From contig CAXXNF010000002.1 of NCBI GenBank assembly GCA_963666365.2, positions 96,001 through 160,000 on the forward strand: DNA of 64,000 nucleotides, in the 5' to 3' direction. The first letter of the stretch is position 1. The number at the start of each line of letters is the position of its first letter. Below are positions 1 through 64,000 of the stretch, in pieces. Under the pieces are notes generated by a model that was not told the DNA's origin, ran no database searches, and saw nothing but the letters and a program-made list of their open reading frames with translations. Origin of the DNA: Syntrophales bacterium (GTDB taxonomy: Bacteria > Desulfobacterota > Syntrophia > Syntrophales > UBA2210). A program made the translations under genes and the position numbers.

Positions 1-1829
1 ATTGATGCGGCGAATGTGTCAGATTCCCCGGTCATCGTACCTGTGATAGCAACCGGTGCCGGTGATATCCTGTTCAGCCAATCAGGCGGCGGCTCGCTCA
101 CAGTGACCGAGGCTCGCACCGACAGCGGCGCCGTGACGCTCACTGTTGATGACGGAGAACTGAGCGTTGCACACGCCCTGTCTGCCGGCGCTGCAGGGGA
201 TCTGTATCTGTCTACAGCCGTCTCGGGGAGTGTGGCTGTGGGGAACGCGGATGCCGGTCGCCATGTGTATATCACGACGGAAAACGGCGCCGTCACTGTT
301 GAGGGGGGTCGTCGAATCCGGTTTCGGAGGGAGCATCCTGCTGAGCGCTGGCGGTGATGCGGGAAGCATAGCGGTGTCGGGCAGCGTGAAATCCACAAGC
401 GGCCATATCTCAGCGGTCAGCCGGCAGAATCTCACGGTAGAGGGAAGAATCGCCACCGGTGGCGGATCCATCGATGTGGAATCATCGGATGGTTCCGTGC
501 TGATCAGTAACGGTGCATCACTCTTGAGCAACGGCGGCGCCATAAGGGTCTGGGCTGCGCTGAATGCGGAAGTGACCGCCATCGATGCATCGCTGGGCAA
601 CGCAAGCATTACCGCCGCCGCCGGTGGCTATCGGGGCTGCGGAAGACGCGGACGGCTACGCCGTGAGAGCGAGTGCTCTGAGACTCAGCGCCGGCCAGGC
701 CATTGGAGGGACCGATTCATTTTCCGTTAGGATATACCTCGTCGCCGCACAGGCGGGAACAGGGGATGTGACTGTCGATAATCCCGGTTCACTGATGATC
801 GGAACGGTTGGAGACGGGGAACACCCGGTAACGGTAAGCAGACTCCAGTCTGACGGCGCCGTGGTGTCGCTGTCCGATGGGTCGCTCAGCGGAATCGAAA
901 CCGGTGGAGGCGCCGTGACGGTGGAAACCGCCGATGGGACGATTACGGTCAGTGAGAATGTGCAGGTAAATGGGACGGGACAGGTAATTCTCCAAGCCAA
1001 CGGAGGCTATGTGGTCCGGGATGCGGCAATCATGACGGGCGGCAATGTGGCGCTTTTGGAGTACGTGAAGGCCACCTTCATATGGAATGCGGTGGCGGAT
1101 GCACTGGCCTATTCGCTTGACATCAAATATAATGGCATTACCTACGATACCCCCTGGGTAGAAGACGGAACCACGTGGAGCAGCTGTGATCTGCCCACCG
1201 GTGACTTTGAGATGACGCTTAAACCCTTTACTTCTCAGGGATTCGGAAGCACAAGCGCGCCGCTGCTGTTTACAATAGGTGAAAGACCAGGTGCGACCGG
1301 TCCGTCGGATGCCGTGGAAACCGATCCGTTGACCTTCGGCTGGGATGCAGTAGATGATGCGCTGATGTATCAAGTGCGGATCGAGCAGGCCGGTGAGATC
1401 ATTGCCTCCCACTGGGTCAGAAATGTAAATGTGTTCACCACCGACTACACCCTTTCCCCGGGTGAGTACCAGTGGACAGTGCGTGCGTGGGCGGTGTCCG
1501 GGTACGGGCTGCGCTCGGCGCCGGCGGCATTTACCGTAACGCCGTCCGAGGAGCCTCTTCCGTTCATTCCTGCCGATGTGGTGATAGTGACACAGCAGCC
1601 CTTTACTCTCTCCTGGGATGCAGTGGAGGGTGCCCTGTGGTATAACCTGCAGCTGAAAAAAGATGGGGCTGAAGTTCTCTCCCAGTGGGTGAACGGAAGC
1701 AGTAACAGCTGGACTTCCGACTCGCCGCTTTCGTGGGGCAGGTATGAGTGGACGGTTCAGTACTGGACGGATGTATCTTCGGATATGGTTTTGGAAGAAA
1801 AGGTGTTGTATCTTGTGGATTTTTCGTAG
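1..1829 (+). pseudogene. 3' part of a large secreted adhesin/haemagglutinin-like protein (Gly/Ala/Ser/Thr-rich beta repeats) ending in three FN3-like domains; two +1 frameshifts
   Basis: Frame is open from base 1. Protein-like text passes from ORF 16..357 to 167..730 at the G6 run 303-308, and to 585..1829 at about 625. C-terminal repeats WNAVADALAY / WDAVDDALMY / WDAVEGALWY. Could be sequencing error rather than true inactivation. Confidence 0.6.
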
Positions 1830-1847
1830 GGGAGGAACCCCATAGAG

Positions 1848-3443
1848 ATGTGTAGGGTCATGAGAAACGCGATTGTGACATGCATGGTGATTGCCTTGCC
1901 TGTGCTTATCTACGCGGGGGTCGTCCATGGTCAGACCAGGTTCGTTGCTACCTATGGCGCCGTGAGTACCGGGAATTGCGTCAATACGCACATGGTGGTG
2001 CATCAGACGACCGGAGACATCTCTCTCTGTGGTTATTATTCGGGTTCCAGCGCCTTCGGTGGAAAAGATCTGAATTCCGGAGGGGAGGCATCCCAGGCAT
2101 TCCTCATGAGACTGAACAGCGCCGGAGCGGTCAAGTGGATCAGGGAAATCCAGGGGACGGGCGTGCAGCGCGCCTTCGGCACGGCAGTGGACGGGTCGGG
2201 TAACAGCTATGTGATCGGAGAATCGACGGGTTCCGCCGTGATCCAGGGGGGAGCGAATGATGCGATGGCGCTCGCGCAAGGCGGCACATACATGTTTGTG
2301 GCGAAATACAGCGCCGACGGCGATCTCCTCTGGGCGAGAACGGGTGTGTGCGTCGATGAAAACTCGATAGGGGAGGTATCGGGGAGCGCCGTGACCGTGG
2401 ATACGTCGGGTAATGTGTACGCGACGGGCTGGTTTATGGACTCCGTATCTTTCGGCGAAGAGCCGGAAAAGCAGTACAGCGGCAGTATATTTCCCACCAA
2501 TATTTTTGTAACCAAATACGATGCAACCGGCGAAGTGGAGTGGGTACGGGCGGTAACCGACTCCGACCGGTGCCGCATTCACGGCGTTGCCGCGGCTGGT
2601 GCGGAGTCCGTCACGATAGCCGGAGAATTTTCGGGCACGGCATCTTTTGATGTGAATCATACAATCACTAGTTCAGGGGATAGCGATGTATTTATCGCCA
2701 GATACAGTGCCGCCGGTGCGGTTCAGTGGGCGCGCAAGGCCGGCGGCGCCGGTGCCGACTCCGCATACGGACTCGCCATGGATTCAACGGGTACGACAGT
2801 GGTGTCCGGACGTATCGCTAGGGGCGCCGCTGATTTCGGCGAAGGGGTCGAGGTCGCAGGCTCCGGCGACGGCAGCGGATTTGTCGCCCGCTACGATTCC
2901 CTGGGAACTCCATCCTGGGCGGTGGTGCTCGGTGGCGCAGGTGGAAGTGAAGCCAGGGGGGTATCCCTGGGACAGTCGGGCATCATTGCCGTCACCGGCG
3001 CATTCTCAGGGGAGGTCGTGTTTCCTGGAAAATATCTTGTGAGCCGCGGAGGCACGGATGTGATCGTTGCCTTTTACGAGCCCACGGGCGCCTTTGTTTC
3101 AGCGATATCGGCAGGCGGGGAGAGTGACGATGACAGCGGAAGGGCGGCGGCGTGGCAGGACGCGCTTCTTGTTGTTACAGGTAACCGGGGAACCAATCTT
3201 GAGCCTGAGGGGGGCGTGCTTTTTCTTACTTTTGTAGGCGATGTGTCTCCCGATGGAACAATTCCCGGCGATTATAACCTCGACGGGCATGTCGATTTGA
3301 ACGATGTGATCGGCATGCTTCAAATGATCATTCGCAGCGGCATTGCAGCTGAAGGCGCTATTGCCGGTGATGTGACCGGAGACGGGTATGTGGGTCTTGA
3401 GGATGTTATTGCTGTGCTTCAGAAGGTCGCGCTCCTGCGGTGA
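1848..3443 (+). CDS. Secreted SBBP-type beta-propeller repeat protein with C-terminal dockerin-like domain
   Basis: Signal-peptide-like N-terminus; repeats AVDGSGNSYVIG / FVAKYSADGDLLW / FIARYSAAGAVQW; tail GDYNLDGHVDLNDVI...GDVTGDGYVGLEDVIAVLQ; RBS GGAGG upstream. Confidence 0.85.
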   Translation: MCRVMRNAIVTCMVIALPVLIYAGVVHGQTRFVATYGAVSTGNCVNTHMVVHQTTGDISLCGYYSGSSAFGGKDLNSGGEASQAFLMRLNSAGAVKWIREIQGTGVQRAFGTAVDGSGNSYVIGESTGSAVIQGGANDAMALAQGGTYMFVAKYSADGDLLWARTGVCVDENSIGEVSGSAVTVDTSGNVYATGWFMDSVSFGEEPEKQYSGSIFPTNIFVTKYDATGEVEWVRAVTDSDRCRIHGVAAAGAESVTIAGEFSGTASFDVNHTITSSGDSDVFIARYSAAGAVQWARKAGGAGADSAYGLAMDSTGTTVVSGRIARGAADFGEGVEVAGSGDGSGFVARYDSLGTPSWAVVLGGAGGSEARGVSLGQSGIIAVTGAFSGEVVFPGKYLVSRGGTDVIVAFYEPTGAFVSAISAGGESDDDSGRAAAWQDALLVVTGNRGTNLEPEGGVLFLTFVGDVSPDGTIPGDYNLDGHVDLNDVIGMLQMIIRSGIAAEGAIAGDVTGDGYVGLEDVIAVLQKVALLR

Positions 3444-3467
3444 ACGTAAAAAGATAGAATAGGATAC

Positions 3468-5723
3468 GTGAATATGCCCGATCGAAACGTGGGAATTTTT
3501 CTTTTAGCAGGCTTCTGCATCGTACTTGTTACAGTTTTTTGCCACTGCGTGTGTGGAGCAGAGGTTCGCGTTTTTACCGACACCGGGCAGAATCTGGGCG
3601 CCAGCAACAGTGAGGGAATAGCTCTCGCCGACCTCAACGGTGACGGCGCACTTGACGCGTTTGTTGCCAATGCGTCAAACCAGGGGAACCGTGTGTATTT
3701 CGGGGACGGCGCCGGTAATTTTACCGACAGTGGGCAGAACCTTGGTGCCTCTGCGAGCGTGGTGGTCGCGCTCGGGGACCTGAATGGAGACGGTTTTTCG
3801 GATGCAGTTGTGGGCAATAAGACCGGCCAGGCCAACCGCGTGTGGTTCAACAACGGCGCCGGCAATTTTACCAACAGCGGCCAGAGTCTCGGATCCGGAA
3901 ACACCGAAGGCATTGCGCTGGCCGACTTCAACGGAGACGGAAGTCTTGATATTTTTGAGGTGAATAATTTAGGTCTCCAGGGGAACCGGATACGGCTCAA
4001 CGACGGATCGGGAGTATGTGCCGATGCCGGATGGAATCTCGGCTTGTACAGCAGCAGAGATGTTGTTGCGGGCGATCTGAATGGTGACGGTTATCCCGAT
4101 GCGGTGGTGGCTACCCAGACGGACGGCATTCGGGTCTATCTCAATGCGGCCGACGGCAGCGGCCTGCTGGTCGAAAATAGCACCCCCCTTACCGGAAGCA
4201 TCGGTACGAACAGTATGGGAATCGCCCTGGGCGATGTAAACGGCGATGGGTTCTTCGATCTCTATGTGGCCAACTACGCCCAGGGGAACCGTGTGTATTT
4301 CGGTGACGGCGCCGGTAATTTTACCGAAAGCGCACAGAGTCAGGACTATCCTTTGGGAAACAGAAACAGTACCGACGTGACGCTTGTTGATGTCGACGAT
4401 AACGGTACACTCGACGCATTCGTCGCCAACGACGGGCAGGGGAATTGCCTTTGGCTCAATGATGGGAATGGAAATTTTTCCGATAGCGGCCTGAGCATGG
4501 GTGCGGATAAGAGCATGAACATTGCAATGGGTGATTTCAATGATGACCTGTATCCGGACGCCTTTGTCGTCAATACCAGCGGTCAGGCGAACCGGGTGCT
4601 GCTGAACAGTGTCGGCCTGTTTAAGGCCGGTCCCCAGGATCTGATACCTGTCAGCGGCGACAGCAACAGCGTCATGGTGAAACTGGCCGACCTGAACGGA
4701 GACGGTGCGCTGGATGCATTCGTGGTGAATAATCTTCAAGGTGACCTGGTGTGGCTGAATGACGGAACGGGAACATTCATGGACAGCGGTCAGTCACTGG
4801 GCGGCGCCGCGCCTGGCAGCGATGTGGCCTTGGCCGATTTGAACAGAGATCGCCGCATCGATGCCTTCGTCGTAAACAATGGGGCGCCGGACACGGTCTG
4901 GTTCAATGACGGCGCTGGAAATTTTACGGACAGTGGCCAGATTTTGGGTGCGCTTCTGTCCTCGGGTATGGCGGTCGCCCTCGGTGATTTGAATGGCGAC
5001 GGCAGTCCCGATGCCTTCGTGGTGAATGATCTTCAGGACGACCTGGTCTGGTTGAATGACGGAACGGGGATATTCAGCAGCAACGGCCAGGCGCTGGGCG
5101 GTGCGTCGCCAGGCAGAGCCGTAGCGTTGGGCGACCTGAACGGGGATCGCCACATCGATGCCTTTGTCGTCAACGACGGGGCGCCGGACACGGTCTGGTT
5201 CAATGACGGCGCCGGAACGTTCACGGACAGCGGCCAGACCCTGGGCGGGCTTTCGGCGGGCCGGGCCGTGGTTCTCGCGGATTTCAACAACGACGGTTCT
5301 CTCGATGCCTTTGTAACCAATAACGGTGCGAACACCCTGTGGTGGAATGACGGCGCCGGTACGTTCACCGACAGCGGCCTTGCCGTGGGTACGGGAAGCA
5401 GTACCGGTGTGGCAGTGACGGATCTTAACTATGACGGGTACTACGATCTGGTCATCACGAATTCCGGAGCAGGGGAAAACAACGAGGTCTGGCTCAGCAA
5501 CGGCAAGAGCGGCGGATTTACCCTCGCTTCTGAACTGTCATCACGGGGCGCTTCCTCAGTGGCGGTGGGAGATTTGAATGGAGACGGGACCCCCGACCTC
5601 TTCGTGACCAACAACGGCATCCCTTCAGGCAGCGGCGCCCCCGACAAGGCCTATTTCAATTTCCGTCTGCGCCCGCCGAGCGGCGGCAGCGGCGGATGTT
5701 TCATTACGACAATCGCCGAGTGA
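3468..5723 (+). CDS. Secreted FG-GAP/VCBS repeat protein with C-terminal GGSGGCFITT (CFI-box-like) tail
   Basis: About 14 repeats of ALGDLNGDGxxDAFVxN...VWxNDGxGxFTDSGQ; hydrophobic N-terminus; ends GGSGGCFITTIAE. Confidence 0.9.
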   Translation: MNMPDRNVGIFLLAGFCIVLVTVFCHCVCGAEVRVFTDTGQNLGASNSEGIALADLNGDGALDAFVANASNQGNRVYFGDGAGNFTDSGQNLGASASVVVALGDLNGDGFSDAVVGNKTGQANRVWFNNGAGNFTNSGQSLGSGNTEGIALADFNGDGSLDIFEVNNLGLQGNRIRLNDGSGVCADAGWNLGLYSSRDVVAGDLNGDGYPDAVVATQTDGIRVYLNAADGSGLLVENSTPLTGSIGTNSMGIALGDVNGDGFFDLYVANYAQGNRVYFGDGAGNFTESAQSQDYPLGNRNSTDVTLVDVDDNGTLDAFVANDGQGNCLWLNDGNGNFSDSGLSMGADKSMNIAMGDFNDDLYPDAFVVNTSGQANRVLLNSVGLFKAGPQDLIPVSGDSNSVMVKLADLNGDGALDAFVVNNLQGDLVWLNDGTGTFMDSGQSLGGAAPGSDVALADLNRDRRIDAFVVNNGAPDTVWFNDGAGNFTDSGQILGALLSSGMAVALGDLNGDGSPDAFVVNDLQDDLVWLNDGTGIFSSNGQALGGASPGRAVALGDLNGDRHIDAFVVNDGAPDTVWFNDGAGTFTDSGQTLGGLSAGRAVVLADFNNDGSLDAFVTNNGANTLWWNDGAGTFTDSGLAVGTGSSTGVAVTDLNYDGYYDLVITNSGAGENNEVWLSNGKSGGFTLASELSSRGASSVAVGDLNGDGTPDLFVTNNGIPSGSGAPDKAYFNFRLRPPSGGSGGCFITTIAE
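3680..4327 (+). repeat. 48-bp intragenic direct repeat (3680-3727 and 4280-4327), one mismatch
   Basis: CCAGGGGAACCGTGTGTATTTCGG(G/T)GACGGCGCCGGTAATTTTACCGA occurs twice, 600 bp apart. Confidence 0.85.
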
Positions 5724-5870
5724 GGCCCGATCCGGGGGACGGCGCATTCAGGTGACGATCTCAAGCGCCTTCAGAGAATCGACGAATACCGTCGTGTCTG
5801 TGTAAGGATTCTGAAGTAAGTAACCGTACTCTGCAGGGACATCATAACAGTAGTTTTGGAAGGGGCACTT

Positions 5871-6488
5871 GTGAGCGATCAACCTGTCCGTTATGGGGAT
5901 TTCCTCAAAGAGGTCTCCGTCAATTATGTTACCGTAAGTTACAATGACCTTACTTCAAAAGGAGCGCAAAAACGGGGAGAAAAGATTGAACTCAGGCGTA
6001 TCGATGTCTATCGTCTGATTCAGCCGTATGTATCGGTGAGATTTATCGACCAGCTCAAGGCCCTGGCGCCGCTGGCCATCTACCTGGGGATCTTTCAGAT
6101 ATTCATTTTACGGCAGGTGATTCAGGATTCCTATACCATTGTGGCAGGACTTTTTGCCGTGATCGTGGGGCTGATGTTTTTTCTCGAGGGAATCAAACAG
6201 GGCTCGATGCCCTTCGGTGAAGAAATGGGCAACACCTTGCCGAAGAAGGTCACATTGAAGGCAGTGCTGACGGTCGTCTTTTTACTGGGCCTAGGGGTAA
6301 CGTTTGCGGAGCCGGCCATAGGAGCGCTTAAAACCGCCGGCTCCTTAGTGGAATTAGAGCAGGCGCCCTATCGCTACATCCTGCTGACCGATTATGCCGA
6401 TATGCTGGTACTTGCAGTGGGCGCAGGTGTCGGTATTGCCGCAATGCTTGGTACAATGGGTTTTCCATTTATGCAAAGCTTTGCATAA
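5871..6488 (+). pseudogene. DUF1538-family membrane protein, 3'-truncated
   Basis: Motifs GLMFFLEGIKQG.MPFGE and LGLGVTFAEPA; the ORF ends inside a 48-bp palindrome and is followed by an IstB fragment. Confidence 0.7.
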
Positions 6489-6502
6489 GGGGAAAACCCA
6501 TT
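6455..6502. repeat. 48-bp loopless imperfect palindrome at the DUF1538/IstB junction
   Basis: AATGGGTTTTCCATTTATGCAAAG|CTTTGCATAAGGGGAAAACCCATT; 24-bp arms with 2 mismatches. Confidence 0.9.
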
Positions 6503-6620
6503 TGGCCATCGCCCTTGGCATTGAGGCGGCAAAAGCGCGAAAGAGAGTCCTCTTTCACACGGCGGAAAGTCTTACGAACGAATTGGTGGCAGCAGAAGTG
6601 ACGAATCGCCTGCCTGTTCT
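6490..6620 (+). mobile_element. istB: Fragment of IS21-family helper ATPase IstB
   Basis: GKTHLAIALGIEAAKARKRVLFHTAESLTNELVAA: end of Walker A plus the following helix/strand typical of IstB; no IstA in the window. Confidence 0.7.
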
Positions 6621-6621
6621 T

Positions 6622-6735
6622 CTGGATACGCCCGGCATGGGATTTGTGTATGTGAAAAAGCTCGAGAAGGCGGCCACCTATATCCCGAAAGAAGTACTTG
6701 AAAAAATCAGGAAAAAACGGGGGGTGCATGTATAA
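6622..6735 (+). pseudogene. C-terminal remnant of a P-II-like protein
   Basis: LDTPGMGFVYV resembles the P-II C-terminal motif and the next gene's LNEPHHGIIY; its stop overlaps the next start. Confidence 0.5.
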
Positions 6736-7012
6736 GCTTATCACCTGTATGATGAGACGGCATAAAGCGAGAGCGATTGTTGAGGAATTGCATGGAAGAG
6801 GCATCTTCACGGCAAATGCCAACTCGGCCCGCGGGACCAGCCGGACGAACCCCGGAGGGGTGGAAATAGATGTGGTCACGGTACTGGTGGATGACGGTCA
6901 GGCCGACGAGATTTTTGAATATCTTTATTTCGCCGCCGGGCTTAATGAGCCGCACCATGGGATCATATACCAGGAGCGCCTGGAGAGCGCCACCGATTAC
7001 CGAATTTCATAG
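6728..7012 (+). CDS. P-II-like (GlnB-fold) regulatory protein
   Basis: MYKLITCMM...SARG...EIDVVTVLVDDGQADEIFEYLY..AGLNEPHHGIIY; DUF1538 context. Confidence 0.75.
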   Translation: MYKLITCMMRRHKARAIVEELHGRGIFTANANSARGTSRTNPGGVEIDVVTVLVDDGQADEIFEYLYFAAGLNEPHHGIIYQERLESATDYRIS

Positions 7013-7061
7013 CGGTAATGCCAGATAACGCCGGTGAGAACACATAGATACGTAGAGGAAA

Positions 7062-9173
7062 ATGGACACCACACAAGAGACCCCTTTTATCAACCGTCTG
7101 GCACACGAGTCAAGCCCCTATCTGGTATCTCACGCCCACAATCCCGTGGACTGGTATCCCTGGGGAGATGAAGCCTTTGAAAGGGCGACGGCCGAAAATA
7201 AACCGGTCTTTCTCTCCGTGGGGTACTCCACCTGTCACTGGTGCCATGTAATGGCCCGGGAATCCTTTGAAAATGAAGAGATCGCCGCCCTCATGAACCA
7301 GGCCTTCATCTCCGTCAAGGTGGACCGCGAGGAACGACCCGATATCGACAAGCTCTATATGGCCGTCTGTCAAAGGCTCACCGGAAGCGGCGGCTGGCCT
7401 CTGACAGTCATCATGACTCCCGAGAGGAAACCCTTTTTCGCCGCCACCTACATCCCCGGAGAAAGCCGTTTCGGCATGAAGGGAATGCGCGAGCTGATTC
7501 CTCTTATCCGCAGCGTGTGGGACAATGACCGGCAGGAAGTCGACAGGATAGCTGAGCAGATTACGGCATCCTTCCGGGAACCGGCTGTTCCGCAGAAAAA
7601 AGCGGCTGTTGGTGCAGCAACCATCGAGGAGGCGTTCATTCAGCTCAGCCGCATATACGACAGCCACTATGGCGGATTCGGAAAGGTGCCGAAATTTCCC
7701 ACGCCTCACAACGTATCCTTTCTGCTCCGCTTCCGGCACAGGACGAAACGCGAAGAGGCGCTTCACATGGTCGAACATACGCTCACCGCAATGAGGACGG
7801 GGGGCATCTATGACCAGATCGGCTTCGGATTCCACCGCTACTCCACCGATGCAAAGTGGCTCGTGCCCCACTTCGAAAAGATGCTCTATGACCAGGCGCT
7901 TCTGCTGTATGCCTACGTAGAGGCCTATCAGGTGACGAAGAAGGATTTCTACAAAACAACAGCGGAAGAAATCGCCCACTATGTGCGGTCCGCGATGACT
8001 GACGGAGAAGGCGGATTCTACTCGGCCGAGGATGCGGACAGCGAGGGGGTGGAGGGAAAATTCTATCTCTGGACGAAAGCGGAGATAGAGGCGGTGCTCG
8101 ATGAAGCCGATGCGGCCTTTGCCTGTGAAATGTTCGGAATCGAAAAGGACGGCAATTTTCTGGATGAAATCGAAGGCAGGAAAAAAGGCGTCAACATACC
8201 CTGTCTGCCAAGATCTCATGCCGATGCGGCGCGGCACTTCGCCATGACTGAAGAGGCCCTGCGCCGGCGTCTCGAAGCTGTGCGGGAGACCCTTTTTCAC
8301 AAGAGAAGCGCACGGATACATCCGGACAGGGACGATAAAATCCTTCTCGACTGGAACGGGCTGATGATCGCAGCGCTTGCCAAAGCGGGACGGGCTTTTC
8401 ACAATGATGCGTACTGCTGCGCCGCGGAAAGGGCGGCACAGTTCATCCTTGAGCGTATGAGAGATGCCGACGGCCGCCTGCTGCACCGCTACCGGAAAGG
8501 AAATGCCGGTATAGCGGCACATCTGGACGATTACGCCTTTTTTATATGGGGACTTATCGAACTGTACGAGGCCACGTATAAAGAGGACTACCTGCGTATT
8601 GCCTGCGACCTTGCCGAAGATATGATCGATCGATTCTGGGACGACAAGGCGGGAGGATTGTACTTTACGCCCAGGAGCGAGACGGATCTCCTCTTTCGTC
8701 AAAAAGAGATCTACGACGGCGCTGTCCCCTCGGGCAACTCGGTGTCGCTGGCCAATATGGTCCGCCTCGGCATGCTTTCAATGAATCCCCTTTTCATGGA
8801 CAAGGCTTCGGAACTCATCTTGTTTTTTTCTCAGACGGTCATGGCATCACCGGCGGGAAGCACCCATTTTCTTGCGGCCTGCGACCTTGCCCTCGGCCCT
8901 TCCTATGAAATCATTGTGGCAGGCAGGCGGCAATCGGCAGACACGCAAGAAATGCTTGCCTCGCTCGACTCGGACTACTATCCCCATGTAACGGTGCTGC
9001 TTCATCCCGTCGACGAGGAGACCTCTTCCATCAAAAGCATTGCCGATTTTACCCGCAATCTCACGCCGCTTGAGGGAAAAGCGACGGCCTATGTCTGCGA
9101 ACGGGGCGCCTGCAGGCTTCCCACCACAGACATAGGGCGCATGCTGTCTGAATTCCGGGGACAGTATACGTAA
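7062..9173 (+). CDS. yyaL: YyaL/SSP411 thioredoxin-domain protein (DUF255 + alpha/alpha barrel)
   Basis: [63 protein letters not shown]. Confidence 0.92.
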
Positions 9174-9251
9174 TTCGGGATTCCTGTAAAGAATTGAGGT
9201 CCCCTTCCTCAGTGACTGTGCAACTCGATCAAAAATTTTTGAATTAAGTAT
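9151..9251. repeat. GGGGACAG palindromic element copy R1
   Basis: Left arm AATTCCGGGGACAGTATACGTAATTC (9151-9176) contains the yyaL stop; truncated right arm GAATTAAGTAT (9241-9251). Confidence 0.85.
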
Positions 9252-9268
9252 GATGCCCTCGTAAATAG

Positions 9269-9505
9269 TCAATCGGTTTCTATGATGATGCCGCACTGTT
9301 CGCAGCGGTAGCGGATTTTCTGCGTGCCTTCCGGTTCAATTTCATCAAAATCACAGTGCTTCCTGCCATACACTTCAAAACATTCGGGACAATACTTCTG
9401 TGAGCCAAGTTCGTCGGCATCGATGGTAAGATGACAGTGTCGGCACCGCAGCACAGGTTTCTTTTCCGGCAATAGCACAAGGGTAAGGTGTCTGCATGAA
9501 GTCAT
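9269..9505 (-). CDS. Small Cys-rich Zn-ribbon protein
   Basis: 78 aa with CRH, CRHC, CPEC and CEQC motifs. Confidence 0.7.
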   Translation of the reverse strand: MTSCRHLTLVLLPEKKPVLRCRHCHLTIDADELGSQKYCPECFEVYGRKHCDFDEIEPEGTQKIRYRCEQCGIIIETD

Positions 9506-9721
9506 AGTACGCGGCGTTTTCTGACGTGTGGGTTCATATAGGCATTGCAATTTCTACAGACTCGTAAAAGACGTCACTACGGTGAAAACCGGCGCCCAGA
9601 GCAACCGGATTTAAAAAAGGGATTTCATTCCCTCTCGAATTGTGAGAAAAATACACTCTTGAGAAAAAATGTCAAGCACTATCAGGATGAAAGACGGCCT
9701 GTTCCGTGAGAGGTTAAACAG

Positions 9722-10264
9722 ATGGACATATGCGACATGCGCTTTCCCCGTCAGTTGGAAACGGAGGGTTCTGATCAAATAATTCGCAGGGAGTTGATGG
9801 TGCACACCTCAAGGCTCTGGTCCGGAAGTAGAATGGATGTGCCGGTCATTTCCATGAGCGAACCGTTGATGACGGCACTGAAAAAGGCGAGTTATGAACG
9901 CCGGATTCGCTATGGCCTCGATGCCATCATTGAAAAACTGGCCGGTGAAAAGCGGGGGATTGCACATGTCAGAAAACGCACCGGCCGTTTCTATGGAGAC
10001 CGGATTTCCCGACTTCTCTTGCTTTCCAACGATGGCGCGGAACGTTTCTATCGCCATATCGAGCAGATGATACTGCAGGTACACGCCCCCAGACTGCTCT
10101 GCTGCCTTCTGAATATCGACAGCAACGCCCTCAGCCAGGCATGTACGGGTAAAGAAGGGGTGATAAAGGCCATTATGGCCGAACATAAAGATGTTGCCTC
10201 CGACATCCTGCGCGCCCTTGTGGCCATAAAGAATTCCGGGGACAGTAGATCCCGACAATTATGA
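9722..10264 (+). CDS. Hypothetical protein, possible divergent L7Ae/L30e/Gadd45 fold
   Basis: RBS GAGAGG; pattern RIRYGLDAIIEKL...RLLLLSNDG...ALSQACTGK..IKAI. Confidence 0.6.
   Translation: MDICDMRFPRQLETEGSDQIIRRELMVHTSRLWSGSRMDVPVISMSEPLMTALKKASYERRIRYGLDAIIEKLAGEKRGIAHVRKRTGRFYGDRISRLLLLSNDGAERFYRHIEQMILQVHAPRLLCCLLNIDSNALSQACTGKEGVIKAIMAEHKDVASDILRALVAIKNSGDSRSRQL
10232..10247 (+). repeat. GGGGACAG element copy R2 (partial left arm)
   Basis: AATTCCGGGGACAGTA, a 16-bp identity to R1/R4, lying in the last codons of ORF 9722..10264. Confidence 0.8.
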
Positions 10265-10425
10265 CAGGGTCAATAAAAGAGGTCCGGTTCCTATAGAGAA
10301 GTCAGCCCGCAGCTTTTACGGGGCGACGTTCCTTTTTGACGCCGTTGGCGACAAGCTCGGGATTGCCGCAAAAAAAGTCACTGGTACATTGATCCGGGAA
10401 TTTAGGTGGTAAAGAGAACGAAACC

Positions 10426-11229
10426 ATGAAAAAAGCATATGTTCACGGGTACAATCCTCGAGAGAACATTCGATTGCAGGATCAGGCTACGACCTTGGTC
10501 GACCTGCTCCATTACGATACCACATATCCAGCGGGAAGCTGTGTGTTGGAAGCCGGTTGCGGCGTTGGCGCACAAACGGTGACGCTGGCGAAAAATAGCC
10601 CCGGAGCTTCGATCGTATCCGTTGACATATCAGAACACTCGGTCGCGCAAGCCAAACAGAAGGTGCAAGCGGCAGGGTTGACCAATGTCCGTTTCCAGCA
10701 GGGGGATATTTTTCATCTGCCCTTTGCCCCGCATTCGTTTGATCATGTCTTTGTGTGCTTTGTCTTGGAGCACTTGAAAGAGCCGTGCGTCGCCTTACAG
10801 AAGTTAAAAGCATATCTAAAGCCGGGTCGAACAATTACGGTCATTGAAGGTGACCATGGTTCCGTCTATTTTTATCCTGAAAGCGATGCCGCGCATGCCG
10901 CGATTCACTGCCAGGTTGAATTGCAGTCTCGCGCGGGTGGAAACGCGTTGATTGGAAGGTCTCTGTATCCGTTGCTGGTTGCCGCGGGCTATCGCGAAGT
11001 CCGGGTCTCTCCTCGGATGGTATATGTCGATTCCAGCAAGCCAGAACTGGTCGATGGATTCACAAGAAAGACATTTACGGCCATGATCAAGGGGGTACGT
11101 CAATCAGCGATCGAGGAAGGCATCATAGACTCTGCTACATTCGACAAAGGAATCGAGGATCTATATCGGACGACCGAACCGGATGGTACATTCTGCTACA
11201 CTTTCTTCAAGGCCGAAGGGAACGCATGA
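10426..11229 (+). CDS. Class I SAM-dependent methyltransferase
   Basis: VLEAGCGVG motif I, VDIS, GDIFHLPF..HSFDHVF. Confidence 0.92.
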   Translation: MKKAYVHGYNPRENIRLQDQATTLVDLLHYDTTYPAGSCVLEAGCGVGAQTVTLAKNSPGASIVSVDISEHSVAQAKQKVQAAGLTNVRFQQGDIFHLPFAPHSFDHVFVCFVLEHLKEPCVALQKLKAYLKPGRTITVIEGDHGSVYFYPESDAAHAAIHCQVELQSRAGGNALIGRSLYPLLVAAGYREVRVSPRMVYVDSSKPELVDGFTRKTFTAMIKGVRQSAIEEGIIDSATFDKGIEDLYRTTEPDGTFCYTFFKAEGNA

Positions 11230-11239
11230 AAGCCGGAGT

Positions 11240-11270
11240 AATTCCGGGGACAGAGAATTCCCCCGGAATT
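11240..11270. repeat. GGGGACAG element copy R3 (minimal 31-bp hairpin)
   Basis: AATTCCGGGG-ACAGAGAATTC-CCCCGGAATT, 10 bp after the methyltransferase stop. Confidence 0.85.
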
Positions 11271-11276
11271 GAATGC

Positions 11277-11426
11277 TTATGCATCGACTTCGATGTCGAA
11301 GGTCAGTCGGGACACGCAGGCGTAGGTGTAGCCTTTTACGCGTTCCTCATCAGGAAGTTCATTCTCGTGCATTTCGACTGTGCCTTTATTGAGTTTGACT
11401 CTGCAGGCGCCGCACACCCCACTGTC
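11277..11426 (-). pseudogene. C-terminal remnant of a 2Fe-2S ferredoxin domain (not in ORF track)
   Basis: Manual translation DSGVCGACRVKLNKGTVEMHENELPDEERVKGYTYACVSRLTFDIEVDA*; first Cys ligand and upstream start codon missing. Confidence 0.75.
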
Positions 11427-11560
11427 AAGCCTGAACAGAGAGGCAGTCTCGACACCTCCTCGATTCCCCGGTACGCGACGACCGTATCCCCCTGTTGATC
11501 GGCAGGAGAAGAGAGCATATTCAACGTTGTATCCATATACGATCCTTAATGATCATGGCA

Positions 11561-11584
11561 GCCCCGGATTCATCGATCCGGGGC
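11561..11584. terminator. GC-rich hairpin downstream of hcp, possible terminator
   Basis: GCCCCGGAT-TCATCG-ATCCGGGGC; no clear U tract. Confidence 0.35.
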
Positions 11585-11616
11585 GTGCTGGTTTTGTGTT
11601 GATCGTACGAAATTAA

Positions 11617-13263
11617 TTAATTTCCCGCCATCATCGCGGCAATATCCTCCTCGACGGCCCCGATGGGCTTTATATCGAATTTCTCGACAAGCACCTTGGC
11701 CACTGTGAGTGAAAGGAAGCCCGGCAGCGTGGGACCCAGCCGGATGCCCTTGACGCCGAGATAAAGCAGGGCGCGCAGCACGGCCACCGTCATCTGTTCA
11801 TACCAGACGATGTCGTAGGAAATGGGCAGCTCGTTGATGTCGTTGAGGCCGAAGGCTTCTTTGAGTTTCAGGGCGATGACCGCCAGAGAGTATGAATCGT
11901 TGCAGTGGCCCGCATCGAGGACGCGATGAATGCCGCCGATAGCGCCCAGAGAAAGCTTGCTGTAGCGATATTTGGCGCATCCGGCCGTCAGGATCATGCG
12001 TGGTATCGGGGGGCAGCTTCTCGGCCACTTCGGTAAAGTAGCCGCGGGCCTTTTGCCGTTCGTCGCAGCCGGCCATGACGGCAAAGCGCTTAATGGCGGC
12101 GGATTTCACGGCGTCGATTACCTGATCGGCCAGGGCCAGACTCTGATTGTGGGCAAAGCCGCCGACGAGCGTGCCGGACTCGATCTCCTGCGGAGGGGCG
12201 CATTGCTTGGCCCGTTCAATGACTGCGGAAAAATCCTTTGCCCCGCCCGCCCGCCGGTTCGCAATGTGTGCGGCGCCCGGATAGTTGACCACACCGGTGG
12301 TAAACAGCCGGTCCAGATAGGTGTTGTCTTTTCTTACCGGGATCAGGCAGTTGGTGGTGAGGACGATGGGGCCGTTAAAGGATTCGAACTCGTTGTTCTG
12401 GCGCCACCACGCCCCGCCGTAGTTGCCGATAAAGTGACGGTATTTTTTGAAGGCCGGATAGTAGTTGGCTGGCAGCATCTCGCCGTGGGTGTATACATCC
12501 ACTCCGGTGCCTTCCGTCTGTGCGAGCAGTTCCTCCATGTCTTTCAGGTCGTAACCGGAAAACAGGATTCCGGTATTCTTACCCACGCCGATGTTTACCT
12601 CCGTAATTTCAGGATTACCATAGGCGTTGGTATTTGCCTTGTCCAGCAGGGCCATGGTGTTGACGGCGGTTTCTCCCGCCTTCATGATCAGACCAAACAT
12701 CTCATCCGTCGAAAGATCCCTGGTGGTCGACGCAAGCGCCTCCATGAGAAAGCCGTAGACGTCTTCTTCATAGCCGAGAATCGCGGCGCAGTCAGCATAG
12801 GCGGTGATTCCCTTGCTGCCGATGATCAGCAGCTCTTTCAGAGAACGGACATCCTCGTTTTGAACAGCCATGATGCGAACCTCATCGGACATGGCCTTAG
12901 CCATGATTGCTTCCTTGTGATCGGAAGCCCAAGTGGCGCAATCCTTCAGCATACCGCATACATCCGATCCGAGTTTTTCTTTCACCGCGCCGCGCACCTT
13001 GAGGGCCTGTCTGATCCGGTTGATAATTACCTCATCGTCCCAGGCTACGTTGGTAATGGTGATGAAAAGGGCTTCACAGATGAAGCGACCGGCATTTTTA
13101 TCCACCGCCCCTTTCTCCTTCAACAGTTCCCCTACACTGAAATCCCTTTGCACAGGTAAATGAGCAGATCCTGAAGATCGGCGGTTTCTTCGGGCTTGCC
13201 GCACACGCCCCTGACGATGCAGTCGGTGTTCTTGGCCGTTTCCTGACATTGAAAACAAAATAT
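11617..13263 (-). pseudogene. hcp: Hybrid cluster protein (hydroxylamine reductase) pseudogene
   Basis: After RBS AGGAGG the start reads ATA, then [22 protein letters not shown]; frameshifts near 13130 and 12000; motifs [32 protein letters not shown]; degenerate GCDER, GHCND, WYEQMT. Confidence 0.92.
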
Positions 13264-13632
13264 GATTTTTTCCTCCTGTCTGCTGTTAGTTTCAAACATT
13301 ATGCCTCACTCTATTTCAAAAATTGGTCTGTGTCTTTGCGCCGGCAAAAACAGGGGCGTCAAAGCACGAAAAATTTTAAGTTCCGTCAGAGGACAGGTTC
13401 TCGGAAAAATGTTACATTAAAATGCCCTTATGCATGTGCGGCGTAATTTGATTTTTCAACTGCATCAAATTGTGCTATATTTCGAGACAAACTGACATCG
13501 TGATAGCAGGTTGGGATAGTTTTCGTTTCTGTCGTTCCGGCGGAAATGATGAACAGGGAAAAGCGCAGTTTAAACAAGTGATAACATATCAACAGGATAG
13601 ACCATGCATTATTTGTTTAGAAAGGAAAAGAC

Positions 13633-14394
13633 ATGAAGACACGTATATGGATTGTTGCCGCAGTTGTACTGTTCCTCTTCCCTGTGATGGCGCATGCCGA
13701 GTGGGAGAGAACCATCAGTGCCTGGGACACACGCCTCCCCGACGAGGGGAAGGTGCAGGTGTCGTTCTGGGGAGGGTATTGGGAGACGGAGGTAAGGGGT
13801 GTCGATATCCAGGAAAATACCGGTTACATTGATATTACCTACGGTGTGTCGGATAGATGGTCATTCTGCGTGTCTCCTTCAGTCTATCGATGGAATCTGG
13901 AGCCGGGTCCCGCTGAGTCCGGCCTTTCCGACACCAGCGTCATGACGACCTACCGCTTCCTCGATGAGAATACGGATACGTTTGATGTGGCGATCCAGGG
14001 CGGGGTTAGTCTGCCTACAGGAGATGACGACAAGGGCCTGGGTTCGGGGAAAGTGGAACCGGGCGCAACGTTGCTTATTTCAAAAACGCTTGGGCCGTTT
14101 ATCGCCGTGGCCAACCTTGGCGGGAGGGCGATAATCGATTCCCGTGTCGGCGAAAAGGATTTTGTGGGATGGGCGATTCTCGAAGGTGTCTATCCCCTGA
14201 CCGAGCGACTGAGCCTTAACCTGTCGTTTTCCGCTTCGACGAAACGATATGATAATGCCGATGACGGCGCCGATGTGGGCTTAGGCTTTCGATTCACGCC
14301 GGTGAAGTGGATGTTCCTTGGCGGCATGGCCTATGCGAGTTTTACCGACGCCTACGACTGGGGCGTTAATCTCGCTGTGGGCTTTGAATTCTAA
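13633..14394 (+). CDS. Outer-membrane beta-barrel, MetA-pathway/'transporter' porin-like
   Basis: Signal peptide ending AHA; GLSDT...YRF, SLPTGDDDKGLGSG; terminal Phe (GFEF). Confidence 0.8.
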   Translation: MKTRIWIVAAVVLFLFPVMAHAEWERTISAWDTRLPDEGKVQVSFWGGYWETEVRGVDIQENTGYIDITYGVSDRWSFCVSPSVYRWNLEPGPAESGLSDTSVMTTYRFLDENTDTFDVAIQGGVSLPTGDDDKGLGSGKVEPGATLLISKTLGPFIAVANLGGRAIIDSRVGEKDFVGWAILEGVYPLTERLSLNLSFSASTKRYDNADDGADVGLGFRFTPVKWMFLGGMAYASFTDAYDWGVNLAVGFEF

Positions 14395-14414
14395 GAGATT
14401 GCTTCGTCGCTGTC

Positions 14415-14474
14415 AATTCCGGGGACAGTATACTTAATTCAAGGCGCAATTCCGAATTAAATATCCCCGGAATT
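14415..14474. repeat. GGGGACAG element copy R4
   Basis: Full left arm AATTCCGGGGACAGTATACTTAATTC (14415-14440); internally deleted right arm GAATTAAATATCCCCGGAATT (14454-14474). Confidence 0.9.
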
Positions 14475-14539
14475 GCGCCGGCAAGGCCCGGCGGGAAGAT
14501 CTTCATCTTGGCAGGTGTATATATTTTACAGCTTCTGCT

Positions 14540-15655
14540 TCAAGCTGCTCTAAATTCAGAGGGAAGCTTGAAATCTGTCCCTTTTCTATCAACGGCCAGC
14601 ATTGCCCTGTTCCGGTTACCTTTCTTCAGTTCCGGTTCATACGCGATTGCCAGTTGCTCATTCCACTGCGGTGCAAGCTTTGCGGCCTCGATGAGCATGG
14701 TCTGCAGGTGCTTGTTGCGTTTCTTGGAGATCGTGCCGCGCTGTTTCTTCCCCGCCGATTCCCTCTGTGCGCTGCACAGCCCGCAGTAACTGACTGCCTT
14801 CCGAATGGATGTAAATCGTCCCGGATCGTCGATCTCCAGCACCCAAGTCAGGGCTGTTATCTCTCCTACGTCTGGGATGTTCATGAGACGCTGCACCCGA
14901 TCACGGATTAGGCTGTGAGTGCGAAGCGTTGCAATAAGTTGCTTCTGGAACGAGCGAAACATCTCATAGCTTGAACGGCTCAGATGTAGAAGTTCCTTAA
15001 CGGAAGGGGGAATCTCATCGACTCGTTCAAGGAGTTCACAGAAATATTTCTTATCATGCAGCCGTTTCTTACTGTATGAAGCACCAACTTCCATGAGCAA
15101 GCCTGACATCTTGTTCTGCACCTTCACTGCCGTTCGAACAATGTGGTTACGATACCGTAATATCCGTCTCAGTTCACGAATTTCTTCTGAAAGCATGTAA
15201 CATTCAGGGAGGAGATTCACCCGCAACAGATCAGCTATCTTCTCGGCATAGGCTTTATCGTTCTTTTTCTTGGCGACCGTTATAGCCTTGAGCATCACAG
15301 GATGAGCCACCTTCAGGGCAAGGGCGTGCGGTTTGAGAAAATCCTATACCCATCCTGTGAACATAGTCGCCTCCATCGCGCCTATCCAGGGTCCCGGCAG
15401 ACCCTTCACCCATCTCTCCAGTGACTGCCTGTCGGCCCCTATCTTTCCCTGGTCAATCAAACATCCGTCAATGGCCTTAATACAATAGGCAATTACTTTC
15501 TTGTGAATGTCCAACCCGATATAATACAACCTGCTCATGGGAAACCTCCTTGTGGTTTATTTCTGGGCGAGGCCGTCTCGTTCCAGCAGTTTGTCTATAC
15601 ACACAATATCAACTGCCGGGAGGTTTCCTCCAATCTTTCTTACTTATGCATTCAA
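14540..15655 (-). mobile_element. IS110-family element; recombinase gene (15538-14540) broken by one in-frame TAG
   Basis: YIGLDIHK and AMEAT (DEDD domain), KKNDKAYA, YCGLCSAQRESAG (Tnp20 Ser). The two ORFs are in the same frame, separated by TAG at 15346-15344. 117-bp structured upstream end; downstream end not defined. Confidence 0.9.
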
Positions 15656-15767
15656 ACAGTATACTTAATTCTAATTAAAAAGCTTTGAGTGTTTTCTGCA
15701 GGTCGAGGCGGAGAGGATTCTTTTGTCTTTATAGGGATTCCGAATTAAGTATACTGTCCCCGGAATT
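15656..15767. repeat. GGGGACAG element copy R5
   Basis: Left arm ACAGTATACTTAATTC lacks the outer AATTCCGGGG; right arm GAATTAAGTATACTGTCCCCGGAATT (15742-15767) is the perfect reverse complement of 14415-14440. Confidence 0.9.
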
Positions 15768-15771
15768 TTCG

Positions 15772-15810
15772 TTGACATGAGTGCAATAAGTGAATAGTAT
15801 TCACTTATTG
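15772..15810 (+). promoter_or_regulatory. Sigma70 promoter with overlapping 27-bp palindromic operator
   Basis: TTGACA (15772-77), 17-bp spacer, TAGTAT (15795-800); CAATAAGTGAATA-G-TATTCACTTATTG (15784-15810) covers the -10. Confidence 0.85.
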
Positions 15811-15976
15811 AGGGTTTGTCAGCACAAAAGGCAGAGCTGCGCAACATCCCGTGATAGCCGTGATTTACGGTAAGGAGGGGAAAGGGCTGTGTGCGGGTAT
15901 AAATGGCGCCGCCGGTGAGACCGACACCGTGCGCGGGTCAGTGGCGCATGTCTTCAAGGGGAAGGGGGGTACACTC

Positions 15977-16816
15977 ATGGAAGGATCACTCAGGGACAGG
16001 ACCGCCATAGTTACGGGATCGGGAAAGCGGACCGGTATCGGATACGCCATTGCGGAAAAGCTTGCGTCCCGGGGCGCCCACGTGGTGATCGCCGATCTGG
16101 GAGAGTTAGCTCAAAATGGGGGAAATCCGCTCAAGACGGGAACATGGGATGAAATGTGTGATATTGCGTCGGAGCTTACTGACAGCTTCGATGTCAAGAC
16201 GCTGGCCGCGCATCTCGATGTAACCGATCCCGATTCAATTGCCATGATGGTCGAGGCGGTCCGCAAGACCTTCGGCGCCGTCGATATTCTCTGCAACAAC
16301 GCCGGCGCCTCTTTCGGCGTGCCCAATGCCGTAATTTCCTATGATGAAGAGGCCTGGATGAGAACTATCGATGTAAACCTGCACGGTGTGTTCCGTGTGT
16401 CCCGGGCGGTCATTCCGCTGATGAGCGGACGTCCGGCAAGCATCATCAACACGGCATCGCGGGCGGGGAAAAAGCCTCCCCTGTTCAACGGGGCCTACGC
16501 CGTGGCCAAGGCAGGGGTCATCATGTTGACAAAGGTGATGGCGCTGGAGTGCGGAGGCATGGGCATCAGGGTCAATGCCGTATGTCCCGGCCAGATTTCC
16601 ACGGATCTGGAGAAGTGGCGCTTCGGCCTGGAGGCGCAGTTCTATGGGACTACTGTTGAGGAGCGGGAACGGCTGATGTGCGAGACGATTCCCCTCGGGC
16701 GGATAGGCACGCCCGAAGAGGTGGGCGATCTGGTGGCCTGGCTTGCATCGGATGAGTCATCCTATGTGACGGGACAGGCGGTCAATATTACGGGCGGTCA
16801 ACTGATGGAACTGTAG
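15977..16816 (+). CDS. SDR family NAD(P)-dependent oxidoreductase
   Basis: TGSGKRTGIG, NNAG, YAVAK, VNAVCPG. Confidence 0.92.
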   Translation: MEGSLRDRTAIVTGSGKRTGIGYAIAEKLASRGAHVVIADLGELAQNGGNPLKTGTWDEMCDIASELTDSFDVKTLAAHLDVTDPDSIAMMVEAVRKTFGAVDILCNNAGASFGVPNAVISYDEEAWMRTIDVNLHGVFRVSRAVIPLMSGRPASIINTASRAGKKPPLFNGAYAVAKAGVIMLTKVMALECGGMGIRVNAVCPGQISTDLEKWRFGLEAQFYGTTVEERERLMCETIPLGRIGTPEEVGDLVAWLASDESSYVTGQAVNITGGQLMEL

Positions 16817-16834
16817 AAAGAAGGAGGCATCGGA

Positions 16835-18529
16835 ATGGACGAGATTACCGGTGGAAGGCTTGCGGCCGAGGCCCTTGTAGAGAAGGGTGTTCGCTATGTC
16901 TTTACCATAAGTGGCGGCCATATTACCCCCATTTACGAGCACCTGGAGGCATCACCGGTGACGCTCTTCGACACCCGTCACGAACAGGCGGCCGTCTTTA
17001 TGGCCGAGGCCTGGGGACGGATGACGCGGAAGCCGGGAGTGGCCATGGTGACAGCGGGACCGGGCTTCACGAATGCCCTTTCGGGAATTGCCAATGCGCG
17101 GCTGGCCAATTCACCGCTGATTCTCATTTCCGGGTGCGTGGGACTTGAATCAGCTGAAAAACTCGACCTTCAGGACATGTGTCAGCTTCCGGTCATCAGT
17201 CCCATGGTAAAACGGGCCTTTGTGTGCCACCATGCCGAAAGAATTCCCGAATTCTTCGATCTTGCCTATCGGACCGCCGTGAGCGGGAGGCCCGGTCCGG
17301 TCTATCTGGAGCTTCCCGTAGACGTTCTCAATGCAAAAGCCGATCCAGCAAAGGTGAAGAAAATCAGCACCACTGTACCTTCCCGGCCTGCCGACTCGCA
17401 TCAGGCAGCGCAGCTTCTTGAGATGATTAATCACGCGACCCAGCCGATCATCATTGCCGGAAGCGGTGCCTGGTACGCCGATGCGGCGGGGGAACTGGTC
17501 CGCTTTGTCGAAAAGACGGGCATTCCCGTCTTTACCTCGTCGCTGGGCCGAGGGACCGTTCCCGACACCCACCCGCTCTGCTTCGAGTCATCGCTGCCGA
17601 TTCGTCCCGGTGCGGCCCTGATGGCCGCCATGAGCGCCGATCTCGTTATCTTTCTGGGAGCGCGGCTCGGGCTGTTCTATATTTTCGGGGATATTTTTCG
17701 AAAGGATGCCCGCATTGTCCAGGTGGACATAGCGCCTGAGGAAATCGGGCGAAACCGTTCGGTCGACCTCGCCGTGATGAGTGATGTCGGGGCGTTCCTT
17801 GCCGAATGCAACAGCCTTCCGGTCGCCGGCGGTACCGGCGGTGCGCCGGCATCGCAGTATAACGAGTGGGTTCTGATGCTGAAAAAGTCGGAAGCCGAAG
17901 GGAAGGCGCAGGCCGAACCGGACTGGAACAGCAATCATGTTCCCATCCATCCTCTTCGTCTTGCCCGGGAGATAAATAGTTTTATGAACCGGGATGATGA
18001 CATCGTTGTGGCCGATGGGGGGGACACTCAGATCTGGATGGCGATGACCCGTACGATTCCGCAGCCCGGCCATTATCTCGATTCGGGGCTCTACGGGTGC
18101 CTTGCCGTGGGAATTCCTTACGCCAACGCGGCGAAACTTCTCTATCCTGAAAAACGGGTCTGTCTCGTCATCGGCGATGGGTCGGTGGGGTTCAATTTTA
18201 TGGAATTTGAGGTTGCCATACGGCGTAAGCTCCCCATTGTTGTCGTGATAAGCAATGATCTCGGGTGGGGAATGATCCGCCACAGTCAGGAACTGCGCCT
18301 GGGCCACGCCATCAAGGAGGGAACCTATATAGGAGAGGTGAACTATCACCTGCTGGTAGAGGCCCTGGGAGGCAAGGGCCTGCGCGTGGACAGACCGGAA
18401 GATATACGCCCTGCGCTGGAAGAGGCCTTCGCTTCGGGCGTGACGACCTGTATCAACGTGATGACCGATCCCACCACGGTAAGTCCGGGAAGTGTGGCGC
18501 TTGCCAACCTGGGGTCCTACAAGGCGTAG
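16835..18529 (+). CDS. ThDP-dependent enzyme, 2-hydroxyacyl-CoA lyase/IlvB-like
   Basis: SGGHI, RHEQAA, TAGPGFTN, GRPGPV, ThDP motif GDGS...ND. Confidence 0.88.
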   Translation: MDEITGGRLAAEALVEKGVRYVFTISGGHITPIYEHLEASPVTLFDTRHEQAAVFMAEAWGRMTRKPGVAMVTAGPGFTNALSGIANARLANSPLILISGCVGLESAEKLDLQDMCQLPVISPMVKRAFVCHHAERIPEFFDLAYRTAVSGRPGPVYLELPVDVLNAKADPAKVKKISTTVPSRPADSHQAAQLLEMINHATQPIIIAGSGAWYADAAGELVRFVEKTGIPVFTSSLGRGTVPDTHPLCFESSLPIRPGAALMAAMSADLVIFLGARLGLFYIFGDIFRKDARIVQVDIAPEEIGRNRSVDLAVMSDVGAFLAECNSLPVAGGTGGAPASQYNEWVLMLKKSEAEGKAQAEPDWNSNHVPIHPLRLAREINSFMNRDDDIVVADGGDTQIWMAMTRTIPQPGHYLDSGLYGCLAVGIPYANAAKLLYPEKRVCLVIGDGSVGFNFMEFEVAIRRKLPIVVVISNDLGWGMIRHSQELRLGHAIKEGTYIGEVNYHLLVEALGGKGLRVDRPEDIRPALEEAFASGVTTCINVMTDPTTVSPGSVALANLGSYKA

Positions 18530-18585
18530 GTAACAACAACGTGCACTGGGGCCGAGTTGCATGCCCGCAGAAAAGGAGGCGTATC

Positions 18586-19875
18586 ATGGGACAGGATACC
18601 ACCCCTGAAGGGTATCTGATTTCCAAGAAGTATTCCTACTACGTGTTTCTCCTTTTATTCTTGCTTTACATGTTCAACTATATTGACCGGATGGTGGTTG
18701 TTTCCATCTTCCCCTTCCTCCATGATGACTGGGGCCTTTCCGATACTCAGTGCGGTCTTCTTGTGTCGGCGGCCTACTGGGCCATCTTGATCTTCTCTCT
18801 GCCCTTTTCCATCCTTATCGACCGGTGGAGTCGCCGCAAGGCCATCGGAATTATGGCGGTCCTCTGGAGTGTGGCCACGGCGCTGTGCGGATGCGCGAGA
18901 AATTTTACCCAGCTTTTTACCGCCCGCGCGATAATCGGAATCGGCGAGGCAGGGTTTGCGCCGGGGGGGACGGCCGTCATATCGGCCATATTCCCTCAGG
19001 AAAAGCGGGCGCAGATTATGGGGCTCTGGAACGCCTCCATCCCCCTGGGAAGCGCCCTCGGCATTGCGCTTGGAGCGGTCATCGCCGAACACTGGGGGTG
19101 GCGCTATGCCTTCTGGGCCGTGGCGATTCCCGGATTGATCGCAGGATTTTTCTTTTACAGAATACGGGACTATAAGACGGTGAACCTTACCAGAACACTG
19201 GCGGGGGATGTGCGGGTATCAATGAGGGCGGGCGATATTGTTGCGGAGTTCATGAAAACACCGTCGCTTATTCTCACCTACCTGGCCTTTGCGGGAAATC
19301 TCTTTGTCACCACCTCACTGATGAGCTGGCTGCCCACTTATTTCCACCGGTACGAAGGGGTGTCCATGAGCAGGGCGGGCATGATGAGCGGCGTCGTAAT
19401 GGCACTCGCCGTTATCGGGGCGCCGCTGGGGGGAATGCTGGCCGATAGATGGCAGCAAACACGGTCAACGGCGCGGCTTCTCTTCAGTGCGCTGAGTTCA
19501 ACCCTGGCAGCGTGTATTTTTTTCGTGGCCTTTGCCTTTTTTGAAGGGACCGCTCAGTATGTGCTCTTTTTGCTCGGAGGGGTCGCGGTGGTGGCGTTTG
19601 TGCCCGCAGCGGCGGCGGTGACACAGGATGTGGTGCATCCGGGGCTGAGGGCCGTTTCATACAGCCTCTGCGTCATTGTGCAGCACATTCTGGGAAGCGC
19701 CGTCGGCCCCGTCTTTGTGGGCGCCGTGTCGGATCGGACAGATCTGAAAACAGGGCTTGTGATGGTACCTTCCTTTGCGGTCATCGCCGGTGTATTGTTT
19801 CTTGCGGGGTCTTTTTTCTATGATCGTGATCTGGCCAAGGTGGAAAAGATCGATATCACGGCGGAGGAGCAATGA
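18586..19875 (+). CDS. MFS transporter (spinster-like)
   Basis: FNYIDR, DRWSRRK, RAIIGIGEAGF; about 12 TM segments; RBS AGGAGG. Confidence 0.9.
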   Translation: MGQDTTPEGYLISKKYSYYVFLLLFLLYMFNYIDRMVVVSIFPFLHDDWGLSDTQCGLLVSAAYWAILIFSLPFSILIDRWSRRKAIGIMAVLWSVATALCGCARNFTQLFTARAIIGIGEAGFAPGGTAVISAIFPQEKRAQIMGLWNASIPLGSALGIALGAVIAEHWGWRYAFWAVAIPGLIAGFFFYRIRDYKTVNLTRTLAGDVRVSMRAGDIVAEFMKTPSLILTYLAFAGNLFVTTSLMSWLPTYFHRYEGVSMSRAGMMSGVVMALAVIGAPLGGMLADRWQQTRSTARLLFSALSSTLAACIFFVAFAFFEGTAQYVLFLLGGVAVVAFVPAAAAVTQDVVHPGLRAVSYSLCVIVQHILGSAVGPVFVGAVSDRTDLKTGLVMVPSFAVIAGVLFLAGSFFYDRDLAKVEKIDITAEEQ

Positions 19876-21335
19876 TGCGGTCATTCGGGTTCAAAATCGG
19901 ATTCTTCCTGGCCGCCTTTCTGTGCATGACGATCATTATGCTGCTCCCCTCACCCGAACCGCTGCAACGCGCCGGCGAACAGATTCCTCTTGTCTGGCAG
20001 GCAAAGGCAACGCTCGCGCTCCTTATCGCCGCCATAATCCTCTGGATTACCGAGGTCATCCCCTTCAGTGTGACGGCCCTTCTCATTATGCTGCTGATTC
20101 CCGTTTTCGGGATTGAACCCTTCAAGGAGGTCATTCGTACAGGCTTCGGCAATCCGATCATTGCCTTTTTTATCGGCGTGCTTATTCTGTCGTCGGCCTT
20201 CAGCCGCTCCGGTTTCGGAAGCCGCTTGAGCTACCTCATCCTGTTTGTCACGGGATCGAAAACGAAAATGGTTATTCTGGGATTTCTCATTGCGGGCACG
20301 CTGCTTTCCATGTGGATTACCGATATGGCGGTGGCGGCGATCCTTATGCCTCTGGGCGCTGCCCTGCTCAGGAAGACCGGAGTGAAGCCGATGGAGAGTA
20401 ATTTCGGAAAGGCCCTGATGATCTCCTGCGCCTGGGGACCTCTCTTCGGAGGCATCGCCACTCCGGCGGGCTGCGGACCGAATCCTCTGGCCATAGGATT
20501 TCTCAGGGAGCTGGCCAAGATCGACATTACCTTTCTCCAGTGGATGGCGCTGGGGCTTCCCGCCGCGCTGCTGATGATTCCCGCGGGATGGCTTGTGCTG
20601 ATCTTTTTTTTTCCTCCTGAGATAGAGCGAATTCCGTTCGAGCGTCTCGAAATTCGCCATCGGCTTGCCGAGATGGGGCGCCTTCAGGTGAAGGAGCGAT
20701 GGACGCTGGTCATATTTCTTCTGACCATCGCAGGCTGGCTTTTGACCCCCTGTGTCGCATCCCTCACAGGGGGAAAAATTGCCATGCCCATGCAGGCGAT
20801 TGCCCTGGGTGGCGCAGTGCTTCTCTTTTTTCCCGGCATCGAGGTGCTTTCCTGGAAGGAGGCCCAGGCGGATGTGGACTGGGGTGGGATTGTGCTTATC
20901 TGTGCGGGAATTGCCATCGGCATGGCTGTCTATCATACGGGCGCGGCCCGGTGGCTCTCATGGGTGTTTCTGGGACCCCTGGTTCAATTGCCGGGCGTTG
21001 TCAGGGTGTTTGTCATTGTGGCCGGGGTAAGCGTGCTGCATCTGGCCTTTTCCAGCAATACCGTGACGGGAACGATTATTATTCCCCTGTTGATTGCCCT
21101 GGCCGCCGATCTTCACATCAATCCCTGGCTCATCTGTGCGCCGGCGGCCTTTTCGTCGTCCCTGGCCTTTATCCTGGTGACGGAAACGCCTACCAATGTG
21201 ATCCCCTATTCGGCGGGATACTTCGCCATCAGGGATATGGCCCGGGCGGGCATTGCCATGACACTGGCGGCCGCCCTGTGCGTGGGATTTTCCATACATG
21301 TCTTCGGCAGGCTGGGAGGCATATACGGGATGTAG
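19872..21335 (+). CDS. DASS/SLC13 anion (carboxylate) symporter
   Basis: LWITEVIP, SMWITD, GGIATPAG.GPN, SSNT, TPTN motifs. Confidence 0.9.
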   Translation: MMRSFGFKIGFFLAAFLCMTIIMLLPSPEPLQRAGEQIPLVWQAKATLALLIAAIILWITEVIPFSVTALLIMLLIPVFGIEPFKEVIRTGFGNPIIAFFIGVLILSSAFSRSGFGSRLSYLILFVTGSKTKMVILGFLIAGTLLSMWITDMAVAAILMPLGAALLRKTGVKPMESNFGKALMISCAWGPLFGGIATPAGCGPNPLAIGFLRELAKIDITFLQWMALGLPAALLMIPAGWLVLIFFFPPEIERIPFERLEIRHRLAEMGRLQVKERWTLVIFLLTIAGWLLTPCVASLTGGKIAMPMQAIALGGAVLLFFPGIEVLSWKEAQADVDWGGIVLICAGIAIGMAVYHTGAARWLSWVFLGPLVQLPGVVRVFVIVAGVSVLHLAFSSNTVTGTIIIPLLIALAADLHINPWLICAPAAFSSSLAFILVTETPTNVIPYSAGYFAIRDMARAGIAMTLAAALCVGFSIHVFGRLGGIYGM

Positions 21336-21353
21336 GAAGGAGGCGCGGGCGTG

Positions 21354-22376
21354 ATGAAAGCCGTTGTCTATGACAAAGAAAAAAAGCTGGTCCTTCGCGA
21401 AGTTCCCATGCCGGAACCTGGTGAAGGGGAGGTGCTGATTCGGGTGGCCGACTGCGGATTCTGCGGGTCCGACCACTCGATTATCGAGAGTGGAAGCCTG
21501 CAGGACGGCGTCATCGTGGGACACGAGGTAAGCGGCATTGCGGTGGAGGAGGGCGGAGGTGCACAAAGGGGTGCGCCGGAAAACCCTGTCATTATCCGTC
21601 CGACCTGGTGCGGTGTCTGCCGGGACTGTCGGGCCGGAAGGCCCTATCTCTGTCAGAGGGATCGGCGAACCATCGGTCTTGGCGATTACCCTGGAGGATT
21701 TGCCGAATACCTGAAAGTGGATCGGCGCATGCTGATTCCCGTTCCTGAGGGTGTGGATTCTCAAAATGCCGCACTGGCCGAGGCATTTGCCGCTTCGCTC
21801 CATGGCATCCGTGTGTCGGGGCGTGAAGGGGGGTCGGCCCTGGTAATCGGCGGAGGGGCCATCGGGCTTGCCCTTGTGCGGCTTCTTGCGCTTATGGGGT
21901 TCGGGCCGATTGTCCTTTCTGAGCCGGTGAAGGGGAAGCGGGATCTTGCCTGCAGTCTCGGCGCCCACGACACAATCGACCCCGTTGAGGAAAACGCGCT
22001 GCTCAAGGTGATGGAGCTTACCGGTGGCTGCGGGTTTGAGGCGGTATTTGAGTGCTCCGGTGCGAATGATGCCGTCGGGACAGCCATCGGTGCCGCCGCC
22101 AACGGCGGAACCGTGACCATCGTGAGCATCATTATGCACAACGTCGAGATTATGCCCCTGGCACTTAACTTCAAGGAGATCTGCCTCAGGGGATCTTACT
22201 CGAACACTCACGAGGAGAATATCCAGTGCCTTCAGTGGATGGCCGAAGGAAAACTTGACGGACGGCCTCTGATTACCGATGTGATCGCGCTGTCCGACCT
22301 TCCACGCGTCTATGATGAGCGCATACATGTGGGAAAGGCCATAAAGGTGATGATTGCAATAGGCGACGAGTTTTAG
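21354..22376 (+). CDS. Zn-dependent (MDR) alcohol dehydrogenase
   Basis: CGSD, GHE, structural CGVCRDC...C, GGGAIG. Confidence 0.92.
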   Translation: MKAVVYDKEKKLVLREVPMPEPGEGEVLIRVADCGFCGSDHSIIESGSLQDGVIVGHEVSGIAVEEGGGAQRGAPENPVIIRPTWCGVCRDCRAGRPYLCQRDRRTIGLGDYPGGFAEYLKVDRRMLIPVPEGVDSQNAALAEAFAASLHGIRVSGREGGSALVIGGGAIGLALVRLLALMGFGPIVLSEPVKGKRDLACSLGAHDTIDPVEENALLKVMELTGGCGFEAVFECSGANDAVGTAIGAAANGGTVTIVSIIMHNVEIMPLALNFKEICLRGSYSNTHEENIQCLQWMAEGKLDGRPLITDVIALSDLPRVYDERIHVGKAIKVMIAIGDEF

Positions 22377-22388
22377 GGAGACCGGTGC

Positions 22389-24266
22389 ATGAAGGGGTAC
22401 ATGGGAAAAATTCTCCTTGTGGATCTGACAACGCAACAGGTGGAATCACTGCCTCTTGAGGAGGAGCTTGCTCGGGCCTATCTGGGAGGAAATGGCCTGG
22501 CGGTGCGCCTGCTCCACGAACGTCTTTCCGCCGATGTCGAGCCATTGTCGAGGGAAAACGTAGTGGTTTTTGCGACGGGGCCCTTCAATGAGTCGCCTGT
22601 GTGGGGGACCGGGCGGGGGCACGTAGCGTCGCTTTCGCCGCTGACCGGCTTGTATATGGACTCAAATTTCGGCGGAAATTTTGCCTCCATGCTAAAACGT
22701 TCCGGCTTCGATGCGCTGGTGATCACGGGGGAGGCGTCAGTACCGGTCTACCTGAGAATTATCGCCGGCAATGCTTCCTTTCGGTCGGCACGGGATCTGT
22801 GGGGGATGAGAACGAAGGAATGCCGTGATATGCTGGCTGCACGGGAGGGGAAGGGAATTGAAAGCGCGATAATCGGTCCTGCCGGTGAACGGGGAGTGCT
22901 CTATGCGGGGATCATGTGCAGTGGATCGAGACAGAGCGCGGCCGGACGGGGAGGAATAGGGGCGGTTCTGGGAAAGAAAAAACTCAAGGCCGTGGTGGCA
23001 GGCGGAAAAGGCGCCATTGAGTGCGCCGACGGAGAAGGACTCAGGGCCTGGTTGAAGGAGCGTCTCCCCGGCGTCAGGCAGAAGGCGGCGCCTCTTTCCA
23101 CCATGGGAACCCCCTTTCTTGTCAATATTATAAATGCCAGGGGCATGCTTGCAACGAGGAACAACAGCCGGGAAATATTTGAAAAGGCCGATGCATTGAG
23201 CGGAGAGAGGATCCGTGACCATTTTCGCAGGAAAGACGTGGCCTGCCGGGGGTGTCCCGTCGCCTGCGGAAAACTTGTGAACGATTCCACCGGGAGACCG
23301 GTCAAGATGCCGGAGTATGAAACGCTCTATGCCATGGGATCCATGCTCGATAACGCAGATCTTCTCTCAATAATCGATGCCAATGCCATGTGCGACGAAG
23401 TGGGTATCGACACAATCAGCTTCGGCGTCACGCTTGCCTTCCTGATGGAATGTATGGAGCGCGACATCGTGTCGCCGCAGGAAGTGGACATGGAGATTGC
23501 CTTCGGCAGTGCCAGTGGACTTGCTGAACTGGTGCGCAGGACCGGCTATCGCGAAGGCGCTGCAGGCGAGCTTCTCGCGCTTGGCTCGGAGCGGTTGGCC
23601 CAAGGGTTCGGTGGCGACGCGCATAAATTCCTTTATACGCAGCAGGGTCTCGAAATGGCGGGCCATTCGGCCCGGGGGCTTCGGAATATGGGGCTCGCCT
23701 ACGCTACCTCGAACCGGGGTGGAAGCCATCATGACGCCCGGCCCAATTATGCGGGGGATGCACGAGATACGAGCTTTGAAAGGCAACCCGAATATTGCAT
23801 GGAAAGCGAGCACAACACGGCAATAGGAGATTCGCTGGTCATGTGTCGGTTTATTCAGGAGCGCCTCTTCGGAGCGCACTTGAACGAGGTCTATCTCTAC
23901 CCGCTGCGTGCGGTGACAGGCTGGGATGTGGGGCTTTCGGAGCTGCAACAAATCGCCGAAAGAATCTACACCCTGGAACGATTGATTAATGTGGCGAGGG
24001 GGGCAGATCGTGAGACCGTGCAACTTCCCTGGAGGGTGATGCATGAACCCATACCGGAAGGACCCAGTGCCGGCCGACACGTACCGCAGCATGAGCTTTT
24101 ATGTATGCTTGATCGATACTATGCCCTTCGCGGGTGGGATGGCAGGGGTATTCCCACGGCGAAGAAACTGAGGGAGCTCAATCTCTTACCATATGTACAG
24201 GATCAGTCATGGGATCGAAGGAACGAAGAGAACGGGAACGGGAACAACGGCGCGCTGAAATACTGA
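22389..24266 (+). CDS. aor: Aldehyde:ferredoxin oxidoreductase (W-AOR family)
   Basis: GYMGKILLVDL, SPLTG, AGRGGIGAV.G.KKLKAV, CRGCPVAC, PEYET, DTIS, YYALRGWD. Confidence 0.92.
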   Translation: MKGYMGKILLVDLTTQQVESLPLEEELARAYLGGNGLAVRLLHERLSADVEPLSRENVVVFATGPFNESPVWGTGRGHVASLSPLTGLYMDSNFGGNFASMLKRSGFDALVITGEASVPVYLRIIAGNASFRSARDLWGMRTKECRDMLAAREGKGIESAIIGPAGERGVLYAGIMCSGSRQSAAGRGGIGAVLGKKKLKAVVAGGKGAIECADGEGLRAWLKERLPGVRQKAAPLSTMGTPFLVNIINARGMLATRNNSREIFEKADALSGERIRDHFRRKDVACRGCPVACGKLVNDSTGRPVKMPEYETLYAMGSMLDNADLLSIIDANAMCDEVGIDTISFGVTLAFLMECMERDIVSPQEVDMEIAFGSASGLAELVRRTGYREGAAGELLALGSERLAQGFGGDAHKFLYTQQGLEMAGHSARGLRNMGLAYATSNRGGSHHDARPNYAGDARDTSFERQPEYCMESEHNTAIGDSLVMCRFIQERLFGAHLNEVYLYPLRAVTGWDVGLSELQQIAERIYTLERLINVARGADRETVQLPWRVMHEPIPEGPSAGRHVPQHELLCMLDRYYALRGWDGRGIPTAKKLRELNLLPYVQDQSWDRRNEENGNGNNGALKY

Positions 24267-24820
24267 AAACAGCGAGAGAAATCCTTTTTAAAAAGGGGAT
24301 AGACGCAACTTCCATCAATGCAGTTGCGCGGAAGGCTGAACTCAGCGTCGGCACCATTTACCTTTATTTCGAGAACAAGGAGGCTCTTTTGGCGGCACTT
24401 CAGGAGGAGGGGCTCGATCTTCTCTACGACTGCATACGACAGGCGGAAAAGTCCGAACTTTCCCCTCGCGGGAAACTTCGCGCCATGGGGCTTGCCTATC
24501 TCGAGTTCAGCGAGCGGCACCGGAAGTATTTTGACGTAATCAATTATTTCCTGGTCTCGCCGAAGGTCATCTTTTCGCCTGTGCTTAAGGCACGGGTGGA
24601 CGAGCACGTCTCCTCCATCATCACATTGGTGGAAGAGGTGATGGGAGGAGATAAAACCGCCTGTAACGGAAGAGACCGCCGCCTCTGTGCATTCGTGTTC
24701 TGCACTGCACTTCATGGCATACTGCAATTCAAAAAGCTCCGAGAAACCGTGCTCGGAGGGGAGGAGTTCTGCACTTTCTATAGTTCCTGTCTCGAAAATA
24801 TCATCGACGGCATGCACTAA
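24209..24820 (+). CDS. TetR/AcrR family regulator
   Basis: ILKTAREILFKKG...AVARKAELSVGTIYLYFENKEAL; overlaps the aor 3' end by 58 bp. Confidence 0.9.
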   Translation: MGSKERREREREQRRAEILKTAREILFKKGIDATSINAVARKAELSVGTIYLYFENKEALLAALQEEGLDLLYDCIRQAEKSELSPRGKLRAMGLAYLEFSERHRKYFDVINYFLVSPKVIFSPVLKARVDEHVSSIITLVEEVMGGDKTACNGRDRRLCAFVFCTALHGILQFKKLRETVLGGEEFCTFYSSCLENIIDGMH

Positions 24821-25043
24821 TGCAGCCGAATCTTACATCAAAATAATCAGGAAAAACATTGTGCCCAGAATAAAACTTTGGCATACAATAGACACAGAAT
24901 CCGTCACGCAGTTCGCGTTAGTGGCTATAGGGGGAATATGCCGATTAATGGAGCGGTATGATGTCAGCATCTCCGTGGCTGCGTCGATATCAAAAATGTA
25001 TAACCAAGTTTCACACTCCAGTCAGTAAGAAAGGAGACAAGGG

Positions 25044-25856
25044 ATGAAACGGAAAAAGGTAGTGTTTGTCGTAAGCATATTGGTTTCGACATGCATAGCA
25101 ATCCTGTTGCAACCGTCCGTGAGGGCTCAGGAGGCAACCGGCACTGATAACACAGGGGTGGCGGTAGTGCGAGCTTATGGTCCCAGTGGTCCCGTTCCTG
25201 CGATGCAGGAAGCCGCAAAGGCATTTGAGAAAAAAAGGGGGATTCCTGTGGAAATCAGAGCTGGCGCTACACCGATATGGAAAGATCGGGCGATGAACGA
25301 TGCAGATTTGATCTTCAGCGGTTCACAGTGCATGATGACCGACTTTGTGCAGAAACAACTCCCCGGGCTGATCGACACATCGACGATCCTTACATTGTAC
25401 CTGCGTCCGTCTGCAATCCTTGTCCGCCCGGGCAATCCGAAAGGGATCAAAGGCATCAAGGATCTTGCCAAACCGGGGATTCGGGTTCTCGTGGTTCAGG
25501 GCGCCGGGCAGGTTGGCATGTGGGAAGATGTGGTCGGCCGAACGGGGAATGTCAAACTTCTAGAATCCGTGCGCCGTAATATCGGTTTCTTCGCATCAAA
25601 CAGTAATGAGGCAAAAAACCTATGGGCCAGCGATCCAACCTATGATGTATGGCTCGTCTGGACCATCTGGCAAAAAGAGAATCCCGATGCTGCCGATTTA
25701 ATTGAGATTGAACCGGGACACACAATCTATCGCTCTTGCGGCATTGCAGTCACAAACCGTTCGGAGAGAAAGGCATTGGGAAAGGAGTTTATCGATTTCC
25801 TTCAGTCTCCGGCGGGACAAACAATATTCGTGAAATGGGGCTGGCTGGCGCCATAG
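25044..25856 (+). CDS. acfC: AcfC-like periplasmic anion-binding protein
   Basis: Signal peptide; YGPSGP.PAM, DADLIFSGS, LYLRPS.ILVRPGNPK.I, GAGQVG.WED, IF.KWGW. Confidence 0.8.
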   Translation: MKRKKVVFVVSILVSTCIAILLQPSVRAQEATGTDNTGVAVVRAYGPSGPVPAMQEAAKAFEKKRGIPVEIRAGATPIWKDRAMNDADLIFSGSQCMMTDFVQKQLPGLIDTSTILTLYLRPSAILVRPGNPKGIKGIKDLAKPGIRVLVVQGAGQVGMWEDVVGRTGNVKLLESVRRNIGFFASNSNEAKNLWASDPTYDVWLVWTIWQKENPDAADLIEIEPGHTIYRSCGIAVTNRSERKALGKEFIDFLQSPAGQTIFVKWGWLAP

Positions 25857-26128
25857 ACTGATTGGTTCCCTTTCGCTCAATCGCCGTGTTTCCTCTTTAA
25901 GAATTGTATCTGCCGAACGAGACAGCCGCCTAAGTACCTTTTCCGGCGATATTGAATCGCTTCTGGGTTGCCATGGGGAACATCCTGAAAGAGTGAAAAC
26001 GAATACTATGGTGAAGAGAAATTCTTCAGCTCTTCTGTGATGCAACATTTTCAAATCCGCTTTTTGCATACCCATGATAACCTTTCGTAAGTGTTTTCGT
26101 GGTGTGTGTCAAATACGTATACCCATAG

Positions 26129-27757
26129 TTACGGTGTATAAAGCACCACCAGACAGCGGGTGGTTTCGTCGGAGATGCTTTTCAGCCTGTGAGGGATTTC
26201 TGAGTTGAAACGGATCGATTCATGGGGTTTGAGGCGGTGGTTCTTGCCGCCCAGGGTAAGCTCCAGCGTTCCTTCCATGACGTATATGAACTCCTCCCCC
26301 TCGTGCTTATAGGCCACGGGTTTGTGGGCCTGCCATGGTTCGATGGTCACCATAAAGGAACGGAGGTGCTCCTGTCCGCCATCCGGCGTCAATGTTCGAT
26401 ATGAATAATTCTGTGTTCTCGTCACGAATTCCTGAACCCGCCGTTCCCTGATTTCCTTTTTTTCGCGGTTCGACAGGAATGTATCCGGATTGATCTTGAG
26501 AATCTGGGAGAGCCGAAGGAGAAAGGCAACCGAAGGCGATGTTTCATCATCTTCGAATTGTGCGATGGCTTCAGGCGTCTGCCCGGTGGCCTGTGCCAGT
26601 GATTCCGGTGTGAATCCGTGGGTCTCACGAAGTGTGCGAAGCTTTTCTCCAAAGGTCGCCGGGCGGTCGCCGTCGGCTTCTTTCCGAGCATCCTGAAGGC
26701 TGTCGGCAAGACCGCGCATGACGGTCTGTCTGATCTTGGCCGTCAAAAGGGGCAGAATTGATGCGGCATCGGCGATGATTCCGATATCGGCCAGCTCAAA
26801 AATGGGGGCCATCGGATCGCGGTTGATGGCGATTATGGTTTCCGATTCGGTGATGCCGGCGGTGTACTGCACCGCGCCGGAGGTTCCCACCGAGATGAGC
26901 AGGCGCGGCCTGATCGTCTTGCCTGTCTGACCGATCAGACAGTCCTCCCGAGTCCAGTGCAAAAGGACCGGCGGGCGCGAGGCGCCCAGTTCGCCACCCA
27001 GGGCGGAGGCAAGTTCACGTACAAGGGCAAAGCCTTCGGTTGAACCAAGACCGGCGCCTCCCACTACGACGATGTCGGCATCTTCCAGTTTTTTTTGCGA
27101 TGCCGGTTCCAGCGATCGTTCGATAAGGGTGATCCCGTCGGCCCGGGATGGCGCCGGAAGGGCCATCGGAATCAGGATTCCCTGATGTCCTGACACTTCA
27201 TAAAGCGCCTGTTCCCGAGGCTGCACGGTGGCGAACCCCGGCTTCCGGTAATTTTCAGTATAGGTTATTTCGGCCAGCACTTCCCCTCCCCAGGAGGGGC
27301 AGGCGGCGATGAACCGGTTGTCCCGCAGGGAGATGTCAATACAATCAGCGATCAGTCCCGCATTGCAAAGGCGAGCTGTCCGGGCGGCGAGTTCGCGGCC
27401 GAAATCGCTGAGGGGGAAGAGGACAAGCAGCGGACTTTTCGCTGTGACCGCATGGCTGAGAATCGGTGCAAAGAGATCCGTACGCGCTATGGCAAGGACC
27501 TCGTCATCGAAGAGGTATACATGATCGGCGCCGTGGGCGATCAGGCGTTTTGCAGTGTCATCCATGGGCACTTCATCGCCCGTGAGAAGATCCGCCTGTT
27601 TGCGGTTGTGTTGCGATGAACCCGCAAGGATCGCGCCTGTTTTGGCCGGCAGTGCTTCGCCTAAACGGCGGGCCAGCGACAGAATCCTGAGGCTCTCCGT
27701 GAAGTGCCGTTCGTTCCTCCTGTCGGCGAAAACCCATAGTTCTTTTTCATGCGTCAT
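26129..27757 (-). CDS. etfA: EtfA fused to a C-terminal XRE-HTH + cupin domain
   Basis: LGASRPPV, IGQTGKTI.P, GTSGAVQY.AG, AINRD..APIF; then FGEKLRTLRE..G HTH and HEGEEFIYV.EG cupin, in one uninterrupted frame. Confidence 0.9.
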   Translation of the reverse strand: MTHEKELWVFADRRNERHFTESLRILSLARRLGEALPAKTGAILAGSSQHNRKQADLLTGDEVPMDDTAKRLIAHGADHVYLFDDEVLAIARTDLFAPILSHAVTAKSPLLVLFPLSDFGRELAARTARLCNAGLIADCIDISLRDNRFIAACPSWGGEVLAEITYTENYRKPGFATVQPREQALYEVSGHQGILIPMALPAPSRADGITLIERSLEPASQKKLEDADIVVVGGAGLGSTEGFALVRELASALGGELGASRPPVLLHWTREDCLIGQTGKTIRPRLLISVGTSGAVQYTAGITESETIIAINRDPMAPIFELADIGIIADAASILPLLTAKIRQTVMRGLADSLQDARKEADGDRPATFGEKLRTLRETHGFTPESLAQATGQTPEAIAQFEDDETSPSVAFLLRLSQILKINPDTFLSNREKKEIRERRVQEFVTRTQNYSYRTLTPDGGQEHLRSFMVTIEPWQAHKPVAYKHEGEEFIYVMEGTLELTLGGKNHRLKPHESIRFNSEIPHRLKSISDETTRCLVVLYTP

Positions 27758-27775
27758 AATTTTTGTGCATCCATT

Positions 27776-28552
27776 TCAGCCGATGAGTCCGGATTTCCTG
27801 ATGGCGTCAACAAGCGCCGCTGCCTGTGTTTCCACCGGCCCTCCGATAAATTCGCAGTGCCGCTCCCGCGCTGCCTGCTTCAATGAAAAGACCTCTGTGA
27901 GAGAACCGTTCTTTCCGACGCGGTCTTCTTGAAGATCGAGGTCTTCAAGCGACCACGTGATGATTTCTTTCTGTGTGTAGGCCTCTTCGATGTGTGCGAG
28001 CGGGATATCCCGGGGGATGCAGGCGGTGGGATGCACGGTAAGGGCGGTCGGGAAACTCAGCGCGTAGAGTTCTCTAAACTCGTCTATTTTTCGTTCCACC
28101 CGGCAGGAGTCGTCCTTCCATTCACAGACAAGGACGCCTGTGACAATGGGAATGCCCAGGGCCTCCGCCGTCTGCGGTCCCACGTGGCCGGTGTCGCTGT
28201 CGGCCGCTCTGGCCCCGAATATCACCAGATCATAGGGGGCGAGTCTGGTAATTGCTGCGGCGAGCGCCGTGGATGTTGCCAGGGTGTCCGAATCGGCGAA
28301 ACGAGTGTCGCTGAGAAGCACTCCCCCGGATGCGCCCATGGCCATAGCCTCGTAGAGCGCAAAGGCGCAGGACGGAGGTCCCATGGTAATAACCGTCAGG
28401 GCGCCTGCGCGGGTCTCGGCAATGGCCAGCGCCTTTTCAAGGGCTATGCGGTCGAAGGGGTTCAGCACTGCCGTGTCGGAGTTGCGGCCTGCGCCTTTCC
28501 CCGATGCGTGTAACGTGACGGCCTTGATGCACACAATGCAATGAAATTTCAT
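27776..28552 (-). CDS. etfB: Electron transfer flavoprotein beta subunit
   Basis: VCIK.V, LNPFD..ALE.AL, TMGP, DTLATS, DSDTGHVGP. Confidence 0.92.
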   Translation of the reverse strand: MKFHCIVCIKAVTLHASGKGAGRNSDTAVLNPFDRIALEKALAIAETRAGALTVITMGPPSCAFALYEAMAMGASGGVLLSDTRFADSDTLATSTALAAAITRLAPYDLVIFGARAADSDTGHVGPQTAEALGIPIVTGVLVCEWKDDSCRVERKIDEFRELYALSFPTALTVHPTACIPRDIPLAHIEEAYTQKEIITWSLEDLDLQEDRVGKNGSLTEVFSLKQAARERHCEFIGGPVETQAAALVDAIRKSGLIG

Positions 28553-28563
28553 CCGTTCAAATC

Positions 28564-29715
28564 CTAAGGTGCGTATTCATCGAGAATCCTCCTGGCGATC
28601 ACCACGCGGTGAATTTCCGATGTTCCCTCATAGATGCGCGTGACCCGGGCATCGCGATAGTATCGTTCGACGGCGTAGGCTTTAGAATAGCCATATCCCC
28701 CGTGAATCTGCACGGCTTTGTCGGTTACCGTGCTCGATGCCTCCGATGCGAAAAGCTTTGCCATGGCCGCTTCTTGGGAGAAGGGACTCCCGGTGTCCCG
28801 GAGTATTGCCGTTCGATACACCAGAAGCCGTGCGGCGTCTACTGTCGTTGCCATGTCGGCGAGCATGATCTGAATCGCCTGGTGATTTCCTATGGGAACG
28901 CCGAACTGTCGCCGCTGACGGGCGTAGCGGGCCGATGCTTCCAAGGCCGCTTGGGCGATGCCCAAGGCCTGGGCGGCAATGCCCATGCGCCCCGTATCGA
29001 GGGTTGCAAGGGCGATTTGAAGTCCCGTGCCTTCCTTTCCCAAAAGGTTTTCCAGAGGTACCGGGCAGTCATAAAGGCGCAGGGAGCATACGGGATTTGC
29101 ACGCATGCCGGAAAGGTCTTCCAGATCTCCCACCACGAACCCTGGAGTGCCCCGCTCTGCTATGATGACGCTGATGCCCTTTCTTCCGGCGGCAGGGTCA
29201 GTACGTGCAAAGATGAGACATACATCGGCGACGGCGCCGTTTGATACAAAAACCTTGTTCGCGTTGACCAGGTAGAAGGTGTCCTTTCGCAGCGCCGTTG
29301 CCTCAATGGCTGCGGCGTCGGAGCCCGCATTCGGTTCGGTCAGGCAGAAGGCGCCGATTTTTTCGCCTCGGGCCAGAGAGGGGACCCATCGCCTTTTCTG
29401 GTCGTCAGTGCCGAAGTGCAGAATGGGATAGACTGCCACACTGTTGTGGACGGTCACCGTAAGCCCCATGGCACCGCTGGCGCGGGAGATTTCTTCTATG
29501 GTAACGGCATAGCTGAGAGAGTCGAGATCCGCTCCGCCATATTCCTTCGGCGCCTGCACGCCGAAATATCCAAGTTTCCCCATTATTTCAACTACTTCCC
29601 AGGGAAAGCGGGATTCCTGATCGATGGCGCCCGCGATGGGCGCAAGCTCCCGGTCGCAGAAGGATCTGACCGATCGGCGGACGGTACGCTGCTTTTCTGA
29701 TAAAAGAGTATTCAT
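28564..29715 (-). CDS. Acyl-CoA dehydrogenase (butyryl-CoA dehydrogenase-like)
   Basis: FCLTEPNAGSDA, QIHGGYGY, YRDARVTRIYEGTSEI. Confidence 0.93.
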   Translation of the reverse strand: MNTLLSEKQRTVRRSVRSFCDRELAPIAGAIDQESRFPWEVVEIMGKLGYFGVQAPKEYGGADLDSLSYAVTIEEISRASGAMGLTVTVHNSVAVYPILHFGTDDQKRRWVPSLARGEKIGAFCLTEPNAGSDAAAIEATALRKDTFYLVNANKVFVSNGAVADVCLIFARTDPAAGRKGISVIIAERGTPGFVVGDLEDLSGMRANPVCSLRLYDCPVPLENLLGKEGTGLQIALATLDTGRMGIAAQALGIAQAALEASARYARQRRQFGVPIGNHQAIQIMLADMATTVDAARLLVYRTAILRDTGSPFSQEAAMAKLFASEASSTVTDKAVQIHGGYGYSKAYAVERYYRDARVTRIYEGTSEIHRVVIARRILDEYAP

Positions 29716-30006
29716 CGGGCGCCTCTGATCATTGTGAAGAATGAAGAAGGAAAGTACCAGAAATAAAACCACAAGTCAATGCGGACTGCGTCAAACTTTC
29801 CCCCGGCAATCAACCGATACTTGCCCGGTATTTATTAGGTATTGCATTTTCTATACCCTTATGTTTTGTAGGTGTTCCAGGCATATCGCAAGGGAACGGT
29901 GCGGAAGAAGGCCCGCAGGTTTCTTTTTCTGCTTTCAATCATAGCGGTAAACGCAGACCCTATCCGCTTCAGGGGATTGCGGAAAATAAAAAAGGAGGAC
30001 AGGCAT

Positions 30007-31659
30007 ATGAAGGGAAGACCTTGGCAGGAATACTATGACTATAATGCACCCACGGCGATACGGTATCCCAAGATACCGGTCCCGGAGCTTTTGCAGATAC
30101 CGGCCAATGTGTTTCCGAATAAACCGGCCATTATGTATGAAGGCGCCGCCATCGGGTTTCGGGAACTGCGCCGCATGGTTATACGTATGGCCAATGTCCT
30201 TCATGACATGGGTGTTCGAAAGGGGGACCGGGTGGGGATGCACCTGCCAAATTGTCCCCAATATACGATTGCCTATTATGCATCACTTTCGCTGGGGGCG
30301 ATCCTGGTCAACCTCAATCCCGCCTATCCGAAGGAGGAGCTTTCGCTGATTATGTCCGATACGGGACTTTCGGCACTCTTCACGATCGACGAGGCGGCGC
30401 CCGTCATCGGGGAGGTATCAAAAGAGAAGCCGATTCCCCGGATCATAGTCACGAACAGGCACGAGTACGCCGAAAAAAAGTCGTCGGGTATCAACGCCGA
30501 ACTCAAGGAAGGATGGTATTCCTTTACGGAACTCCTCAGCCGCTGCACCAATGAAACGCGGCCCCGCGTCCAGGTCGGTCCGAAAGATCCCGCCGTGATC
30601 CAGTATACCGGGGGAACCACGGGGGTGCCCAAAGGGGCGGTCCTCACGCATGCAAACCTTGTGGCGGCCGTCATGCAGGTCTCTCCCCGTATGTTCCCGA
30701 TTATGCAGTTTATCCCCCCTGAACGGCGTTCCGCACTCATAATTATTCCGCTCTACCATGTGTACGGAAACCTGATATCAAACTGGTCGCTCTTCAACTG
30801 CGTGACGCAGATTCAGGTGCCCCGGTTTCAGTTGGACGAAGTGGTCGGTCTGCTTGAGCGGGTCGACGAGATCACTTATTTCCCCGCCGTCCCCACCATG
30901 CTGACGGCGCTCGTCAACCATCCGAAGGTACAGGAACTCGAGCTTCTGCAGAAGATTCACATCATCAATTCCGGCGCAGCCCCCTGTCCCGTCGAACTGA
31001 TAGAGCGTCTTCGGGATATGGGCGTATTTATTACCGAAGCCTATGGTATGAGCGAAACGGCATCGCTGGCGATGGCAAACCCCATCCTGGGCGTCAAGAA
31101 ACCGGGGAGTATCGGCATTCCTGTGCCCGACAACGAGGTAAAGCTCGTTGACATCGATGATGGAAGCACCGAAGTGCAGCGGGGAGAGCCCGGAGAGATC
31201 GTTATCAAGGGGCCTACGGTGATGAAAGAATACTGGAACAACCCGGAAGAAACGGCGGGACAGCTCGAGGACGGCTGGCTTCATACGGGAGATATCGCCG
31301 TGCAGGATGAAGATTATTTTTTCTACATCGTGGATCGCAAAAAGGACATGATCATCGCAGGGGGATTCAACATCTACCCACGGGAAGTGGACGAGGTGCT
31401 CTATCAGCATTCAAAGATTCAGGATGCCGTTACCGTGGGTGTCCCTCATGAATATCGCGGTGAAACAGTAAAGGTCTTTGTAGTGTTGCGAAAGGGGGAA
31501 AGAGCTACTGCAGAGGAGATTATCGCCTTTTGCAGGGAAAAGCTCGCGCCCTACAAGGTGCCGCGGGAAGTGGAATTTCGGGAATCGCTTCCCCAGTCGA
31601 CGGCGGGGAAAATTCTTCGTAAAGTGCTGCGCGAAGAGGAGCTTGCAAAGAAAAAATAG
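30007..31659 (+). CDS. Long-chain-fatty-acid-CoA ligase
   Basis: YTGGTTGVPKG, AYGMSET, HTGD, DRKKDMII, GKILR; RBS AGGAGG. Confidence 0.93.
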   Translation: MKGRPWQEYYDYNAPTAIRYPKIPVPELLQIPANVFPNKPAIMYEGAAIGFRELRRMVIRMANVLHDMGVRKGDRVGMHLPNCPQYTIAYYASLSLGAILVNLNPAYPKEELSLIMSDTGLSALFTIDEAAPVIGEVSKEKPIPRIIVTNRHEYAEKKSSGINAELKEGWYSFTELLSRCTNETRPRVQVGPKDPAVIQYTGGTTGVPKGAVLTHANLVAAVMQVSPRMFPIMQFIPPERRSALIIIPLYHVYGNLISNWSLFNCVTQIQVPRFQLDEVVGLLERVDEITYFPAVPTMLTALVNHPKVQELELLQKIHIINSGAAPCPVELIERLRDMGVFITEAYGMSETASLAMANPILGVKKPGSIGIPVPDNEVKLVDIDDGSTEVQRGEPGEIVIKGPTVMKEYWNNPEETAGQLEDGWLHTGDIAVQDEDYFFYIVDRKKDMIIAGGFNIYPREVDEVLYQHSKIQDAVTVGVPHEYRGETVKVFVVLRKGERATAEEIIAFCREKLAPYKVPREVEFRESLPQSTAGKILRKVLREEELAKKK

Positions 31660-31766
31660 GGACACTTCCCTATTTAAAAGCGTTTGGAGCGTTTAGAGTG
31701 TTTTGACAACAGCAACGATCTAAACGTTCATAACGTTACTGACGATTTAAAAGGGAAGTGTCCCTA
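31657..31766. repeat. 110-bp REP/MITE-like element with GGGACAC-tagged terminal inverted repeats
   Basis: TAGGGACACTTCCCT(A)TTTAAA ... TTTAAAAGGGAAGTGTCCCTA; inner IR CGTTTAGA/TCTAAACG. Confidence 0.85.
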
Positions 31767-33476
31767 ATAAAGGATTTCGATCCGGCGGGCGAGATTTATG
31801 AGCAGGCCGAGATCATCTTCTTTAAGGGCCAGGTCGCAGAGGGTTGCCTGATCCGCCTTTTCCAGCATGCCTAAAAAGAGGCGCTCCTGGGATGATGCGA
31901 GGGAGGAATCATACACATTTATCATCAGCTCCGATTCCAGATAGGCGCTTCTGATGGAGAGATTGAAGGAGCCGATGCTCAACAAAGCGCCGTCAATGAT
32001 ACACTGCTTGGCATGGATGTAGGGCTGGCGCTTATCCCCGTTGGTCTTCCCTCTGTATTCATAAAGGCGGACGCCGGCCCGGAGCAGCGGGCGGTAATAA
32101 TTGAGCGATATGAAGTGGCCCAGGGAAAAGACCACCTCTCTGCCCGTTTCATAGGAATTGGTTAACAGGCGCACATCAACGCCGCGGGCCGCCGCATCGG
32201 CAAGTGCCTTCTCAAGCCGTGGCGGCAGGGCGAGATACTGCGAGGTCAGGTAGATGCTGTTTCGCGCCGCGTTCATTGCCTTGCAGAGCATATCAAGTGT
32301 GGAATAGCGGCCTTCCCACGGTTTCGAATGGACCAGTTGTGCGGTGATGCGGTGCTTGCCGGTGGAAGGCATATTCTGCGGGGGTAGCGGTTCGATGGCG
32401 CCGCCGAATTCTTTCCAGTTTTTTTCAAAGGCCTCTTTTATATCCCCGACAATCGGACCTTCAAGATAGACATCAGTATCGATCCACCACATGAAATAGC
32501 GATCGCTGATGTTCCTTCCCCCCGCGATGGCCCAGGCATCATCGACGATGAGCATTTTTTCATGGGGAGCAAAGTCGACGGTCAAGTCTTTTCCCTTCTC
32601 CTTTATCCAGCCTGCAAATGCCGGAGTCTGAGGCAGCGAGTCAAGGATGCGGTAGTTCCGGCGCATTTTGTCCAGCCAGAATTGAGAAGTATCATTGCTC
32701 TGATCGGGGAACCCGATTTCACCAACGACAATCACGTGAATTCCCTGCTTGCGAAGATCCCGGACGGCAAAGGGCGCTACTGCGATCTGTGAATAGCGTG
32801 TAACAAGCAGATTCACCTCAATGCCTTGTCGCGCTTTGTCTTTCAAAATTCCGATAAGTTCTTTACATTTTTCCGAATTTTCCAGGTAGTATGTTTGAAG
32901 ATTAATCCGCCGCTGTGCCCGGGACACCACTTTTTTCCACATCCGGAAAGCTTCAGGGCCGTCATGCAGAATTTCTATATTATTTCTCTTTCTCGGAGGA
33001 GGGCTTCCGTCGAGGGTGCTGGTGTGCTGTAAATCCTTGCAGGAATCGGCCGGTCGGGGAATAGGTCGTTTCATAATTTCGATCTCGCCGAAGGCATGAG
33101 TCATTCCCTTTTTTGTGTATTTCAGGGCAACCGTCACGGGATATCTGCCGGGCGCCAGGCCCGGCAGCACTTCGAAGGTGCCGCAGTAACGGAGTTGGCC
33201 CTCTTTGTTCCGGTAAGTAGTGCCGGTGCAGGCCATTATGACATTGCCGTATACGACGGTTACTTCCTCGATCCGGCCGTATTCGGGAATTGCCGCAACG
33301 TCGAGACACATCCGAGGGAAAAAATCCCTATTGATGCTGTGTGGATAGAAGGAAAGATCCCTCTGCACGTTGATGTTTGTGAACGGCGAATCGGCCGGGT
33401 GAGCCGCATTAATGTGAGGTATCCACAGAATCAGGGCCACCAGGATGGATAGGATGATTCGATGAGGTGTTTCCAT
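31764..33476 (-). CDS. Exported phospholipase D/cardiolipin synthase-like protein
   Basis: Two HKD motifs (HEKMLIVD, HAKQCIID), GGRN, GSFN; signal-like N-terminus plus an extra N-terminal domain. Confidence 0.88.
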   Translation of the reverse strand: METPHRIILSILVALILWIPHINAAHPADSPFTNINVQRDLSFYPHSINRDFFPRMCLDVAAIPEYGRIEEVTVVYGNVIMACTGTTYRNKEGQLRYCGTFEVLPGLAPGRYPVTVALKYTKKGMTHAFGEIEIMKRPIPRPADSCKDLQHTSTLDGSPPPRKRNNIEILHDGPEAFRMWKKVVSRAQRRINLQTYYLENSEKCKELIGILKDKARQGIEVNLLVTRYSQIAVAPFAVRDLRKQGIHVIVVGEIGFPDQSNDTSQFWLDKMRRNYRILDSLPQTPAFAGWIKEKGKDLTVDFAPHEKMLIVDDAWAIAGGRNISDRYFMWWIDTDVYLEGPIVGDIKEAFEKNWKEFGGAIEPLPPQNMPSTGKHRITAQLVHSKPWEGRYSTLDMLCKAMNAARNSIYLTSQYLALPPRLEKALADAAARGVDVRLLTNSYETGREVVFSLGHFISLNYYRPLLRAGVRLYEYRGKTNGDKRQPYIHAKQCIIDGALLSIGSFNLSIRSAYLESELMINVYDSSLASSQERLFLGMLEKADQATLCDLALKEDDLGLLINLARRIEILY

Positions 33477-33503
33477 AGTGGAGTAACCGCGCGCCAAAAA
33501 ACT

Positions 33504-34328
33504 CTACCCGCCGCCTGGTAAAAGAGTCTGCCAGCAGTGCCGCTCCAGAAACGACCCCTGCACGTCGCCCTCCATGTCTTCGTAAAGGGCAAGAGGAACG
33601 GAGAAGGTCATAAGGTTGGAGTTTTTTAATTGCCTGTTGATGTATACACGGGCTGAAAGATCGGTCAGCCCCACCACTGCACGGGGATGTTCGGATGTCG
33701 CTTCTTGATAGGGATAGATTCCGATGGTCTGACAGCCTGCCGCATAGGGAATGGTGACATTCTCATTGCCGTCCCGTCCGTAATTGGCCAGCACCACCAG
33801 GGCAGAGAGCTGATCGGGGTTGACAAAGAATATGATAGTCTGCGGCTTTTCCCGGGAGATGTCGACACGATCGAGGGGTTTGAAGACTACATAGTGTTTC
33901 GGAATTTCGACAATGGGCAGTGAATCGATAAAATGCCGGACCTTTTCCGGCGTTTTGATGTACCGTTCTCCGAAAAGAAAGTTGTCAAATGATTCTGACT
34001 GCATGAAGGGCCTCACAGAGTCTGCGAGTTCGCGGCCTCCTTCTCTTTCGGTGTTGCCCACGGAGAGAAAATAGCAGAATCCCTGTATGCCGCCGGGAAA
34101 GTTGCGGTACTGATTGCCGAAACCCAAACCGACGCCGCCACCGAAGCAACCGAAGGTATCTTTGTCGCAACATGCGGTGTTTCCCTTTGCGGCATGGGCC
34201 ACAAGCGACATGACACAGCCCCATCTCCCCTTTTTGAACTGCAGGGCGCCTTCCGGTTTTTCGTCGGACCAGAGGAGGGCTACAGGATGATGTGTGAGGT
34301 CGAGAGCCTTGGCGATTGCACTTTCCAT
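33504..34328 (-). CDS. DUF169 family protein
   Basis: HHPVALLW, WGCVM, GCFGG..GLGF, IFFVNPDQLSAL, AGC, TFSVP. Confidence 0.8.
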   Translation of the reverse strand: MESAIAKALDLTHHPVALLWSDEKPEGALQFKKGRWGCVMSLVAHAAKGNTACCDKDTFGCFGGGVGLGFGNQYRNFPGGIQGFCYFLSVGNTEREGGRELADSVRPFMQSESFDNFLFGERYIKTPEKVRHFIDSLPIVEIPKHYVVFKPLDRVDISREKPQTIIFFVNPDQLSALVVLANYGRDGNENVTIPYAAGCQTIGIYPYQEATSEHPRAVVGLTDLSARVYINRQLKNSNLMTFSVPLALYEDMEGDVQGSFLERHCWQTLLPGGG

Positions 34329-34494
34329 ATGACCGGTCTCCGTAAAAAGTTGAAAAATCTAAAGGTAAAAAAGTTTACAGGTCGAAAAAAATCCAGAGCC
34401 CCTTCGTTTTTTTTCAGTGTTGGGTGCGTTGCCTGAAGGTGAGTCTTATTATAGTCGGAAAATTTTTCTCTTGCAACCGCAAGAAGTCGATTCC

Positions 34495-35649
34495 TTATCT
34501 TACCCCAGAGCGGATCTGCAGCAGGCAGGAGATGACAACTGCCACAATGCAGGCGGCGAGCACGGCCTTGAGGTCGTCATTGATATAGAATATCGAGAGA
34601 ATCAGAGGTGAGAGCGCATACCCGGTAAACTTGACGGAGTTATAAAGAGAGGTAACGGAATTGCGCCGCGGAGGCGACAATTCCACGGCCATGGTGTTGA
34701 GCGAGGTCCAGGCCGTCGCCGTACCGGTTCCGTAGAGAAGAAAGAGCAGCGCGTAGGTGAAATATTCGAAGTGCATCCATACCATCATGAGGAATGAGAC
34801 GAGCACGATCGCCATACCGCATAAAAATATGGTTCTTCTTCCGAATCGGTCGCCGAGGTACCCCGCCAGCGGCGATACGATGAGGCCGGAAATCCCGGTC
34901 ATGGAAAGGAGAAAGCCCACTCTGTCGGAAGAGAGCCCCTGCATCGTTTTCATGTAATCGGCGGTAAAGGTCATCACCCCGATAAAGGCGATAAAGAGGG
35001 CGAAGGCGGCAAAACTCAGAGAACGGACCCCCGGGTAAAAGAAAGCCTGCCTGATGAGGGGAAATATATATGAAATGGAGTGACCGCTGTCCCTTGTTGT
35101 CTCCATGCCTGTGGACCAGATCCAGAAGAGAAAGGCGGTGATAACCGCTAAAAATGCCAGCAGGAAAAGAAACGCCTGCCACCCGAAATATACCTCGATC
35201 ACGCCGGAGATGAAAGGTCCCATGGTCATCCCGGCGGTATAGGCGAGACCGAGCCCTCCCATAGCCTTGCCGAGATGCCGCGTCGGCACCAGATCGCCGA
35301 TAAGCGCCATAATGATGGGGGTCAGAAAGGCGGCGCCCATTCCCTGGATCACGCGAAAGATCACAAAGGCTTCAAAGTTCCAGGCCAGACCCGACAGCGT
35401 GGCCCCGAGGGCATAGATGGCGAATCCAAGAAAAAGGGTTTTGCGCACATCCCAGATCTGGGCGATAGAGCCCGAAACCACCTGGATCAGAATGTAGGGG
35501 ATCATGTAGATGGTGATCGACAGGGCCGCCGTCGAAAAGGGAATGTTCCAGGTGTGCGCCAGGACCGGGATGAGCGTTATTATGCCGTGCCCCCCGATGG
35601 GCCCGACAATGGCGCCGATATATAAAGGTATGAGACGTTTTATAAGCAA
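34495..35649 (-). CDS. MFS transporter (drug:H+ antiporter-like)
   Basis: About 12 TM segments, FRVIQGMG, GPFISG, GDRFGRR; TTG start assumed. Confidence 0.85.
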   Translation of the reverse strand: MLIKRLIPLYIGAIVGPIGGHGIITLIPVLAHTWNIPFSTAALSITIYMIPYILIQVVSGSIAQIWDVRKTLFLGFAIYALGATLSGLAWNFEAFVIFRVIQGMGAAFLTPIIMALIGDLVPTRHLGKAMGGLGLAYTAGMTMGPFISGVIEVYFGWQAFLFLLAFLAVITAFLFWIWSTGMETTRDSGHSISYIFPLIRQAFFYPGVRSLSFAAFALFIAFIGVMTFTADYMKTMQGLSSDRVGFLLSMTGISGLIVSPLAGYLGDRFGRRTIFLCGMAIVLVSFLMMVWMHFEYFTYALLFLLYGTGTATAWTSLNTMAVELSPPRRNSVTSLYNSVKFTGYALSPLILSIFYINDDLKAVLAACIVAVVISCLLQIRSGVR

Positions 35650-35901
35650 TCGACCGGTCCGAAGTCCCCGTGCAAAAATGGTGTGCTCTTCTTCATAAAG
35701 AAACGGAGAAGGCGCGTCAATAGAAATTTTATACAAGGCAAGGAGTAGTGCAAATGTGATGGGCGCAAAGGGCATTGTGGGGAAATGAACAGTACGAAAT
35801 GATCGGATACGCAACAAAATATTGCAAATTGTTCTTGCCAAATAAGCGGCAAGGGACTATTAGTATTCACTTATAATTTTATCCAAAGATAGGGGAGTTA
35901 G

Positions 35902-36786
35902 ATGGAAAAATTTGGAACACTGCCTTTAAAAAGAGGATTGGCCGAGATGTTGAAAGGCGGAGTCATTATGGATGTGACCACTCCGGAACAGGCCAAAATT
36001 GCTGAAGATGCCGGTGCCGTATCGGTAATGGCGCTTGAACGCGTTCCCGCCGACATACGAGCCCAGGGGGGCGTGGCGCGGATGACCGATCCCGAGATAA
36101 TTCAAAAAATCATGGATACGGTATCGATTCCGGTAATGGCGAAGGTGAGAATTGGACACTTCGTCGAGGCGCAGATACTAGAATCGCTTGGCATCGATTA
36201 TATCGATGAAAGCGAGGTGCTTACCCCTGCCGATGAGAAATTTCATATCGACAAGTGGAAATTCAAGATTCCCTTTGTCTGCGGCGCTACCGATCTTGGC
36301 GAAGCGCTGCGGAGGATAGGCGAGGGCGCCGCCATGATACGCACAAAGGGCGAAGCCGGAACGGGCAACGTGGTCGAGGCGGTGCGCCACATGCGCACCA
36401 TAAATGACGAAGTTGCCAGGATAGCCTCGCTGCCCGAGGCCGAACTGATGACGGCGGCGAAAAATCTGGGAGCGCCTTACGAACTGGTCTGCCTTGTTGC
36501 GAGAGAAAAGAAATTGCCCGTTGTTAATTTTTCTGCAGGAGGCATTGCCACCCCGGCGGATGCGGCAATGATGATGCAGCTCGGCGCCGATGGCGTGTTT
36601 GTGGGGTCGGGAATATTCAAGTCCAAGAGCCCGGCAAAAAGGGCGGAGGCCATTGTGCAGGCCGTTACCCATTTCAATAACCCGGAGATTCTGGCGAAGG
36701 TCTCCCGTTCCCTTGGTGAAGCCATGCCCGGTCTTGAGATATCTTCGATAGACAAGGATAATCTCCTTCAATTCAGAGGCAACTAA
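35902..36786 (+). CDS. pdxS: PLP synthase lyase subunit
   Basis: [50 protein letters not shown]. Confidence 0.97.
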
Positions 36787-36793
36787 GACCGAC

Positions 36794-37432
36794 ATGTCTA
36801 TGAAGATCGGAGTGCTGGCGCTGCAGGGCGCCTTTCGCGAGCATATAGGCATGCTTAACCAATGCGGGGTCGAAGCGGAGGAAGTGCGACTTCCTTCGCA
36901 ACTGGACGATCTTTCAGGTCTTATCATGCCGGGAGGAGAAAGCACCACCATGGTGAAGCTTCTCAGGCGCTACGGTTTCGAAGCGGCCCTTGAGCGCTTT
37001 GCATTGATGGGGCGGCCAGTCTTCGGCACCTGCGCCGGCGCCATTCTTCTTGCCGCCGGACAGGACGGACGCAGGAAAGATCTGCTTCCCCGTATCGACA
37101 TCAATATTACAAGAAATGCCTATGGTCGCCAGATCGAAAGCAGGGAAGCAGAGGTGAAACTTGCCTTTTCCCCCGAGCGTCCCTTTCGCGCCATATTCAT
37201 AAGAGCTCCTATCGTCACCGCCACAGGACCGTCCGTGGAAGCGCTCTCCTTTTACAGGGACCGGGTGGTTCTTGCCCGCGAGGGGGCCATGCTTGTTGCC
37301 ACCTTTCACCCCGAACTTACAGAGGATGACCGGATTCACCAGTATTTTATCGCGATGGTGCAGGACGCGCAGGCAGCGGATTCTGTGGCGCCTTTCCTGC
37401 CGGAGCAGCAACAGGCCGCCTTCGTCAAATAA
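36794..37432 (+). CDS. pdxT: PLP synthase glutaminase subunit
   Basis: GVLALQG, PGGEST, GTCAG, RNAYGRQ, FIRAP, FHPE. Confidence 0.96.
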   Translation: MSMKIGVLALQGAFREHIGMLNQCGVEAEEVRLPSQLDDLSGLIMPGGESTTMVKLLRRYGFEAALERFALMGRPVFGTCAGAILLAAGQDGRRKDLLPRIDINITRNAYGRQIESREAEVKLAFSPERPFRAIFIRAPIVTATGPSVEALSFYRDRVVLAREGAMLVATFHPELTEDDRIHQYFIAMVQDAQAADSVAPFLPEQQQAAFVK

Positions 37433-37457
37433 TTGGCTTTCACGTCAAAACAATGTG
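37424..37457 (+). promoter_or_regulatory. Putative enhancer (UAS) boxes for a sigma54 activator
   Basis: GTCAAATAATTGGC (37424-37437) and GTCAAAACAATG (37444), about 100 bp upstream of a -24/-12 site. Confidence 0.5.
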
Positions 37458-37523
37458 CAGGAACTGTCTTTTCCCCATGCAGGAAATGGTGAGCCCTGCG
37501 TCTCAGACCCAATCACGCCCACA

Positions 37524-37539
37524 TGGTACAATAATTGCT
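37524..37539 (+). promoter_or_regulatory. Sigma54 -24/-12 promoter
   Basis: TGGTACAATAATTGCT (GG-N10-GC). Confidence 0.8.
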
Positions 37540-37570
37540 TTATTGCAGGGTAAACCTTTGGGCGGATGGC

Positions 37571-40300
37571 ATGACCTGTTTTCGCGAGAACAAAAGTGCG
37601 GCAAGGCTTCCAAAAAACCTGCTGTGGTGCGTCTTGATGCTGGGCATTTCGCTCTGGTCTGTCGAAGCGGCCTATCCCCTGCATCCCCCGGCGCCGTCCT
37701 ATGGAATTCACGTCGCCTCTTTTAAAAATGCCGATCTTGCCGACAGGAAGATGCGTGCACTGCGCGATGATGGCTATCCCGCCTTTTCAAAATCCCTTAT
37801 GATACCACAAAAGGGGCTGTGGACGAGGGTATTTGTGGGTCCCTATGCGCGCCGGGATGATGCGGAGAAAGAGGCGTTGACCCTGCAAAAAAAAGGTGCA
37901 GTTGACAGCTACTTCATCCGAAAGGTGGAAGGCGCAGCTGAAAAGTCGACAGAGGGCGTCAAAAATAAGGCGGATGCAACAGGAACGCAGCTGAGTGCAG
38001 CGGGACAGGATGCGGCAGAAAGAGGGGCATCTCCGGTACAAAAAACTGTTGCAGAGGCATTGGAGGATATCCGAAGCAGTCTTCAGCGCAGGGGCCATCC
38101 ATTGGATGCAGGTGAACAGAAGGCGGCGGGGGTGCATGAGGAAGGGGAAAGAGGTGAAACTCACTTTGATATAGCGATTGCCTTCACAAAAGAAACGGAT
38201 AAGGACGATGAGCTGCCGGCTGAAGCGACAGAACCAGTCGAAGATGCGCCTCCCCTTGCGGAAGAGAGGGAAGGGAAACGGCTGAAGAGTTCGAACAGCA
38301 GTCCTGCGCATCAATCGGAGGGCGCGCAAAGCATGGAACGCTGCAGTTTTGCGGAGGCACTGCGTGATTTCGACCGGGGCGAGTACAGAGAGGCCCTAGT
38401 CAAGTTCGGCGAAGCGGCCAAGGAGGACGTGCTTTCCGACGCGGAAAGGGAAATCGTGGAACGACGGAGTGCCGATTGTCACTTTTTCCTCGGAATGGCG
38501 GGTGACCAGCGTGAGCTGCCTGTCGCTGCGGAAAAGTATGCGATGATCCTCCGGCAGTATCCCCATGCACGGCAAGAGAATGATGAAGCCCTGTTCAGAA
38601 AGGCCCAGGCCTATAATCGCATGAAGCTGCACTATGAAGCATTGAGGGAGTTGAAAAAGCTGGTTGAAGGATGTGGGGAATCGGAACTCCTCTCCGATGC
38701 GCTCTACCTGATGGGAGAAACCTATTTTTCATTGGATAAATTCATGCCTGCCGCCCGACAATTCAAAGAATATACGACGCGATACCCAAAGGGCAGGCAT
38801 GTGATCTCGGCCTTTTTTTCCACAGGAGAATGTTACTCACGATCAGGACGGCATCTACAGGCCGATGAATGGTTCAACAGGGCCTTAACCGCATGGCCCT
38901 CGCTTGAGGACATTCCCCAGCACAATCTGATGGTGCTGGGGGCGCATTACTTCAGAAGCGGTCGATATGATCGCTCCTTCGATGTGTATATGGCCTGCCT
39001 GAATCTGTACCCGGACAATGAACGGGGCAAAGAGGCGCTTTTGATGGCCGGTCGGGTCCTCACAGAGAAGAAGCGCCCGGAGATGGCGGTGAAGCTGTTT
39101 GATCAGGTGCTGCTCCGATATCCCGGAAGCGAAGAAGCATGGAAAAGCATCGAGTATATGGCGGATATAGGCGTCAAGTATCCCGGCATATCAATGCCGT
39201 CTTATATTTTCGACGGAATGGAATACTATCTCGATCCCTTTGCCGCCTACGAGAAGATTATGGAAGAACATGCGGATAAAGAACGCAGGGAAGCACTCAA
39301 TTATAAAAGGGGAATCGCCTATTTCAGCGGCGCCCGATATCAGGATGCCTTTGACACATTTCATTTGCTTCTGAAAAAATCACCCTGGAGTGCCTACAAA
39401 AAAGCCGCTGAGGAAAAATTGGTGCACTGCGCCCTCAGTCTGATTGATTCCTATTATGAACAAGAAGACCATCTGGCTGTTTCGGATATCTACCTGAAGT
39501 CAAGACGATACGGCGTCGTCGACCACATGGGCTACGACCGTCTTCTCAACACTGCCGACAGCCTGCGGCATGCCGGCCTTACCGATCGGAGTCGTCACCT
39601 TCTGGAGGAACTGAGTCGTAGACACCCGGAGGGATTTCGGCACAGAAAGGTCCGTATGGCTCTTGCAGAGATTGATTTCAGCGAGGGCGCCTGCGATAAG
39701 GCAAAAGAACGGATTCTGCCTGTTTTTGAGGGGGCGTCCGATTTTTCGGGTGCGGGCACGTTCGAGGCGAAAGAATTGCTGGGCCGCATTTTTTTGCAAC
39801 AAGGAAAATTCCGGGAAGCCGCCCGATGCTATGCGGATATTGTGGGTTCCGGCGGTACTCGTGAAAATGATATGGTGTGCCGTAAGCGGTTTGCCGATGC
39901 GCTTATGGGCATGAATCTTTTCGAATCGGCGATTGCGCATTATAATCGCGCCATCGAGATTGCCGAAAAGAGTAGCGGAGAGTCGGCCTCAGAGCTGATT
40001 GCCGAATCCTGCGAAAGAATTGCCCGGTCTTATTATGAAACAGGGGAGTTTGCCAAGAGCGCGCGCATGTACAAAAAATTCCTGGCCCGTGCATCCGGCG
40101 TCAATGATGTGCGTAGCCTGTGGGCCCTTTATAGGATGGGGATGGGGCATGCAAAACTCTCCGATTCCCTTGTGACGGAACAGATCTTTGCCTCCCTGAG
40201 AGAGAAAGGGAAGGATCCCTTCTGGGAACAGGTGGCTGACTTCACTGAGCATTTTGAAAAGTGGCGCGCTCAGTACGGCGACTATGTCAGGTTGGAATAA
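37571..40300 (+). CDS. Exported SPOR-domain + TPR-repeat protein
   Basis: Signal-like N-terminus; YGIHVASFK...WTRVFVGPY (SPOR); many TPRs; start codon uncertain. Confidence 0.85.
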   Translation: MTCFRENKSAARLPKNLLWCVLMLGISLWSVEAAYPLHPPAPSYGIHVASFKNADLADRKMRALRDDGYPAFSKSLMIPQKGLWTRVFVGPYARRDDAEKEALTLQKKGAVDSYFIRKVEGAAEKSTEGVKNKADATGTQLSAAGQDAAERGASPVQKTVAEALEDIRSSLQRRGHPLDAGEQKAAGVHEEGERGETHFDIAIAFTKETDKDDELPAEATEPVEDAPPLAEEREGKRLKSSNSSPAHQSEGAQSMERCSFAEALRDFDRGEYREALVKFGEAAKEDVLSDAEREIVERRSADCHFFLGMAGDQRELPVAAEKYAMILRQYPHARQENDEALFRKAQAYNRMKLHYEALRELKKLVEGCGESELLSDALYLMGETYFSLDKFMPAARQFKEYTTRYPKGRHVISAFFSTGECYSRSGRHLQADEWFNRALTAWPSLEDIPQHNLMVLGAHYFRSGRYDRSFDVYMACLNLYPDNERGKEALLMAGRVLTEKKRPEMAVKLFDQVLLRYPGSEEAWKSIEYMADIGVKYPGISMPSYIFDGMEYYLDPFAAYEKIMEEHADKERREALNYKRGIAYFSGARYQDAFDTFHLLLKKSPWSAYKKAAEEKLVHCALSLIDSYYEQEDHLAVSDIYLKSRRYGVVDHMGYDRLLNTADSLRHAGLTDRSRHLLEELSRRHPEGFRHRKVRMALAEIDFSEGACDKAKERILPVFEGASDFSGAGTFEAKELLGRIFLQQGKFREAARCYADIVGSGGTRENDMVCRKRFADALMGMNLFESAIAHYNRAIEIAEKSSGESASELIAESCERIARSYYETGEFAKSARMYKKFLARASGVNDVRSLWALYRMGMGHAKLSDSLVTEQIFASLREKGKDPFWEQVADFTEHFEKWRAQYGDYVRLE

Positions 40301-40323
40301 ATGGTGTGGGGATGGAGGAGTGA

Positions 40324-41586
40324 ATGCACGAACATACTGTCGGTGAATCCCAGCTTTTAAAAGAGTCATTTGAAGAATTTACCCGTGCAACGGCACGACT
40401 TCAGGATGCGTACACCAGTCTTGAGACGAAGTTTCAACAGATTAATCTCGAGCTTGAGAGAAAAAATCTGGAGTTGAAAAAGGCCCTTGCCGAGAAGGAG
40501 CGTTTAGGCAATTACCTTACCAATATTCTGGAGAGCCTCAACAGCGGGGTGGTCGTGACCGATGAGACCGGGCATATCACCATCATGAATGAAAGCGCTG
40601 AAAAGCTGTCCCCCGTGCTTCGGAACGAAGAACGTCATGACTGGCGAGGGGCTCTTTTCGGTGATTATTTTCCCTATTTGCAGGATCGTCACATAGATGA
40701 AGGGGGCGCCATACCCCCTGAAACGCGCTGCAGGGTGCAGGGGCGCGTAGTGGAACTGTATACAAATCCTATGATTGCAACGCATCGGGAAAACCGGGGC
40801 ACAATATTTGTGCTTCGCGATATCACCCGAGTGGAAAAATTGGAAGAAATGGCCAAACGATCGGAAAAATTTGCAGCAATGGAAGAGCTTGCCGCCAATA
40901 TTGCCCATGAGATCCGGAACCCCCTGGGCAGTATAGAGCTTTTTGCCTCGCTCCTGATGAAGGAACCTGAAAGCAGCCGAAGCAGGGACAGGGCCTATGA
41001 AATCATCAAATCAGTGAAGAACGTAAACAACAGAATCTCGAACCTCCTCCTTTTTACAAAACGGCCTCAACCTGTCTTTCGGCGCCTGCGGCTCCATGAA
41101 CTCATCGACGATGTGGTAACCTTTGCAAAGCCTATCATTGAAAACGAGGAAATACGGCTCACCGTTCGTTACGATAAATCCGATCCTGACGTTGAGGGGG
41201 ATGGGGAGATGTTGAAGCAGGTGTTCCTCAATCTGATACTGAATGCACTGCAGGCGATGCCCGAGGGGGGGGAGTTTGCCATAGAGACAAGAGTGAGCGT
41301 AAGTGAAGGACGGGCATGGCAGAATGGGGCGAGCGACGTGGAAATCCTCTTCGATGATAGAGGCGCCGGTATTCCTTCAGATCATATGCCAAAAATATTT
41401 GATCCTTTTTTTACCACAAAAGATGGGGGATCAGGTCTCGGTCTCGCTATCGTTCATAATATAATAGACATGCACGGTGGTGCGGTTGTGGCCGATCATA
41501 ACGAATGGGGCGGGACCCTGATGAACATCACTCTGCCCGTTGTTTCCCGGGGCAGGGAATCGGGAACGTCTTCCCGAGGTGAATAG
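40324..41586 (+). CDS. PAS-containing cytoplasmic histidine kinase (FleS/FlrB-like)
   Basis: AHEIRNPLG, QVFLNLILNA, DRGAG, FDPFFTTK, GSGLGL. Confidence 0.92.
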   Translation: MHEHTVGESQLLKESFEEFTRATARLQDAYTSLETKFQQINLELERKNLELKKALAEKERLGNYLTNILESLNSGVVVTDETGHITIMNESAEKLSPVLRNEERHDWRGALFGDYFPYLQDRHIDEGGAIPPETRCRVQGRVVELYTNPMIATHRENRGTIFVLRDITRVEKLEEMAKRSEKFAAMEELAANIAHEIRNPLGSIELFASLLMKEPESSRSRDRAYEIIKSVKNVNNRISNLLLFTKRPQPVFRRLRLHELIDDVVTFAKPIIENEEIRLTVRYDKSDPDVEGDGEMLKQVFLNLILNALQAMPEGGEFAIETRVSVSEGRAWQNGASDVEILFDDRGAGIPSDHMPKIFDPFFTTKDGGSGLGLAIVHNIIDMHGGAVVADHNEWGGTLMNITLPVVSRGRESGTSSRGE

Positions 41587-41617
41587 AAGAAAAGTCGGAA
41601 AGCGGCGTTGGTGAATT

Positions 41618-43042
41618 ATGAAGATGGACACAATTCTTATTGTAGACGATGAACCTTCCATGAGAGCGGCCCTTGCGGAATCGCTTGAAATCTGCGGTTA
41701 TAAAGTCGAAACGGCCCAGGATGGAGAGGATGCCCTCGAAAAATTCCGGACCAGGACCTACGGAGTTGTCATAACCGATATGAGAATGCCCCGGGTCAGC
41801 GGGATGGAAGTGCTGCGAGGGATAAAAAAGCTGTCACCCTCCACTCCCGTGATTGTCATCACCGCCTACGGTACAGTCAATACCGCCGTTGAGGCGATGC
41901 GAGCCGGCGCCTTTGATTTTATTATGAAACCCTTCTCACTGGAACACTTGGAAGAAGCGGTAAAGAGGGTCGCAGCCCGCGACGGCTCAGTGCCTCTCAG
42001 TGCAAAAGAAGAGCCGGAGAAGCATTTTACCACAGAAAAAAAGATTATTACGCAAGACAGGAGGGTGAAAACCATCCTGTCGATGATGAAAAATATCGCC
42101 GGAAGCAAGTCGAGTGTCCTCATTCAGGGGAAGAGCGGGACAGGCAAGGAATTGCTCGCCCGCTACATTCACCTTCAGGGGGAGCGGGCGGAAATGCCCT
42201 TTGTTGCAGTAAACTGTGCGGCCATACCGGGCAACCTGCTGGAGAGCGAGATGTTCGGGTACGAAAAGGGCGCCTTCACCGGGGCGGCGCAAAGAAAGCC
42301 GGGCAAGTTTGAACTGGCCCACGGAGGGACGCTGCTTCTCGATGAAATCAGCGAGATGGATCTGCAGCTCCAGGCCAAGCTGCTGCGAGTCATCCAGGAA
42401 TCGGAGGTAGACAGACTTGGAGGGAAGGAGCCCGTTCCTGTCGACGTACGGATTATTGCCACCACCAACACGGATATCAAACAGTGCGTTGCCGATAAAA
42501 AATTCAGGGATGATCTTTATTATCGTATCAACGTCATTCCCGTTACCATTCCTTCGCTTAAGGAGCGACCGGGTGACATTCCGCTTCTTGTCGATTTTTT
42601 TCTTAATAAATACAGCAGACTAAATGGCATTAACCCCCCCGATGTTTCCGATGAGGCACTCCGTTTCCTAGAACGGTATGAATGGCCCGGTAATGTGCGT
42701 GAACTGGAAAATGTGATGGAGCGTTCCGTTCTCATAAGCTGCGGTGAAACAATTATGCCGGAACATCTCTACCTCGAATGTGCCTTGGGTGATGACGGTC
42801 GGTCTGAAGTGAGCGCCGAAGGGCATGGTGAGCCCGAGATAAAAAATGGTGCGGAAGGAGCAATAAGTGCGTCGCCGGGAATGACGCTGCACGACATGGA
42901 GCGGGAGATGATTTTTGAAACCCTCAAAAAGGCGAAAGGAAACAAAACCAAGGCCTCCATGATCCTGGGAATAAGTGTGCGCACCATGAGAAACAAGTTA
43001 AACGAGTACAAGAACGAGGGACTTCCCGTTGATGATCTGTGA
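41618..43042 (+). CDS. Sigma54-dependent response regulator (FleR/FlrC-like)
   Basis: Receiver (DD, DMRMP), GKSGTGKE, GAFTGA, WPGNVREL, Fis-type HTH. Confidence 0.94.
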   Translation: MKMDTILIVDDEPSMRAALAESLEICGYKVETAQDGEDALEKFRTRTYGVVITDMRMPRVSGMEVLRGIKKLSPSTPVIVITAYGTVNTAVEAMRAGAFDFIMKPFSLEHLEEAVKRVAARDGSVPLSAKEEPEKHFTTEKKIITQDRRVKTILSMMKNIAGSKSSVLIQGKSGTGKELLARYIHLQGERAEMPFVAVNCAAIPGNLLESEMFGYEKGAFTGAAQRKPGKFELAHGGTLLLDEISEMDLQLQAKLLRVIQESEVDRLGGKEPVPVDVRIIATTNTDIKQCVADKKFRDDLYYRINVIPVTIPSLKERPGDIPLLVDFFLNKYSRLNGINPPDVSDEALRFLERYEWPGNVRELENVMERSVLISCGETIMPEHLYLECALGDDGRSEVSAEGHGEPEIKNGAEGAISASPGMTLHDMEREMIFETLKKAKGNKTKASMILGISVRTMRNKLNEYKNEGLPVDDL

Positions 43043-43076
43043 GGGAAGTGGCGCTCAGCGAAAATTTCTGTATTTT

Positions 43077-43092
43077 TGGTATGAGAATTGCT
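43077..43092 (+). promoter_or_regulatory. Sigma54 promoter of the flgB operon
   Basis: TGGTATGAGAATTGCT. Confidence 0.85.
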
Positions 43093-43117
43093 TTTAAAAT
43101 ATGCCAGGAGGTATCCC

Positions 43118-43471
43118 ATGGATGCACTGTTCAGCAAAACGATGGAAACGCTTTCACTGATGCTTGAGTATCATTCGGAGCGACATAAAGCCATTTCCTC
43201 GAACATCGTGAACATAGATACTTCCGGGTACCGACCCGCCGATGTGACTTTTGACAAGGAACTGGTCCTGCAAATGGCTGCGCAAAAGGGCCGTCGCGGT
43301 GCAAGCGGTACGGAAGATGGTGTATTCACGATTACCGAAGAGGAGGGTAAGGTCGATATTGATAAGGAAATGGGTAAATTGGCCGAGAACCACCTTATGT
43401 ATAATCTGAGTGCCGAGTTGCTTGCACGTAAATTCAGGGGTCTGAAGGACGTAGTGAAAGGGGTGAAGTAA
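43118..43471 (+). CDS. flgB: Flagellar rod protein FlgB
   Basis: ISSNIVNIDTSGYR, VDIDKEM; RBS AGGAGG. Confidence 0.92.
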   Translation: MDALFSKTMETLSLMLEYHSERHKAISSNIVNIDTSGYRPADVTFDKELVLQMAAQKGRRGASGTEDGVFTITEEEGKVDIDKEMGKLAENHLMYNLSAELLARKFRGLKDVVKGVK

Positions 43472-43472
43472 A

Positions 43473-43898
43473 ATGGACTTTTCCAATGCCTTTAAGATAT
43501 GTGCTTCGGGATTTCAGGCACAGAGAAAAAAAATTGACGTTATTGTCAATAACCTTGCCAATATTACCACCACGAGAACGCCTGAAGGGGGACCCTATAA
43601 GCGTCAGGTCGTGGTATTTGCCTCTGAACCTATTACCGATACATTCGGCGATATCCTGAATGAGTCGCTGCAGCGTGTCACCGTTGACAAGGTGGTGCGG
43701 GAAGAAAACAGTGTCAAGGTGGTGTTTGATCCCTCCCACCCCGATGCAGATGATAAGGGATTTGTTGCCATGCCCGATATCAATTCGATCACTGAGATGT
43801 CGGATATGATCATGGCAAACCGCGCCTATGAAGCTTGTGTGACCGCCTTTGACGCGACAAAAAATATGGTGCTTAAGACAATGGAAATGGGACGTTAG
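43473..43898 (+). CDS. flgC: Flagellar rod protein FlgC
   Basis: NNLAN.TTTRTPEGGPY, DPSHPDA, RAYEA. Confidence 0.95.
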   Translation: MDFSNAFKICASGFQAQRKKIDVIVNNLANITTTRTPEGGPYKRQVVVFASEPITDTFGDILNESLQRVTVDKVVREENSVKVVFDPSHPDADDKGFVAMPDINSITEMSDMIMANRAYEACVTAFDATKNMVLKTMEMGR

Positions 43899-43910
43899 GA
43901 GGATAAAACG

Positions 43911-44216
43911 ATGTCTGACCTCGTAATAGGCAAAACTGCGGGAATGCCCGGTATAAAGGAAGCCGGGTCAGCAAATGAAAAAAAGGGCATTGAAAATTCG
44001 GGATTTGCAGATCTGCTCCAGCATAAAATACAGCAAATCAACACCCTTCAGGTAGAGGCTGATCAGGCAATTTCCAATGTGGTGCTTGAGGAGTCGGGAA
44101 GTGTGCATGAGGCGGTCATCGCGCTGGAAAAGGCCAGCATCTCCTTTTCAACGATGATGGAAGTACGGAACAAGATCGTCGAGGCATACCAGGAAATCAT
44201 GCGGATGCAGGTATGA
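43911..44216 (+). CDS. fliE: Hook-basal body protein FliE
   Basis: VRNKIVEAYQEIMRMQV. Confidence 0.95.
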   Translation: MSDLVIGKTAGMPGIKEAGSANEKKGIENSGFADLLQHKIQQINTLQVEADQAISNVVLEESGSVHEAVIALEKASISFSTMMEVRNKIVEAYQEIMRMQV

Positions 44217-44236
44217 TGAGAAGGGGGGCATAGGAA

Positions 44237-45811
44237 ATGGATTCTCTGTATCGCTCCATCCTTGCTGCGGTGCGCGGTTTCAATGCCCTTGCTCCGGCAC
44301 GGCGAATTGCACTCTGTTTCTTTGTAATACTTACCATGGGGTGTATGGCCTTCTTCGTCTACCTGATGAATCAGACCGAGTACAGTGTGCTTTTTTCCGA
44401 TCTTGTCGGTGATGATGCAAGTAAAATAGTGCTCAGACTTCAGGAAAAGAAAATACCCTATAAAGTATCCTCCTCAGGAACCACCATTATGGTTCCCACA
44501 GAGAAGGCGCCTGAACTCCGCATTGAAATGGCTGCCTCCGGGTTGACGCAGGGGGGAGGCGTAGGGTTCGAAATATTCGACAAGAAAAGTTTCGGTGCCA
44601 CCGAATTTGTGCAGAAGCTCAATTATCAGCGAGCCCTTCAGGGAGAACTGTCGAGAACCATCAGCAGTCTTGAAGAGATCACTGCCAGCAGGGTGCATAT
44701 CGCGATACCCGAACGGTCCCTCTTCGCAGAGGAGAAAAACGAACCGACCGTTTCCGTTGTCGTCAAGCTAAAGCCGGGAAGAACTCTGCAACCCGCTCAA
44801 GTGGAGGGGATCGTCAATCTGGTAGCCGCAAGTGTGGAGAATCTCTCCTCGGGTAATGTTATGGTGGTTGACGGCAGTGGAAAGATTCTCTCTCAACCAC
44901 AGGAGGAATCTGCCGTTGCCAGAATGAGCAACTCACAGATCGAATATCAGCGGAACATTGAAAAGGGGCTTGCTGGTAGAGTGCAGTCGATGCTTGAAAG
45001 GGTTGTGGGACGGGGAAAGGTGGTGGCCACCGTCGCCGCACGGCTGGACTTTCGAGAGACGGAAAAAACGGAAGAGCTCTTCGGCGCCGATGAACCGGCC
45101 CTCAGAAGCGTGCACAGGAAAACGGAGAGGGCCGGCATAGGTCCTGCAGAAGGCGAAAGCTCTGTGACGCGCACGGAACAGCGGCAGGGAGAGCGGGGAA
45201 GAACGAATCGAGAAAAATCCGATGAAATCCTGAATTACGAATTAAATCGTGTGGTAAGTAAAACCATAAAACCCGTGGGCGCCCTAGAGAAGCTTTCCGT
45301 GGCGGTGCTTGTGGATGGTCTGTATAAAAAGAATGACAAGGGGATTGAAGAATATCAGCCGAGAACGAAAAAAGAAATAGAACTTCTGGACGATCTTGTA
45401 AAAAAGGCGGTCGGCTTCGATGCGAAGCGGGGTGACCAAGTGGTGATTACAAACGTGGCGTTTCGACGTGCCGATATGGAAGAAACATTGGCGGACAACG
45501 GGTCTTTGCTGGACAAAGTCGCCCCCCTTATGTCTCTCGTCAAGGCGCCCCTGCTCTTTCTTTCGATGGCGCTGGTGCTCTTTTTTGTCCTTAGGCCCGT
45601 ACTGAAGTTGCTGCTGTCAAGGGGACACGAAGTGGATAACAGAAGGGAACAGATTATGGCGGCTGCCGGTGCGGAATTGGATGCACCCCTCCCCACCCTC
45701 AAGCTGGATGCCGCCACCTCCGAAGAGATGCCCGAGATTACTGTTGTCAGAAGCATGGCCAGCCAGGATGCCAGAACATTTTCGGAGCTGTTGAAGAATT
45801 GGCTGAACTGA
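44237..45811 (+). CDS. fliF: MS-ring protein FliF
   Basis: GFEIFD, RALQGEL.RTI, RVHIA.P, LSVAVLVDG, GFDAKRGD. Confidence 0.95.
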   Translation: MDSLYRSILAAVRGFNALAPARRIALCFFVILTMGCMAFFVYLMNQTEYSVLFSDLVGDDASKIVLRLQEKKIPYKVSSSGTTIMVPTEKAPELRIEMAASGLTQGGGVGFEIFDKKSFGATEFVQKLNYQRALQGELSRTISSLEEITASRVHIAIPERSLFAEEKNEPTVSVVVKLKPGRTLQPAQVEGIVNLVAASVENLSSGNVMVVDGSGKILSQPQEESAVARMSNSQIEYQRNIEKGLAGRVQSMLERVVGRGKVVATVAARLDFRETEKTEELFGADEPALRSVHRKTERAGIGPAEGESSVTRTEQRQGERGRTNREKSDEILNYELNRVVSKTIKPVGALEKLSVAVLVDGLYKKNDKGIEEYQPRTKKEIELLDDLVKKAVGFDAKRGDQVVITNVAFRRADMEETLADNGSLLDKVAPLMSLVKAPLLFLSMALVLFFVLRPVLKLLLSRGHEVDNRREQIMAAAGAELDAPLPTLKLDAATSEEMPEITVVRSMASQDARTFSELLKNWLN

Positions 45812-45867
45812 GAACGGAGCAGGCGAATTGTGGATAATCACGCGTTAAGAATTAGGATGTATTGAGT

Positions 45868-46872
45868 ATGACCAACCAGGAAAAGGCCGCGATTATTGTA
45901 CTGTCACTTGAAGAAAGTCATGCCGTTGAGGTGTTGAAAAATTTGAGCTCCGATGAGGTGAAGCGCCTCGGGGCTTCTATGAGCCGTCTTCACAATGTGT
46001 CTCATGAGGAGGTAGAGGCAGCCGCTCGCGAATTCAGAACACTGGCGAAAGACAAGGGCAAAGGATTTCTTACCGTTCAGAATGATCAGATACAAAAAAT
46101 CATCATTAAGGCCCTGGGAGAGGAAAAGGCAAAAAAAGTACTTGATATTATAGAGGAAGAAACCTTCAGGCCCTATGCAAATCCGGTGATAGAAAAACTG
46201 AGAACCATGGATGCGAAGCTGCTGATGGATTTTACTAAGATGGAACACCCTCAGACGATTGCCCTGATCCTCGCCCATCTCAAACCGGAACAGGCATCGG
46301 AAATTCTGAGCGGTTACCCCGTGGAGAAACAGGCGGATATACTGCGGCGGATTGCCACATTGAAAAGTGTGCCGCAGGAATTTGTGGAAGAGATGACGAA
46401 AGCGCTGGAGTCGGAAATTATCGTGGGCGCCGCCGGCGAGGAACATTTCGGCGGCATTACCATGTCTGCGGAAATTCTCAATCGCATGGGGCGATCTTAC
46501 GAGGGGACGATCCTCGAGTTCATGGAAGAGAAGAATCCCGAGCTTACCATGGAAATACGCCATCATATGTTCTCCTTTGACGATGTATTTAAACTCGACG
46601 ACAAGAGTATCCGGGAAATTCTCCAGGAGGTAAGCTCGGAAGATCTGGCACGATCACTCAAGGTGGCCGATTCCGAACTCCGCGAAAAAATATTTTCCAA
46701 TATGTCGAAACGGGCGGCCGAAATGCTTATGGAAGACCTGGAAGTGATGCCGCCCACAAGGGTTTCAGAGGTTGAGCGAAGCCAGAGAAATATCATCGAT
46801 ACTGCGCGAAGGTTGGAGGCAGAGGGCAGAATCACGATTCTCAGGAGTAAGGACGAAGATGAGTTCGTCTAG
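45868..46872 (+). CDS. fliG: Motor switch protein FliG
   Basis: KAAI, EHPQTIALIL, MFSFDD, NMSKRAA. Confidence 0.95.
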   Translation: MTNQEKAAIIVLSLEESHAVEVLKNLSSDEVKRLGASMSRLHNVSHEEVEAAAREFRTLAKDKGKGFLTVQNDQIQKIIIKALGEEKAKKVLDIIEEETFRPYANPVIEKLRTMDAKLLMDFTKMEHPQTIALILAHLKPEQASEILSGYPVEKQADILRRIATLKSVPQEFVEEMTKALESEIIVGAAGEEHFGGITMSAEILNRMGRSYEGTILEFMEEKNPELTMEIRHHMFSFDDVFKLDDKSIREILQEVSSEDLARSLKVADSELREKIFSNMSKRAAEMLMEDLEVMPPTRVSEVERSQRNIIDTARRLEAEGRITILRSKDEDEFV

Positions 46873-47554
46873 AAAGATAATCAAGGCCGGCGCCATCAAT
46901 GTTGTCCCTCTGGGAGAACGAGGACCCGTTTCCTTCATCAGGACCGATTATCGGCAGAATAACAGTCGACTGCGTACGAACCGGGAAAGCGCTCAGCAAT
47001 CCGTTGAGGAGCAGGCGGTTGCAAGGGAAGAAGCGGACCGGCAACGTAGTGAAGATGCCTTCAAAAAAGGACTCAATGAGGGGATGAAGCGGGGGAGCGA
47101 AGAGGCGAAGAAGGCCCTGGCGCCGGCGCTGGCGACTCTCGAAAAGGCGGCCCTAAAGATATCGGAGCTGAAAGATTCGCTCTGGAGGCAGTCTGAAGAA
47201 AGCATGGTCGATCTTGCCTTTACCATAGCGGAAAAGATTATCCGCAGGGAAGTGAGTTTTGACAGGACGATTGTGAGAGAGCTTCTGGAGGAAATACTGT
47301 CCGATTTTAAAAATAGCGAAGATGTGTTGGTACGCTTAAATCCCATGGATTATAAGGCGCTTAAGTCGGAGATTCCCGATTGCCTCGGGGACAATACCCA
47401 GAGAGTGAACCTGAGAATTGAAGAAGACCGCCGCATTGAACCGGGTGGCGCCGTCATTGAGACACCATCGCTGGTCATCGACGGGAGAATCGAGGAACAA
47501 CTTTTGTCGCTTCGAGACTCGATCGCTCTTTATTGCGGGCGTGGAGACCGATGA
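46859..47554 (+). CDS. fliH: Flagellar assembly protein FliH
   Basis: AxxxGxxxG repeats, VRLNP.D, GGAVIET...IDGRIE.QL; gene order. Confidence 0.88.
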   Translation: MSSSRKIIKAGAINVVPLGERGPVSFIRTDYRQNNSRLRTNRESAQQSVEEQAVAREEADRQRSEDAFKKGLNEGMKRGSEEAKKALAPALATLEKAALKISELKDSLWRQSEESMVDLAFTIAEKIIRREVSFDRTIVRELLEEILSDFKNSEDVLVRLNPMDYKALKSEIPDCLGDNTQRVNLRIEEDRRIEPGGAVIETPSLVIDGRIEEQLLSLRDSIALYCGRGDR

Positions 47555-48864
47555 GCATCGATTTAACGAAATATCATCGCATATTCGATGAGGTGGAAAC
47601 TCCCCGCTCCTATGGAAAGATCTGTGATGTGAAAGGGCTTCTGGTGGAGGGGTATGACCCGGGGACGACAATGGGGGAAATCTGCCGTATTTTCGGGGGA
47701 GAAGGCAGCGAACCCATGGACGGAGAGGTGGTGGGATTTCGCCAGGGGAAGGTTCTGATGATGCCGGTGGATCACCTCTACGGCATTGCCCCGGGCTGTA
47801 AATTTCTGCCACTGGGCAAATCGGCCGACGTTCCCGTGTGCAAGGGACTCCTGGGGAGGGTTATCGATGGCCTCGGCCATCCCATCGACGATAAAGGACC
47901 TATCCCCTTCGACAGTCGATACCCCATCTACGCCGACTCCATCAATCCCCTTCGGAGAGGGCGCATTCAGGCGCCCATGGATCTGGGGATACGGGCGATC
48001 AACGGGTTGCTTTCCTGTGGCAAGGGCCAGCGAATGGGTATATTTTCCGGATCAGGCGTGGGAAAGAGCTTTCTTCTGGGGATGATGGCGCGCAATACCG
48101 AGGCGGATGTAAACGTAATAGGGCTCATCGGGGAGAGAGGAAGGGAAGTAAGAGAATTTATTGAGAAAAACCTCGAGGAGGAGGGTCTGGCAAAATCGGT
48201 GATTGTGGTGGCGACTTCTGATACCCCCCCCCTCATACGGATGCGGGCTGCCTATGCGGCGACATCCATAGCGGAATACTTCAGGGATCAGGGCTTCGAC
48301 GTGCTTATGATGATCGATTCCCTTACACGGTTTGCAATGGCACAGCGGGAGGTCGGACTTTCTCTCGGCGAACCTCCCACCACAAAAGGATACACACCGT
48401 CAGTCTTCAGTCTTCTTCCGAAACTGCTCGAGAGAACGGGAAACCTGGAGGGGGGAGGGAGTATTACCGGACTTTACACGGTATTGGTTGAAGGTGATGA
48501 TTTCAATGAACCGATCGCCGATGCCGCACGGTCCATACTGGATGGTCATATTGTACTGTCGAGAGAGCTTGCGGCGCAAAATCACTATCCGGCGATTGAT
48601 GTTCTGGAGAGTATCAGCCGAGTCATGACAGATATAGTCGATGGAGAACACCGGAAGAAGGCAAGCGAAGTCATGGATATTCTGGCTACCTACCGCAAGG
48701 TGGAGGATCTGATCAACATCGGCGCCTATGTAAAGGGAAGCAACGACCGAATAGATCACGCCATTGCCACGATTGACAGAATTCACATATTTTTAAAGCA
48801 GGACATGCATGAAAAGGTGAGTTTTCAGGAAACAAAGGACTATCTGCTGTCACTGTTTCGTTGA
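47551..48864 (+). CDS. fliI: Export ATPase FliI
   Basis: GSGVGKS, GERGREV, DSLTRFAMA, DGHIVL, YPAID. Confidence 0.96.
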   Translation: MSIDLTKYHRIFDEVETPRSYGKICDVKGLLVEGYDPGTTMGEICRIFGGEGSEPMDGEVVGFRQGKVLMMPVDHLYGIAPGCKFLPLGKSADVPVCKGLLGRVIDGLGHPIDDKGPIPFDSRYPIYADSINPLRRGRIQAPMDLGIRAINGLLSCGKGQRMGIFSGSGVGKSFLLGMMARNTEADVNVIGLIGERGREVREFIEKNLEEEGLAKSVIVVATSDTPPLIRMRAAYAATSIAEYFRDQGFDVLMMIDSLTRFAMAQREVGLSLGEPPTTKGYTPSVFSLLPKLLERTGNLEGGGSITGLYTVLVEGDDFNEPIADAARSILDGHIVLSRELAAQNHYPAIDVLESISRVMTDIVDGEHRKKASEVMDILATYRKVEDLINIGAYVKGSNDRIDHAIATIDRIHIFLKQDMHEKVSFQETKDYLLSLFR

Positions 48865-48879
48865 GAGATTGGTAGGGAA

Positions 48880-49338
48880 ATGTTTCGATTTTCATTGCAG
48901 GCACTCTTGGATTACCGCGCACATGTTGAGGAAGAAATGCTGCTCGAACTTGCCGAGACTAAAAGAAATCTTGCCCGTGAAAGAGATCGTCTCACCTGTC
49001 TTCAAAATGAAGAGCAGCGTGCGATTTTCGACCTGGAGGTCAGAGAGCCGAAGCACGCCTCTGTTGTCTGCGCCCAGCTTACCCATGTGACGTTGCTTCA
49101 CGACAGGATCAAGGCACAGCAACAGGCGATCAATGCGGGGATTGAGGGGGTTGTCGAATGTCAGAGGAAGGTGCTTGAGGCCGTAAAACAAAAGAAGATG
49201 CTTGAAATACTGAAAGAGAGGCAGCTCAGAAAATATGAGGGAGAACTTGAGCGGCGAAGCGGCAAAGAGATGGATGAACTGAGTATAATGAAGACACAAA
49301 AGGTTGAAGATCATGAAAAAATTGATCCTGCTATGTGA
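48880..49338 (+). CDS. fliJ: Export protein FliJ
   Basis: [13 protein letters not shown], coiled coil, KEMDE. Confidence 0.9.
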
Positions 49339-49918
49339 GATTTTCGTTGTTGCGGCACTGATTGTAAAGATTATAACCTTTGGGAGTCTTGTCGGTAAGA
49401 TGGACAGCGACGAAGGATATTACGAGGTGAAAGATGCAGTGGCGGGGGCGTTGGAGACGAATCAGAGGCGCCCCTATCTGAAGGATGCCGTGGCAGACCC
49501 GCTTGCAAAGGAAAGAGAACTTCTGACACTTCTCATTAAGAAACGGATGGAGCTTACCGAACGGGAAGGGCTGATTGCGGAGGAAGAGAAAAAACTGACT
49601 TCTCTGAAAGTCGAGATCATTGCGCACATTGAAGCACTCACTGTAATGAAAGAGGAAATTACCACTCTGATTAAATCAGCACAGATGGTTGATGATAAAC
49701 AATACCGAGATCTTGCGAAGGTATATGAAGCCACTCCCCCCGATCAGGCCGGAGCGATGCTCACGCGGCTCGACAAGAAGACGGCAGCGGCAATCATTAT
49801 GCGAATGAAAAGTAAAAGCGCCGGTCAGGTATGGGGTCATATCGATCCTGCCACGGCAGCGGAAATTACAAAAGAGATCACAAGATTCTCTCCACCATCC
49901 GATGAAATAACTCAATAA
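49313..49918 (+). CDS. MotE/FlbB-like protein (TM, coiled coil, MgtE-N-like domain)
   Basis: [15 protein letters not shown]...AA.I..RMK; lies between fliJ and fliK. Confidence 0.75.
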
Positions 49919-50097
49919 CACTTCCTCTTCCCTGAAGCCTTGCGAAAAGGGGTGGAGGAATGACCCTGTCGCGTTACAACAGGCACTTTTTTCACGTACA
50001 CATCTTAAAGAGGCAATATTTGCCTTTTTGAGATGTATTTTTTGGTGGACCAGTTGTAATCATCCGATAATATTAGAGATAAAATTTGTTTTCAGCC

Positions 50098-50112
50098 TGG
50101 CACGGCTTTTGC
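50098..50112 (+). promoter_or_regulatory. Sigma54 promoter of fliK-flgD-flgE
   Basis: TGGCACGGCTTTTGC (consensus); upstream palindrome AGGCAA-TAT-TTGCCT at 50011-50025. Confidence 0.9.
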
Positions 50113-50151
50113 CTTAACTGATGGAGACTCTTACAGAAAGGTAGCAAAGGC

Positions 50152-53100
50152 GTGACGTTCCCATTGTTTTCTCACAGTTTGACTCAGGACGCGACAGTGA
50201 TGAAGAACCCGAAACCGGGAAATGCTCCTGCTGCTTTGACAGCGCTGTCTTTTGCCTGTGACGGGGGACTGGGAGAGGATTTCCATGATATACTGAAGGA
50301 ACAATGCGCCACTATCCGGAAGGGGATGCCGGGCGATTCCCGATGGCGAGAATGCCGGGAAGTCACCGTGCCCCGAGATGCTGACGGCACACATTGCCTG
50401 CCGGGGATGAAATCACCGTTACGGAACGAACAATTGCCCATCCCCGATTCGGAAAAGATCGGCGTCCTGCCGTCAAAAGCTCATCCTAATGAGCCGTTAA
50501 ACAGGATGGACAGGGGCATGGTGCTCAATGCGGTGCGTGCGGCACTTCATGCCACCCGGCCGGTAAAAAATACCGCAGCGTCTTTTTCAGAGGATAGACC
50601 CTTCGCTCTGCTGCGTACGTTGATGAGGGGGAGCGGCGATGACGAAAGCGCCGCCGGCGCCCTGGCGGATAGAACGGGAAGTGCGCAGCCCTCAGTTTCT
50701 GCGTCTGCCGTCGAGACCGCTGCGCCGGATAGGACCCCTGGCGCCGATCATGATCGGGCCGAGGCGGTGATGGGCGCTCTGCTCACCGGTCTTCCGGGGA
50801 ACTGCCTCCTGTCAGGCAGGCTGGCGGCGGCCACGGAGATCGTCAGTGACGCGGGAGGCACGCCTCCCCCGAGCTTAGCCCTGGGGGATAGAATGGGAAG
50901 TGCGCAGTCCTCTGCTTCTGTACCTGTCGTCGAGACCGCTGCGCCGGATAGGGCCGTTGGCAACAGTAAAGGTCAGGCCGAGGCGGCGATAGGCGCTCTG
51001 CTCACCGGCCTTCTGGGGAACTACCTCCTGTCGGGCAGGGCGGCGGCAACGGAGACCGTCAGTGACGGGGGAGGCGCGCCTCCCCCGAGCCTTGCGCTGG
51101 CGGATAGAACAGGAAGTGCGCAGCCCTCAGTTTCTGCGCCTTCCGTCGAGACCTCTGCGCCGGATAGGGCCGTTGGCAACAGTAAAGGTCAGGCCGAGAT
51201 GGCGATAGGCGCTCTACTCACCGGCCTTCCGAGGAACTACCTCCTGTCGGTCGGGGCGGCGGCAACGGAGACCGTCAGTGACGGGGGAGGCGCGCCTCCC
51301 CCGAGCCTTGCGCTGGCGGATAGAACGGGAAGTGCGCAGCCCTCAGTTTCTGCGCCTTCCGTTGAGACCTCTGCGCCGGATAGGGCCGTTGGCAACAGTA
51401 AAGGTCAGGCCGAGATGGCGATAGGCGCTCTGCTCACCGGCCTTCTGGGGAACTACCTCCTGTCGGGCAGGGCGGCGGCAACGGAGACCGTCAGTGACGG
51501 GGAAGGCGCGCCTCCCCCGAGCCTTGCGCTGGCGGATAGAGCGGGAAGTGCGCAGCCCTCAGTTTCTGCGCCTTCCGTTGAGACCTCTGCGCCGGATAGG
51601 GCCGTTGGCAACAGTAAAGGTCAGGCCGAGGCGGCGATAGGCGCTCTGCTCACCGGCCTTCTGGGGAACTACCTCCTGTCGGGCAGGGCGGCGGCAACGG
51701 AGACCGTCAGTGACGGGGGAGGCGCGCCTCCCCCGAGCCTTGCGCTGGCGGATAGAACAGGAAATGCGCAGCCTTTAGTTTCTGCGCCTTCCGTCGAGAC
51801 CTCTGCGCCGGATAGGGCCGTTGGCAACAGTAAAGGTCAGGCCGAGGCGGCGAGAGGCGCTCTGCTTACCGGTCTTGGCGTCATGGCGCCTGTTTCGAAA
51901 GAATTGCCCTTAGAACTCTCTCGAATACTGGAGATTGTTGGACGTACTCTGTCTCCTGAAGCTGTGTCTGCTGACCCGCAAGGGGCCGTTTCAGGGGCAA
52001 TGAAAGAAGCAGTTTTTCACTACTTCAAGGGGCAAGGGGCCGGTTTCGGTAATAATCAGGCGGCAATGCAATTCGGCGGCGGGACAATGCAGGAATCAGT
52101 ATATGCTCCGGCGATGGGAAACATCATGAAAGAAGGACCTTTTACGAAACCGGGAACAACGAACCCGGGCGGTAAGGTCTTTCTCGGTGCAGACAGCGGA
52201 GTGAGTGTGCAGGATGAAAGGAAAGGCATGCTGCAGGCTGTCGTTGATGAAGCGTCGCGCAGGCAGGAAAGGGATGGTGCGATGCCGAAGGAGGGAAGCA
52301 CCCGCCTGCGTTCAACTGGTGTGCCCGCAGCCGGTTCAAATGAGAATGAACAGATACTGACGCGTTACCGCAATGAACAGACGTCACCGGCCGGGAGCGA
52401 TCCCGGGAGGCTGTCCTTGGGTGCGTCCTGGGAAAGGACGAGAGTCTACAGAGTGTCCTCGGACGCCTTGCCAGGGCAACAGGCTGAAGCAACCGAATCC
52501 GTGCGGATGAAGGGCGTCCCGGGATATGGCGCGATCGTTTCAAAGGAGAAGGGTGTTGCGATGCATGCCCGTCAAGACGTGAAAAAGAAGAGCCCGGGCA
52601 AGGGAGGTCTGAGCGATACACCGCAGTCTCCCCCTACATTCATTTCCGGAGAGGTGGGCAAAGAGGCGCATAAAACAGATCGAAATGGGCAATCATTGCT
52701 GCGCGATGTGAGGAAGTTCCGGCTCATCGATCGCAATGCCTCTGAAAGGCCTGCACAAGGCAATTCACCCGACGTGGAAAAGGAAGCGCTGCGGCAGCAG
52801 CCGGAAAGCGGGAGGCAGGTTTTACCTTCCCTTTCAGGGGGAGAAGAACCGGCCGGCATGAAACGCTTCGATGTTGAGTTGCAGGAGCGTGCTCTGTCTC
52901 AGAAAGAGGCAGTGTCGACCAATCAGTCACAGCCCACAGTCCGTCATGCCCAGGCAGTTGACTCCTTCCCCGGTACAGAAATGAGGGCGCCCGCTGACGA
53001 CAGACCCGTAAAAACGGAAATGCTGGTTGAACGGGTGCTTGCCGCTGTGTCAAATCCGGCCAAAGGAGGAGTGAATCGAGTAAAAATCGCGCTCAATCCC

Positions 53101-53463
53101 CCCAATATGGGGACTATGGACATGGAGGTCATCGTACGCGATAAAATGGTGCGTGTGGTATTTCGGGTCGAGGGTACAGAGGTGAGCCGATTTCTCAATG
53201 CCAATGTTGAACAGTTGAGAAATTCGCTTGCCGGTCAGGGATTGACGGTCGACTCGATACTCGTCAGCGGACAGGGAGAACAGGCGAGCGGTGAACGGTA
53301 CGGATCCGCCCAGGGCGGACAATTCTTTCAGCATGAAGGCAACAGAAGCGGCAATCATGCCGGTGAAAAATATGGCGGTTCCATGACGGCGCAAAAGGAT
53401 AACCCGCCTGAAGCGAAAAACGCCACAGACCATCTCCACGGAATGGTGAGTCTCTTCGTGTGA
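50152..53463 (+). CDS. fliK: Hook-length control protein FliK, very long, with internal tandem repeats
   Basis: C-terminal domain KIALNPPNMG.MD.EV......V.V.F...L.AN..QLR.SL..QGL; directly upstream of flgD; start uncertain. Confidence 0.88.
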   Translation: MTFPLFSHSLTQDATVMKNPKPGNAPAALTALSFACDGGLGEDFHDILKEQCATIRKGMPGDSRWRECREVTVPRDADGTHCLPGMKSPLRNEQLPIPDSEKIGVLPSKAHPNEPLNRMDRGMVLNAVRAALHATRPVKNTAASFSEDRPFALLRTLMRGSGDDESAAGALADRTGSAQPSVSASAVETAAPDRTPGADHDRAEAVMGALLTGLPGNCLLSGRLAAATEIVSDAGGTPPPSLALGDRMGSAQSSASVPVVETAAPDRAVGNSKGQAEAAIGALLTGLLGNYLLSGRAAATETVSDGGGAPPPSLALADRTGSAQPSVSAPSVETSAPDRAVGNSKGQAEMAIGALLTGLPRNYLLSVGAAATETVSDGGGAPPPSLALADRTGSAQPSVSAPSVETSAPDRAVGNSKGQAEMAIGALLTGLLGNYLLSGRAAATETVSDGEGAPPPSLALADRAGSAQPSVSAPSVETSAPDRAVGNSKGQAEAAIGALLTGLLGNYLLSGRAAATETVSDGGGAPPPSLALADRTGNAQPLVSAPSVETSAPDRAVGNSKGQAEAARGALLTGLGVMAPVSKELPLELSRILEIVGRTLSPEAVSADPQGAVSGAMKEAVFHYFKGQGAGFGNNQAAMQFGGGTMQESVYAPAMGNIMKEGPFTKPGTTNPGGKVFLGADSGVSVQDERKGMLQAVVDEASRRQERDGAMPKEGSTRLRSTGVPAAGSNENEQILTRYRNEQTSPAGSDPGRLSLGASWERTRVYRVSSDALPGQQAEATESVRMKGVPGYGAIVSKEKGVAMHARQDVKKKSPGKGGLSDTPQSPPTFISGEVGKEAHKTDRNGQSLLRDVRKFRLIDRNASERPAQGNSPDVEKEALRQQPESGRQVLPSLSGGEEPAGMKRFDVELQERALSQKEAVSTNQSQPTVRHAQAVDSFPGTEMRAPADDRPVKTEMLVERVLAAVSNPAKGGVNRVKIALNPPNMGTMDMEVIVRDKMVRVVFRVEGTEVSRFLNANVEQLRNSLAGQGLTVDSILVSGQGEQASGERYGSAQGGQFFQHEGNRSGNHAGEKYGGSMTAQKDNPPEAKNATDHLHGMVSLFV
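50659..51876 (+). repeat. In-frame tandem array of about 5.6 x 216-bp (72-aa) units in fliK
   Basis: Unit marker CTGG(C/G)GGATAGA at 50662, 50881, 51097, 51313, 51529, 51745 (spacing 219, then 216 four times). Confidence 0.97.
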
Positions 53464-53482
53464 GAGGAAAAAATGAGAGGTA

Positions 53483-54127
53483 ATGTCTATGTCAACGATT
53501 AGTGCGGTCAATCCAACAAATGCGACTGTCGGGACGAGTGCGACTCAATCTTCCACCATGGGCAAGGATGAGTTCCTCCGACTGCTGATCACACAGCTCA
53601 AGAATCAGGACCCTCTCAATCCGATGGATGGTGCGGAATTCACGGCACAGCTTGCCCAATTTTCAAGTCTGGAACAACTGTACAACCTTAACGATCAATT
53701 TAAAACCTTTGGTTCATCACAACTGACAATGAACAATATGAAGTCGGTTGACCTGATCGGCAGGGAGATAACCACGGAGGGTAAGGGACTCGTGGTGGAT
53801 GGCGATAGCACGCACATCTCCTACACTCTCGATGAAACCGTGAAAAGCGGGACCATCGAAATTTATAATTCCGACGGTAAAGTTGCGGCCACACTCGATA
53901 TCGGCAGTCAGGATGCGGGAGAACACTCTGTAGAATGGGACTGCAGTGCCATAGAAAGGGGAAATTACTCCTTTGAAGTGGCGGCACAGGGGTCGGACGG
54001 TAAAAATGTTTCGTACACCCCTCATATGCAGGGGATTGTGACGGGCGTGATCTTCAAGGAAGATGGGGTGTACCTCGCGGTAGGCGATGAAGAAATCGCT
54101 GCAAAGGACGTCACATCGGTCCAATGA
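53483..54127 (+). CDS. flgD: Hook cap protein FlgD
   Basis: FLRLLITQLKNQDPLNP, QLAQFSSLEQ. Confidence 0.96.
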   Translation: MSMSTISAVNPTNATVGTSATQSSTMGKDEFLRLLITQLKNQDPLNPMDGAEFTAQLAQFSSLEQLYNLNDQFKTFGSSQLTMNNMKSVDLIGREITTEGKGLVVDGDSTHISYTLDETVKSGTIEIYNSDGKVAATLDIGSQDAGEHSVEWDCSAIERGNYSFEVAAQGSDGKNVSYTPHMQGIVTGVIFKEDGVYLAVGDEEIAAKDVTSVQ

Positions 54128-54171
54128 ATAAATGTGAAAATAACACTATATAGCGTAAGGAGGAAACACAG

Positions 54172-55710
54172 ATGGCCAGTTCATTGTATGCAGGAATTTC
54201 GGGGCTTAATGCAAGCGCGAAGCAGTTGGATGTGATCGGTAATAATATTGCCAACGTCAACACGGTAGGATTCAGGGCAGGCAAAATTCAATTTGCCGAC
54301 ATTCTCAGCCAGAGCATGTCCGGAGGGTCATCCAATGCCATGCAGATCGGGCGCGGAGTTGCCGTATCGGATATTGCAACACAATTCTCTTCCGGATCCG
54401 TGGAAACCACATCCAATGCCACGGACCTTTCCATTGACGGCGAGGGCTTTTTCATGGTGAATGATCCCAATGGAGGCACCTACTATACCAGGGCTGGCGC
54501 CTTTCATCTCGACAGTGGCGGAAATCTCGTTGATGTGAACGGTTACACCGTGCAGGGGTATAACCTGTTAAGCGCTAATCCAAATACCATTACCGATATA
54601 TCCCTCAAGGATGTGCAATCGAATCCGGAGGTGACCACTACCGTGTCGGTCGGCGCCAATCTCAATTCCCAGACGGATGCGGGACGCATTTTTAACGCGG
54701 CACAGACCGTGTATGATTCGCTGGGTCAGGTTCATACGCTGAAGATGGAATTTCAGAAAACGGAAGCAAATGGATGCTGGAGCGTTCAGGCCTATCTGGA
54801 TAATAACGAAGTGAATGCCATGGATTATAGCGGACTGGCCTTTGATGAAAATGGGACGCTCGAGAGTGTGTACGGCGCAACGGCCACTGAGACATTAACC
54901 ACCGTCGCCGGTACCGCCACCGTTGCTGTTGATAGAGAAGGGCAGATCTACCGGGACGGCGCCGTGACCCTCACGCGCGGGGCAGCGGCCGGGGTTTGGA
55001 CGATCGCCAGTGCCGAATATGAAAATGCGGTGATCGCATCGTCAGGCGCCGATGGCGTCGATGATTTGCTGGCCATCGATCTGGATGGGGCAGGCGGCGC
55101 CGATATCACCGTGAGTCTCGGCGGCACTTGGGCGGCGGCGGACACGGTTGCGCTTGCCCTTGACCAGACGGCAACCGCTCCCGTTGATATTACCATGCAG
55201 GCAGCCGCGCTTTCAAACGGTGCGACCATCGGTCTTTCTGAGAGCGGCGTCAATGAGGTGACCTGGGATCTGGCCGGCGCCGACGCCGAGGCACTCACGG
55301 GATTTGCCAGCACCTCGGTGGTTAAGGCCCTGACGCACGACGGCTATGCATCCGGTGTGCTGCAGAGTATTTCCGTCCAGTCCGACGGTACTATCACAGG
55401 CTTTTTCACCAACGGTCAGACGTCGAGCGTCGGGCAGCTTGTGCTGGCCGATTTTTCGAATCCCTCGGGTCTTCAGCGGATGGGATCGAATCTCTTCGGT
55501 GAGACGCTGTCGTCCGGAGTGGCCATCAAGAACGCGCCGGGTTCGGCCGGCATGGGTGAGCTTACCGCCAACTCGCTTGAACTTTCAAACACGGATTTGG
55601 CCACTGAGTTCGTGAACATGATCACGGCGCAGCGCGCCTATCAGGCAAGTGCAAAGGTGGTGACTACCACCGATACGCTTATGAGCGAACTGATGAATAT
55701 CAAGAGATAA
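54172..55710 (+). CDS. flgE: Hook protein FlgE
   Basis: GNNIANVNTVGF, TDLSIDGEGFF, YTRAGAF, VYDSLG, LELSNTDLATEFVNMI.AQRAYQA. Confidence 0.96.
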   Translation: MASSLYAGISGLNASAKQLDVIGNNIANVNTVGFRAGKIQFADILSQSMSGGSSNAMQIGRGVAVSDIATQFSSGSVETTSNATDLSIDGEGFFMVNDPNGGTYYTRAGAFHLDSGGNLVDVNGYTVQGYNLLSANPNTITDISLKDVQSNPEVTTTVSVGANLNSQTDAGRIFNAAQTVYDSLGQVHTLKMEFQKTEANGCWSVQAYLDNNEVNAMDYSGLAFDENGTLESVYGATATETLTTVAGTATVAVDREGQIYRDGAVTLTRGAAAGVWTIASAEYENAVIASSGADGVDDLLAIDLDGAGGADITVSLGGTWAAADTVALALDQTATAPVDITMQAAALSNGATIGLSESGVNEVTWDLAGADAEALTGFASTSVVKALTHDGYASGVLQSISVQSDGTITGFFTNGQTSSVGQLVLADFSNPSGLQRMGSNLFGETLSSGVAIKNAPGSAGMGELTANSLELSNTDLATEFVNMITAQRAYQASAKVVTTTDTLMSELMNIKR

Positions 55711-55857
55711 GCGAAAAAGGCAGGAAGAGGTATGGATGTCAAAAAAGTGGAAAGGGTGTGAGAGAGGCGCCAGCGAGAATGGACTTCTCATATTCATCAC
55801 GGCTTTCCAAGAGACACCGGTTTTTGGCGGGGGGGGAGCGACTCTGTCGCTCCTGCT

Positions 55858-55890
55858 GTCAAATTAATGACGACTTGTCAAAAAGACATT
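55858..55890 (+). promoter_or_regulatory. Putative UAS boxes upstream of the motA sigma54 promoter
   Basis: GTCAAATTAATGAC (55858-55871) and GTCAAAAAGACA (55877). Confidence 0.5.
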
Positions 55891-56044
55891 TCACCGTCAG
55901 GTGTGCTGGGGAAATCCCCCTGCTCAGGACGGCCTTAGGACGAACTTTCTTAACCCTTCAATAAATACATCATTCGCGTTGTTTTCACCGGCTTTTCTGC
56001 ATTCGTCCGGCATTGCAATGTCCCTCTGGCCCAGTGTTTGGGTT

Positions 56045-56060
56045 TGGTACGGTATTTGCT
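56045..56060 (+). promoter_or_regulatory. Sigma54 promoter of the motA operon
   Basis: TGGTACGGTATTTGCT. Confidence 0.85.
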
Positions 56061-56095
56061 CATTCTTTCCCAAAATCGACGACGGATGCGTAGAA

Positions 56096-56857
56096 ATGGA
56101 TCTTGCCACTATTGCGGGTATTTTAAGCGGTTTCGGACTTGTCATAGTTGCCATGAGTATGGGGGGAGGACTCTCGTGGTTTATTAATATTCCTTCGGCA
56201 CTTATCGTGATGGGCGGGACGTTGGGGGCGGTCCTTATCAACTACCCCATAACGGATATGCTGGGCGTCATGAAAGTGGCGAAGCAGGTGTTCTTTCAAA
56301 AGGAAATAAGTGCAAACTGGGCGATAGAAACGCTCATCGACATGTCAAAAACCGCCCGGCGTGAAGGAATACTGGCACTGGAAAAGAGGGTCGATGAGAT
56401 AAAAGATCCCTTCTTTTCCAAGGGAATCGGTCTGATGATTGACGGCATCGAACCGGGAACACTCTCGAAGATTCTGCATACCGAGCTGGAGTTTATCGAG
56501 GAGCGGCACCGGCTGGGCGCCGAAATATTTACCACCATGGGAAACTTCGCCCCCGCCATGGGGATGATGGGCACGCTGATCGGCCTGGTCAAGATGCTTA
56601 TGCAGATGGATGATCCCAGTTCAATCGGACCGGCCATGGCCGTGGCACTGATCACCACCTTCTATGGCGTTATCCTCGCCAACATGGTGTTCCTGCCCAT
56701 TGCGGGAAAATTAAAAACACGGAGCGCGCAGGAGCTTCTGGTAAAGCAGATGATGATCAATGGGATTCTCTCGGTTCAGTCGGGAGACAATCCCCGTGTG
56801 TTGGAGCAGAAGCTGCACTCTTTCATCTCTCCGGGGAAACGGAAGTCGGTCCTGTAA
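56096..56857 (+). CDS. motA: Stator A subunit MotA/PomA
   Basis: MDLATIAG, ARREGILALE, APAMGMMGTLIGL, MAVALITTFYG. Confidence 0.95.
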   Translation: MDLATIAGILSGFGLVIVAMSMGGGLSWFINIPSALIVMGGTLGAVLINYPITDMLGVMKVAKQVFFQKEISANWAIETLIDMSKTARREGILALEKRVDEIKDPFFSKGIGLMIDGIEPGTLSKILHTELEFIEERHRLGAEIFTTMGNFAPAMGMMGTLIGLVKMLMQMDDPSSIGPAMAVALITTFYGVILANMVFLPIAGKLKTRSAQELLVKQMMINGILSVQSGDNPRVLEQKLHSFISPGKRKSVL

Positions 56858-56859
56858 CC

Positions 56860-57642
56860 ATGGAGCAAGAGCAGATCAGAAGACGAAAAGGCGCCCCTTC
56901 AGGGGCTACATGGGAGACGATATATTGTTCCCTTGCACTCATTCTGGTCGCGTTTTTTGCCATGCTCGTATCCTATTCGAGCATAGATGAGGGAAAGACG
57001 ACGAATTTTAAGCGTGGATTCGGCGGTGATCAGCCCAAAGGGATAGAGGGTCTTATGTCCTACGGTACGGGTGGGTTCAAGACGGATAAGGGGAAAGGCA
57101 GCGCGATTCTTAAGCCTTCAAAGGATATTATCAAAGATGAACATTCGAAGGCGATGCTTACGCTCAAGATGTTGAAAAAATATCTGCGCGATACGGGGCT
57201 GGATAATGTCATTCGAGTGGAACAGACACAGGGCGGCTTTAAGGCCGTGTTTGAAGACGATGTGCTCTTCCCCTCGGGCGTGGCGGAGATTTCCCCGGCG
57301 CTCTACCCTGTGCTGGATCGATTGACTCAGGTTGCCAGGGAGAGCGTCTTCGATGTGTGGATCGAGGGTCATACGGATACGATTCCGATAGCAACGCCGC
57401 GCTTTCCCTCGAACTGGGAATTGTCCACCGACAGGGCCGTCAGCGTTCTCCGGTATTTTATGGAGCGGGGCGGTGTGCCGGCGAAGCGGCTTTTCGCTGT
57501 GGGATTCGGGCAGTATCGGCCGGTGGCGTCGAATGATACTGCCGAGGGGCGAGGGAAAAATCGCCGTGTCGAATGTCGATTCGAAAAGGCGGTTGCTCAC
57601 GATTCGGGAGAAAAAGGGGGGACCGATGGGAAGACGCCGTAG
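56860..57642 (+). CDS. motB: MotB-like stator subunit 1 (TM Asp replaced by Ser)
   Basis: TM WETIYCSLALILVAFF; OmpA-like domain EGHTD, SNWELS..RA, NRRVE. Confidence 0.85.
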   Translation: MEQEQIRRRKGAPSGATWETIYCSLALILVAFFAMLVSYSSIDEGKTTNFKRGFGGDQPKGIEGLMSYGTGGFKTDKGKGSAILKPSKDIIKDEHSKAMLTLKMLKKYLRDTGLDNVIRVEQTQGGFKAVFEDDVLFPSGVAEISPALYPVLDRLTQVARESVFDVWIEGHTDTIPIATPRFPSNWELSTDRAVSVLRYFMERGGVPAKRLFAVGFGQYRPVASNDTAEGRGKNRRVECRFEKAVAHDSGEKGGTDGKTP

Positions 57643-58306
57643 TGAAGAGGCGGATCAGGGCGGTAAGTGGCTGACCACTTTCAACGATCTGGTAACACTT
57701 CTGCTCACCTTTTTTGTGCTTACCCTGTCGCTTTCGAAACTGGATACGGCAAAGGTGAAGGAGATGTCGCGCTCTGTGAACTCTGCAATGGGAAGGCTCG
57801 AGGAAGGAACGAAGGTCGGCATACAGGTGTTTGAACCGTTTGTCCATCCGATCCGACACTACGGTTTGCCCCTGGAAAAAAAGAAAAAAGTCCTGGCAAA
57901 GAAGATTGCAGAACAGGGAACCATGGATGCGGAGGTACTCGAGAAAGGCGTCAGAGTTACAATGGATGAAAAAGTGCTGTTCGCCACGGGTGAAGCGGAA
58001 ATTCAATCACGGTTTTTCGATGATTTGCGTGTGCTTTGCCTGGAGTTTCGTGAGGTGGAAGGGGAGATTTGCGTGGAGGGGCATACTGATGATGTTCCTA
58101 TCAATACCGCTCGATTTCCTTCCAACTGGGAGCTTTCATCTGCCCGAGCGGCCAGCGTGGTCAGATTCATGGTGGAGCAGGGCATTGCGCCGGAGCGGCT
58201 GTCCGTTGCGGGCTATGGTGATTTCCGTCCACGTCGCGAGGGCGGTGAACGCGCCGACAGGGCCGCAAACAGACGAGTTGAAATCGTGGTGAAGGTAAAG
58301 GAATGA
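57626..58306 (+). CDS. motB: MotB stator subunit 2 (canonical)
   Basis: WLTTFNDLVTLLLTFFVL; EGHTD, SNWELS..RA, NRRVE. Confidence 0.92.
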   Translation: MGRRRSEEADQGGKWLTTFNDLVTLLLTFFVLTLSLSKLDTAKVKEMSRSVNSAMGRLEEGTKVGIQVFEPFVHPIRHYGLPLEKKKKVLAKKIAEQGTMDAEVLEKGVRVTMDEKVLFATGEAEIQSRFFDDLRVLCLEFREVEGEICVEGHTDDVPINTARFPSNWELSSARAASVVRFMVEQGIAPERLSVAGYGDFRPRREGGERADRAANRRVEIVVKVKE

Positions 58307-58318
58307 CAAGGAGGTACG

Positions 58319-58810
58319 ATGGCTGCGGAAGAAAAAAAAGAAAGTAATGAAGCTTCGGAGAAAAAGGGAAAATCCGGTTTTGGCATCAAAGTGATCATTG
58401 GCGCCCTTGTACTTATTCTGGCTGCCGGAGGTGCATTTTTCGGATGGAAAATGTACACAAGCCGAATGGTTGCACTCGAGAAAAAACAGGAAGAGCCGGC
58501 CGTCAAAATCGGGACGCTTTGGTCGCTCGGCCCCATGATTGTCAATCTTCTCGATAATGAAGGCGAGAGATACCTGAAGGTGAACATTGAGATAGAGCTG
58601 TCAAGTCCCGAATGTGCAGCGGAACTCGACCTTCTGAGACCGAAGATCATGGACGGCATTCTGGACCTCCTTTCTTCGAAATCATACAAGGAGATTGTAG
58701 GGTTCGAGGGGAAACAGCATCTGAGAGATGAAATTTCGATGCGCATAAACAATTATCTCAGCAAAGGGCGCATTGTGCATGTGTATTTTACCGAGTTTGT
58801 CGTGCAGTAG
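58319..58810 (+). CDS. fliL: FliL
   Basis: N-terminal TM, VNL, YLK, GK..LR.EI, VYFTEFVVQ. Confidence 0.93.
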   Translation: MAAEEKKESNEASEKKGKSGFGIKVIIGALVLILAAGGAFFGWKMYTSRMVALEKKQEEPAVKIGTLWSLGPMIVNLLDNEGERYLKVNIEIELSSPECAAELDLLRPKIMDGILDLLSSKSYKEIVGFEGKQHLRDEISMRINNYLSKGRIVHVYFTEFVVQ

Positions 58811-58861
58811 CATGCGACATAATTTCCTGTATCGGTAATTAAGAAAGAAAGTAGCAAGCCC

Positions 58862-59857
58862 ATGTCTCAAATATTGTCACAAAACGAAGTTGACGCACTT
58901 CTTCGGGGCATTTCGGAAGGCGAAGTCGAGGCGACGCAGCAGGGAGCGGCGCTCCAAGCGTCGGAGCCTGCCGGTGTCGTTGCCTACGACTTGACGAGTC
59001 ATAAAAAGATCGTCAGGGAACGAATGCCTTCCCTCGAAATCACCAATGAAAAATTCGGCCGACTTTTCAGAACAACCCTGTCGTCGATGCTCAGAAGGGT
59101 GGTCGGCGTAAGTTCCGGGCGGATAGACATGATCAAGTATGAGGAATTTTTGCGATCGCTCCCCTTTCCCACGAGCATGCATATTTTTAAAATGGAGCCG
59201 CTGAAGGGGAATATGGTGTTTATTGTGGAGTCGCAATTTATCTTCACGCTGGTTGATCTCCTTTTCGGGGGCACAGGGCGTGAGATATTCAAGCTGGAGG
59301 GACGAGACTTTACTTCCATAGAAAACAATATCGTGAAAAGGGTCGTGCTCAGTGCGCTGGCTGATCTCGAAGAGGCATGGCGCACTATAATCGACGTCAA
59401 AATATCCTACAAGCGCGCCGAAGCAAATCCCCAATTCGCCCAGATTGTCGGCCCTGCCGATGTGGTGATGGTAATTCCTTTCGATTTGGAAATGGAGTTT
59501 GCCTCGGGCAGAGTGACCGTCTGCATACCCTATTCCACACTGGAACCGATAAAGGACAAGCTTCAAGGAGGCTATCAGAGCGACAAGCTCGAATCGGACA
59601 GAGAATGGACGCAACGAATGAAGGAGGAACTGAGTCTTGCCGAGCTGGGACTGTCCGTCGAGCTGGGTGCCACGGAATTACCCGGGCGGGATATTTTGAA
59701 TCTGCGAATAGGGGACGTAATTCTCTTTGACCGGCATTGTAACGACGACCTCGACATCTTCGTGGAAGGACAATTGAAATTCAAGGGGCAACCGGGCGTG
59801 TTCAAAGGGAATCAATCCGTTCTGGTCGCGCAGGTGGTGACGGACGGCAAGGAATAA
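58862..59857 (+). CDS. fliM: FliM
   Basis: ILSQNEVDALL, LFGG.G, RDFT.IE, C-terminal SpoA domain. Confidence 0.96.
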   Translation: MSQILSQNEVDALLRGISEGEVEATQQGAALQASEPAGVVAYDLTSHKKIVRERMPSLEITNEKFGRLFRTTLSSMLRRVVGVSSGRIDMIKYEEFLRSLPFPTSMHIFKMEPLKGNMVFIVESQFIFTLVDLLFGGTGREIFKLEGRDFTSIENNIVKRVVLSALADLEEAWRTIIDVKISYKRAEANPQFAQIVGPADVVMVIPFDLEMEFASGRVTVCIPYSTLEPIKDKLQGGYQSDKLESDREWTQRMKEELSLAELGLSVELGATELPGRDILNLRIGDVILFDRHCNDDLDIFVEGQLKFKGQPGVFKGNQSVLVAQVVTDGKE

Positions 59858-59869
59858 CATGAGGGAGGA

Positions 59870-60268
59870 ATGGATTCAATGAAGAACGATGAGGATATCG
59901 GATGGGGAGATGCAATGAATGAACAGAATGCATCCACATCTCTGTCAAAAAGGGATGTGCAGAGCGTCACCTTTGATGAAATCGAAAAACAGACGGCGCC
60001 GCAGGGCGGGCTCAATCTTGATTTTATACTTGAAATACCGCTGAAAGTGTCCGCCGAACTGGGACGCTCCAAAATGCTGGTGGGCGACCTCCTGCAATTG
60101 GGACAGGGTTCCGTCATTGAACTGGACAAAATGGCCGGTGAGCCGATGGATATTTATGTCAACAGTCGGCTGATCGCCAGGGGCGAGGTAATTGTGGCGA
60201 ATGAAAAATTCGGTGTTCGGTTGACCGATGTGATATCGCCGGCCGAACGAATCAATAATCTGAAATAG
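59870..60268 (+). CDS. fliN: FliN
   Basis: [26 protein letters not shown]. Confidence 0.96.
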   Translation: MDSMKNDEDIGWGDAMNEQNASTSLSKRDVQSVTFDEIEKQTAPQGGLNLDFILEIPLKVSAELGRSKMLVGDLLQLGQGSVIELDKMAGEPMDIYVNSRLIARGEVIVANEKFGVRLTDVISPAERINNLK

Positions 60269-60291
60269 AAGATGAAGAGACTATAGCCGAT

Positions 60292-60699
60292 ATGAATTCC
60301 CCCGATCTTATGCCGGCCCTTTTAAAGATGTTTTCTGCCCTTTCACTGGTAGTGGGCATTGCCTTCATTACACTCTGGGCCTTTCGCAAACTGATGAACG
60401 GGAAGGTCTGTTCCCGGAGAGATGCAAAGGCCATAGAAATTGTTTCGTCAAAATATCTGGGGAGCAAGCACAGCATCGTGCTTGTCGATGTGGTGGGACA
60501 TATCCTTGTGGTGGGGATCTCTCCGAACGGTATGTCGACGCTTGCGCAACTCGATGACGAGGATTCCCGTGATCAGCTGGCAGGTATGGACGGACAAAGG
60601 GGCGAGGGCATTCCCTTTACTGCATGCCTGTCCCACCTGACATCGCGATTTTACTCCGCCGGTGAGTCCGATGAAAGACAACGTGATTCCCATGCATAA
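60292..60699 (+). CDS. fliO: FliO/FliZ
   Basis: TM plus LG.K.SIVLVDV....LVVG; lies between fliN and fliP. Confidence 0.88.
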   Translation: MNSPDLMPALLKMFSALSLVVGIAFITLWAFRKLMNGKVCSRRDAKAIEIVSSKYLGSKHSIVLVDVVGHILVVGISPNGMSTLAQLDDEDSRDQLAGMDGQRGEGIPFTACLSHLTSRFYSAGESDERQRDSHA

Positions 60700-61462
60700 A
60701 AGGAGCATTCTTTACATTCTTGTTGCGGTGAGCCTCTGCGCCATGGCGTGCTTGCCGGTGAATGCCGTCGGTGCCCAGGGATTCCCAATTCCTTCGATAG
60801 AACTGTCATTCGGCGATTCAGGTGATGATCCGAACCGGATATCGGTGGCGCTGCAGCTCCTTTTTGTTTTTACGGTGCTTTCGCTGGCGCCGGCCATACT
60901 CGTCATGGTCACGTCCTTTACGCGCATCGTGGTGGTGCTGTCTCTTCTGCGTCATGCCCTGGGGACTCAGCAGATCCCCGCAAACCAGATTGTGATCGGC
61001 CTGTCCCTCTTTCTGACCTTTTTTATCATGATGCCTGTGTGGAACAACGTATACGAGGGGGGGATTCAGCCCTATGTCAATGAGGAGATGGAGGCGGCCG
61101 ATGCTCTTGCTGCCGCAACAGAACCGCTTAAACAGTTTATGATGACTCATACCCGGGAGAAGGACCTGGCGCTGTTCCTGAGAATTTCAAAGACCGAAAA
61201 ACCGGAATCCCCCGAAGGTATGGGTCTTGCCGTATTGGTTCCTGCCTTTGTCATCAGCGAGCTGAAGACGGCCTTTCAGATCGGATTCATGATATACATG
61301 CCCTTTCTGATACTGGACATGGTAGTGGCAAGCGTGCTTCTCTCCATGGGCATGCTGATGCTGCCCCCGATTATGGTCAGTCTTCCCTTCAAGCTTTTGC
61401 TTTTCGTACTGGTCGACGGCTGGTATCTGATTGTCGGGTCGCTGGTGGAGAGTTTTAAGTAG
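60692..61462 (+). CDS. fliP: FliP
   Basis: MVTSFTRI, PAFVISELKTAFQIGF, LPFKLLLFVLVDGW; start uncertain. Confidence 0.96.
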   Translation: MHKRSILYILVAVSLCAMACLPVNAVGAQGFPIPSIELSFGDSGDDPNRISVALQLLFVFTVLSLAPAILVMVTSFTRIVVVLSLLRHALGTQQIPANQIVIGLSLFLTFFIMMPVWNNVYEGGIQPYVNEEMEAADALAAATEPLKQFMMTHTREKDLALFLRISKTEKPESPEGMGLAVLVPAFVISELKTAFQIGFMIYMPFLILDMVVASVLLSMGMLMLPPIMVSLPFKLLLFVLVDGWYLIVGSLVESFK

Positions 61463-61514
61463 GGGAAGTGGGAAAAGTAAGAAAAGTAGGAAGAGTAGGA
61501 ACGGTAAGAAAAGT
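61459..61514 (+). repeat. Purine-rich degenerate 9-bp tandem repeat (fliP-fliQ gap)
   Basis: GTAGGGGAA GTGGGAAAA GTAAGAAAA GTAGGAAGA GTAGGAACG GTAAGAAAA GT. Confidence 0.8.
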
Positions 61515-61532
61515 CTTCGCGGAGGTGCAGAT

Positions 61533-61799
61533 ATGACCGATCTGGTGATCGGAATGGCCAAAGAGGCGATAGAGGTAACGCTGCTGCTGTCGGCGCCGAT
61601 GCTTCTGGTGGGTCTCGCCATCGGCCTTATTGTGAGCATCTTTCAGGCGGTCACGCAGGTGCAGGAAATGACGCTTACCTTTGTGCCGAAAATCGTAGGG
61701 GTCATGGTGGCCCTGATCGTGGCCCTTCCATGGATGATAAATCTGATGATTTCCTATGTAGAAAATCTTTTTTCATCCATACCTAATTATATTCGCTGA
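61533..61799 (+). CDS. fliQ: FliQ
   Basis: GLIVSIFQAVTQVQEMTLTFVPK. Confidence 0.96.
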   Translation: MTDLVIGMAKEAIEVTLLLSAPMLLVGLAIGLIVSIFQAVTQVQEMTLTFVPKIVGVMVALIVALPWMINLMISYVENLFSSIPNYIR

Positions 61800-61831
61800 C
61801 GCGCGACGGACCGTCGTCGAAAGTTCAATTA

Positions 61832-62602
61832 ATGGACATGCCCGCTATTGCCATAGAGGAAGTTCATACCTTTATTCTTGCCTTCATAAGGGTATGCGGC
61901 ATTATCATTGCCATTCCCGTTTTCGGCAACAGAACCGTTCCGCTTCGCGTGAAGGGGGGATTGGCGATCGTGGTCACGCTTCTTGTGACGCCCTTCGTGC
62001 CGGAAAGGCCCCTGCCCACTGAAATGCTTTCGCTTATCCTTGCCATGGCAGGGGAGGTATGCATCGGACTTATCATAGGACTTGTGGTGCGGTTTGTCTT
62101 TGAGGCGATACAACTTGCCGGCCAGCTTATAGGATTTCAAATGGGGTTTGCCATCGTGAATGTCGTTGATCCCATATCGAGCGCCCAGGTTTCCATCATA
62201 GCCCAGTTTGTGTATCTGATTGCAGTTTTGGTCTTTTTTGCCGTAAACGGGCATCATCTGTTTTTATATGCAATTGCTGAGAGTTTTCGAATCATTCCCA
62301 CTCTTGATTTTCATATGTCCGGCGCCCTTGCGAACGCGGTTGTGACCTATTCCAAAGAAATTTTTGTCATCGCCATTAAAATAGGTGCGCCGGTTATGGC
62401 CATGCTGGTGCTTACCAGTGTGGGGCTTGGGATGGTTGCCCGTACTGTTCCCCAGATAAACATATTTATCGTTGGATTTCCTTTAAAGATAGGGATCGGT
62501 CTTGTCGGCCTCGGATTGACCCTCCCTCTCATCGTTCGCATAATAAGTTATGCCTTTTCCGACTTAGACGGCACGCTGAGAGGCCTGATGAAATTGATGT
62601 AG
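61832..62602 (+). CDS. fliR: FliR
   Basis: AGQLIGFQMGF, DP, NGH, RTVPQINIFIVGFP. Confidence 0.95.
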   Translation: MDMPAIAIEEVHTFILAFIRVCGIIIAIPVFGNRTVPLRVKGGLAIVVTLLVTPFVPERPLPTEMLSLILAMAGEVCIGLIIGLVVRFVFEAIQLAGQLIGFQMGFAIVNVVDPISSAQVSIIAQFVYLIAVLVFFAVNGHHLFLYAIAESFRIIPTLDFHMSGALANAVVTYSKEIFVIAIKIGAPVMAMLVLTSVGLGMVARTVPQINIFIVGFPLKIGIGLVGLGLTLPLIVRIISYAFSDLDGTLRGLMKLM

Positions 62603-62661
62603 GAAGAGCAAGAAAAGGCGGAAGAGTAAGAAAAGCGGGAAAGGACAGGGAGGGCAGAAGA
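62599..62661 (+). repeat. Purine-rich degenerate 9-bp tandem repeat (fliR-flhB gap)
   Basis: GTAGGAAGA GCAAGAAAA GGCGGAAGA GTAAGAAAA GCGGGAAAG GACAGGGAG GGCAGAAGA. Confidence 0.7.
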
Positions 62662-62758
62662 GAGACCGATGGGATGTGTGAGCGTGGTTAGGCATCCTGC
62701 GTTCTCGTTGTTTCATTTTTTGACATGAGCGTCAGTTAACCGTCAAAGGTGTTGCCCC

Positions 62759-63850
62759 ATGGCAGAAGAAAAGTCAGCTCAAGAAAAAACCGAAAAGCCG
62801 TCGCAACGACGGCGCGACGAGGCGCGTAAAAAAGGACAGGTCGCCAAGAGTCAGGAAGTGACCTCAGTATCGATACTTTTTGCATCGCTGGGCCTTTTTT
62901 ATTTTGCGTCCATTTTTATGGTGGAAAAACTGAGTCAGCTTATGCGCTGGGGTTTCGCAGAGTCAGGCCGCTATACGCCCCTTACCGCCGAAAGTTTGAC
63001 ATCCCTTTTCGTGGCACTCGCAGTGAAGGTCGCCCTGTGTCTCTTCCCTCTCCTTTTAACCGTAGTGGTGACGGCAATTACTACCAACCTGATGCAAGTA
63101 GGGTTTATGCTTTCGTTCGAGTCCATTGCGCCGAAACTCTCCAAGATCAATCCCATCAACGGTCTGCAACGACTCTTTTCCATGAAGTCGCTGGTCGAGC
63201 TGGTAAAGAGCATCCTCAAGATCTGCATTGTAGGAGCAATCGCCTATCTCACCATAAAAGGCGAAACAGGAGGCCTGATCATCCTTGGCGATCAAAGCGT
63301 CGGCGACATACTTTCCTATACCGGTTCGGTGGCACATAAAATCATTTTCAGAACATGTCTGGCCCTTATACTACTTGCCATTCTGGATTACGCCTTTCAG
63401 CGGTGGGAATATGAGAAAAACCTGCGCATGTCGAAGCAGGAAGTCAAGGACGAAATGAAGCACACCGAGGGCGATCCCTTTGTGAAGGCGCAGATCAGGC
63501 GTATTCAGCGTGAAACAGCGCGACGAAGGATGATTGCCAATGTGGCGAAGGCAGATGTGGTGATCACCAACCCTACACATATTGCCGTTGCCCTGGCATA
63601 TGAAAGGGCAACGATGGTTGCACCCCGGGTGATCGCTAAGGGAAAAGGATTTATTGCGGAGAAAATAAAGGAAATTGCAAGGGAAAATAAAGTTCCGGTG
63701 GTTGAAAACAAGATTCTGGCACAACTATTGAATAAGACCGTTGACGTGAACGAAAATGTTCCGGAAGAATTGTACAGGGCCGTAGCTGAAGTGCTGGCCT
63801 ATGTATATAAACTGGGTGGAAGGAGATCATCGGAGTGGGGCAACGGGTAA
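62759..63850 (+). CDS. flhB: FlhB
   Basis: EKTEKPS, MSKQEVKDE...EGDP, NPTH autocleavage motif. Confidence 0.96.
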   Translation: MAEEKSAQEKTEKPSQRRRDEARKKGQVAKSQEVTSVSILFASLGLFYFASIFMVEKLSQLMRWGFAESGRYTPLTAESLTSLFVALAVKVALCLFPLLLTVVVTAITTNLMQVGFMLSFESIAPKLSKINPINGLQRLFSMKSLVELVKSILKICIVGAIAYLTIKGETGGLIILGDQSVGDILSYTGSVAHKIIFRTCLALILLAILDYAFQRWEYEKNLRMSKQEVKDEMKHTEGDPFVKAQIRRIQRETARRRMIANVAKADVVITNPTHIAVALAYERATMVAPRVIAKGKGFIAEKIKEIARENKVPVVENKILAQLLNKTVDVNENVPEELYRAVAEVLAYVYKLGGRRSSEWGNG

Positions 63851-64000
63851 TATCGACAGGCATCAAGAGTTCGTCCATTGCCGATTGGTTCAAGAGCAGC
63901 AGTACCATGATGGGCATGGCCATTGTCGGCATCCTGCTAGTCATGATGATCCCCCTGCCCGCATTTTTTCTGGACATACTGCTCTCCTTTAACGTGACCT
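63835..64000 (+). CDS. flhA: FlhA, 5' part (runs off the window; not in ORF track)
   Basis: Manual translation ...GILLVMMIPLPAFFLDILLSFNVT; RBS AGGAG at 63821. Confidence 0.9.
   Translation, partial: MGQRVISTGIKSSSIADWFKSSSTMMGMAIVGILLVMMIPLPAFFLDILLSFNVT

Follow-up and report, generated by a model that had tools for sequence, protein, structure and literature searches.

Genes and repeats in the window

The window, i.e. the whole stretch of 64,000 nucleotides that was analysed (C2:96001-160000), has between 7062 and 15767 a series of genes and gene remnants on both strands, interspersed with five repeat loci, R1 to R5. The first gene, on the + strand at 7062..9173, encodes a thioredoxin-like DUF255 protein of 703 aa (Pfam Thioredox_DsbH, E 1.7e-75) whose C-terminus is rewritten by R1, the repeat encoding its final 7 codons and stop; in the R1-free contig L109 the ORF has 712 aa. 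Convergent on R1 lies a small Cys-rich ORF (9269..9550, - strand) with a weak Zn-ribbon, its best match, Cas12f1-like_TNB (E 7e-5), being under the cut-off. It is followed on the + strand by a 180-aa ORF without family match (9722..10264), the last 11 codons of which pass through R2 into an IS fragment; homologues of this ORF in relatives stand at other genomic places. The fragment, 122 nt of an IS4/IS1634-like DDE transposase gene (10248..10369, +), shares 85% identity with four 1774-bp IS copies at other sites of the genome, which are 99.8-100% alike among themselves. Further along are a Class I SAM methyltransferase gene (10426..11229, +; Pfam Methyltransf_31, _11 and _25, E ~1e-22), a 2Fe-2S ferredoxin gene remnant of the C-terminal half only (11280..11432, -; Fer2 E 4e-8, profile positions 37-77 of 77) with stops upstream of it, an hcp (hybrid-cluster protein, Prismane) pseudogene broken into at least 2-3 frames (11617..13295, -), and a gene for an outer-membrane beta-barrel-like protein or 'porin' (13633..14394, +; Phenol_MetA_deg, E 1.1e-5). 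The series closes with a defective IS110-family insertion sequence (14479..15655, -; Pfam Transposase_20 and DEDD_Tnp_IS110), the frame of which is broken near 15310-15344 and which is ~290 nt shorter than full copies at its end downstream of the gene; another copy, with 81% identity, is found at C2:2172000-2173220. An earlier note on this DNA had recognised that several of these blocks are decayed, as the hcp, ferredoxin and IS110 genes confirm, and its list of block contents is recovered for the methyltransferase, hcp, ferredoxin, porin-like protein, IS110 and, weakly, the Zn-ribbon, while the 'L7Ae-like' product that it named has no match in Pfam or NCBIfam.

The full 26-mer of the repeat was sought in the window with up to 3 mismatches, with 100 shuffles as control, and is found at 9151-9176 (+, 1 mismatch), 14415-14440 (+, 0) and 15742-15767 (-, 0), where the shuffles expect 0. 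The 14-mer AATTCCGGGGACAG occurs additionally at 10232 and 11240, and at up to 1 mismatch the window has no further copies of it beyond the five loci. This motif search agrees with the note, which had placed the GGGGACAG repeat or parts of it at 9151, 10232, 11240, 14415 and 15656-15767 and had seen it at no other place in the window. The tag alone, without the remainder of the arm, is also seen at 8722 and 40606.

As for their build, R1 (9151..9266) is a 116-bp inverted doublet whose left arm matches 25/26 and whose degenerate right arm, compared by eye, matches 20/26; its DNA fold is weak (z -1.25). R2 (10232..10247, +), inside the last 11 codons of the 180-aa ORF, is a solo partial arm, truncated after its first 16 nt (AATTCCGGGGACAGTA) and fused to foreign DNA. 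R3 (11240..11270) is a 31-bp mini doublet or palindrome of the 10 outer nt of each arm plus 11 nt; it begins 10 nt past the methyltransferase stop, sits where the methyltransferase and ferredoxin genes converge, and has a DNA hairpin of -9.8 kcal/mol (z -3.3). R4 (14415..14474), a 60-bp inverted doublet with a right arm lacking 5 nt (ACTGT), begins 20 nt past the stop of the ORF at 13633-14394 and has a hairpin of -13.5 kcal/mol (z -4.05). R5 (15656..15767) is a 112-bp doublet with a perfect right arm and a left arm whose first 10 nt are missing, the IS110 element being inserted between GGGG and ACAG. No strand is assigned to these four doublets. An arm taken alone has no fold (0 kcal/mol), is not palindromic and has no GTAG tag. 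The arms do not mark the borders of cassettes: at four loci they form inverted doublets complete in themselves (31-116 bp), and at the fifth a 16-nt stump is joined to the piece of the IS transposase gene. The unit length of 31 to more than 110 bp given in the note holds for R1 and R3-R5 and fails for R2; its five delimiting repeats stand as five loci, with a regularity that was overstated in view of the doublets; and R1-R4 do lie, as it had put it, at or just behind the ends of + strand genes, in the final codons or 10 and 20 nt past the stop.

Arms across the genome and their transposase gene

Genome-wide, 67 arms are found with at least 14 identities, where a reversed control gives 5, and they group into 39 loci, doublets included. 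Five of these loci fall in a 6.7-kb part of the window (P ~2e-5 under a uniform model), a cluster that shares its place with decayed genes and with insertion sequences of other kinds; further arm clusters likewise lie among insertion sequences. As many as 49 of the 67 arms are outside long ORFs, which make up 89% of the genome, many loci are no more than 25 nt away from a stop codon, and at least 5 are between convergent ORF ends. Three dispersed doublets of 85-87 bp have a common spacer, arm variants co-vary inside doublets (for example AATTAAGGGG with CCCCTTAATT), and truncations and tandem partial arms all break near GGGG/ACAG. Moreover, the doublets at C2:1178118-1178291 and C2:1187641-1187835 retain the 3' end of a transposase gene. 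A lagging-strand single-strand mechanism might predict an arm orientation tied to replication direction; for single arms, no clear link between the two is seen.

Such positions could point to a function kept by the host at gene ends, with RNA hairpins that would stabilise or terminate transcripts, the position being selected and the link with a transposase only historical. The many loci near stop codons and the several between convergent genes, the folding of the doublets and the retention of R2, R3 and R4 in a 94%-identical strain are in line with it, as is the account of REPs as mostly downstream of coding regions and plausibly transcribed (Di Nocera et al., PMC3733652). However, the C-termini of the ORFs upstream of R1 and R2 are altered by these repeats in a way that resembles insertion damage, behind pseudogenes and IS fragments no gene remains for the arms to regulate, R3 and R4 have no T-run on their 3' side, and the copies are few (39 loci) and patchy in relatives (12/38 genomes), so that a host function seems quite unlikely to us.

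The arms stand at both ends of the Y1_Tnp genes at C2:1171026-1171771, 1179047-1179793 and 1179827-1180573. The transposase copies are near-identical and lie at C2:1171-1181 kb, 1.07 Mb from the window, in a Rhs toxin locus; two are intact ORFs of 219 aa each, and the rest comprise a frameshifted copy (seen as two matches), a truncated one and a short fragment. The protein matches Pfam Y1_Tnp (E 5e-14), comes slightly below the cut-off of 80 for NCBIfam REP_Tyr_transpos with 77.7 bits, and reaches 22.8 bits for transpos_IS200, where the cut-off is 55. Read by eye, a HVH triplet and a later tyrosine in the translation are the putative HUH motif and catalytic residue. No C-terminal HTH is detected in the 219 aa with Pfam at E up to 1, which returns Y1_Tnp and chance-level TPR only. 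In fact the enzyme is encoded elsewhere in the same genome, in arm-framed HUH/Y1 genes, just as the earlier note had supposed, and the genome-wide arm search it had called for gives clustered loci, often near stops, with pairs flanking such genes. The GGGG(A/T)CA(C/G) repeats that it mentioned as flanking some HuH Y1 genes are likewise seen here; they are published, as GGGGWSAS or GGGG[AT][CG]A[CG], in the TIRYT/TIRtron layout (PMC3733652, PMC6006769), TIRYT being the TIR-associated tyrosine transposase (Di Nocera, De Gregorio and Rocco 2013, PMC3733652), and the arm tag GGGGACAG conforms to this consensus.

In relatives, the transposase family is patchy, being present in 12 of 38 related genomes, and the best three orthologues, from three other genera of the bacterial family (G036, G045 and G034; 61-63% identity), are framed by identical arms. 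Among wider relatives, GGGGACA[GC] is present in 71 of 80 transposase loci; for the 73 loci with enough flank, it lies within 150 nt upstream of the gene in 55 (mode 55 nt), downstream in 45 (peak at 25 nt) and on both sides in 37. Multi-copy, patchy and with identical arms across genera, the arms and the Y1 gene look more IS-like than a vertically kept single-copy RAYT.

Arms are also stacked around the transposase gene in many genomes (e.g. L065, L052, L077 and L040), and the home locus of the transposase in this genome (G000) carries 9 of the 39 loci. The window could then be a former TIRtron home site, where the transposase gene was lost and unrelated genes and IS were later inserted between stacked arms, and the IS debris in the region would fit with this. 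Yet the window has no transposase match at E 1e-10 or better, the DUF255, methyltransferase and hcp genes are ordinary genes of the host, homologues of which are found throughout the family, and R1 is a recent, independent gain or loss; we regard a former home site as highly unlikely.

Sister strain, IS110 insertion and Rhs modules

The window was compared with contig L109 (94% identical) and run X1 (~95%), which stand for one sister lineage. Both are collinear with it over 6622-14439 (blocks 1-3, 7.8 kb) and retain R2, R3 and R4, R2 in L109 with 1 change; hcp is split in L109 too. The R1 element (114 nt) alone is missing from the sister strain, 9155-9268 being swapped for 3 nt. It is the repeats that are gained or lost, with the intervening genes keeping their places, as seen in one presence/absence case, that of R1. 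With its 3-nt difference, this case is not a clean excision. The synteny stops at 14439, exactly inside R4, and right of it the sister strain has a Rhs fragment in place of IS110 and R5; this is the only block-level difference from the sister lineage, and no piece of the sister-strain sequence compared spans the IS110 element at 14479-15655. A mobile cassette array was rejected as a candidate, no block being gained, lost or reordered at the repeats over 6622-14439 in L109 and X1, i.e. in one sister lineage.

IS110-family elements have DEDD and Transposase_20 domains, no terminal inverted repeats and a site-specific insertion. The element at 14479-15655 has both domains, and four of four copies are at the same arm position, adjoining ACAS...TACTTAATT. 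Those in L009 and L011 seem to go back to a single insertion, which leaves 3 independent events; in these two the opposite flank is AATTCGGGGG, and both arm halves flank the element. Judged from these junctions, the IS110-family element inserts site-specifically inside the arm.

The arms also meet Rhs genes. In G014 an arm is at the head of every Rhs orphan module in three arrays; in the array L013 all five aligned orphan modules have one identical arm-core junction, and the remaining two arrays match the L013 unit at 88-97%. In G000, TIRtrons separate Rhs modules, and in the Nitrospiraceae contig L050 the end of a Rhs core adjoins an arm.

All these observations bear on the non-integron platform for gene capture and shuffling that the earlier note had proposed, in which the HUH enzyme would cut and join single-stranded DNA hairpins at the arms and the blocks would shuffle as cassettes. 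The clustering of the arms is real, they sit at gene 3' ends like attC sites, and the tandem partial arms suggest repeated cut-and-join at one site; however, of the five 'borders' all but one are whole doublets, not half-sites, and blocks 1-3 with R2, R3 and R4 are collinear at 94%, with R1 as the sole difference. The synteny break exactly at R4 would suit the platform, but it is explained by the arm-targeting IS110 element. Similarly, the 7 closest non-strain homologues of the methyltransferase gene each have a different neighbourhood, yet arms are beside this gene in only 1 of 80 metagenome loci, namely that of the sister strain. As for the Rhs modules headed by arms in G014 and split by TIRtrons in G000, the identical arm-core junctions point to duplication of one unit and not to repeated capture, and Rhs lies next to the transposase gene in merely 2 of 80 wider loci. 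Such a platform is therefore improbable. The gain or loss of blocks at the repeats that the note looked for in close relatives is not seen over 6622-14439, where only R1 differs; and of the two signs that it set against its own idea, a conserved gene order across the repeats is found, while an even dispersal is not, the repeats being clustered.

Known systems and the origin of the repeats

An integron has a tyrosine-recombinase integrase gene beside same-strand cassettes that end in attC. The window resembles integron cassette arrays in its serial order of a gene and then a folded 3' repeat, with unrelated functions; it was rejected as an integron, since no integrase domain is found among 25 ORFs of at least 110 aa scanned in window 1-34000, the genes are on both strands and the blocks are stable between strains. 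IS200/IS605 elements have subterminal hairpins and no terminal inverted repeats. With IS608 and ISDra2 of that group our transposase shares the enzyme fold (Pfam Y1_Tnp), but here there are 26-nt TIRs and no tnpB. By analogy with IS200/IS605, the element probably moves as single-stranded DNA, with a short motif cleaved at its edge. A classical REP is an imperfect palindrome of 20-40 nt with a GTAG (or CGTC) tag, usually in more than 100 copies; a classical REP/RAYT assignment was rejected for our arms, which are non-palindromic, have no GTAG and occupy 39 loci. As in the REP/REPIN-RAYT systems (REPtrons) outlined for Gammaproteobacteria, a Y1 gene is flanked by its own repeats, and non-autonomous inverted doublets form hairpins and lie mostly extragenically, behind genes (Nunvar 2010, PMC2817692; Bertels and Rainey 2011, PMC3116915). 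Unlike REPtrons, a single arm here has no hairpin of its own and no GTAG or CGTC tag, the loci number ~40 rather than hundreds, and the gene is multi-copy in a patchy family. Other IS are described to target REPs, copies of ISPpu9 sitting in them (PMC8450116), and here, similarly, an IS110-family element targets the arms.

The closest likeness is to TIRtrons as they have been outlined: a RAYT-like HUH/Y1 gene with long terminal inverted repeats on either side, neither of them palindromic in itself, GGGGWSAS arms at a fixed distance from the gene, and arms moderately abundant as single, dimeric and clustered copies. There are also differences, namely a multi-copy gene here with several near-identical copies in one locus, and a protein of 219 aa without detected HTH, TIRYT being treated as TnpA-Y1 subclass 2.1, whose members are described as long, among the longest of the sample, with a C-terminal HTH (Bac_DnaA_C, HTH_23 or HTH_28) (Quentin et al. 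2018, PMC6006769); the protein is therefore placed in no subclass. The passages of PMC3733652 and PMC6006769 that were consulted have no description of stop-codon placement, tandem partial arms, IS110 targeting or a Rhs neighbourhood for TIRtrons. On sequence features, i.e. the gene, the non-palindromic TIRs, the spaced GGGGWSAS and the dispersed copies, the arms and the HUH/Y1 gene can be assigned to the TIRtrons.

In this reading the 26-nt arms are the terminal inverted repeats (TIRs) of a TIRtron, which is a unit of ~750 bp with one HUH/Y1 gene (TIRYT, a RAYT relative) between inverted GGGGWSAS-tagged arms. Internal deletion of it leaves a short non-autonomous doublet of arm, spacer and inverted arm; R1, R3, R4 and R5 are such doublets, and R2 is a stump. 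Doublets are gained or lost as units between strains, as in the case of R1, and are found mostly within ~25 nt of stops and often between convergent genes. The transposase is predicted to mobilise them in trans by way of single-stranded DNA, with cuts near GGGG/ACAG. The cluster is probably due to repeated settling in an insertion-tolerant stretch with pseudogenes, the IS4-like fragment and IS110, which is an after-the-fact account. It is thus probable that the repeats in the window are small mobile copies of TIRtron end repeats that settle behind genes, and that the intervening genes are bystanders and not cargo.

Some observations stand against the end-repeat reading: a clustering far above the uniform model, at least one block by which the sister strain differs at a repeat (R4), and the arm that heads every G014 Rhs orphan module. 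The TIRYT might also join unrelated DNA at GGGG/ACAG cuts and might have helped to build or reshuffle the Rhs toxin/immunity orphan arrays in the family, which we consider unlikely. The module heads in G014, the module separators in G000, the Rhs fragment adjacent to R4 in the sister strain and the junction in L050 speak for such junction-making at Rhs genes. If it were true, the cluster in the window would be a decayed outpost of a junction hot spot.

Repeat sites in the window and their TIRtron family

The 26-nt repeat AATTCCGGGGACAGTATACTTAATTC, hereafter the arm, is matched in the window at 9151 (one mismatch), at 14415 and on the minus strand at 15742, with zero matches expected from 100 shuffles, and its first 14-16 nt are found again at 10232 and 11240. 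These five sites, R1 to R5, are the sole copies of the 14-mer in the window at up to one mismatch; the bare 8-mer occurs additionally at 8722 and 40606, there without the remaining arm. The five positions of the earlier note, which saw none elsewhere in the window, are confirmed by both searches. In form, four of the five read as inverted doublets, namely an arm, a spacer and an inverted arm, rather than as single direct repeats. R1 (9151-9266) consists of an arm, a 64-nt spacer and a degenerate inverted arm (20/26); R2 (10232-10247) is the first 16 nt of the arm alone; R3 (11240-11270) is a 31-bp palindrome from the outer 10 nt of both arms; R4 (14415-14474) is a 60-bp doublet; and R5 (15656-15767) is a doublet whose left arm is without its first 10 nt. 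As single-stranded DNA a single arm shows zero folding, while R3 (z -3.3) and R4 (z -4.05) are good folds. An Rfam scan of 8500-16500 with E up to 1 gave zero matches, and the 9-16 kb stretch, with a GC content of 48-57%, does not stand out from the genome as a whole (mean about 52%).

In the whole genome of 4.0 Mb, assembled in two contigs (C1 and C2), blastn-short finds 67 arms with at least 14 identities versus 5 for the reversed control. A genome-wide search had been proposed in the earlier note, and it yields 39 loci into which the 67 arms group, including arm pairs that flank a Y1 HUH gene. More specifically, a gene of about 660 nt lies between inverted arms at C2:1171026-1171771, 1179047-1179793 and 1179827-1180573, and this gene encodes a Y1_Tnp (HUH) transposase. 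Its copies, all within C2:1171-1181 kb, comprise two intact ones (among them the 219-aa gene at C2:1179074-1179730), one frameshifted, one truncated and one short fragment, and the protein scores 77.7 bits, just below the cut-off of 80 for the NCBIfam family 'REP-associated tyrosine transposase'. In other genera of this family, the three best orthologues (61-63% identity) lie between the same arms. Moreover, in a wider set made of the best 80 of 478 relatives in the species-genome collection, with labels from many phyla, GGGGACA[GC] is present in 71 of the 80 loci; among the 73 with enough flank, the motif lies upstream in 55 (sharp mode 55 nt), its inverted form lies downstream in 45 (mode 25 nt), and 37 have it on both sides. 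The link between gene and arm is conserved.

In Di Nocera et al. 2013 (PMC3733652), RAYT-like genes with long flanking terminal inverted repeats are called 'TIRtrons' and their enzymes, in four groups, 'TIRYTs', the common motif is GGGGWSAS, and moderately abundant arm families occur as singles, dimers or clusters; Quentin et al. 2018 (PMC6006769) give the same consensus as GGGG[AT][CG]A[CG]. The arms and the enzyme gene belong to this already described kind, and the link between GGGG-tagged inverted repeats and HUH Y1 genes, which the earlier note had brought up, was accurate. The RAYT/TIRYT family is diverse inside this one genome: further paralogues of 34-58% identity lie at C1:180931-181693, C2:1604467-1605120, C2:1052935-1053588 and elsewhere, and one paralogue is a pseudogene framed by an ACAC arm variant.

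As for the doublets, two of them (C2:1178118-1178291 and C2:1187641-1187835) retain the final codons of the transposase gene, and therefore a doublet forms when the full unit loses its interior. A common spacer is found in three dispersed doublets of 85-87 bp, and arm variants co-vary within a doublet, AATTAAGGGG going with CCCCTTAATT and AATTTTGGGG with CCCCAAAATT. Of 67 arms, 49 are outside long ORFs, although long ORFs make up 89% of the genome; a stop codon is no farther than 25 nt from many arm loci, and at least five loci have ORFs converging on them from both sides. Because so many family loci are near stops, the location of R1-R4 at gene 3' ends is a habit of the whole arm family and does not set this array apart. 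The earlier note was right about this position.

The orientation of solo arms relative to GC skew gave no usable signal, being 7/7 plus in the positive-skew part (four of them the window cluster) and 5:5 in the negative part. Along the whole contigs the skew changes sign near C2:620 kb and C1:1300 kb, and the replichores balance only with C1 reversed relative to C2, so that a single circular chromosome is probably made up of both contigs; on this reading, the window is about 500 kb from the presumed terminus.

Gene order between the arms in close relatives

The earlier note proposed that the repeats delimit a platform for gene capture and shuffling, which would have been important, if true. 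Family searches confirm most of its gene calls, that is, a methyltransferase, hcp broken up among several frames, one half of a 2Fe-2S ferredoxin, a barrel-like protein of the outer membrane, an IS110-family gene with an interruption and a weak Zn-ribbon, and give no support for the 'L7Ae-like' one. The hcp gene (11617-13295) is a pseudogene here and in the sister strain, and a paralogous stretch of 73-75% DNA identity is located at C1:526891-527463.

In a related genome of the same genus, the DUF255 gene (60.8% protein identity over 687 aa) is the sole common gene in the 20-kb neighbourhood; the species genomes compared are too distant for an insertion/deletion test. Contigs from the sediment-metagenome run X1 (about 95% identity) and the metagenome contig L109 (94%) provide close relatives, and both are collinear with the window over 6622-9154 and 9269-14439. 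In this sister strain 3 nt stand in place of the 114 nt of R1, and the DUF255 ORF has 712 aa without R1 versus 703 aa with it. R3 and R4 keep their places there, as does R2 together with the IS fragment, and hcp is broken as well. One doublet was gained or lost while the gene order between the arms was kept, the opposite of the outcome expected from a cassette platform. The synteny check suggested in the earlier note accordingly found the order held, with the R1 element alone differing up to R4.

Collinearity stops inside R4. To its right, where L109 covers 760 nt, two minus-strand features, the end of an Rhs/YD-repeat gene and an ORF of 151 aa (L109:8040-8798), stand in the sister strain instead of R5 and the IS110 remnant; what lies between the porin-like and SDR genes therefore varies between strains. 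In three further runs (X3, X5 and X2), arm-to-arm 'joints' from 14438-14442 to 15742-15745 with 4-34 letters between were considered as deletions of the IS110 block and rejected, as the 34-nt and GAAC spacers match the doublets at C2:1838975 and C2:343391. On the strength of these two placed spacers, all the joints, among them those with 20-nt and 33-nt spacers, are read as other doublet copies aligned to the arms. The contigs compared from these runs were assembled at depth 2-7.

The methyltransferase gene was followed through 80 metagenome loci, and arms adjoin it in the sister strain only. The next seven homologues (73-84% DNA and 79-86% protein identity) sit in seven different neighbourhoods with no flanking arms, one of them having a degenerate doublet 250 nt downstream, behind another ORF. 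Given the collinear blocks in the relatives of 94-95% identity and arms at one of 80 methyltransferase loci, the capture and shuffling platform is not supported.

Clusters, the IS110-family element and Rhs arrays

Five of the 39 loci fall within 6.7 kb, and under uniform placement P for five or more is about 2e-5, so the clustering remarked in the earlier note is real. Other arm clusters are found in the Rhs locus with the transposase genes and IS66 (nine loci), between two IS5-like copies, and beside the second IS110 copy and an IS4-like copy. Since these lie in mobile or dispensable DNA, we infer that the window cluster reflects repeated settling in an insertion-tolerant stretch, perhaps aided by local hopping. 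R2 abuts a 122-nt piece of an IS4-like transposase gene, with 85% identity to four near-identical 1774-bp insertion sequences elsewhere in the genome. These four copies (99.8-100%; C2:562441-564214, C2:1017716-1019489, C2:2174350-2176123 and C1:375807-377580) carry the gene for a DDE transposase of 545 aa, and since 5-bp target duplications are clear at three of them, the element looks recently active; one copy is 1.1 kb from the second IS110 copy.

The IS110-family element is itself related to the arms by its position. Its second genomic copy here, like the copies from two other genomes, ends ...GCATTCAA flush against ACAS...TACTTAATT, which is the arm without its first 10 nt, and full copies are about 290 nt longer at the other end. 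At two loci, L009 and L011, that other end abuts AATTCGGGGG, so the insertion falls precisely at the GGGG/ACAC boundary within an arm. These two loci have flanks in common and probably represent one event, leaving three independent insertions; the window copy (14479-15655) is truncated and its frame is interrupted. In the full copies (L004, L009 and L011), the long non-coding end of roughly 350 nt contains GTTCTGGGGACTGTGCTATC (complementary-strand reading), which resembles the target arm and could belong to a guide RNA or a donor site of the element. IS110-family members more generally have a habit of inserting into REP-type repeats. Other insertion sequences sited in such repeats are already known, with ISPpu9 as an example (PMC8450116).

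The Rhs/YD-repeat toxin locus at C2:1169001-1189000 has a main gene of 2097 aa, followed by orphan fragments of C-terminal type and small ORFs downstream. Four Y1_Tnp ORFs and a further gene fragment, each with arms, lie scattered among these, and one copy is split by IS66. In the related genome G014, three arrays of Rhs orphan modules (C1:303001-321000, C2:703001-718000 and C2:984001-996000) contain all 12 arms, located at the 5' edges of the modules, and every module there is headed by an arm. Each module of the first array opens with partial arms of variable make-up, followed by a full arm, 85 conserved nt of promoter-like look and a constant truncation point of the Rhs core, and the junction from arm through the 85 nt to the core fragment is identical in all five aligned modules. 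The other two arrays match this unit at 88-97% identity, and duplication of one unit therefore fits better than repeated capture. A general link between Rhs and TIRYT genes was rejected, Rhs being beside the enzyme gene in only 2 of the 80 wider loci. That the TIRYT enzyme makes junctions between unrelated DNA is very improbable, and the small chance kept for it is due to the recurrence of arms at Rhs junctions in this genome, in G014, in L109 and in one further locus (L050).

Recurrent break points and their meaning

Observed directly, the arms break at recurrent points. Truncations after GGGG are seen at the IS110 junction, in the right arm of R4 and in the right half of R3, and those after ACAG or ACAGTA in R2, in the left half of R3 and in two further solo stumps; the two places are adjacent to each other. 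Tandem partial arms, made of AATTCCGGGGACAG plus 2-3 nt in up to three repeats ahead of a full arm, are seen here and, in many other species, next to the transposase gene. By eye, about 20 of the 80 wider loci, which come from many phyla, show a stack of cut-short outer arm pieces immediately beyond the full arm, each of about 14-18 nt with GGGGACAS and a few more nt at its end; the published TIRtron text, as far as available, does not describe them. By analogy with IS200/IS605 and RAYT enzymes, TIRYT would cut single-stranded DNA adjoining the GGGG/ACAG motif, and the partial arms would be footprints of repeated events. The empty R1 site of the sister strain retains one AATT, and this single case hints at a target or duplicated site.

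TIRtrons were named in 2013 and have been little studied since. Compared with what the available published text describes, placement at gene 3' ends, partial-arm footprints, targeting by IS110 and a strain-level insertion or deletion are new details of the known kind. This genome offers a clear worked example with a multi-copy enzyme gene, in which the deletion derivatives show the origin of short doublets and one doublet was gained or lost at strain level, and in which the recurrent break points predict the cut position of the enzyme. For annotation, the arms mark spots where gene ends and synteny are unreliable, since they rewrite the 3' ends of two ORFs and attract the IS110-family element.
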